Shown one piece after another: positions 1 to 26,875 of a DNA stretch of 26,875 nt; positions within the stretch are counted from its first letter, which is position 1, and every line of letters begins with the position of its first letter. The notes under the pieces were generated by a model that was not told the origin of the DNA, ran no database searches, and saw nothing but the letters and a program-made list of their open reading frames with translations. The position numbers were made by a program, and so were the translations under genes. The DNA comes from Patescibacteria group bacterium (GTDB lineage Bacteria > Patescibacteriota > Minisyncoccia > Minisyncoccales > UBA10102), in contig JAHIUP010000043.1 in the NCBI GenBank assembly GCA_018816925.1, positions 1 through 26,875 of the forward strand, in the 5' to 3' direction.

Positions 1-2
1 AG

Positions 3-1358
3 AAGCCGGAGGATCTTGCAGCCATATTAATCAACACTTACGGCATGACGCAAGCGAATCTTGATGCCGTATGCGACCGCACCCTTCCTTCCGCTGAAAA
101 AGCCGGGGTGTGGCTGGATGAAGGATTGACTGCTTTCTCAAATCCAATTGAAGCCCCTGACATTGATATAACCGGAATGAGTCTGGTTCCATTTGGAGAA
201 ACCGCACTCCCAAAACTTCCGACAGTACTATCAAAAGATGTGCGTCCTATTTTGATTCCTGCAAAAGCGAGAGAAACTATCACGGTAAAAGAATTATGGT
301 ATTGCCGTGGGGGGAACATCGTTTGGAAGGATTCGCAAGGTGTAGTATTGGAAACGATAGATACTAGAGACGGTTCTTGCGTAAGAGATGTGCAATTTAA
401 TGCTCCAAAAGACGATACGTATCAATTATCCTGCAGTGATCAATGCAACATGGATGTAGTGTCACACGGCGCTTCCTACCTGGTTAAGCCGGGAATGAAT
501 AAAAGATTGCTTGGCGCAGGCAGCATGTACTTCTATGTTCCGGAGGGCAGTGCAGGTCTTATTATAGGAGCTAAGCCATATGCAGACACCTATATAACAA
601 CAGTTAAGCTTTACGACGACACGGACTCCTTACAGCTTAATAAATCGTGTACCGGGGGAGGAGCATGCGAATGGGGAATGACAAATCCCTCTCCCGGAGT
701 CTGGAGAGTTGATTATGGAGGAACGTATGGCGGTGAGGGGACATATCTTTGGCTCCGCGGCGTGCCTCCATTAATGTGGCACGATCCCCAGTATCTCCTT
801 ATTCCATCTTCTTCTCCCCCTCCTTCCCTCCCTATTTCTTCTGGGGGCGGCTTTTCCCTTTTCTCTTTACCCAGACACTACCTCTTCCAAGACGAAGACA
901 ACACCTTGGAGGTGCAGGGAGCCAGCTTTGACACCGCAAAGACCTTTACCATTAAGTTTTTCCAAGCAGAAGTAGAGCAAAAGAGTATTTCAGTAATTCC
1001 TGCGGACTCCGCTACTCTCCGTACCACTCTCTCTGTTGCAGACCTCTCCTCTTTGTCTCCGGGCCTTTACGACATGGCAGTGGAGAGTACTTTAGACAGC
1101 ACTACTAAGACCTATTCCACCAAGATAGCCATAACCAAGAGAGGAGACCTCTGGAGCCAAGGAGCCACTGACTCTTCTTTGCAAAAGAGAGACGGCAAGG
1201 TAGATATCTACGACGTCTCAAGAATGCTCTCCAAGTGGGGAAGCACCCAAGCAACAGATCTCCAGGAGGCAGACATTAACGCAGGCCCCAACAACGTCTC
1301 TGCCAACAAGATAGACCTGTATGACGCCAACAAGATGATGGCGAATTGGACCGGGTAG
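3..1358 (+). CDS. Extracellular protein with Ig-like domain and C-terminal dockerin-like module; 5'-truncated by the window edge
   Basis: The frame is open from base 3 (KPEDLAAILINTYG-M), so the 437-aa ORF is a partial. It has a P/S/G linker (PSSSPPPSLPISSGGG), a beta-rich domain, then a duplicated EF-hand-like pair DGKVDIYDVSRMLSKW and ADIN...NKIDLYDANKMMANW at 1140-1355. Confidence 0.7.
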   Translation, partial: KPEDLAAILINTYGMTQANLDAVCDRTLPSAEKAGVWLDEGLTAFSNPIEAPDIDITGMSLVPFGETALPKLPTVLSKDVRPILIPAKARETITVKELWYCRGGNIVWKDSQGVVLETIDTRDGSCVRDVQFNAPKDDTYQLSCSDQCNMDVVSHGASYLVKPGMNKRLLGAGSMYFYVPEGSAGLIIGAKPYADTYITTVKLYDDTDSLQLNKSCTGGGACEWGMTNPSPGVWRVDYGGTYGGEGTYLWLRGVPPLMWHDPQYLLIPSSSPPPSLPISSGGGFSLFSLPRHYLFQDEDNTLEVQGASFDTAKTFTIKFFQAEVEQKSISVIPADSATLRTTLSVADLSSLSPGLYDMAVESTLDSTTKTYSTKIAITKRGDLWSQGATDSSLQKRDGKVDIYDVSRMLSKWGSTQATDLQEADINAGPNNVSANKIDLYDANKMMANWTG

Positions 1359-1370
1359 CGTGCCACAGCG

Positions 1371-1376
1371 TATAAT
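1371..1376 (+). promoter_or_regulatory. -10 box TATAAT 8 nt before the ATG at 1385
   Basis: Exact TATAAT; no Shine-Dalgarno motif between it and the ATG. Confidence 0.55.
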
Positions 1377-1384
1377 ATATACAT

Positions 1385-1981
1385 ATGAAATTCCTCTCTT
1401 TTCTTCTCCTTATAGTCGTAGGATTTTTCTTCTTCCTGGGAGCTAAAGCTCAAGAGCCGACTACTCGCCTGTACCTTGTTCCCGCAGAGACCACGATGGA
1501 TGTAGATGAGGAGCAAGTGGTTAAAGTAATACTTGAGACAGAGGAGTCAATCACTTCTTTAAAGGCATACCTTACCTTTGACCCTTCGGTGCTTGCGGTG
1601 GCAAGCATTGAGGCAGTAAAGGAAACATTTTCTTATTGGTGGGAGAGTGAGGATGGAGGAGGGATGGTGAAGCTCCAGGCCTCCGAGCCCTCTCCCGGAG
1701 TGAGCGGAACCACAGAGATTGCACGATTCACCATGAAGGGTATCAGAGAAGGCGCGTCTTCTCTTTCTTTCCACGATTCTTCCCTTGCTCTTTCCAAGAC
1801 AGATGAAAACCTGCTGGATGTGGAGCAGCTGTTTCTTGGATCTGTAACGATAGAAAGAGGACAGACACCAGGAATCTCTATTCTTCCAAGTGCCATTGTC
1901 GTGTTCTCCCTACTCACCCTCGTCTTTTTTGGTGCCTTTATTCTGTTCAAAGCGCGGTTTGCGAAAAAAGAAGGAATATAG
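1385..1981 (+). CDS. Cohesin-domain protein with signal peptide and C-terminal transmembrane anchor
   Basis: Signal peptide ending AKA-QE; cohesin-like pattern (LYLVP...VKVILET...ITSLKAYLTFDPSVL...GEIARFTMK...LSFHDSSL); hydrophobic helix followed by basic tail KARFAKK. Confidence 0.75.
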   Translation: MKFLSFLLLIVVGFFFFLGAKAQEPTTRLYLVPAETTMDVDEEQVVKVILETEESITSLKAYLTFDPSVLAVASIEAVKETFSYWWESEDGGGMVKLQASEPSPGVSGTTEIARFTMKGIREGASSLSFHDSSLALSKTDENLLDVEQLFLGSVTIERGQTPGISILPSAIVVFSLLTLVFFGAFILFKARFAKKEGI

Positions 1982-1996
1982 TAAGGTGGGAGCATC

Positions 1997-3394
1997 GTGA
2001 AGCAAGGCGCTTTTCTCTACTGGTTTGGAATTGGAGCGGTGCTCCTTGGAATAGGGAGTGTGTTTTTTGTCGTCCAGCAAGGATACGGGGGACCTTTCTG
2101 GAGAGAATATCTTAGGCCTGTTCTTTTTCTCTCACAAGTAATTCCTGGGCCTAACGAGGCCGTACTTTACTCTTACCCTTCAAGCGGGAGTTTTCAGACA
2201 GGGCAGAATGTTGCGGTGGAGCTGCGCATGTCAGCTTCCACGAACGTCACCTCCCTCAAGGCCTATCTTACATTTGACCCCGCGGTGCTTCAGGGCTCTT
2301 CTATTAATCACTCTACCTCTGTCTTTACCACTTGGTGGGAGGAGACCTTTGATAACGCAACCGGCGTGGTGAAGCTCCAGGCCTCCGAGCCCTCTCCTGG
2401 AGTGAGCGGAAACAATCATCTTGTGGCGGTTATCAATTTTCAGGCGACCGGAGATGGCACAAGCCAGGTTGCTTACGACCTTAGTTCTCTTGCGCTTAAT
2501 TCAGCAGACCAGGATGTTTTGAATATTATGAGTTCAGAAGGCGGGAGTTTTCTAGTGGACGGAACCGCACCCTTTCGTTCCAACGCCTCTCCCACCGGAG
2601 AGCTTTCTTTGGGTACTACTTCCGCCACTCTTTCTCTTACTACCAATGAAGCGGCAACCTGTAGGTATGACACGAGCTCGGGAACGGCGTATGCCTCCAT
2701 GGCGACTACGTTCATTACTACCGGGAGTACCGCTCATTCCAGCGGAGTGACAGGGCTCGCGAATGGGAACACGTATTCTTACTATATGAAATGCCAGGAC
2801 ACTATAGGCAACGCGAATGCCACGGATCTTCTTGTAGAGTTTTCTGTTGCTTCTGCTCCCGGAAGCGAGGACACCTCACCGCCGGTCCGCTCAAATGCCT
2901 CTCCGGAAGGAATCTTGATCGCGGGTACGGATTCTGTAACTCTTTCCCTCACCACCGATGAGGCGGCAACCTGCAAATACGATACAGAGACCTCTACTCT
3001 CTACGACGCCATGGGCGCCGTCTTCTCTACTACGGGCGGTACTTCGCATTCCAGTCAGGCGGCTGGGCTTGCGAGCGGTACTTCCTACGCGTACGCGGTC
3101 CGGTGCGCAGACGCTTCGGGCAACAAAAATACCACTGATCTCTTAATTGAGTTTAGTGTTGCTTCTGCGGATGGCGGAGGCGGTGGTGGAGGAGGAGGTG
3201 GTGGAGGAGGCGGCGGCACCCCACTCCCTACCTACGCAAAAGGCGACTTGAATAAAGATGGAAAGGTGAACATTTTTGATTTAAGTATTCTTCTTTCCAA
3301 CTGGGGGAAGAATGTGTCCGCGTACGAATTGGGCGGAGACACTACCATTAATATATTTGACTTGAGCGTAATGCTTTCTAACTGGACTGGGTAG
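1997..3394 (+). CDS. Adaptor-like surface protein: N-terminal TM/signal, cohesin, two ~100-aa Ig/FN3-like repeats, Gly15 linker, dockerin
   Basis: Cohesin paralog of 1385..1981 (TSLKAYLTFDP and VKLQASEPSPGVSG shared); two repeats RSNASP...LSLTT.EAATC.YD...C.D..GN.N.TDLL.EFSVASA; dockerin KGDLNKDGKVNIFDLSILLSNW...DTTINIFDLSVMLSNWTG at 3239-3391. Confidence 0.8.
   Translation: MKQGAFLYWFGIGAVLLGIGSVFFVVQQGYGGPFWREYLRPVLFLSQVIPGPNEAVLYSYPSSGSFQTGQNVAVELRMSASTNVTSLKAYLTFDPAVLQGSSINHSTSVFTTWWEETFDNATGVVKLQASEPSPGVSGNNHLVAVINFQATGDGTSQVAYDLSSLALNSADQDVLNIMSSEGGSFLVDGTAPFRSNASPTGELSLGTTSATLSLTTNEAATCRYDTSSGTAYASMATTFITTGSTAHSSGVTGLANGNTYSYYMKCQDTIGNANATDLLVEFSVASAPGSEDTSPPVRSNASPEGILIAGTDSVTLSLTTDEAATCKYDTETSTLYDAMGAVFSTTGGTSHSSQAAGLASGTSYAYAVRCADASGNKNTTDLLIEFSVASADGGGGGGGGGGGGGGGTPLPTYAKGDLNKDGKVNIFDLSILLSNWGKNVSAYELGGDTTINIFDLSVMLSNWTG
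3173..3217 (+). repeat. Poly-glycine (15 Gly) linker
   Basis: 15 consecutive GGN codons with mixed GGC/GGA/GGT usage, just before the dockerin. Confidence 0.9.
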
Positions 3395-3453
3395 TGGGGG
3401 TTGTGCGCATTAGAAGGCCTTGGTATTATAAGTGAACATACATTTAGATTTCT

Positions 3454-4242
3454 ATGCGTATTTTCTCTTTTTGTTTTTCTTCCCTGATTTTATTAGCTGT
3501 TTTTTTGGGTGTTGAAGCGCGGGAAGCTTATGCCCAGGACGCGGTACTACGGCTCCTTCCTGCCATTGAGACCCATAATGTAGGGGAGGTAGTATCTGTG
3601 ACGATTCAAGTGGATACGGGGGGAAATGGCGTAAACGCGGTTGCCGCGTATTTTTCTTACCCCTCTTTGCTTCTGGAGGCCTTGGAAATAGATAAGAAGG
3701 ATTCCGTAATGACACTCTTCGCGGAAGAGAAGTTCTTGAATGGAGAGGTAAGGATTTCAGGCGGAAAGCCAACTCCTGGATTTTCCGGCACGCACACAAT
3801 TGCTTCCGTGAAGTTTCGTGCTAAGGCAGGGGGAACTGCTTCTTTGCAATTCCAGGAGAACTCTGCGGTAGTGCGGGATTCAGACAACCAAGATATTATT
3901 AATCTTAGTCAATCTCAAGGGGCAACCTATACGATTACGGTTCAGCCCGTACCGGAGCCGACTCCAGAACCTTTGCCACAACCGGAACCAGAATCCCAGC
4001 CAGAGCCCGAACCAGAATCCCAGCCAGAGCCCGAACCAGAGCCCGAATCTGGAGTCCAACCAGAACAAGAACTAGAACCCCAGCCGCAGTCCCAGACAGA
4101 ATCTGAAGCAGAGCAAGAACAGGAGTCCGAACGGGAAAACAACCTTCTCTTTCTTGGCTGGCTTGTTTTCAACGGGGCTTTGGCGCTGGTAGTGCTTAGC
4201 GGAATTATTTGGATTTTTGCGCTTCGTCAGAAGACCCCTTGA
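3454..4242 (+). CDS. Cohesin-domain protein with Pro/Glu/Gln-rich stalk and C-terminal transmembrane anchor
   Basis: Signal peptide (AYA-QD); cohesin-like domain ([28 protein letters not shown]...[18 protein letters not shown]); PEPE stalk; C-terminal hydrophobic helix then RQK. Confidence 0.8.
3985..4032 (+). repeat. Perfect 24-bp tandem duplication encoding EPESQPEP x2
   Basis: GAACCAGAATCCCAGCCAGAGCCC at 3985-4008 and 4009-4032, followed by degenerate partial copies. Confidence 0.9.
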
Positions 4243-4266
4243 CAGGATTTTCTACACGTATATAAT
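4239..4266 (+). promoter_or_regulatory. sigma70-type promoter for rpoBC
   Basis: TTGACA (4239-4244), 16-nt spacer, TATAAT (4261-4266); the -35 overlaps the upstream TGA stop. Confidence 0.75.
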
Positions 4267-4418
4267 GGGGAGGAGTTGGTTTTTTGTTTCCATATTTCAT
4301 CTTTCTAACCCGTCCACCTTTTGAGTCCCGGGTTTTTACATAAGCAGAGTGCCGTCTAGGGTTTCTCCCTTCGAGGGTTTCGAGAAGGGAACTTTTGTTT
4401 GCCGCCCCATCTTTCCTC

Positions 4419-7400
4419 ATGGCAACTTCCCTTCCCCTTAAACACTTTGGCAAGTCTGGCGTCCATCTGGACTTTCCCTACCTTCTTGCGGTCCAGCAGG
4501 ATACCTGGAATACTTTTTGGAAGCAGTACTTCAAGGAGCTTCTTGAGGAGCTTTCGCCTATACGTGATTATACGAAGAAGGAGTTTGAGCTATGGTTCAC
4601 GGATTTTAAACTCGGAGAGCCGAGCTATTCTTCTGATGTGGGAGCGAAAGAGAACGATGATTCTTTTGCGGCGCCCCTCCGCGTGCGTTGCCGGCTTCAT
4701 AATCTTAAGACCGGGGAGGTAAAAGAGCAGGAGATCTATCTTGCTGATTTTCCCCTCATGACCGAGCGCGGCACGTTTATCGTGAATGGGGTGGAGCGTG
4801 TCGCAATCTCCCAGCTCATCCGTTCTCCGGGTGCGTTTTTTACCGCCCAGAATGTGCGCCGAAAGCGCTTATTTGGAGCGAAGCTTATTCCCAACCGGGG
4901 TGCATGGCTTGAATTCGACACAGAATTCTCGGGAGTCCTCGTGGCACGCATCGACCGGAAGCGTAAGGCCCCTGTCTCCACTTTACTCCGGGCCTTTGGA
5001 TTAACCGAAGAGGATATCCGTAAGCAGTTGTGCGAGCAGGATACCGGGGAAATAAAGTGTGTTGAGGAGACCCTGCGAAAGGACACGGCAAAGACCCAGG
5101 AAGAGGCCCTCGTGGAAATCTACCAGCGTCTTCGGCCAGGGGATTACGTGACCCCGGAAAACGCAAAGGAGCTCATTTGGAACATGTTTTTCTCCTTTGA
5201 ACGTTATGACCTTTCCCGTGTGGGAAGGTGGAAGACCTGGCAGCGTCTGCCCGAACTCAAGCCAAAGACGGAGCGTGAGATTTCCCTGGAAGACCGCGTA
5301 CTCAAGACGGAGGACGTGATAGAAATTCTACGGGAGATTCTCCGGCTCAATAATACCCCGGGAGCCGAGCCCGACCAGATCGATCACCTTGGTAACCGGA
5401 GGGTGCGTTCGTTTGGAGAATTCCTCCAGAACCGTCTTCGAGTGGGTTTCATGCGCATGGAACGTATTGTGAAGGATCGCATGTCCACCCTGGACCCTGC
5501 GACCATTACCCCCGCACAGCTCGTGAATCCAAGACCGGTCATGGCAGTGATAAAGGAGTTCTACACATCCTCCCAGCTTACCCAGTTTATGGATAATGAG
5601 AACCCGTTAGCCGAACTTGAACATAAGCGCAGGGTGTCGGCCACGGGCCCCGGAGGGCTCACGAGGGAGCGCGCAGGGTTTGAGGTTCGGGATGTGCAAC
5701 CCTCCCACTATGGAAGGATTTGTCCCATTCAGACGCCCGAAGGTCCGAATATCGGACTGGTGGGGCACCTTGCCACGTATGCGAAGATAAACCCGTACGG
5801 ATTCGTGGAGACCCCCTACTTCAGAGTGAAGGACGGGAAGGTTACCGATGAGCTCGTTTCTTTTACCGCCTACGAGGAGGAGCAGTATGTAATCGCGCAT
5901 GCGGGTACGCCGCTTGATGAGCACAGACGCCTCATTCCCGAGAAGGTGGCGGTCCGTATGTATGGAGAGCCGGGGGTTGCTACTCGCAGTCAAGTGGAAT
6001 ACATTGATGTGTCTCCCGAGCAGGCAATCTCCGTTGCCACGGCCCTCATTCCTTTTCTGCGCCATGACGATGCGAACCGCGCCCTTATGGGTTCGAATAT
6101 GCAGCGCCAGGCGGTTCCTTTGATAAAGCCCCAGAGCCCGCTCGTGGGTACGGGACTGGAAGAGCAAGTGGCAAAGGATTCAGGGCTTACCGTGCTGGCC
6201 GCAGAAGACGGCGTAGTACAGGAGGCCGATGGCCAGCATGTGAGCGTTAAGGCACAGAACCCCAAGAGCAAGAACCCGAGCAGGAACTACGTCCTGAAGA
6301 CCTTTGTGCGCACGAACCAGTATACCTCTTTTCATCAGAGGCCCGTGGTTCATAAGGGCCAGAAGGTGAAGAAAGGAGAGGTATTGGCAGACGGCGGGGC
6401 GATTGACCAAGGCAGATTGGCTCTCGGAACAAACCTGCTTGTTGCATTCCTTCCCTGGAGGGGAGGGAACTATGAGGATGCCATCGTGTTGTCGGAGCGT
6501 CTCGTGAAAGAAGACGCGTACACTTCCATTCACATTGAGGATTTCAGTTGCGATGTGCGGGAGACCAAACTGGGTCCTGAAGTGACGACAGCAGACATTC
6601 CTAACGTGGGAGAAGAGAAGCTTAAGGACCTCGACGAGGAGGGAATCGTGCGCATTGGCGCCGAGGTGGGGCCCAACGACATTCTCGTGGGTAAGATTTC
6701 CCCTAAGGGAGAAGCGGAGCTCACTTCCGAGGAGCGCCTCCTGCGAGCAATTTTCGGTGAAAAAGCAAGGGACGTGAAGGATACCTCTCTCTTGATGCCC
6801 CACGGCAAGCGCGGACGCGTGGTGTCGGTGCGTGTGTTCTTAAGGAGCGAGGGCCATAGGCTGGAGCCCGGGATTATCAAGCGTATTCATGTGGAGGTGG
6901 CGGAGATTCGCAAGATTCAGCCGGGCGATAAATTGGCAGGGCGCCACGGGAATAAGGGAGTGGTATCTTTGGTGCTCCCCGAGGAGGAAATGCCTTTCAT
7001 GGAAGATGGTACTCCCGTGGATGTGGTGCTGAATCCTTTGGGGGTGGCTTCCCGTATGAATATTGGACAGATTCTGGAAACGCATCTGGGCTGGGCCGCA
7101 AAGAAGCTTGGGTATATGGCGGTCTCTCCTGGATTGGCAGGGGCCACGGAAGAGGAGATACGGACGGAACTCGTGAAGGCGGGTCTTCCTTCGGACGGCA
7201 AGGTCCAGCTGTTCGACGGAAAAGATGGAGAGCCCTTCCCCCAGAATGTGACGGTAGGGTACATCTATATGATGAAGCTCATCCATATGGTGGCGGACAA
7301 AATCCATATGCGCTCCATAGGCCCCTACTCCTTAATTACCCAGCAGCCCCTTGGAGGGAAAGCGCAATTTGGAGGCCAGAGGTTTGGAGAAATGGAGGTA

Positions 7401-7670
7401 TGGGCGTTGGAGGGGTATGGAGCCGCGCATACGCTTCAGGAGATGCTTACGATAAAATCCGATGACGTGCCGGGAAGGGCAAGCGCGTATGAGTCAATTC
7501 TTCGCGGTCAGCCCATTCAGACCCCTAACCTTCCCGCCTCCTTCAACCTTTTGCTCAATGAGCTTCGTTCCCTGGCGCTCAACGTGGAGGTAAAGGGAAA
7601 GGTAGAAGGGGAAATTCGCAAGGCCGGCAGTGAGCTTTTAAAGAAAGAGGAACGAGAACAATCTTCCTAA
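4419..7670 (+). CDS. rpoB: DNA-directed RNA polymerase subunit beta
   Basis: Motifs FIVNGVERV, SSQLTQFMD..NPLAELEHKRR, GDKLAGRHGNKG, GGQRFGEME. ATG 4419 is preferred over the TTG at 4395. Confidence 0.99.
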   Translation: MATSLPLKHFGKSGVHLDFPYLLAVQQDTWNTFWKQYFKELLEELSPIRDYTKKEFELWFTDFKLGEPSYSSDVGAKENDDSFAAPLRVRCRLHNLKTGEVKEQEIYLADFPLMTERGTFIVNGVERVAISQLIRSPGAFFTAQNVRRKRLFGAKLIPNRGAWLEFDTEFSGVLVARIDRKRKAPVSTLLRAFGLTEEDIRKQLCEQDTGEIKCVEETLRKDTAKTQEEALVEIYQRLRPGDYVTPENAKELIWNMFFSFERYDLSRVGRWKTWQRLPELKPKTEREISLEDRVLKTEDVIEILREILRLNNTPGAEPDQIDHLGNRRVRSFGEFLQNRLRVGFMRMERIVKDRMSTLDPATITPAQLVNPRPVMAVIKEFYTSSQLTQFMDNENPLAELEHKRRVSATGPGGLTRERAGFEVRDVQPSHYGRICPIQTPEGPNIGLVGHLATYAKINPYGFVETPYFRVKDGKVTDELVSFTAYEEEQYVIAHAGTPLDEHRRLIPEKVAVRMYGEPGVATRSQVEYIDVSPEQAISVATALIPFLRHDDANRALMGSNMQRQAVPLIKPQSPLVGTGLEEQVAKDSGLTVLAAEDGVVQEADGQHVSVKAQNPKSKNPSRNYVLKTFVRTNQYTSFHQRPVVHKGQKVKKGEVLADGGAIDQGRLALGTNLLVAFLPWRGGNYEDAIVLSERLVKEDAYTSIHIEDFSCDVRETKLGPEVTTADIPNVGEEKLKDLDEEGIVRIGAEVGPNDILVGKISPKGEAELTSEERLLRAIFGEKARDVKDTSLLMPHGKRGRVVSVRVFLRSEGHRLEPGIIKRIHVEVAEIRKIQPGDKLAGRHGNKGVVSLVLPEEEMPFMEDGTPVDVVLNPLGVASRMNIGQILETHLGWAAKKLGYMAVSPGLAGATEEEIRTELVKAGLPSDGKVQLFDGKDGEPFPQNVTVGYIYMMKLIHMVADKIHMRSIGPYSLITQQPLGGKAQFGGQRFGEMEVWALEGYGAAHTLQEMLTIKSDDVPGRASAYESILRGQPIQTPNLPASFNLLLNELRSLALNVEVKGKVEGEIRKAGSELLKKEEREQSS

Positions 7671-7671
7671 T

Positions 7672-10600
7672 ATGAGAGTAACCGATCTTCAAGCGCTCCG
7701 CATTAAGCTCGCTTCCCCCGACGACATACTCTCTTGGAGTCACGGGGAGATTACGAAGCCAGAGACCATCAACTACCGCACGCAGAAGGCGGAAAAGGAT
7801 GGGTTGTTTGACGAGCGCATCTTCGGGCCGGAGAAGGACTACGAATGCTACTGCGGCAAGTACCGGAAGGTTAGGTATAAGGGCGTGGTGTGTGAGCGGT
7901 GCGGCGTGGAGGTTACGAAATCCTCGGTGAGACGGGAGCGCATGGGGCATATTAAGCTTGCCGCTCCCTGTTCCCATATATGGTTCCTCCGGAGCGTGCC
8001 TTCTCGTATGGGCATGGTGCTCGACATTCCTGCCCAGGCATTGGAGCGCGTCATATATTTCGCTTCCTATATCGTAACCTCCGTGAATGAGGAGCCAAGG
8101 CAGACAGCGCTTCAGGAGATTGAGGCGGAATTCCGGCGCAAGGGTAAGGGTAGGGCGACTGAAGAGAAGAAGGAGCTCAAACAGCTTAGGGATAGGGAGA
8201 GGGAACTTCTTCAGTCCCTTAGACCACTTCTTGTGCTTCCTGAAGCGGACTATCAGAATCTCGCCCTAAAGTACGGCCATGTATTTGAAGCAGGCACTGG
8301 AGGGGAAGCTCTGCGTCAGATATTGGAAAAGATGGACTTGGGAAAGGAGATGGAGCGCATGGAGGGAGAGCTCCAGGGTTCTTCGCCGCAGAACAGGAAG
8401 CGTATTCTCCAGCGCATCAAGTTGCTCCGGAATATGAAGGCGGCGGGCGTGCGGCCCGAGTGGATGTTTCTTACCATGCTTCCCGTGCTTCCCCCCGACC
8501 TCCGGCCCATGGTACAGCTTGATGGAGGAAGGTACGCGTCTTCGGACCTTAATGACCTGTATAGAAGGGTTATCAATAGAAACAACAGGCTTCGTTACCT
8601 GCTCGATCTTGGGGCCCCTGAAGTTATCGTGCGCAACGAAAAGCGCATGCTTCAGGAGGCAGTAGACGCCCTCATTGATAACGGCATGAGGAAGGGTACC
8701 ATGACAATGGCAACCACCGGAGGAAGGCGTCTTTTGAAATCCTTGGCAGATATGCTCAAGGGCAAGCAGGGGAGGTTCCGCCAGAACCTGCTCGGCAAGC
8801 GCGTGGACTACTCGGGGCGTTCCGTCATTGTGTCGGGCTCCACACTGAAGCTTCACCAATGCGGTCTTCCCAAGCTCATGGCGCTTGAACTCTTTAAGCC
8901 CTTTGTCATTCAGAAGATTTTAGAGCGGGAGCTCGCCTACAATGTGAGGGGCGCTTCTCGTCTTGTTGAGCAGGAGACCGACGAAGTGTGGGCCATCCTC
9001 GAAGAGGTGGTAGCAGACAAGCTGGTGCTTCTGAACCGGGCTCCCACGCTCCACCGTTTGGGCATTCAGGCGTTCACTCCTTTGCTCGTCGAGGGAGAGG
9101 CAATCCATCTTCATCCCCTTGTGTGTTCTGCCTACAACGCGGACTTTGACGGTGATCAGATGGCAGTACACGTTCCTCTCTCCCAAGAGGCGCAGGAGGA
9201 GGCCCGGGAGCGCATGCTTTCTTCCGTGAACATGCTCAAGCCGGCTACCGGCATGCCCGTGGTAGCCCCCCGGCAGGACATGGTATTGGGTTGCTATTGG
9301 ATCACGGGTTTGGTGCGGAAAGAGGAGAAAACGCAAAAGATATTCTCTTCTCCCGAGGAAACGTTTCTTGCCTTGGGCTCTGGCAAGATAACGCATCAGG
9401 AGGCAATCCAGGTACGGCTGCCCAAGAAATGGGGCGGGGACGGGGTGTCCCGTACGGAGACGTGCGCGGGCCGCCTTATTTTCAACGAATCCCTCCCTGC
9501 GGATTTTCCTTTTGTAAATGAGCAGATGACGAATAAGAAATTGGAGCGTATCACGGGAGAGATTATTTCCACGTACCCTCGCGAGGTAGCTGAAGAAACC
9601 TTGGATCTCATGAAGACGCTTGGCTTTGAATATTCTACCAAGTCCGGGATCACCTGGGGTATGGACGACCTCGTTGTACCCAAAGAGAAGGGGGAGCTTA
9701 TAGCGAAGGCCGAGGAGGAAATTGAGACCATTGACTCTCATTGGATGCGCGGCCTTCTTTCTAAAGAGGAGCGATCCGCCAAGGTTATTGAGGTGTGGTC
9801 TCGGGTGAAGACGTCCATAGAGAAGCTTGTTCCCAAGAGTTTGCCACCCGGGGGCTCGGTATTTTCGATTATTGACTCGGGGGCTCGCGGAAGTTGGAGT
9901 CAACCCGTGCAGATGGCGGGCATGAAGGGCCTAGTGACCAATCCCGCGGGCCGCATCATTGAACTTCCAGTAAAGTCCTCGTTTAAGGAAGGATTTGACG
10001 TGCTTGAGTACTTCATCTCCACGCACGGGGCAAGAAAGGGAACGGCAGATACCGCCTTGCGTACTTCTACGGCAGGATATCTTACGCGCCGTCTCATTGA
10101 TGTCGCTCACGAGGTACTTGCCACGGATGAGGATTGCAAAGACACAAATGGTATTGTTCTCGCCAAGAAGGATGCCGAGGAAGTGGGGCAGAACCTCATG
10201 CTTCAGATTGGAGGCAGGGTGCTTGCGGAAGAACTTAAGGGGGTGGGTAAGAAGGGAGATATATTAGACGCGGCAAGGGTGCGTAAGATTGGAGAGGCGG
10301 AAAACATTCAGGAGGTGAGGGTCCGTTCCCCGCTTTCCTGTAAGGCGGTGCGCGGCGTATGCAGGATGTGCTATGGATGGGAGCTCGGTTCCAACAAAAT
10401 GGTACTGCATGGCACTGCGGTGGGCATTATCGCCGCCCAGTCCATTGGAGAGCCCGGTACCCAGCTCACCATGAGGACGTTCCATACAGGTGGAGTAGCT
10501 GGCGGCGGAGACATTACGCAGGGACTTCCTCGGGTAGAGGAGATTTTTGAGGGGAGAATCCCGGGAGGAAAGGCGATTCTCTCTCAAGTGGACGGCGTGG

Positions 10601-11229
10601 TGGAGGAGATAACCCCAGAGAACGTGGTGCGTGTGCTGGCTCATCCCGAGAAAGAATCTAAGGGTAAGTCCTCCGTTGAGCATATTGTGGAATACGAGAT
10701 TCCCGCAAAGCGCGCACTCTGGATTCGTAAGGGCGACCAGGTGAAAAAGGGGCAGCAATTCTGCGAAGGGAATCTTGACCTCGGAGAATTGCTCAAGGCG
10801 GCGGGCAAGGAAGCGGTACAGCGATACATCGCGCGGGAGGTACAGCATATTTATGTTTCCCAGGGCGCCTCCATCCACGATAAGCATATTGAGGTTATTA
10901 CGAGGCAGATGTTCTCTCGTATGCGCGTGAAGGAGCGGGGAGGCACGAATCTTTCAGAAGGGGAAGTGGTGGACCGTGCCATCTTCCTGGAAGAAAACGA
11001 GAGAGTTAAGACAGAGGGCAAGGAGCAGGCAACCGCCGTTCAATTGCTCTTGGGTATTTCCCGGGTAGCCCTTACCACGGATAGCTTCCTTTCGGCCGCC
11101 TCCTTCCAGGAGACCTCGCGCGTCCTTATACGGGCAGCTCTCGAAGGGAAGGAGGATACGCTCCGCGGCCTCAAAGAGAATGTAATAATTGGGAAGCTCA
11201 TTCCTGCGGGCACGGGCCTAAAGGAGTAG
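7672..11229 (+). CDS. rpoC: DNA-directed RNA polymerase subunit beta'
   Basis: Zn-finger CYCGK...CERC, catalytic NADFDGD, QSIGEPGTQLTMRTFH, and LRGLKENVIIG.LIPAGTG. Confidence 0.99.
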   Translation: MRVTDLQALRIKLASPDDILSWSHGEITKPETINYRTQKAEKDGLFDERIFGPEKDYECYCGKYRKVRYKGVVCERCGVEVTKSSVRRERMGHIKLAAPCSHIWFLRSVPSRMGMVLDIPAQALERVIYFASYIVTSVNEEPRQTALQEIEAEFRRKGKGRATEEKKELKQLRDRERELLQSLRPLLVLPEADYQNLALKYGHVFEAGTGGEALRQILEKMDLGKEMERMEGELQGSSPQNRKRILQRIKLLRNMKAAGVRPEWMFLTMLPVLPPDLRPMVQLDGGRYASSDLNDLYRRVINRNNRLRYLLDLGAPEVIVRNEKRMLQEAVDALIDNGMRKGTMTMATTGGRRLLKSLADMLKGKQGRFRQNLLGKRVDYSGRSVIVSGSTLKLHQCGLPKLMALELFKPFVIQKILERELAYNVRGASRLVEQETDEVWAILEEVVADKLVLLNRAPTLHRLGIQAFTPLLVEGEAIHLHPLVCSAYNADFDGDQMAVHVPLSQEAQEEARERMLSSVNMLKPATGMPVVAPRQDMVLGCYWITGLVRKEEKTQKIFSSPEETFLALGSGKITHQEAIQVRLPKKWGGDGVSRTETCAGRLIFNESLPADFPFVNEQMTNKKLERITGEIISTYPREVAEETLDLMKTLGFEYSTKSGITWGMDDLVVPKEKGELIAKAEEEIETIDSHWMRGLLSKEERSAKVIEVWSRVKTSIEKLVPKSLPPGGSVFSIIDSGARGSWSQPVQMAGMKGLVTNPAGRIIELPVKSSFKEGFDVLEYFISTHGARKGTADTALRTSTAGYLTRRLIDVAHEVLATDEDCKDTNGIVLAKKDAEEVGQNLMLQIGGRVLAEELKGVGKKGDILDAARVRKIGEAENIQEVRVRSPLSCKAVRGVCRMCYGWELGSNKMVLHGTAVGIIAAQSIGEPGTQLTMRTFHTGGVAGGGDITQGLPRVEEIFEGRIPGGKAILSQVDGVVEEITPENVVRVLAHPEKESKGKSSVEHIVEYEIPAKRALWIRKGDQVKKGQQFCEGNLDLGELLKAAGKEAVQRYIAREVQHIYVSQGASIHDKHIEVITRQMFSRMRVKERGGTNLSEGEVVDRAIFLEENERVKTEGKEQATAVQLLLGISRVALTTDSFLSAASFQETSRVLIRAALEGKEDTLRGLKENVIIGKLIPAGTGLKE

Positions 11230-11239
11230 ATGAGGAGAA

Positions 11240-11269
11240 CGCGGAACAGGTTGTTCCGCGCTTTTCTTT
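11240..11269 (+). terminator. Intrinsic terminator after rpoC
   Basis: Stem CGCGGAACA / TGTTCCGCG with a 3-nt loop, followed by CTTTTCTTT. Confidence 0.7.
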
Positions 11270-11312
11270 CCGGTATACTAAAGAGAGATACTTCCTATCC
11301 TTTTTTTGTATC

Positions 11313-13502
11313 GTGGCACGAAAGAAGAAATCCCGCGCGCCTTCCAGGCGCCGAAACTCCCTCCGAGCGAGGAGGCCAAAGCTTCCGAGTTTTACGGTTC
11401 CCGAAGGGGTGCGGCATCTTGTGTTTGCCGTTTCCCTTTTGGTGATAGCCGCCATTTATATCTTTTCTTTTTTCGAGAAGGCGGGGTCCGCAGGCGCCCT
11501 TTTGTTTGGAGGTACGGATTTTCTCTTTGGACAGGTGGTGTATCTTCTGCCTTTTGTACTGGGGCTTGGAGGGTTTGTGCTTCTCCGCCAGGAAGAGGGT
11601 TCCGTTCCCTTAGTGGCAGTTGCCATGGGAGCGGTACTCCTTGGGACTTCGGGGATGGCGGGCGCCTTTGCGGACGTGCGGGGCCTCGATATACGGGAAA
11701 GCGCGGGATTCCTCGGTTTCCTTTTTTCTCGTCCCCTTATGGCGGCATTCGGATTTTGGGTGAGCGAGGTTATTCTTGTTGCCGTTGTGTTTGTGGGCCT
11801 GGGCATTCTCTGGCGTTTTCTTCCACGCGAACGGGAAGGGGAGGAGCCCTCCTTTGGAGAAGTTGCTCAAGAGAAGATAAAGAAAATATTTGAACCCAAG
11901 TTTGAGATAAAAGAAGTGGAGCCCACCGTGCGCTCTCCCGCCGCGGAACAGGAGGAGAAGAAGGAGGAAAAAGAGGAGAAACATCATCAGGGCCTGGTGA
12001 CGCTTCCAGCGGGCTCCGCAAAGCTCCCTCCCCTCAATCTTCTGGAGGCCGAGCGTGGGGTTCCGAGCGCGGGAGACGTGCGCAGTTTTTCGGCGATTAT
12101 TAAAAAGACCCTGCAGAACTTTGATATCCCCGTGGAGGTTTCCGAGGTAAATATCGGGCCCGCGGTGACCCAGTACGCCATTAAGCCATCGGAGGGAGTG
12201 AAGCTCTCAAAGATTACCGGGCTCTCCAATGATCTTTCCCTTGCGCTGGCGGCCCACCCTATTCGTATTGAGGCCCCCATCCCTGGCAGGGCGCTCGTGG
12301 GCATCGAGATTCCCAATCAGGAGCGGGCAATAGTCCGCCTTCGTGGACTCCTAGAACACCCGCATTTCAAGGAGTCCTCCACTCCCCTTAATATTGGTTT
12401 GGGAAGGGATGTGTCAGGGAACGCGGTATTCGGGGACCTCGGTAGAATGCCCCATCTTCTTGTTGCAGGAGCAACGGGTTCGGGGAAAACCATTGCTCTC
12501 AATAATATTATCTTGAGTTTGATATACCGTAATACCCCCCAGACCCTTAGATTTGTTCTCATAGATCCCAAGCGCGTGGAGTTTCCCGTGTACAACGAGC
12601 TTCCCCATCTTCTCACCCCGGTAATTTTTGATACCCAGAAAGCGATATTTGCTCTTCGTTGGCTTGTTAAGGAAATGGAGCGGAGATTTGAAGTGCTCGC
12701 GGCCGCCCGCGCCCGGGATATCGGGAAGTACCACGAAATTCTCGCCAAGCAAAGAGAGAAGGATCCTGGGGAGGGAGAGGATATACCCTACCTCGTCGTG
12801 ATTATCGATGAGCTCGCAGACCTTATAGCGGCCCGCGGCAAGGAAATTGAGGCCCTTGTGGTGCGGTTAGCGCAGATGGCGAGGGCCGTAGGCATTCATC
12901 TTGTACTTGCCACCCAGCGTCCTTCCGTTGAGGTTATCACGGGGCTTATCAAGGCGAACATCACCGCCCGCGTGGCTTTTCAAGTTGCCTCCCAGGTGGA
13001 TTCCCGCACCATTCTTGATATGGCTGGAGCCGAGAAGCTCCTCGGGTATGGGGATATGCTGTTTCTTTCTTCGGACTTCTCCAAGCCCCGCCGTATACAG
13101 GGGGCCTTCGTGTCTGATAAGGACGTGCGGAAGGTGGTGGAGTGGCTCAACAAGGAAACGGAGACGCAGGAGCGCGAGGAGCTGGCTGTGGAAGAGATGT
13201 CTGTGCACGCAATGGAATCGGGAGATTCTTTGCAAGAGGAGGACCCGCTCTATGAGCAGGCAAAGCATATGGTGCTCGAAACACGAAAGGCCTCCGCTTC
13301 TTTCCTTCAGCGCCGACTGCGTCTTGGATATGCGCGGGCGGCCCGTATTTTAGACCTTTTAGAGGAGCAGGGCGTGGTGGGGCCCGCTGTTGGCGCGAAG
13401 CCCAGAGAGGTGTACGGAGAGGTCTCCGCACCCTCCTCTATTGTCGAGGAGGAGAAGGGGGAAAGTTCTGAGTGGTATAGCCCCCGCATAGGCGGTTCAT
13501 AG
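11313..13502 (+). CDS. ftsK: DNA translocase FtsK/SpoIIIE
   Basis: GTG start; N-terminal multi-TM domain; [14 protein letters not shown] Walker [11 protein letters not shown] Walker B, LATQRPS, and C-terminal gamma domain ([28 protein letters not shown]). Confidence 0.97.
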
Positions 13503-13503
13503 T

Positions 13504-15903
13504 ATGGTTAAGAAAAAGCGCGAAAAAGAGGAACCGGCAGATCTCCAGGAGGCAATTGCGGAGATCAAGCAGAGATTTGGAGAGGGAGCCATCATGCGTC
13601 TTTCGGAAGCCCGTGCCATGGACGTGGAGACGGTTTCCACGGGTTCCATTTCTCTCGATATGGCCCTAGGAGTAGGAGGTCTGCCCAAGGGAAGGGTTAT
13701 TGAGATTTACGGTCCCGAGGCGGCTGGGAAATGTGTGCGTTCTGATACGATAGTATTTTCGGAGCTCGGCATGACTCCTATCTCCGTGTTTGGGAACCCG
13801 CAAATCGCTGGATTCCAACAGAGAGAGATCTTTGTACACTCCGAGCATAGCTATGAAAAGACAAGCCATTTTTACAACGGCGGCATTAAGCCGACTATAA
13901 AGGTAAAAACAAGCTATGGATATGAGATAGAAGGTACGCCCAATCATCGAATCCGCGTACTTGACGCAGAGGGAAAGTATCTTTGGCGGCGGCTGGATAA
14001 CGTTCAAGTAGGTGACTTCGTTCCAATCCAAAGAGGCCAAGATTATTTCGGAAAAGGGGTGGACCTTTCTGATTTTGAGGAGCGCGTATGGAAGGGAACG
14101 ACCTCTCGCTTCAATACCTCAAAGAAGGATTTCAAGAATTTTCGAATTACCAAGGAGCTCGCAAAACTGACGGGTTTCATGGTAGGAGACGGCACGTGTA
14201 CCAGCACGGGTCTTAACAAAAACGATATTCAAATTACGCTTGCAGACGACGAAGCCCAGAGGGAGTTAGATGGTATTTGCATGAAAATATTCGCGGAGAC
14301 CCCAAAGATTACAAATGATAAAAGAACTAAGGATACGCGCCGTGCGGTTATTCACAACGGGAAAGCGCGGGCGTTTCTCGCCTATGCGGGAGTTAATTTT
14401 TCTTCCGCAGGGGACAAGGAGGTCCCTTGGTCAATTCTTTGTTCTCCAAAGTCTATTGTTGCAAGCTTTTTAAGTGCGCTCTTTGAGTGTGATGGGAGCG
14501 CAGGGAAGAGAAGAATCGAATACGCTTCTAAGTCGGAAAAGCTTGTGGCGCAACTTCAAATTATACTATTAAATTTTGGTATCGTAAGTAGGCGGATTGT
14601 ACGACACAATACGATATACGATAGAGATTATTACTATCTTTATATCGAGGGACAGAAAGATAGGGATGTTTTTGCGCGAGACATTGGATTCTTGAGTACG
14701 CGAAAGCAAGGTACGCTGCTTGCCGGGATTCAAAGAAGAAAAATCTACAAGACCAATCGAGATACGATTCCCCATCTTAACGAGAAACTGGGTCGCTTTC
14801 TTGTCGCATACCGTAAGCTAGTTAGGGAAACCAATCGAGAGGATTGGAAGTTAATAACGGATTACGTTCCTCAAGGAGTCTCTCCTCACCAGCTCACCTA
14901 TCATCAATTAGAGCGAATTCTACGGCATTTTTCAGATGGTGAGCATCTTCCCGAGTATCAGGAACTAGAAAATCTCTACGAACTAGAATTCTTCTGGGAT
15001 CGCGTTGCCACGACCGAAAACTCAATGGCACACGTCTTTGATTTTACCGTTCCTTCAAACGCAACGTTTATTGGGAATGGATTCGTTAATCACAATACGA
15101 CCGTTGCGCTTCACGCGCTCGCGGAAGTCCAAAAGAACGGAGGTACGGCCGCCTTCGTGGATGCGGAGCACGCCTTAGACCCCGATTATGCCAAGCGCAT
15201 CGGGGTGGACGTGCAGCAGCTTCTCATCTCTCAACCGGATTCCGGAGAGCAGGCGCTCCAGATTGTGGAGACCCTTGTGCGTTCAGGACAAGTGGATATG
15301 ATTGTTATAGATTCGGTAGCCGCCCTCACCCCTCGCAATGAAATTGCGGGAGAAATGGGGGAGTTCCAGATAGGGCTTCAGGCCCGCCTCATGTCGTCTG
15401 CCCTGCGCAAGCTCTCCGCCATCGTGGCAAAAACCGGCACTACGGTCATTTTCCTCAACCAGATACGTATGAAAATAGGCGTGCTCTATGGCAATCCCGA
15501 AACTACTCCGGGAGGCCTCGCCTTGAAGTTCTATTCCTCTGTGCGCATAGAGCTTCGGAGGGCGGCGCAGATAAAGCATGGGGAGGAAATTGTTGGGAGC
15601 AGGGTCAAGGCAAAAATCGTGAAGAACAAGGTGGCTCCTCCTTTCAAGACCTGCGAGTTTGATATCTACTACAACGAGGGTATTTCTTCTACCGCCGACC
15701 TTCTAAATGCGGGGCTAAGGTATGAACTATTGAGCAGGGCGGGAAGCTGGCTTCAGTACGGGTCAACAAAGCTCGGGCTGGGCGTGGAAGCCGCCCGCAC
15801 ATATCTTAAAGAGCATCCAGACGAGGCAGAAAGGCTCCGGAAGGAGATCCTTGAGCAGGGAGGTAAACCCGAAGAGAAAGACAAGGAACCTAAGCAGAAC
15901 TAA
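13504..15903 (+). CDS. recA: Recombinase RecA precursor containing an intein (799 aa; extein about 344 aa)
   Basis: N-extein [30 protein letters not shown]; C-extein TTVALHA...[10 protein letters not shown]...VIDSVAAL...[14 protein letters not shown]...KNKVAPPF. Confidence 0.98.
13732..15096 (+). mobile_element. Class 1 intein with LAGLIDADG homing endonuclease (455 aa), inserted in the RecA Walker A motif
   Basis: Starts with Cys (CVRSDT); block B GTPNH; LAGLIDADG-like motifs LTGFMVGDG and LSALFECDG; block F/G VFDFTV...FVNHN; +1 residue is Thr. The DNA is visibly AT-richer than the flanking exteins. Confidence 0.95.
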
Positions 15904-15919
15904 GTTTTCTTCTATAACC

Positions 15920-15944
15920 AAAAAGCCGCGTGACGCGGCTATTT
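15920..15944. terminator. Terminator hairpin between convergent recA and rpsR
   Basis: AGCCGCG-TGA-CGCGGCT, with an A-run on the left (U-tract on the minus strand) and ATTT on the right; overlaps the rpsR stop. Confidence 0.65.
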
Positions 15945-16136
15945 AGCGGAGGCGGAGAGCAGACCTACGTGGCGCGCTCGTTTCACCGCTCGCGTAATCC
16001 TCCGCTGATGATAGGCGCACAGGCCTGTTTTTGTTTTCGGACGAATCTTACCGAGGCCGGAAATGAATCGGGAAAGGAGTTCGATGTCCCGGAAATCCAC
16101 GTCCAGGATATTTTTTCTGCAGAATCGGCATTCCAT
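15939..16136 (-). CDS. rpsR: 30S ribosomal protein S18 (Zn-binding C+ form)
   Basis: CRFC...DFRDIELLSRFIS..GKI.P...TGLCAYHQR.I.RAVKRAR..GLL; CxxC and CxxH ligands present; position downstream of ssb. Confidence 0.95.
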   Translation of the reverse strand: MECRFCRKNILDVDFRDIELLSRFISGLGKIRPKTKTGLCAYHQRRITRAVKRARHVGLLSASAK

Positions 16137-16154
16137 AGTTTTTACTCCGTAAAA

Positions 16155-16326
16155 GAAATTCGAAATCCGAATATAACGCGAGCTATAAACTATGTTTTCG
16201 AAATACGAAACAAATTCAAAATCCTAATGTTCAAAACTAAAAATGGCTGTCTTGTTTTGATTTTGGTCATTTGAATTTCTGTCATTCGTGCTTGTTTGGA
16301 ATTTCGGATTTCGTGCTTCGGATTTT

Positions 16327-16327
<1 letters not shown>
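16155..16327. repeat. AT-rich imperfect inverted-repeat element between ssb and rpsR
   Basis: Left arm has CGAAATCCGAA, CGAAATACGAAACAAATTCAAAA and TTCAAAAC; right arm has GTTTTGA, TTTGAATTT and TTCGGATTTCGTGCTTCGGATTT. Confidence 0.65.
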
Positions 16328-16761
<434 letters not shown>

Positions 16762-17175
16762 TTATTCTTTGAAGATCTCCTCAAGCCGTTTATCGATAGA
16801 TTCCGCATCTACGGGTTTATGCTCCTCTGGTTCCGCGGGAATGGAATCGCGGCTGGCAAAAGAAGGCGCCGGCCGCTCTTTCCTCGGGGCCTTGGAGAGG
16901 AGAAGAAAGCGCCGTACCCCTCCCTCCTTTCCAAGCATGTCCTGTATCCCTTGAATGTTTCCTTCTCCGAGCAGAAAACTAAGGATTGCGAGGATTCCCT
17001 CTTTTTCCGCTCCCTTTCTTCCCGGCGTCTTCTTCCTTCCGAGAACCGCCTGTTTCTCCAGGATGCCGCCTGCTTCCTGAATCGCGGAAAGAATTTTCTC
17101 CATGCGCGAGCGCACCTCCTCTTCTTGGAATTGAGGGGAAAGGAGAAGCGTAAGTTCGTAGCTTCGCATACGCAT
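16762..17175 (-). CDS. rpsF: 30S ribosomal protein S6
   Basis: MR.YELTLLLSP...GG.L......G...VRRFLLL pattern; first gene of the rpsF-ssb-rpsR operon. The start may be 17175 or 17169. Confidence 0.88.
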   Translation of the reverse strand: MRMRSYELTLLLSPQFQEEEVRSRMEKILSAIQEAGGILEKQAVLGRKKTPGRKGAEKEGILAILSFLLGEGNIQGIQDMLGKEGGVRRFLLLSKAPRKERPAPSFASRDSIPAEPEEHKPVDAESIDKRLEEIFKE

Positions 17176-17230
17176 CCACTCTAGCATATGTTCCCAGCTC
17201 CGTCAATTTCTCCTTGGCCAAGTCAAGTCG

Positions 17231-17345
17231 TTCAGACCCTGAGGGGTCTTCAGACCCGAAGGGGTGTGGATAACTTAGCCAGGCTAAGGATAGGCCTATG
17301 ACTTGTTCTGAGCAAGGCCGGGTGAAACCCGGTTTCACCCGGCCT
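17231..17345. repeat. Cluster of palindromes and short tandem repeats in the divergent rpsF/pmm spacer
   Basis: 18-bp tandem pair TTCAGACCCTGAGGGGTC / TTCAGACCCGAAGGGGTG (17231-17266); CTTAGCC-A-GGCTAAG (17274-17288); ATAGGCCTAT (17290-17299); perfect 15+1+15 inverted repeat (17315-17345). Confidence 0.85.
17265..17273 (-). promoter_or_regulatory. Single consensus DnaA box (TTATCCACA on the minus strand)
   Basis: The plus strand reads TGTGGATAA. Function is unverified because only one copy was seen. Confidence 0.4.
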
Positions 17346-17368
17346 AATCTCGTGATATAGTAGGGGAT

Positions 17369-18757
17369 ATGGCAGATATTGAGCAGAGCATGTTTCGAGA
17401 GTACGACCTGCGGGGTCGGGAGAGTGAGCAGGAGCTCAACGAGGTTTCCATGGAGCTTGTGGGCAAGGGGTATGGCACCTTCCTTCGTAAGAGAGGATTG
17501 GAAAGGGTGGTGCTTGGCCATGATAGTAGGGGGACTTCAGGGGCATTTGCAAAAGCCGTCTTGCGCGGGCTTCTTGCGACCGGGTGCAAGGTAGTACTCG
17601 TGAACACCGTTACTACTCCCATGCTCTACTGGAGTCAGTACCATTTTGAGACGGAGGGAGGAGTCATGGTGACCGCAAGCCATAACCCGCCTGGTTGGAA
17701 CGGAGTCAAGCTCGCCCTCGGTTACTCCGTTACCCTAAATACTGCAGAGCTCCAAGAGGTGTATGAGAGTATTCGGAAGGATGATTTTTTCCAGGGGGAG
17801 GGGGTAGTGGAAAAGGAAGAGGATATTTCAGATGCCTATCGGGAGGATTTGGTGAGCCGCGTACAGGGGATAAAACCATTGAAAGTTTTGGTAAATACGG
17901 GGAACGGAACCGCAGGTTTGTTTGCCGCAGATATTCTTAGGGCCGCAGGGTGTGAGGTTATTGAGTATCTTACTAATCTTGATTCAAGCTACCCCCATTA
18001 CACTCCTAATCCCGCGCAGGTAGAGATGATGGAAGATACGGGAAGGAGGGTACGGGAAGAGGGCGCGGACCTAGGGTTTGCATTTGACGGAGATGGGGAC
18101 CGGCTCGGATTGGTAGATGAACACGGAGAGAACGTTTGGCCCGACCGCTATCTTATTCTATTATCCCGCCTGGTACTACAAAAGAATCCTGGAGCGAAGA
18201 TTGTGTTCGATGTAAAGGTATCCCAGGCCCTGCCAGAGGATATTGAAGCACACGGAGGAGTTCCAATTATGTGGAAGACCGGACATTCTCATATTAAGGC
18301 GAAAATGAGAGAAGAGGGAGCGGTGTTGGCGGGAGAGATGTCAGGCCACATTTTCTTTGTGCAGGATTATTACGGATTTGACGATGCTTTCTTTGCGAGC
18401 CTGAAACTTTTGGAATACTTTTCAGCGCAAGGGGAGCCAGTTTCAAAGCTTATTGCAGAAACCCCGTATTACATTTCTACTCCTGCTCTTCACGCGAATT
18501 GTCCAGACGATAAAAAATACCAGGTAGTACAGGAACTTACCGAGGAATTCAAAAAAGCATACAATGTCATTGATATTAATGGCGCGCGCGTTCAGTTCGG
18601 GGACGGCTGGGGCCTTGTGCGCGCTTCCTCCAATCTTCCCGCTCTCGTTTTGCGCTTTGAGGCGAAAACAAAAGAGCGGTGCCAAGAGATAGAGCAGCTC
18701 TTTCGAGAGAAACTCAAACGGTACGACTTTGTAAGTCAGGACTGGTATCCCGCCTAG
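17369..18757 (+). CDS. Phosphomannomutase/phosphoglucomutase (alpha-D-phosphohexomutase family)
   Basis: FREYDLRG start, phosphoserine loop TASHNP, metal loop FDGDGDR, sugar loop GEMSGH, and GWGLVRASSNLP. Confidence 0.95.
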   Translation: MADIEQSMFREYDLRGRESEQELNEVSMELVGKGYGTFLRKRGLERVVLGHDSRGTSGAFAKAVLRGLLATGCKVVLVNTVTTPMLYWSQYHFETEGGVMVTASHNPPGWNGVKLALGYSVTLNTAELQEVYESIRKDDFFQGEGVVEKEEDISDAYREDLVSRVQGIKPLKVLVNTGNGTAGLFAADILRAAGCEVIEYLTNLDSSYPHYTPNPAQVEMMEDTGRRVREEGADLGFAFDGDGDRLGLVDEHGENVWPDRYLILLSRLVLQKNPGAKIVFDVKVSQALPEDIEAHGGVPIMWKTGHSHIKAKMREEGAVLAGEMSGHIFFVQDYYGFDDAFFASLKLLEYFSAQGEPVSKLIAETPYYISTPALHANCPDDKKYQVVQELTEEFKKAYNVIDINGARVQFGDGWGLVRASSNLPALVLRFEAKTKERCQEIEQLFREKLKRYDFVSQDWYPA

Positions 18758-18806
18758 GCGGGTATCCTGCTTAGTTGAGTAATCCCACGCGTTTGAGGTT
18801 AAATAT

Positions 18807-18846
18807 GTATTTCACTTTTTTGACGATCGTCAAAAAAGTGAAATAC
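18807..18846. repeat. Perfect 40-bp palindrome 5 nt past the stop of the PaaX/Cas2-like gene
   Basis: GTATTTCACTTTTTTGACGA|TCGTCAAAAAAGTGAAATAC; possibly also a bidirectional terminator. Confidence 0.95.
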
Positions 18847-18851
18847 TAGAG

Positions 18852-19403
18852 TTAGAGCCCAAAGTGGTTTTTAAGATCTTTATCAGAGTCGATGTTACTT
18901 ACGGCAAGAAAACGAAGCTCTCTGCTGAAGTGCTTCTTATAGAGAGAAAGGAGCTCTTGGAGTTCTTTTGAGACATCAAAGGGAAACACCCAGACGCTTT
19001 TTTGAAGTTCCGCAAAGCCAATATATTTGAGTTGATTTCTTAGAAAATTGCGATCTTTTCGTGAAATCTCTGGGATGTCAAAAATTACTACAAACCACAA
19101 ACCGTTCCATGGCTTTGTGGTGAGAAGGTGAGCAAGCCGATAGCGATAGAGTGCGAGCTGCCCTAACGGCGTGAGTTTGAGATAAGAATTCCCCCCTCGT
19201 TTTCTTTGTGAGAGAAGACCGCGTTTTTTTAGACGATGCATCTCAAGAGAGAGACGCTGAGAAGGAAACGGCTTGTCGAGATGTTCTTTGACCTGTCTCC
19301 AATTGCGTGGGGGATTGAGTAGTATTTCTCCGGTGCCGATTACCACGTCAAACATACGCGTAAGGATTTCGTAGCCGACGGTGTTAAGATGAAGCTTTTG
19401 CAT
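18852..19403 (-). CDS. PaaX-like protein: winged-helix N-terminus plus Cas2-like domain (orphan; no cas1 or array in the window)
   Basis: LSLEMHRLKKRGLL......YLKLTPLG (wHTH wing) followed by WNGLWFVVIFDIPE..RKDRNFLRNQLK.IGFAELQKSVWVFPFD. ATG 19403 is preferred because of the -10 box upstream. Confidence 0.75.
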   Translation of the reverse strand: MQKLHLNTVGYEILTRMFDVVIGTGEILLNPPRNWRQVKEHLDKPFPSQRLSLEMHRLKKRGLLSQRKRGGNSYLKLTPLGQLALYRYRLAHLLTTKPWNGLWFVVIFDIPEISRKDRNFLRNQLKYIGFAELQKSVWVFPFDVSKELQELLSLYKKHFSRELRFLAVSNIDSDKDLKNHFGL

Positions 19404-19410
19404 TAGATTT

Positions 19411-19439
19411 ATTATATCAAAAGTATGACGATCGTCATA
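19411..19439 (-). promoter_or_regulatory. Promoter (TATAAT 7 nt before the ATG) with a 16-bp palindrome over the -35 region
   Basis: The minus strand reads TATGACGATCGTCATA-CTTTTGA-TATAAT-AAATCTA-ATG. Confidence 0.65.
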
Positions 19440-19471
19440 GTTGTGCAATGGAAGAGATGGGCCTAATGGGT

Positions 19472-20461
19472 CTAGCTTAGGAGCCCCACACGCTCTCGCA
19501 CCTCTTCTATTGTGGGCTCCGCTAACGAGCGCGCCTTCCTTGCTCCTCTCTTAAGGAGTTCTTGTATGTAGGCCTCTCTGCGCTCAAGCTCCCTCTTTTT
19601 CTTGCGTAGGGGTTCGGAAAAGGAAACCGCGAGTTCCGCAAGTTCCCTTTTGAAAGGCGCGTACCCCTTTCCTTTAAATCTTTTCTCTATGGAAGCGATG
19701 GATTCCCCGCTCATAAGAGAATGGAGGACGAGAAGGTTGGAGACGCCTGGCTTCTTTGCGGGGCTGTAGCGTATTTCCTTGCCCGCGTCCGTGGTGGCCC
19801 CCATAATATTCCTGCGTATGTGTTCGGGGTCTTCAAAGGGAGATACCCTTCCTTTGGGGTTAGGGTCGGATTTGGACATCTTCTTTTTGGGGTCAACGAG
19901 CGACATAATCTTCGCCCCTTCTTTCTCCGAGCTCACGAGGGCCGCGGGTTCCTTGAAGGTTTGCCCGAAGGTACTGTTGAATTTACGGGCCATGGTTCGC
20001 GTAAACTCCAGGTGCTGTACCTGGTCTTTGCCCACAGGAACGGCGTCCGTTTGGTAGAGCAGGATGTCTGAAGCCATCAGCGCGGGATAGGTAAGGAGCC
20101 CCGCGTTCACGCCGCTCTTCTGGGTTTTTCCCTTTTCCTTGTACTGGGTCATGCGCTCGAGTTCACCTAGGGGCGCGATGGTCTGGAGAATCCAGGCGAG
20201 CTCTGTGTGCTCTTTCACGTGCGACTGTACGAACAGCGTACATCGCTCCGGATCCAGGCCAGAGGCAATGAGCTCCATAACCTTGTTAAGAGTGGCCTTA
20301 CGGAGCTCTTTGGGATTCTGTGGCACGGTAAGCGCATGGAGGTCCACTACTGGGAAGAGACATTCGTGCTTTGTCTGCATGTCTTTCCAGCGGCGCACCG
20401 CTCCCAGGTAGTTCCCCAGGTGCATGATTCCTGTTGGTTGAATGCCGCTTAGTATCCTCAT
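19472..20461 (-). CDS. trpS: Tryptophan--tRNA ligase
   Basis: MRILSGIQPTG.MHLGNYLGA (HIGH-type), YPALMASDILLY, VPVGKDQVQHLE, KMSKS. Confidence 0.98.
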   Translation of the reverse strand: MRILSGIQPTGIMHLGNYLGAVRRWKDMQTKHECLFPVVDLHALTVPQNPKELRKATLNKVMELIASGLDPERCTLFVQSHVKEHTELAWILQTIAPLGELERMTQYKEKGKTQKSGVNAGLLTYPALMASDILLYQTDAVPVGKDQVQHLEFTRTMARKFNSTFGQTFKEPAALVSSEKEGAKIMSLVDPKKKMSKSDPNPKGRVSPFEDPEHIRRNIMGATTDAGKEIRYSPAKKPGVSNLLVLHSLMSGESIASIEKRFKGKGYAPFKRELAELAVSFSEPLRKKKRELERREAYIQELLKRGARKARSLAEPTIEEVRERVGLLS

Positions 20462-20468
20462 ACCTTCT

Positions 20469-22232
20469 TTATACTTCAATAATGACGGGGAGAACAATGG
20501 GACGCCGCTCGGTCTTTTTGAAGAGGAACTCGCCTACCTGGTTGCGCACATTGTCCCTGACGTACACCCAGTTTACGGCTCCTCCCGCGACCGAGGACTT
20601 ATTCACGACGTCCACGGTGAGACGGCGCACCTCCCTTAGAAGTTCTTTGGATTCCCTTAGGTAGATGAACCCCCTGGAGATAATGTCGGGAGACCCGCGC
20701 ACGGTGCCCGATTGCCGGTCCACCACCGCCACGATGACGAACATGCCTTCCGCGGCGAGATTCTGCCGGTCTCGAAGCACCACCTCTCCCACGTCTCCCA
20801 CTCCGAGCCCGTCTACCATAATGTAGTTTGCGGGTACGGAGTCCTTCTCTTTGCCAATGGCGGTTTTACTGAGGGTGATGACGTTTCCATTTTCCGCGAC
20901 CATGATGTTCTTGGAGGGGATGCTCATTTCTTCCGCGAGCCGCGCGTGGTTCACGAGCATGGAGTATTGCCCGTGAATTGGCATGAAGAATTTGGGCTGG
21001 AGGAATTGTATAGTTTCTTTCAATTCTTCCTGGCCCGCGTGCCCGGAGGCGTGTATGTCCATCATCTTGTAGTGGAACACGGCGGTGCCCTGTCGGTAGA
21101 GCTGGTCTTTCACGAACTGCACGGTGCGCTCGTTGCCCGGAATGACGGAGGAGGAGAAAATGACAGTATCTCCCTTCTGAAGCTTGAGGAAGCGATGCTC
21201 TCCCGTGATGATGCGCATGAGCATGGCGCGTTCCTCGCCCTGGGCTCCCGTGCCCATGATGGTAATCTTGGAGTCCGGATACTTACTTACATCTTGCGCC
21301 TTTATAAGGGTGCCCGCTTTCGCTTTCAGATAACCAAGCTTCTGTGCGATTTCTACGTTCATGCGCATGGTGTGGCCTTCCACTATCACCCGTCTTCCGT
21401 GGCGCTCCGAGAGCGTGATAACCTGCTGGATCCTGTTGAGGAGGGAGGCGAAGGTTGCAGTAATAATTCTTCCTTTCGTCTGCTGGAAAATTTCCTCAAG
21501 GTTTTCCATGATGGTTTGCTCGGAGAGCGAGCGCGCGGGTTCCTCCGCGTGCGTGGAATCCGACATCAGGAGGAGGGGTTTTTCTTTTCCTATCTTTTTG
21601 AGGCGCTCGTAGTCCGTGGGAGGTTCATTCACTGGATTGTCGTCAAACTTGAAGTCCGAAGTGTGCACAATCGTTCCCAGCTGCGTTCGGATGATGTAGC
21701 CGAAGTTGTCCATGATATTGTGGTTCTGGCGGAAGGGTTCTATCTCGAAGGGGCCCAAGTGGAAGGATTTTCCGTTCTGAATAGTGGTGATGCGGAGCTT
21801 GGGGTGGTTCGGGAATTCCGCCTGTCTCTTAAGGATGATGGCTTTTGAGAGCGGCGCCGCGAACATGGGAGGATTGCCGATCCATCCCATGAGGTAGGGA
21901 ATCGCCCCGATATGGTCGTAGTGCCCGTGTGTAATGAGGAGTCCCACGATATCTCGCGCCCTGCCCTTGAGCGATATGATATTAGGGATGATGTAGTCAA
22001 TGCCCGGCATGTCTTCTTCTGGCATGCGCAGTCCCATGTCAATAATCAGAATCTTGCCCTGGTACTCCAGAGCCATCATGTTGCGGCCTACCTCCCCAAG
22101 CCCTCCCAGGGGAATGATACGCATTTCCTTGGTGGACTGGAGGGGTTTGAGCTGGAAGGAAGGGCCGTTTTCTTGTCCCATGGGCATTGGGCTTCTGGGG
22201 CGTTGCTTCTGCTGTTGTCGTTGTTGTGTCAT
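20469..22232 (-). CDS. rnj: Ribonuclease J
   Basis: IIPLGGLGEVGRNM, THGHYDHIG, HTSDFKFD, HASGH, FMPIHG, RGFIYLRES, RRPIVLPVIIEV. Confidence 0.97.
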   Translation of the reverse strand: MTQQRQQQKQRPRSPMPMGQENGPSFQLKPLQSTKEMRIIPLGGLGEVGRNMMALEYQGKILIIDMGLRMPEEDMPGIDYIIPNIISLKGRARDIVGLLITHGHYDHIGAIPYLMGWIGNPPMFAAPLSKAIILKRQAEFPNHPKLRITTIQNGKSFHLGPFEIEPFRQNHNIMDNFGYIIRTQLGTIVHTSDFKFDDNPVNEPPTDYERLKKIGKEKPLLLMSDSTHAEEPARSLSEQTIMENLEEIFQQTKGRIITATFASLLNRIQQVITLSERHGRRVIVEGHTMRMNVEIAQKLGYLKAKAGTLIKAQDVSKYPDSKITIMGTGAQGEERAMLMRIITGEHRFLKLQKGDTVIFSSSVIPGNERTVQFVKDQLYRQGTAVFHYKMMDIHASGHAGQEELKETIQFLQPKFFMPIHGQYSMLVNHARLAEEMSIPSKNIMVAENGNVITLSKTAIGKEKDSVPANYIMVDGLGVGDVGEVVLRDRQNLAAEGMFVIVAVVDRQSGTVRGSPDIISRGFIYLRESKELLREVRRLTVDVVNKSSVAGGAVNWVYVRDNVRNQVGEFLFKKTERRPIVLPVIIEV

Positions 22233-22282
22233 ATATATGTGTATTATTTGTGTTGTGTTGAGCGTGCCCAGGGCGAGACTCG

Positions 22283-22343
22283 GGGAGTCATTCGACGGGG
22301 CGCCCTATCGCACTTGTCCTGTCGGATGACGGGGCGAACTCCC
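22283..22343 (-). ncRNA. Candidate structured RNA leader upstream of rnj
   Basis: Closing stem GGGAGTT/GACTCCC encloses two copies of CGCCCC-GTC-N4-GAC. No family assignment. Confidence 0.35.
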
Positions 22344-22373
22344 ATTTCTTATCTGTATAATTCTGTATAATTG

Positions 22374-22455
22374 TGCCCTCGGTGGGATTCGAACCCACAA
22401 GCCTTGCGGCATATGATCCTGAATCATACGCGTATACCAGTTCCGCCACGAGGGC
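22374..22455 (-). tRNA. tRNA-Leu(CAG)
   Basis: Acceptor GCCCTCG/CGAGGGC, D-arm GCGGAACTGGTATACGC, anticodon arm TATGA-TTCAGGA-TCATA, long variable arm, T-loop GTTCGAAT. CCA is not encoded. Confidence 0.95.
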
Positions 22456-22480
22456 AATTATACGAGGTTTCATCGTTATC

Positions 22481-24454
22481 CTACTTCCCCACTCGCTTCG
22501 TTTCCACGTACCAATTCTCCGCGCCGTCGAAGCGATGGGAAGGGTCTCCTATGAGATGTGCATTTACTCCTTTGACCTTTTGGGGAAGCTCGTAGGAGTA
22601 CGGGATGTCGTACAGGAAGAGCGCGGGAGCGTCTGAGAGGATTTCCTCCTGGAGCTCCTCAAGCGTTTCCTTCCGTTTCTCTTCTCCGCTTTCCTGGCGG
22701 AGGGCTTCGAGGAGGCGGTCCACGTTCTTGTTCTCGTACACCGAGAGATTCAATCCCGGGTCTTGCCCCTGCGAGGAGTGCCAGAAGGGAAATGGATCAG
22801 GCGTGACTCCGAGAATTTCCCCGAATAGGAGCATCTCGTAGTTTCTTTCCTTGAGTACTTCTCTTGTGAAGTCCGGGGAAGGGGAACTGGAGAGTATGAT
22901 GCGAATTCCAAGTTCTTCCCATTGGGCCTTCAGGTTTTCTGCCACCTTTTCCAAGAGCGGGTGTTCGGGGAACGAGAGTGTGAGGCGCAGGGGCGTTGTT
23001 TCCCCCTGGGATTCTCCACATATCTCATTGAGCTTCGTCCTTGTGGAGGGTCCCACGGTTCCCGTGCCTTTCTTCAGCCCTTCGGGAGCGAGTATCTCTG
23101 AAGCGTACTTCTCTTGGAAACGCACCACCGCTTCCTTGGTGAGGGGACCAAAGTATCCAGAAACCGTGCCTTCCTCGTAGAGCGCAGGGTCCTGGGAGAG
23201 ACATTCCTGGAGCCGCCGCACCTCTTCTCCTGTAGAGCCCGTTACGAGACGGCTCTGGAAGTTTGTGGGAGGAGCGGGAGGTAGAACGATTCCCCCCTCT
23301 GTTTTGACAAATCCTTCCTGCTCTAGCAAGGCGAGGGCGCGGGCGGGATCAAATTCTTGAGGGTGTTCAGGGGCCGAGATTTCAAATAAGGAAGGGAGGA
23401 CCGGAGAGCAGACCTGCCGCGCCTTTCCTCCGAAGACCTGTTCAATAAGTCGGGACTTGTCTATGGAGGAGCGTAGCGCCTCCCTCACGTTATCTTCCTC
23501 GATACTGCCTTTGCTTGAAAGATTAAAGAACACGGCAAAGTATCTTGGGAGGGTAAAATCATATACTTCTCCTCTTTGGGGAAAGGGTTCCCCGTAAGAG
23601 GGGATTGCGAAGCTCTCCACTTCCCGGCGCCCGACTGCTTTCCTTAGCTCTTCTTGGGTATCGTAGAATTTGAAGGTGAGGCGTTCCAGAAAGGGAGGGC
23701 GCAGGGTGTGGGGGTTTGACTTGAGGGTTATCTCCCTGACGGCTCCCGACTTCTTGTCTTGGTGTACGGCGGTTACCTGGTAGGGGCCCGTGCCCACGGG
23801 CTGGAGATTGAAACCGGAGAGCGGAAGATTTTCCATAGATACGTTCTTCCAGATGTGGGCGGGAAGCAGGGGAAGCGTGAGGCGTTCCAGAAAGGGAGCG
23901 TAGGGGTCCTGAAGCTCAAAGCGCACACGCATGCTTGAGAGCTTCTGTACGTTTACCCCTATCCAATTGGCTCTCACCGAGCTTTTGGAGGCGGGGTCCT
24001 GGATGGTCGCTATCGTGAACACCACGTCGTCTGCGCTGAAAGGAGCTCCATCCTGCCACTTTACTCCTTCTTTGAGCTCTACCTCGTAGAATCTTCCCTC
24101 TCCTTGCACGGTCACACGCTCTGCCAGGTCTGGCACGAGCTCCCCTGTTTCCGTGAATCGGAAGAGGCCAGAGTACACGAGGCGTACGAGGTCGCGGTCC
24201 ACGTCGTTCGCTTCCGCGTATAGTGGGTTGAGGAAGCGTGGACTTCCCACCATGCCTTCCGTGAGTTGACCTCCAATTGAAGGAATCTCTATAGTGACTG
24301 TCTCGTACAAGGCGCGCAGTAGGAGGACGCCGGAACTTATCAGCACGAGCGCGAGAACGGCAACAAGCATACGTTCCTTGCGGGGAAGTAATTGGGGAAG
24401 TTGCTGCCATTGCGCAAACGAAGGCAGGTTCTTGAGAAATTTAGGTTTTCTCAC
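22481..24454 (-). CDS. Family-5 (OppA/DppA-like) solute-binding protein with N-terminal TM anchor and inserted peptidoglycan-binding domain
   Basis: GSPRFLNPLYA...LVYSGLF...LVPDLAE...WQDGAPFSADDVVFT, PVGTGPY, PFPFWHSSQ...LNLSVY.N. Insert GSTGEEVRRLQ..L...SGYFGPLTKEAVVRFQ...TGTVGPSTR.KLN lies at about 23020-23262. Confidence 0.85.
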   Translation of the reverse strand: MRKPKFLKNLPSFAQWQQLPQLLPRKERMLVAVLALVLISSGVLLLRALYETVTIEIPSIGGQLTEGMVGSPRFLNPLYAEANDVDRDLVRLVYSGLFRFTETGELVPDLAERVTVQGEGRFYEVELKEGVKWQDGAPFSADDVVFTIATIQDPASKSSVRANWIGVNVQKLSSMRVRFELQDPYAPFLERLTLPLLPAHIWKNVSMENLPLSGFNLQPVGTGPYQVTAVHQDKKSGAVREITLKSNPHTLRPPFLERLTFKFYDTQEELRKAVGRREVESFAIPSYGEPFPQRGEVYDFTLPRYFAVFFNLSSKGSIEEDNVREALRSSIDKSRLIEQVFGGKARQVCSPVLPSLFEISAPEHPQEFDPARALALLEQEGFVKTEGGIVLPPAPPTNFQSRLVTGSTGEEVRRLQECLSQDPALYEEGTVSGYFGPLTKEAVVRFQEKYASEILAPEGLKKGTGTVGPSTRTKLNEICGESQGETTPLRLTLSFPEHPLLEKVAENLKAQWEELGIRIILSSSPSPDFTREVLKERNYEMLLFGEILGVTPDPFPFWHSSQGQDPGLNLSVYENKNVDRLLEALRQESGEEKRKETLEELQEEILSDAPALFLYDIPYSYELPQKVKGVNAHLIGDPSHRFDGAENWYVETKRVGK

Positions 24455-24479
24455 AGGAAGATGAAGCAGGAGGAGCTAG

Positions 24480-24698
24480 CTATATGATGAGCTGGAGAAT
24501 TGCCAGCCCAATAAAGATACCACCCAAGGCAATAGTGACACAGTAGAGTTTCCGTTCCACGCCTCTTCGTCCCGCAGAAAAACCCCCGCCGCTTCCTCCG
24601 AATGCGGATCCAAGGGCGGCGCCCCGCTGCTGCAAGAGGACGGATGCGATAAGGAGTACGGAAACGGCTGTCTGAACAAGCGAAAGAGAAAATTCCAT
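24480..24698 (-). CDS. secG: Preprotein translocase subunit SecG
   Basis: LIASVLLQQRGAALGSAFGGSGGGF...RRGVERKL...T; two TM helices; start at ATG 24698. Confidence 0.9.
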   Translation of the reverse strand: MEFSLSLVQTAVSVLLIASVLLQQRGAALGSAFGGSGGGFSAGRRGVERKLYCVTIALGGIFIGLAILQLII

Positions 24699-24706
24699 GG
24701 GGATTA

Positions 24707-25057
24707 CTATGCGTTTTTCCAGAGAAGGGAGAGTACGACAGAGGAGGCCCATACGATAAGGGCGACTCCGAACAGGGGAATGATTCCTTCGATAACGAGC
24801 TCGGGGAACAAGATATCAAGACCCCAGACAAGGGCCGCCATGATGAGGAGGCCGGAAAGTCCAAGGGTAAGAAGGCGGATGGGGAACGTGACGAGATTCA
24901 GCACGGGTTTGAGTACGGCATTCCCGAGTCCGAGTACCACGCCCGCCGCGACAAGTATGGGGAGATCCCCCGTAAAGAGTACGCCTTCGAGAAAGCGGTT
25001 TGCTATCCATAAGCCCCCGATGGCGGCTACAATCTGGATAAGGAAGTTACGGAGCAT
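24707..25057 (-). CDS. 4-TM membrane protein of the putative holin superfamily IV (YvlD-like)
   Basis: VLGLGNAVLKPVLNLVTFPIRLLTLGL family motif; four hydrophobic segments. Confidence 0.8.
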   Translation of the reverse strand: MLRNFLIQIVAAIGGLWIANRFLEGVLFTGDLPILVAAGVVLGLGNAVLKPVLNLVTFPIRLLTLGLSGLLIMAALVWGLDILFPELVIEGIIPLFGVALIVWASSVVLSLLWKNA

Positions 25058-25089
25058 TAGGAGGAGTATACCATGGGGAAACGCGAGCG

Positions 25090-26367
25090 TCAACCTTCCC
25101 TCTTGCCCATGAGTTTCCTATGGTAGCTGATGGCGAATCGGTGGGCTTCGTCTCTCGCGCGCATGAGGAGGTTTCGAACTCCAGGAGAAACATCCTTCAA
25201 GAGCACGGGCTTCTTTTTTCCGGGCAAGAAGAGCTCGTTGTGCTGTTTTGCGAGGGCTACCACCGCAGGCAATCCTTGCTTGGAATATTGCTCCCAAGAA
25301 CCGTCCCTCAAGCGCTCCAGCGCGCGCAAGGCGGCTCCCAACTGACCCTTGCCTCCGTCCATGAGCATGAGGTCGGGGAGCCGCCACTCGGGATGGCGTA
25401 GGCGGCGGGAGATAAGTTCTTCTATCATGGCGACGTCGTTGGGCTTGCCCGTGAGGCGCATACGGAACTTCCGGTACCCGCTCTTTTCCGGTTTTCCGTC
25501 CCGGAAGAGTACAAGGGAGCCGGTTGCCTCTACTCCCTGGATGTTGGAGATGTCGTAGGCCTCAATGAGGGAGACCTTTTTGCCGACCCCGAGAAGTTGC
25601 TGGAGTTCTTCGGACGGGGAGAAAGCGGATTCCGGGAAGGATTCGCTGGGAACTCCGATAATGCGTCCGTGGGAGGCGATGCGTTCAAGGGCGAGTGCCT
25701 GGTCTCGAAGCGTACCAGCCCTCTCAAAGAGCTTTTTTTTGCTCGCTTCTTTCATTTCCCTCTTGATGCGGGAAAGCACGGTCCCTCTTTTCCCCTGGAG
25801 TACGGATTTGAGACGCTTTAGGTTCTTTTTGTATGCCGCAGCGTTTGGAGCGGGTCCCGGGCAGAGTCCCAGGTGGCAGGAGGCGCAGGGAAGCGCGGGG
25901 TGCGGTGTCCTTGTGTAATAGGGGAACACGCTTCGGAGGAGACGAAGCGTCAGCTTGAGCGCCCTTCCATCTACAAAGGGCCCGAGGTACTCGGTATCTT
26001 TCTCGGAGTGCGGCTGGTGAGTAAGGAACACGCGGGGGAGTTTTTCTTTGGTGAGCCCCACGTAGAAATACTTTTTGTCATCCCGCCACATGACATTATA
26101 GCGGGGCAGTTCCCTCTTGATGAGTGCGGACTCCAAGAGGAGCGCCTCAATGTCGGAAGGGGTGTTTTGGTATCCCACACGGCTTACTTTCTCAATAAAC
26201 AGAAGGTCTCTGGAGGTGGGGCGCGTAAAGTGGCTGAGCACCCTGCGGCGCAGATTGGAGGCCTTGCCAATATACAGAACTTCTTTCTTTGAAGAAAGCT
26301 TGTACACGCCGGGTTCCTTGGGGAGAGCGGAGAGCTTATCTTTGGGGAGAAAACGGAACTGCCTCAT
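25090..26367 (-). CDS. uvrC: Excinuclease ABC subunit C-like protein lacking the C-terminal HhH domain
   Basis: GIY-YIG (PGVY...LYIGKASNLRRRV.SHF), LPRYNV, UVR coil (MKEAS....FERAG.LRD), IEAYDISN, DGGKGQ, RDEAHRFA. The start may be 26367 or 26403. Confidence 0.88.
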   Translation of the reverse strand: MRQFRFLPKDKLSALPKEPGVYKLSSKKEVLYIGKASNLRRRVLSHFTRPTSRDLLFIEKVSRVGYQNTPSDIEALLLESALIKRELPRYNVMWRDDKKYFYVGLTKEKLPRVFLTHQPHSEKDTEYLGPFVDGRALKLTLRLLRSVFPYYTRTPHPALPCASCHLGLCPGPAPNAAAYKKNLKRLKSVLQGKRGTVLSRIKREMKEASKKKLFERAGTLRDQALALERIASHGRIIGVPSESFPESAFSPSEELQQLLGVGKKVSLIEAYDISNIQGVEATGSLVLFRDGKPEKSGYRKFRMRLTGKPNDVAMIEELISRRLRHPEWRLPDLMLMDGGKGQLGAALRALERLRDGSWEQYSKQGLPAVVALAKQHNELFLPGKKKPVLLKDVSPGVRNLLMRARDEAHRFAISYHRKLMGKREG

Positions 26368-26418
26368 ATATGTAATCTTGGTTTGGAGGGACCGAATCTG
26401 CAAGGGGAAGGAAAGCGG

Positions 26419-26445
26419 AAGCGGGTCGCGATGACCCGCTTTTTG
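26419..26445. terminator. Terminator-like hairpin
   Basis: AAGCGGGTC-GCGAT-GACCCGCTT followed by TTT on the plus strand. Confidence 0.45.
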
Positions 26446-26465
26446 CTTCTTTCATTTTCATCAAA

Positions 26466-26669
26466 TCAAAAGAAGATTGTTCGAAAAAAACCTCCAATGC
26501 TGCCGAGTACGCACGTGAGCCCAAGAAAGGTGCGTACCTGGTTTCCTTCGGATTGAAGGTGAAGGGCTGTCATCACGAGTATGATGAGTAGACTAAGAAT
26601 GAAGCCGTTGCATAATCCTTTTATGAAACGCCGCTCACACGTTTTCATGGACACCCTCCTTTTTAGCAA
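26466..26669 (-). CDS. Small hypothetical two-TM membrane protein
   Basis: 67-aa ORF filling the uvrC-uvrA gap, with two hydrophobic segments; no recognisable family. Confidence 0.4.
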
Positions 26670-26718
26670 AACCTAAGTTTAACGTACCATAGGATTTTTC
26701 TTTTTGCAACTTGAGGCC

Positions 26719-26747
26719 TTGCCTTCTCTTTGACTCTGCAGTATAAT
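26719..26747 (+). promoter_or_regulatory. sigma70-type promoter of uvrA
   Basis: TTGCCT, 17-nt spacer, TATAAT; the ATG is 9 nt downstream. Confidence 0.6.
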
Positions 26748-26756
26748 AGTACCTCT

Positions 26757-26875
26757 ATGAAGGGGAATGTAATCAAGATTCGCGGAGCTCGGGTCCACAA
26801 CCTCAAGAATCTAGATGTGGATATTCCTAAAAACAAGCTCGTGGCAATTACGGGGCTTTCCGGTTCCGGGAAAAG
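26757..26875 (+). CDS. uvrA: Excinuclease ABC subunit A, N-terminal fragment (runs off the window)
   Basis: Manual translation [39 protein letters not shown], the canonical UvrA start with Walker A. Confidence 0.95.

Follow-up and report, generated by a model that had tools for sequence, protein, structure and literature searches.

A conserved membrane-anchored cohesin-dockerin cassette in a CPR bacterium, probably displaying secreted enzymes on the cell surface

Four adjacent genes for cohesin and dockerin proteins are present at one end of the 26,875-nucleotide stretch of DNA analysed here (the window), which derives from an ultra-small, Candidatus Wildermuthbacteria-like groundwater bacterium with a 0.6-Mb CPR genome. 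They probably encode a conserved, membrane-anchored and non-cellulosomal system, a reduced relative of the cellulosome and not a filament devoid of enzymes, by which large secreted enzymes that scavenge polysaccharides and phosphate are presented on the cell surface. This reading is built on the demonstrated domain folds, a hydropathy-based membrane topology, the conservation of the cassette and the co-occurrence of module types. We infer two plug/socket pairs, docB-cohB and docA-cohA, from the way the modules co-occur and adjoin each other and from a single modelled complex.

As described in the first-pass annotation, the four genes lie next to each other on the same strand, and both dockerin proteins, ORF1 and ORF3, terminate with NWTG-stop. 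The features are the following:

3-4242, + strand: four-gene cassette, in the order cargo fragment, short anchor, adaptor, long anchor
3..1358, + strand: ORF1, cargo fragment of 451 aa, 5' end open at the contig end, N-terminus lost
855..1136, + strand: X-module of ORF1 (residues 285-378), a beta-sandwich with an AF2 pLDDT of about 88-95
1140..1355, + strand: docA, the atypical dockerin of ORF1 (residues 380-451), ending in NWTG, with insertions at both calcium-loop positions
1385..1981, + strand: ORF2, short anchor of 198 aa, with a cohA cohesin (about 27-160), a TM helix (161-193) and a basic tail
1665..1709, + strand: 45-nt tract in ORF2, identical at 43/45 positions to the ORF3 tract 2367-2411
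1997..3394, + strand: ORF3, adaptor of 465 aa with a GTG start, comprising a TM-like helix, a cohA cohesin, two FN3 repeats, Gly15 and docB
2147..2566, + strand: cohA cohesin of ORF3 (residues 51-190), structure match with Z 16.4
3173..3217, + strand: Gly15 linker of ORF3 (residues 393-407), exactly 15 Gly, modelled as disordered
3227..3391, + strand: docB, the dockerin of ORF3 (residues 411-465), near-canonical and duplicated, AF2 pLDDT 82-96
3454..4242, + strand: ORF4, long anchor of 262 aa, with a signal peptide, a cohB cohesin (28-165), a stalk (166-228) and a TM helix (229-259)
4239..4266, + strand: perfect sigma-70 consensus TTGACA-16-TATAAT, by pattern match only, overlapping the ORF4 stop and located 5' of rpoB

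Judged from its sequence, the promoter pattern likely marks the 3' boundary of the transcription unit of the cassette.

The modules were identified as real cohesins and dockerins. In the AF2 model of ORF3 (pLDDT 88.9), residues 51-190 form the nine-stranded beta-sandwich of cohesins and superimpose on CaCohA2 (6kgc, 6kgd) with Z 16.4 and an rmsd of 2.1-2.2 Å over 132-133 residues; cohesins filled all of the top 44 PDB entries in the structure search. Relative to the Pfam gathering score for Cohesin (PF00963) of 24.1 bits, the ORF3 domain passed with 30.1 bits (33.1 in a six-frame search), while ORF2 (21.1-22.0 bits) and ORF4 (22.0-23.2 bits) were slightly below; their kinship is reflected in matches of the ORF3 cohesin to ORF2 (E 1.2e-23) and ORF4 (E 6.5e-11). 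Homologues scored 37.4 bits (the first protein of locus L011) and 30.6 bits (L036), both above the gathering score. The cohB domain of ORF4 belongs to a wider family with 3545 related cluster representatives, some of which are multi-cohesin proteins.

Dockerins consist of two tandem segments of ~22 residues, in each of which a helix comes after a calcium loop of 12 residues (D-x-N/D-x-D-G-x-x-x-x-x-D). In docB, loop 1 (DLNKDGKVNIFD) is canonical, and loop 2 (ELGGDTTINIFD) is partly degenerate in the window genome, whereas it is canonical (DLNGDG...) in homologues. The adaptor docB profile matched the solved dockerins 2yik, 4fl4_A, 2jnk, 2y3n_B and 2ccl_B with E values of 1e-5 to 8e-3. With Dockerin_1 (PF00404; gathering score 22.9 bits), ORF3 reached 17.5 bits by hmmscan, 21.6 bits in the six-frame search and 23.9 bits when neighbouring stretches were included. 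The C-terminal dockerin noted earlier on the cargo is present, but it is atypical: docA obtained only 13.1 bits (20.2-22.2 bits in its relatives) and does not follow the canonical loop pattern. Its two helices are kept, and the loops with insertions read GD...[6-14 aa]...RDGKVD and DINAGPxNxSxxKID. Across 15 otherwise unrelated cargos, docA has 18 invariant columns and a mean column identity of 66%.

ORF1 is composed of helices (residues 1-45), beta-sandwich domains (about 61-268), the X-module and docA (mean AF2 pLDDT 78.8). It aligns with residues 559-995 of P0123, a 997-aa DUF4838 protein from Candidatus Nealsonbacteria, with 39% identity, and shares 43% identity with P0126; in these nearest full-length relatives, DUF4838 (PF16126) scored 52.1 bits (P0123) and 73.8 bits (P0126). 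The contig end falls at the equivalent of P0123 residue 559, past its DUF4838 domain, and no enzyme domain is visible in ORF1 because it is a fragment cut there; the missing catalytic part was found neither in the window nor in the remainder of the genome bin. In the families GH163 and GH185, catalysis resides in the DUF4838 domain (PMC10570127). Since ORF1 aligns to the tail of P0123, its lost N-terminal half was most likely a glycosidase domain of the GH163/GH185 type.

The X-module immediately precedes docA in all cases, and both are kept together on unrelated cargos. These include DUF4838 proteins (P0123, P0126, P0127), GH16 (83.5 bits) and GH5 (90.9 bits) proteins, heparinase II/III-like proteins, Pel9A-like (pectate-lyase-like) beta-helix proteins and a purple acid phosphatase with BACON and malectin, with additional matches to CBM6 and GH79-like domains. 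The GH5 protein, P0135, lies outside the window. The earlier view of a non-cellulolytic scaffold with no visible cellulase thus had to be revised, since ORF1 is most likely the tail of a DUF4838-type glycosidase-like protein and the docA tail is found on GH5 and GH16 proteins elsewhere. However, each cohesin protein of the cassette contains one cohesin, none being a multi-cohesin protein, and no CBM3 or cellulase is present within the window, so that the cassette is not a cellulosome in the strict sense.

The N-terminus of ORF2 is hydrophobic (residues 1-24), with a predicted signal peptide (1-22) and the cleavage motif AKA|Q. The short and long stalks ascribed to the two anchors are borne out only for ORF4, in which the 63-aa stalk contains 21 Glu, 17 Pro and 10 Gln; ORF2 is essentially without a stalk between cohesin and TM helix. 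In ORF3, a hydrophobic helix (residues 2-29) precedes the cohesin, and two 96-aa repeats follow it (residues 194-284 and 298-388), which are FN3-like and not Ig-like as initially named.

The four-gene arrangement is not due to chance, since it recurs in the same order elsewhere, as a synteny survey revealed. The full set of cargo with docA, short cohA anchor, adaptor and long cohB anchor was identified in L008/L031, L032 and L033, with the cassette also placed ahead of rpoB in L008/L031. In L030 and L034, the anchors and the adaptor recur but no cargo is visible, and the adaptor and long anchor alone occur in L013 and L011. Two of the cassette-bearing relatives within the source family are named Candidatus Wildermuthbacteria. 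Strict matches to docB and cohB were found in exactly the same nine of 36 family genomes, with the two genes adjacent in 9/9, and docA was present in seven of the eight cohA-bearing genomes, often adjoining cohesin genes, counts that come from related genomes and hence not from independent samples. Strong docA matches in the order sample came solely from cohA genomes. In L011, the cohesins of both the adaptor and a small neighbour are of another type, while docB and cohB are unchanged. Among cohA homologues, a C-terminal PG_binding_1 domain replaces the TM helix, and P0125, a homologue of the cargo enzyme, has a TM anchor where the dockerin would stand, both in line with a function of the cassette in anchoring.

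For the docA-cohA pair, a complex was modelled from ORF2 residues 25-160, ORF1 residues 283-451 and two Ca. The confident dockerin-cohesin interface proposed as a check was obtained in the model: X-docA on the ORF2 cohesin scored 0.77, compared with 0.51 for the best control, a value that measures model confidence and may reflect likeness to the cohesin-dockerin complexes already solved. The 0.77 mark was reached by 58/80 solved complexes, versus 2/110 mismatched pairs. The score was 0.51 in one of three runs, as it was in one control; the contacts agreed in at least 97% between runs, with a partner pLDDT of at least 93. By itself, docA was poorly folded by AF2 (pLDDT 42-57), but in the complex it reached at least 93. 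In the model, docA residues 405-451 contact ORF2 residues 57-60, 84-86, 98-105 and 134-142, which by alignment to the ORF3 model would correspond to cohesin strands 3, 5, 6 and 8, the 8-3-6-5 face with which cohesins bind dockerins; the confident part of the interface contains no ORF1 residue before 405 and none of the X-module. The most conserved residues of both cohA and docA map to this interface. The 45-nt tract shared by ORF2 and ORF3 encodes (M/V)VKLQASEPSPGVSG, a strand and loop with predicted dockerin contacts, and coincides with the modelled interface strand. The remainder of the two cohesins has 46% nucleotide identity, in contrast to 43/45 in the tract, which from its sequence is a gene-conversion tract.

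In the proposed mechanism, all four proteins would be exported by Sec, and ORF2 and ORF4 would be kept in the membrane by their C-terminal helices with the cohesins facing outside, that of ORF2 directly at the membrane and that of ORF4 at the outer end of a Pro/Glu stalk of roughly 60 residues. The cargo ORF1 (DUF4838, GH163/GH185-like, glycosidase-like) would plug X-docA into the cohA cohesins of ORF2 and ORF3, and docB of ORF3, carried on two FN3 spacers and the Gly15 tether, would plug into cohB of ORF4. Two tiers would result, with cargo at the membrane via ORF2 and cargo further out via ORF4 and ORF3. The N-terminal helix of ORF3 may be cleaved, or it may keep ORF3 itself anchored in the membrane, in which case the picture of a hanging adaptor would be wrong. 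By analogy with the protein families, the pairing would be calcium dependent.

The presence of a cohesin and a dockerin on ORF3 had earlier suggested filaments, in which the dockerin of an adaptor engages the cohesin of that adaptor or of another one and head-to-tail polymers extend from the anchors. A precedent is Ruminococcus bromii Amy4, which autoaggregates and has a dockerin that recognises the cohesin of Amy4 itself (PMC4611034). However, such chaining is disfavoured here because docB co-occurs strictly with cohB of the stalk anchor, its neighbour in all nine genomes, and not with the cohesin type of the adaptor itself. In addition, cohA goes with docA, the L011 adaptor changed its cohesin type while docB and cohB did not, residues at the modelled interface differ systematically between cohA and cohB, and every adaptor combines one cohesin with a hydrophobic N-terminus, all of which makes filaments quite improbable. 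The same strict pattern of co-occurrence and adjacency speaks against the view that the modules are fold relatives only, with beta-sandwich surface domains and calcium-binding tails serving to stabilise secreted proteins and not to pair. Three of the five module calls are below the Pfam gathering scores, and docA is atypical and badly modelled alone; but its strong conservation across otherwise unrelated cargos, the position of the most conserved residues at the modelled interface and the location of the putative gene-conversion tract there render this explanation hardly credible.

Host attachment by the cassette, which the first-pass annotation had also raised, is possible. An adhesion device, in which displayed lectin-type adhesins hold the epibiont to hosts or particles and catalysis is secondary or lost, would be in line with the malectin, F5/8 type C, CBM6/35, laminin-G and BACON modules common on the cargos. 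An essential dockerin-domain envelope protein of a cultivated Saccharibacterium was speculated to target host glycans (PMC10633639), and cohesin-dockerin proteins were proposed to act in cell contacts of ANME archaea (PMC9012536). Against this, most cargos contain recognisable catalytic families with predicted matches well over thresholds (GH16, GH5, Metallophos, DUF4838), and such enzymes normally include binding modules; adhesion as the main function therefore appears unlikely, and the display of scavenging enzymes is preferred. A more far-reaching form of this preferred reading is a two-tier, membrane-rooted 'glycanosome' in the source CPR family and other Patescibacteria, in which a new dockerin subtype, made up of an X-module and a subsequent dockerin whose calcium loops both contain insertions, swaps hydrolases (DUF4838, GH16, GH5, lyases, phosphatases) onto the anchors and the episymbiont erodes and harvests envelope polysaccharides of its host. 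We consider this rather doubtful at present; if true, it would provide a molecular handle on the feeding of genome-reduced CPR bacteria. A description of such a cohesin-dockerin cassette in CPR bacteria was not found in the literature searched.

Among CPR bacteria, the essential dockerin-domain protein SEML1_0315 of Southlakia epibionticum (PMC10633639) and expressed cohesin and dockerin proteins of Candidatus Shapirobacterales (bioRxiv 10.1101/2021.08.21.457207) have been reported, for which the authors of both studies speculated on glycan targeting. According to these reports, such proteins are encoded and expressed by CPR bacteria, and one of them is required; they present single-domain annotations, and a cassette, its wiring and a cargo repertoire are not described there.

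In comparison to the adaptor and anchoring scaffoldins of cellulosomes, such as those of Ruminococcus flavefaciens (ScaC/ScaE), Acetivibrio cellulolyticus (ScaA/ScaB) and Clostridium thermocellum (CipA with SdbA/OlpB), the cassette shares the cohesin fold (with cohesins of types I, II and III matched at Z 12-16), the duplicated C-terminal dockerin on enzymes and on a cohesin-bearing adaptor, the X-module ahead of a dockerin (a combination also seen in the solved X-dockerin dyads 5m0y, 4u3s and 4iu3) and, as far as its wiring is inferred, two plug/socket specificities that give a hierarchy of cargo, adaptor and anchor. It differs by one cohesin per protein, with neither a multi-cohesin primary scaffoldin nor CBM3, and by anchoring through a TM helix, or PG_binding_1 in relatives, instead of SLH or sortase. 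Further, the X-dockerin dyad is located on the enzymes and not on a scaffoldin, its calcium loops have insertions, the cargos are DUF4838, GH16, lyase-like and phosphatase proteins rather than a cellulase set, and the host is a 0.6-Mb CPR bacterium.

Non-cellulosomal cohesin/dockerin proteins of Archaeoglobus fulgidus were described by Bayer 1999 and Haimovitz 2008, as quoted in PMC9012536. Here, too, the modules occur in a non-cellulolytic organism, and the cohesin fold matches with Z 14.8 (2xdh), though the lineage is unrelated to that of the cassette host. To our knowledge, neither a repertoire of enzyme cargos nor a hierarchy with two specificities has been described for A. fulgidus.

The glycoside-hydrolase complexes of Clostridium perfringens (the cohesin and FN3 of GH84C, 2w1n; the cohesin of GH33, 2vo8; the dockerin of NagH, 2jnk/2ozn) are likewise non-cellulosomal; there, cohesin-dockerin pairing joins large multi-modular glycan-degrading enzymes directed at glycans of another organism, to which the cassette cargos would be comparable. 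FN3 comes after the cohesin in GH84C (2w1n), and ORF3 has the same succession. The cohesins of C. perfringens are carried by the secreted enzymes themselves, whereas in the cassette they are placed on dedicated membrane anchors and an adaptor.

The amylosome of R. bromii (PMC4611034) is also a non-cellulolytic cohesin-dockerin system organising glycoside hydrolases with few cohesins; in Amy4, both module types are present on one protein, and Sca2, with its one cohesin, provides attachment to the cell. Unlike Amy4, for which binding was measured and which binds to itself, the ORF3 adaptor is non-catalytic and its co-occurrence pattern argues against self-binding; anchoring in R. bromii, a Firmicute, is of the sortase type, while the cassette belongs to a CPR bacterium and is anchored by membrane helices.

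The cassette consists of four close-packed forward-strand genes (3-4242), separated by gaps of 26, 15 and 59 nt:

3-1358, forward strand: ORF1, truncated at the contig end, a cargo fragment with an X-module followed by an atypical dockerin (docA)
1385-1981, forward strand: ORF2, the short anchor, with a signal peptide (AKA|Q), a cohesin (type cohA), a nearly absent spacer and a C-terminal membrane helix
1997-3394, forward strand: ORF3, the adaptor, with an N-terminal hydrophobic helix, a cohA cohesin, a pair of FN3-like repeats of 96 residues each, a run of exactly 15 glycines and a near-canonical dockerin (docB)
3454-4242, forward strand: ORF4, the long anchor, with a signal peptide, a cohesin (type cohB), a Pro/Glu/Gln stalk of 63 residues and a membrane helix

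Both dockerin proteins, ORF1 and ORF3, have the C-terminus NWTG. The first-pass annotation had described four adjacent same-strand genes for two anchors, an adaptor and a cargo, and was correct in its essentials. The window is one complete contig of 26,875 bp, and the genome bin to which it belongs comprises 607 kb on 72 contigs and is 93.5% complete. Downstream of ORF4, rpoB (4395-7670) and then rpoC were identified. By pattern matching, a perfect TTGACA-16-TATAAT sigma-70 consensus was found at 4239-4266, overlapping the ORF4 stop codon and lying 129 nt ahead of the rpoB start codon (TTG), so that the cassette is probably a transcription unit separate from rpoBC. Elsewhere in the window, the GC content falls to 0.44 at 14001-15000, within an ORF of 799 amino acids at 13504-15903, compared to about 0.54 on both flanks.

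In Pfam searches, the ORF3 cohesin exceeded the threshold, the cohesins of ORF2 and ORF4 and the ORF3 dockerin were just below theirs, and the ORF1 dockerin was well below. A search against NCBIfam returned only low-complexity matches to the ORF4 stalk. The AlphaFold2 model of ORF3, based on 49 homologues, has a mean pLDDT of 88.9 and a pTM of 0.53, and resembles beads on a string: a helix (residues 2-29) and a beta-sandwich (55-187) are followed by a pair of FN3 domains, the glycine linker, which is disordered, and a dockerin of two helices with pLDDT values of 82-96. In a fold search, residues 51-190 matched solved cohesins with a Z score of 16.4 and an rmsd of 2.1-2.2 A over 132-133 aligned residues. 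The best 44 PDB entries were cohesins without exception, with non-cellulosomal ones from Archaeoglobus fulgidus and Clostridium perfringens among them, and the scores decreased from type I to type II to type III. The predicted structure thus settles the identity of this domain as a cohesin. The ORF3 cohesin is related to that of ORF2 at an E value of 1e-23 and to that of ORF4 at 6e-11, and the adaptor-family profile matches solved dockerins at the sequence level. Chance similarity or mis-called domains were ruled out by the ORF3 model, the cohesin fold match and the dockerin profile matches. In an alignment of docB from eight adaptors, one position in each half covaries: five adaptors have Cys/Cys, and the other three, to which that of the window (L/Y) belongs, have hydrophobic pairs (L/Y, F/Y, Y/Y, L/F). 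The covariation suggests that the calcium loops of docB can be joined by an optional disulfide clasp.

Of 151 genomes sampled from the order, 53 contain cohesin-like genes, mostly in tandem clusters, and contigs from two genomes placed in the family of the window bear the name Candidatus Wildermuthbacteria. When the compared loci were annotated with small HMMs built for each module subtype, a recurrent set was found, consisting of a cargo with X-module and docA, a short cohA anchor of about 190-207 amino acids, an adaptor with cohA, 2-4 FN3 repeats, a Gly/Pro linker and canonical docB, and a long cohB anchor.

Occurrence of the recurrent set in loci of other genomes
L008/L031: full set, directly upstream of rpoB as in the window
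L032, L033: full set
L030, L034: set without visible cargo, at contig ends
L013: adaptor and long anchor only, just after comM-yraN
L011 (Parcubacteria Gr01-1014_30): third cohesin type on the adaptor and a small neighbour, with docB and cohB unchanged

In L011 (1-5100), genes for a type IV pilus (PilC-like T2SSF, pilins and PilM) immediately precede the cohesin/adaptor/anchor trio. Homologues of the short cohA anchor at L034 8761-9585 (reverse strand) and L036 179-976 (forward strand) carry a C-terminal PG_binding_1 domain (36.6 and 38.3 bits) in place of the membrane helix, an alternative, wall-bound anchoring of the cohA socket. DNA of the window organism recurs across groundwater and biofilm metagenomes of several studies, in contigs which attest its presence and say nothing on transcripts.

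The conserved cassette is predicted to contain two types of plug and socket, docA-cohA and docB-cohB. Strict matches to docB and to cohB were obtained in the identical 9 of 36 genomes of the family, and in all nine the two genes adjoin each other. docA is present in seven of the eight genomes bearing cohA, several times bordering the cohesin cluster, and across the sample of the order every strong docA match belonged to a cohA genome. Since related genomes are not independent, these co-occurrences are taken to show a consistent pattern and are given no statistical weight.

An independent hint of docA-cohA pairing came from the DNA. The cohesins of ORF2 and ORF3 are 39% identical as proteins and 46% identical as DNA, and they share a tract of 45 nt (1665-1709 in ORF2 and 2367-2411 in ORF3) in which 43 positions are identical. 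It encodes exactly the strand-6 segment VKLQASEPSPGVSG and looks like a gene-conversion patch on a strand predicted to bind the dockerin. Such a pattern would be expected if gene conversion keeps two sockets matched to one plug.

Of the two predicted pairs, docA-cohA, as the more open case, was also modelled, using the ORF2 cohesin (residues 25-160), two Ca2+ ions and the X-module and docA of ORF1 (283-451), with a separate alignment for each partner. The median score was 0.77 (runs of 0.86, 0.51 and 0.77) compared to 0.51 for the best control; in the calibration of the method, 58 of 80 solved complexes but only 2 of 110 mismatched pairs attained this mark, counts which are only roughly applicable here. 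The runs agreed in at least 97% of contacts, with pLDDT values of at least 93 for the partners, while docA modelled by itself gave a poor pLDDT of 42-57. On the cohesin side, the modelled interface involves T57/S58/K60, Y84/W86, Q98/S100-S103/G105 and L134-N142, which by alignment to the ORF3 model lie on strands 3, 5, 6 and 8, the face where cohesins canonically bind dockerins. docA contributes mainly its last helix (439-449) and also part of its first helix. In both families, the interface residues are among the most conserved columns. Because cohesin-dockerin complexes have already been solved, the score may partly reflect likeness to these; the model supports docA-cohA binding, short of showing it.

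The nature of the cargo was indicated by the relatives of ORF1. Over 437 residues, ORF1 aligns with 39% identity to residues 559-995 of P0123, a DUF4838 protein of 997 amino acids from Candidatus Nealsonbacteria, and it is 43% identical to P0126, a DUF4838 protein of 979 amino acids. Both the GH163 endo-hexosaminidase BT1035 and the GH185 6-sulfo-GlcNAcase have DUF4838 as their catalytic domain, which is distantly related to GH20 (PMC10570127). From these alignments, the enzyme part of ORF1 most likely lies beyond the contig end, and the earlier view that the cassette has no enzyme fell once ORF1 proved to be a fragment of a DUF4838-type protein. When the ORF1 model was compared with known folds, the matches were all generic beta-sandwiches (alpha-2-macroglobulin, GH2 accessory domains), with nothing specific for residues 61-268. 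The missing half was not found in the genome bin, and L012, a contig of a different assembly with 99.5% identity to the window, is broken at the same position. The assembly break probably results from repetition of the dockerin tail: in the same samples, contigs diverge at 1271-1351 towards a locus where two DUF4838-docA genes stand in tandem. The contig L041/L040, from the same sample as a 99.5% identical copy of the window, contains two complete tandem DUF4838-X-docA genes, P0126 and P0137, and probably accounts for the breaks inside ORF1. It was ruled out as an extension of the window, since only 86 nt of the dockerin tail are common (95% identical to ORF1) and its fourth gene is LamG-like; it is either an unbinned part of the window organism or a co-resident relative.

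X-docA tails with 41-75% identity are borne by very different proteins:

protein of 1597 amino acids with purple acid phosphatase, BACON, beta-helix and malectin domains
proteins of 2052-2151 amino acids with a GH79-like match, CBM6/35 and hexosaminidase C-terminal domains
GH5 protein
GH16 protein of 362 amino acids
heparinase II/III-like and Pel9A-like proteins

In P0125 (969 amino acids), the DUF4838 enzyme body is that of the ORF1 relatives, and InlB B-repeats with a C-terminal membrane helix replace the X-module and dockerin, a natural swap of the attachment device. Together with the replacement of the membrane helix by a peptidoglycan-binding domain in some cohA proteins, this swap is consistent with a role in surface attachment.

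In the proposed two-tier display, the most likely mechanism, X-docA cargo enzymes would plug into cohA of the membrane-proximal ORF2 and of the adaptor ORF3, and docB of ORF3 into cohB at the tip of the ORF4 stalk, so that cargo would be held at the membrane and also some tens of nanometres outward. The L011 adaptor homologue has a clean VKA|Q cleavage site, which ORF3 lacks; if the N-terminal helix of ORF3 is retained, its complex with ORF4 would arch from membrane to membrane. The system probably serves to scavenge sugars and phosphate from polymers, possibly those of a host envelope.

Related proteins show further arrangements. The ORF4-type cohesin has 3545 related cluster representatives in a library of 1.8 billion proteins, and the metagenomic proteins P0165 (2276 amino acids) and P0152 (916 amino acids) contain nine and six matched stretches; with up to nine copies in P0165, true multi-cohesin scaffoldins thus exist among the relatives. 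The genome of the window also contains a second cohesin-dockerin set, unlike the first (contig C27; L006 3-866, 868-1794 and 1686-2348), in which a Big_6 protein with a C-terminal dockerin (FWTG-stop) is followed by two anchored cohesin-like proteins unrecognised by Pfam. Relatives (L037-L039) have arrays of 4-6 such anchored cohesins behind a dockerin protein ending in YWWTG.

The CPR/Patescibacteria, which make up much of bacterial diversity, have tiny genomes and presumably live at the expense of other cells. If the proposal is true, a conserved cassette that mounts exchangeable enzymes for glycan degradation and phosphate release on the membrane would explain a concrete part of how they acquire sugars and phosphate and organise their surface, and in a testable way, since the modules are small and soluble and the predicted pairings (docA-cohA, docB-cohB) explicit. 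For cellulosome research, it would offer an architecture of single cohesins on transmembrane anchors and a dockerin subtype with insertions, which could enlarge the set of orthogonal cohesin-dockerin pairs.

In the literature, no cohesin-dockerin cassette, wiring or cargo set was found described for CPR bacteria. Searches on cohesin and dockerin gave nothing for Parcubacteria and, for Patescibacteria or the candidate phyla radiation, only passing mentions of such annotations (PMC10633639; bioRxiv 10.1101/2021.08.21.457207); nothing relevant was found for Wildermuthbacteria, and cohesins are absent from the text of the preprint on the CPR Pam pilus. The working principle is similar to that of the cellulosome and amylosome. 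However, the cassette lacks the features that define a cellulosome, having single cohesins, no CBM3 scaffoldin, and membrane helices instead of SLH or sortase anchoring. Its closest analogues are the amylosome of R. bromii (PMC4611034), the glycosidase complexes of C. perfringens, and the adaptor and anchoring scaffoldins of ruminococci.

Follow-up and report, generated by a model that had tools for sequence, protein, structure and literature searches.

In the 26,875-nucleotide stretch of patescibacterial DNA analysed here (the window, meaning the whole of that stretch), a short PaaX-like gene, mini-PaaX, stands between two palindromes that have the same 12-bp core, TGACGATCGTCA. Paired flanking palindromes recur around its relatives in other genomes, and each paralog has a core of its own. 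Judged from sequence comparison, we think it rather probable that gene and palindromes make up a self-contained, exchangeable and autorepressed cassette, in which a mini-PaaX dimer would bind its two dyads and the Cas2-like domain of the protein would help to read their sequence. The host is an ultra-small groundwater bacterium (assembly G000: 607,471 bases, 93.5% complete, GC 0.52). CPR/Patescibacteria have tiny genomes with few known regulators.

Results

The core occurs only twice in the genome, at the two ends of the mini-PaaX gene

The features of the locus and the palindrome types of the paralogs are collected in Table 1. The gene lies between convergent trpS and pmm, and the upstream dyad sits 32 nt past the trpS stop. 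A sequence-only reading had placed the core inside a 40-bp palindrome just past the stop codon and inside a 16-bp palindrome over the −35 box, and these coordinates were confirmed. Both copies of TGACGATCGTCA are beside the mini-PaaX gene. As that reading had also stated, no further copy is present in the window, even when up to two mismatches are allowed; nor was one found in the whole 607,471-base assembly, where about 0.04 would be expected by chance. The cassette was likewise found to be richer in AT than trpS, its GC content being 0.39-0.48 against 0.53-0.56 for trpS and the neighbours and 0.52 for the genome. The starts of the homologs align with this ATG and not with an upstream TTG.

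Table 1. Features of the mini-PaaX locus (positions in the window) and palindrome types of the four other paralogs in the genome.
Feature	Position	Strand	Remarks
Insertion segment, pmm stop to trpS stop	18758..19471	.	714 nt
mini-PaaX gene	18852..19403 (stop codon included)	-	183 aa; ATG at 19403, stop 18852-18854
mini-PaaX domains	residues ~9-77; 79-96; 97-183		wHTH; linker helix; Cas2-like ferredoxin fold
Sigma-70-like promoter	19411..19438	-	ATGACG, 16 nt, TATAAT, TG upstream; 10/12 positions
Upstream 16-bp dyad TATGACGATCGTCATA	19424..19439	.	core 19426-19437; proposed operator over -35 box and spacer
Downstream perfect 40-bp zero-spacer palindrome	18807..18846	.	core central (18821-18832); 5 nt past stop
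Paralog on C7			palindrome type TCCGATCGGA
Paralog on C49			palindrome type TTACGATCGTAA
Paralog on C14			palindrome type GCGCGGCCGCGC
Paralog on C27			palindrome type GCTATCGCG, inside TTATT..AATAA arms

Only one good promoter match was obtained, and it can be seen that its −35 hexamer is overlapped by the 16-bp dyad. Since the predicted −10 box ends 7 nt before the ATG, the mini-PaaX mRNA is probably leaderless; a best −10 box that ends 6-7 nt ahead of the start codon was also seen in 16 of 61 family members. When folded as RNA, the 40-mer forms a hairpin of −25.5 and −28.8 kcal/mol on the two strands (z about −8 and −7, respectively), and the upstream 16-bp dyad folds like shuffled sequence (z −0.2). 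A terminator scan of the locus gave no U-tract terminator, and no Rfam family matched, the only matches being sub-threshold and microRNA-like hairpins. Contigs assembled from four groundwater/biofilm runs break inside the 40-bp palindrome, as is expected of k-mer assemblers.

Other palindromes are present in this DNA. A 14-bp palindrome, CCCGCCTAGGCGGG, holds the pmm stop codon (18749-18762 of the window). In the whole assembly, perfect zero-spacer palindromes whose arms reach 9 nt or more number 22, as against a chance expectation of about 2, and several of them fall into small families, for instance CCCCGCCAGTCCATGGACTGGCGGGG on C44 and C71 and ACTTCAATACTAGCTAGTATTGAAGT on C12 and C56.

The gene product is a short PaaX relative with a Cas2-like domain

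An AF2 model of the 183-aa protein (pLDDT 83.5) consists of a winged helix, a linker helix and a ferredoxin-like domain, and when the whole model was searched with Foldseek the top structures were E. coli PaaX (8a39) and the PaaX-like proteins 3l09 and 3kfw. In Pfam, PaaX_M (PF20803) matched residues 97-156 with 66.4 bits against a cut-off of 24 (2.4e-18). The PaaX wHTH profile PF07848 reached 13.5 bits on the N-terminus, against a cut-off of 24.8, and the best profile sequence match of this wHTH domain was AspA. Pfam gave no hit to the PaaX_C ligand-binding domain, the protein stopping at residue 183, and the score with TIGR02277, the full-length PaaX equivalog, was far under its cut-off (41.7 versus 264.55 bits). 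Two Cas2 profiles came out just under their cut-offs (PF09827, 19.7 versus 23.8; TIGR01573, 21.6 versus 24.5), and the protein also aligns with solved Cas2 chains. The gene product is a short PaaX relative, made of a winged helix and a Cas2-like domain and lacking the PaaX C-terminal domain. The HUH motif is absent from its sequence, and the Pfam and fold searches matched only PaaX and Cas2-like proteins. A homodimer prediction for the 183-aa protein scored 0.29, the mark being 0.42, a value that speaks neither for nor against a dimer. Many paralogs have a hydrophobic stretch at the N-terminus, which was considered as a membrane helix and rejected, as it aligns with the first helix of the AspA wHTH.

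Among 34 aligned relatives, Gly81, Asp109 (FDIPE), Arg118, Leu125 and Ser136 (QKS) are invariant. The acidic residue of the Cas2-type strand (FDI), which the earlier reading had pointed out, is therefore kept in 34 of 34. When aligned with 3exc, a Cas2-like structure, Asp109 falls on its YDV motif and Ser136 on its QRS motif; the PaaX-like Rv0674 has other residues at both positions. Cas1 (PF01867) was not found in the 93.5%-complete genome, while the control genomes were positive.

Paired flanking palindromes are found across the mini-PaaX family

The gene had been described as an orphan. This did not hold, because the genome contains five mini-PaaX paralogs (the window gene and four more), all of which have their own paired flanking dyads. 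Dyads of two of these types lie beside further genes as well: the C27-type dyad brackets an unrelated 173-aa gene (C12:11472 and 12250) and occurs once inside an rsmI-like gene (C8:4590), and the C49-type dyad occurs twice more, upstream of the neighbouring 193-aa gene (C49:909 and 974). It suggests that some paralogs may control other genes.

The family is patchy and multicopy, being present in 29-30 of 60-61 relatives with 1-14 copies in genomes of 0.4-0.9 Mb. A profile search of 50%-identity clusters returned at least 1,370 at E < 1e-30 and 7,090 at E < 1e-3, and a metagenome scan with the mini-PaaX protein returned just two distant loci. The literature on PaaX in Patescibacteria, on PF20803 and on the Cas2-like domain was searched, and no description of the mini-PaaX family was found in it; the family is large and apparently undescribed. 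The median identity between a paralog and its best match within the same genome is 45%, only one pair exceeding 80%, which indicates that paralogs within a genome are old. The sole recent within-genome duplication seen is in G056 (L029 and L136; 88% amino-acid identity and 83% identity at four-fold sites).

The pairing of flanks was measured on 105 family genes with complete flanks from 31 genomes, 200 nt upstream being compared with 150 nt downstream. An exact word of at least 12 nt is common to both flanks in 54% of the 105 genes, against 1.5% of mismatched flanks, and one of at least 20 nt in 16%, against 0.07%. The two dyad centres agree at 10 or more of the 12 core positions in 61/105, and the consensus of the family dyad is roughly AAttttTGCGA|TCGCAaaAATT. 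The geometry is constant, with the upstream centre at a median of 39 nt before the start codon, the downstream centre at a median of 28 nt after the stop codon, and a median of 632 bp between the two. In most types tested (from G000, G029, G049 and G036) the dyad occurs at the two flanks only. These results agree well with the self-contained unit, a protein together with dyads that belong to it, which had been proposed from the window alone, for paired palindromes are much more frequent than chance would give and every paralog possesses a core of its own. Across the family no helical phasing of the dyad-to-dyad spacing was found, so strict looping is unsupported. The next gene downstream points the same way as the family gene in 35 cases and towards it in 26; this unbiased orientation indicates that the cassette stands alone and is not part of an operon.

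Covariation with the dyad peaks in the first helix of the Cas2-like domain

Mutual information (MI) between protein columns and dyad positions was calculated from 61 clean pairs. Residues 112, 115, 119 and 135 gave z values of 7-8.5 with dyad positions 1-5 over a background of 1-4, and the values for the recognition helix and the wing were 4-5 and 4.6-6.4, respectively. Glu119 is paired with GCA at positions 3-5 in 16 of 20 cases, over eight different central dinucleotides, and Arg or Lys at this position with G at position 4 in 3 of 3. At residue 112, a centre of GA|TC or TA|TA is accompanied by Glu or Asp, GT|AC by Asn, and CT|AG or CA|TG by Gln. Such pairings are chemically plausible. One clade has the recognition helix DTFxRLRR throughout; its outer half-site is constant, and its central dinucleotide changes with residues 111-112.

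It had been anticipated that the palindromes would covary with the recognition helix of the wHTH. The pairing itself was found in the homologs, but the peak of covariation lies elsewhere, at residues 111-119 and 135 of the Cas2-like domain. As a raw association, this peak in the first helix of the domain is a strong lead; independent-contrast tests, which had low power (median p 0.06-0.5), gave the same direction throughout. The covarying residues occupy the side of helix 1 that faces away from its conserved hydrophobic stripe, and they adjoin the invariant Asp and Ser. In Cas2 dimers the corresponding region is near the two-fold axis. The position of the covarying face, together with that of the Cas2 axis, suggests that a Cas2-like dimer may sit on the dyad centre. 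Sequence reading is, to our knowledge, not a known property of the Cas2-type fold.

The cassette is an insertion at a variable junction

The gene order rnj, trpS and then convergent pmm is kept across the taxonomic order. In at least 12 relatives the stops of trpS and pmm overlap by 4 nt or are 1-28 nt apart, and no palindrome is present between them. Empty pmm-trpS sites, which the earlier reading had proposed to look for, thus do occur, and the cassette has been inserted. The junction shows no target-site duplication. A low-depth contig of an approximately 87%-identical relative, in which the pmm end seems to be joined to the trpS end with 19 other letters between, is a weak hint of a further empty site, its shorter side being only about 30 nt. 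A homing-endonuclease model was rejected, as both full sites survive the insertion.

The surroundings of the cassette differ among relatives. In G014, as in G000, it lies at trpS-pmm in the same orientation; in G034 the ortholog is inverted at the same site; in G037 the cassette is between rnj and pmm; and in a metagenome relative (49% identity) it is between a trpS-like end and a convergent 440-aa gene. The same 12-bp core is found at both ends of 44-45%-identical relatives sited between EamA and FtsK, which suggests that protein and site travel together between contexts. At trpS-pmm itself, other cargo was observed (L055 = G003:C11, L045 = G001:C2, L049, L052 and L056), comprising HicA/HicB, HAD-type hydrolases, an HD-domain-like gene and, in the same set of loci, an IS200/RAYT-like gene between two copies of GGGCTAAAACNGTTTTAGCCC. 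As its cargo differs among relatives, the junction is a variable hotspot.

Exchange was examined through the silent sites. The C49-type paralog has 74-83% identity at four-fold sites among three genera, whose trpS genes are saturated at 36%. Compared with G034, nucleotide similarity runs from 10 nt before the upstream dyad centre to 18 nt past the downstream centre; compared with G014, the start is some 50 nt ahead of the upstream centre and the end is the same. The homologous gene downstream has diverged normally. These comparisons show that the C49-type cassette passed between genera in recent times, the similarity stopping close to the dyads. The C27 type shows vertical inheritance, with saturated silent sites and conserved synteny.

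Does the cassette propagate as selfish DNA?

A mobile element composed of a palindrome plus a gene, comparable to REP/RAYT, is the main alternative, which we regard as unlikely. The wHTH/Cas2-like protein would bind the palindromes at the cassette ends and, by means of its Cas2-type Asp, nick or process them, perhaps as extruded hairpins; in this way the cassette, or solo palindromes, would be inserted, excised, inverted, exchanged or copied. Much of what has just been described is in its favour: the junction that is empty in at least 12 relatives and takes up other mobile cargo (HicAB, the IS200/RAYT-like gene), the patchy and multicopy distribution, the C49-type exchange among three genera that ends near the dyads, the inverted ortholog in G034, and the Asp109 and Ser136 that are invariant in the family and replaced in Rv0674.

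The palindromes of one genome bear on it as well. In G037 (L143-L152), a perfect 36-44-bp palindrome centred on GTGTCCGATCGGACAC flanks one mini-PaaX paralog. It occupies 15 intergenic sites there, 13 of them besides the flanking ones, near housekeeping genes such as dnaB-, rplU- and rplT-like genes, and a search of 60 other genomes gave no copy. From copy to copy the outer arms vary, yet the two arms of any one copy remain complementary to each other. By analogy, this spread is the pattern of REP/RAYT with an unrelated protein.

Against the mobile element stands, first, the number of sites, the core having only two copies in the genome and most types tested behaving likewise. Secondly, the within-genome paralogs are old, without transposition bursts, and some members, as the C27 type, are vertical. 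Thirdly, neither a target-site duplication nor a solo palindrome at the empty sites could be seen. In addition, end palindromes accompany genes of another kind. A 156-aa gene of the Trp-repressor family (PF01371; C19:1996-2498 of the same genome) has the palindrome TACTTCGAAGTA 16 nt from each end, and a second PF01371 gene (C23:19139) has a 24-bp palindrome at its start. As the bracketed Trp-repressor-family gene has no nuclease-like domain, palindrome bracketing needs no Cas2-like domain. Finally, we know of no Cas2-fold protein that acts as a recombinase. That the family is a new selfish protein-plus-palindrome class of CPR, with a Cas2-fold dimer that reads and may also cut the dyad centre near the Asp/Ser pocket, is a proposal we put forward with considerable doubt; such cutting would drive the gain, loss and inversion of cassettes, their passage from genus to genus and now and then a REP-like spread of the palindromes. 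If it were true, the protein would be a self-associated Cas2 relative that recognises a particular sequence, and it might connect Cas2 with mobile elements that are specific for DNA sites.

The dyads as duplex DNA or as hairpins

The self-complementary arms may be read as duplex DNA or as a folded strand. In the family, mismatches in the arms of the downstream copies are G:T in 37 cases and A:C in 10, and in the upstream copies 22 and 19; the median arm length is 18 downstream and 13 upstream. The G:T excess and the longer arms point to a role as RNA hairpin for the downstream copy only, although the excess could also stem from strand-biased deamination. The words shared by the two flanks are palindromic through the centre, mostly with zero spacer, in 33 of 57 cases against about 10% of control words. 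A self-complementary centre is needless for a hairpin loop, and a symmetric dimer on duplex DNA is therefore favoured. In our reading of these patterns, both copies would be duplex binding sites, and the downstream one would also serve as the 3' hairpin of the mRNA.

It is improbable, in our judgement, that the protein instead binds a folded hairpin of RNA or single-stranded DNA, for example the 3' hairpin of its own mRNA in post-transcriptional feedback, with the Cas2/RRM-like fold as the nucleic-acid-binding module. The high stability of the downstream copy (−25.5 kcal/mol, z −8), its tolerance of G:T over A:C and its longer arms would suit such a model, and it was as RNA nucleases that Cas2 proteins were originally described. 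However, the upstream copy has the same core, yet it precedes the predicted transcription start, has no folding signal (z −0.2) and has no G:T bias. In addition, the central bases are self-complementary, which would not be required in a loop, and the pairings of Glu with C and of Arg/Lys with G fit reading of duplex DNA from the major groove.

That the palindromes are merely structural, as terminators or insulators made alike through local duplication and recognised by no protein, is highly improbable: both copies do lie at gene ends, the upstream one shortly past the trpS stop, in a genome rich in long zero-spacer palindromes, but the pairing is family-wide with an own core for each paralog, the core follows the protein subfamily across genomic contexts, specific residues covary with specific bases, and the terminator scan gave no U-tract.

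Discussion

A probable autorepressed cassette

The above results are best accounted for by the autorepressed cassette, whose order is dyad, promoter, gene, dyad, in a usually empty junction of convergent trpS and pmm. From the sequences we infer that mini-PaaX most likely acts as a symmetric homodimer on the zero-spacer dyad TTGACGA|TCGTCAA, taken as double-stranded DNA. The upstream dyad would be the operator over the −35 box, and bound protein would block RNA polymerase there, giving autorepression. The downstream dyad would form the tip of a 40-nt hairpin by which the mRNA is ended or stabilised; with protein on it, this dyad could be a second operator, or a roadblock to transcription that comes in from pmm. 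Specificity would come in part from the exposed face of helix 1 of the Cas2-like domain, which is near Asp109 and would lie over the dyad centre.

Some points count against autorepression. The strong sites are beside the gene itself only, so that an output for the cell is not obvious; perfect palindromes of 40-48 bp exceed the footprint of a dimer; and the spread of the G037 palindrome, together with the movement of some cassettes between genera, is more typical of selfish DNA.

Comparison with known systems

The paa catabolon is under the repressor PaaX, which responds to phenylacetyl-CoA (E. coli W, PDB 8a39). The canonical protein represses its own promoter by steric hindrance of RNA polymerase, and its operator is TGATTC-N27-GAATCA (PMC9493321). 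Together with the dyad that overlaps the mini-PaaX promoter, this precedent supports the reading as an autorepressor. Mini-PaaX resembles PaaX in having, by its AF2 model, an N-terminal wHTH followed by a Cas2-like middle domain. It differs in the absence of the C-terminal ligand-binding domain, in a site that is a compact zero-spacer dyad, in sites that bracket its own gene with no catabolic regulon, and in the many paralogs of the family, each with its own site. Unlike the PaaX-like Rv0674, it keeps the Asp and Ser of the Cas2 type.

Autoregulated repressors with a second, distal operator are known from looping of the gal, lac and deo type. As in these systems, one mini-PaaX site lies over the promoter and an identical one is several hundred bp away. 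In contrast to them, the second site is past the stop codon of the regulator's own gene and doubles as an RNA hairpin, the dyad spacing lacks helical phasing, and no other target genes were found.

Mini-PaaX has the ferredoxin-like fold in common with Cas2, and also the pattern of motifs, in which a hydrophobic strand closes with Asp and a Q-x-S strand follows. Unlike Cas2, it scores under both Cas2 cut-offs, is fused to a wHTH and is encoded in a genome in which no cas1 was found; its variable surface residues track the DNA sequence, which is not known for Cas2.

In the REP/REPIN and RAYT systems, palindromes are dispersed in the genome and a gene is flanked by copies of its own palindrome (Bertels and Rainey 2011, PMC3116915). 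Similarly, one mini-PaaX gene lies between two copies of its own palindrome, and in G037 that palindrome has spread. However, mini-PaaX is not an HUH/Y1 (IS200-like) transposase, in G000 and in most other genomes tested its palindrome is limited to the pair at the flanks, and a genome holds several diverged pairs of paralog and palindrome. From insertion sequences and transposons the cassette is set apart by the lack of near-identical copies within a genome and of an evident target-site duplication.

Implications

CPR genomes keep 5-14 such cassettes, which amounts to about 1-2% of their genes. If the autorepressed cassette is the right reading, the unit would be a minimal autoregulated gene that is exchangeable between genera, and the family would constitute a natural library of matched pairs of protein and DNA site, from which a recognition code could in part be read. 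That code would be located in a Cas2-type fold. The family would then bear on the origin of Cas2, and also on the rise and spread of palindromic repeats in reduced genomes.
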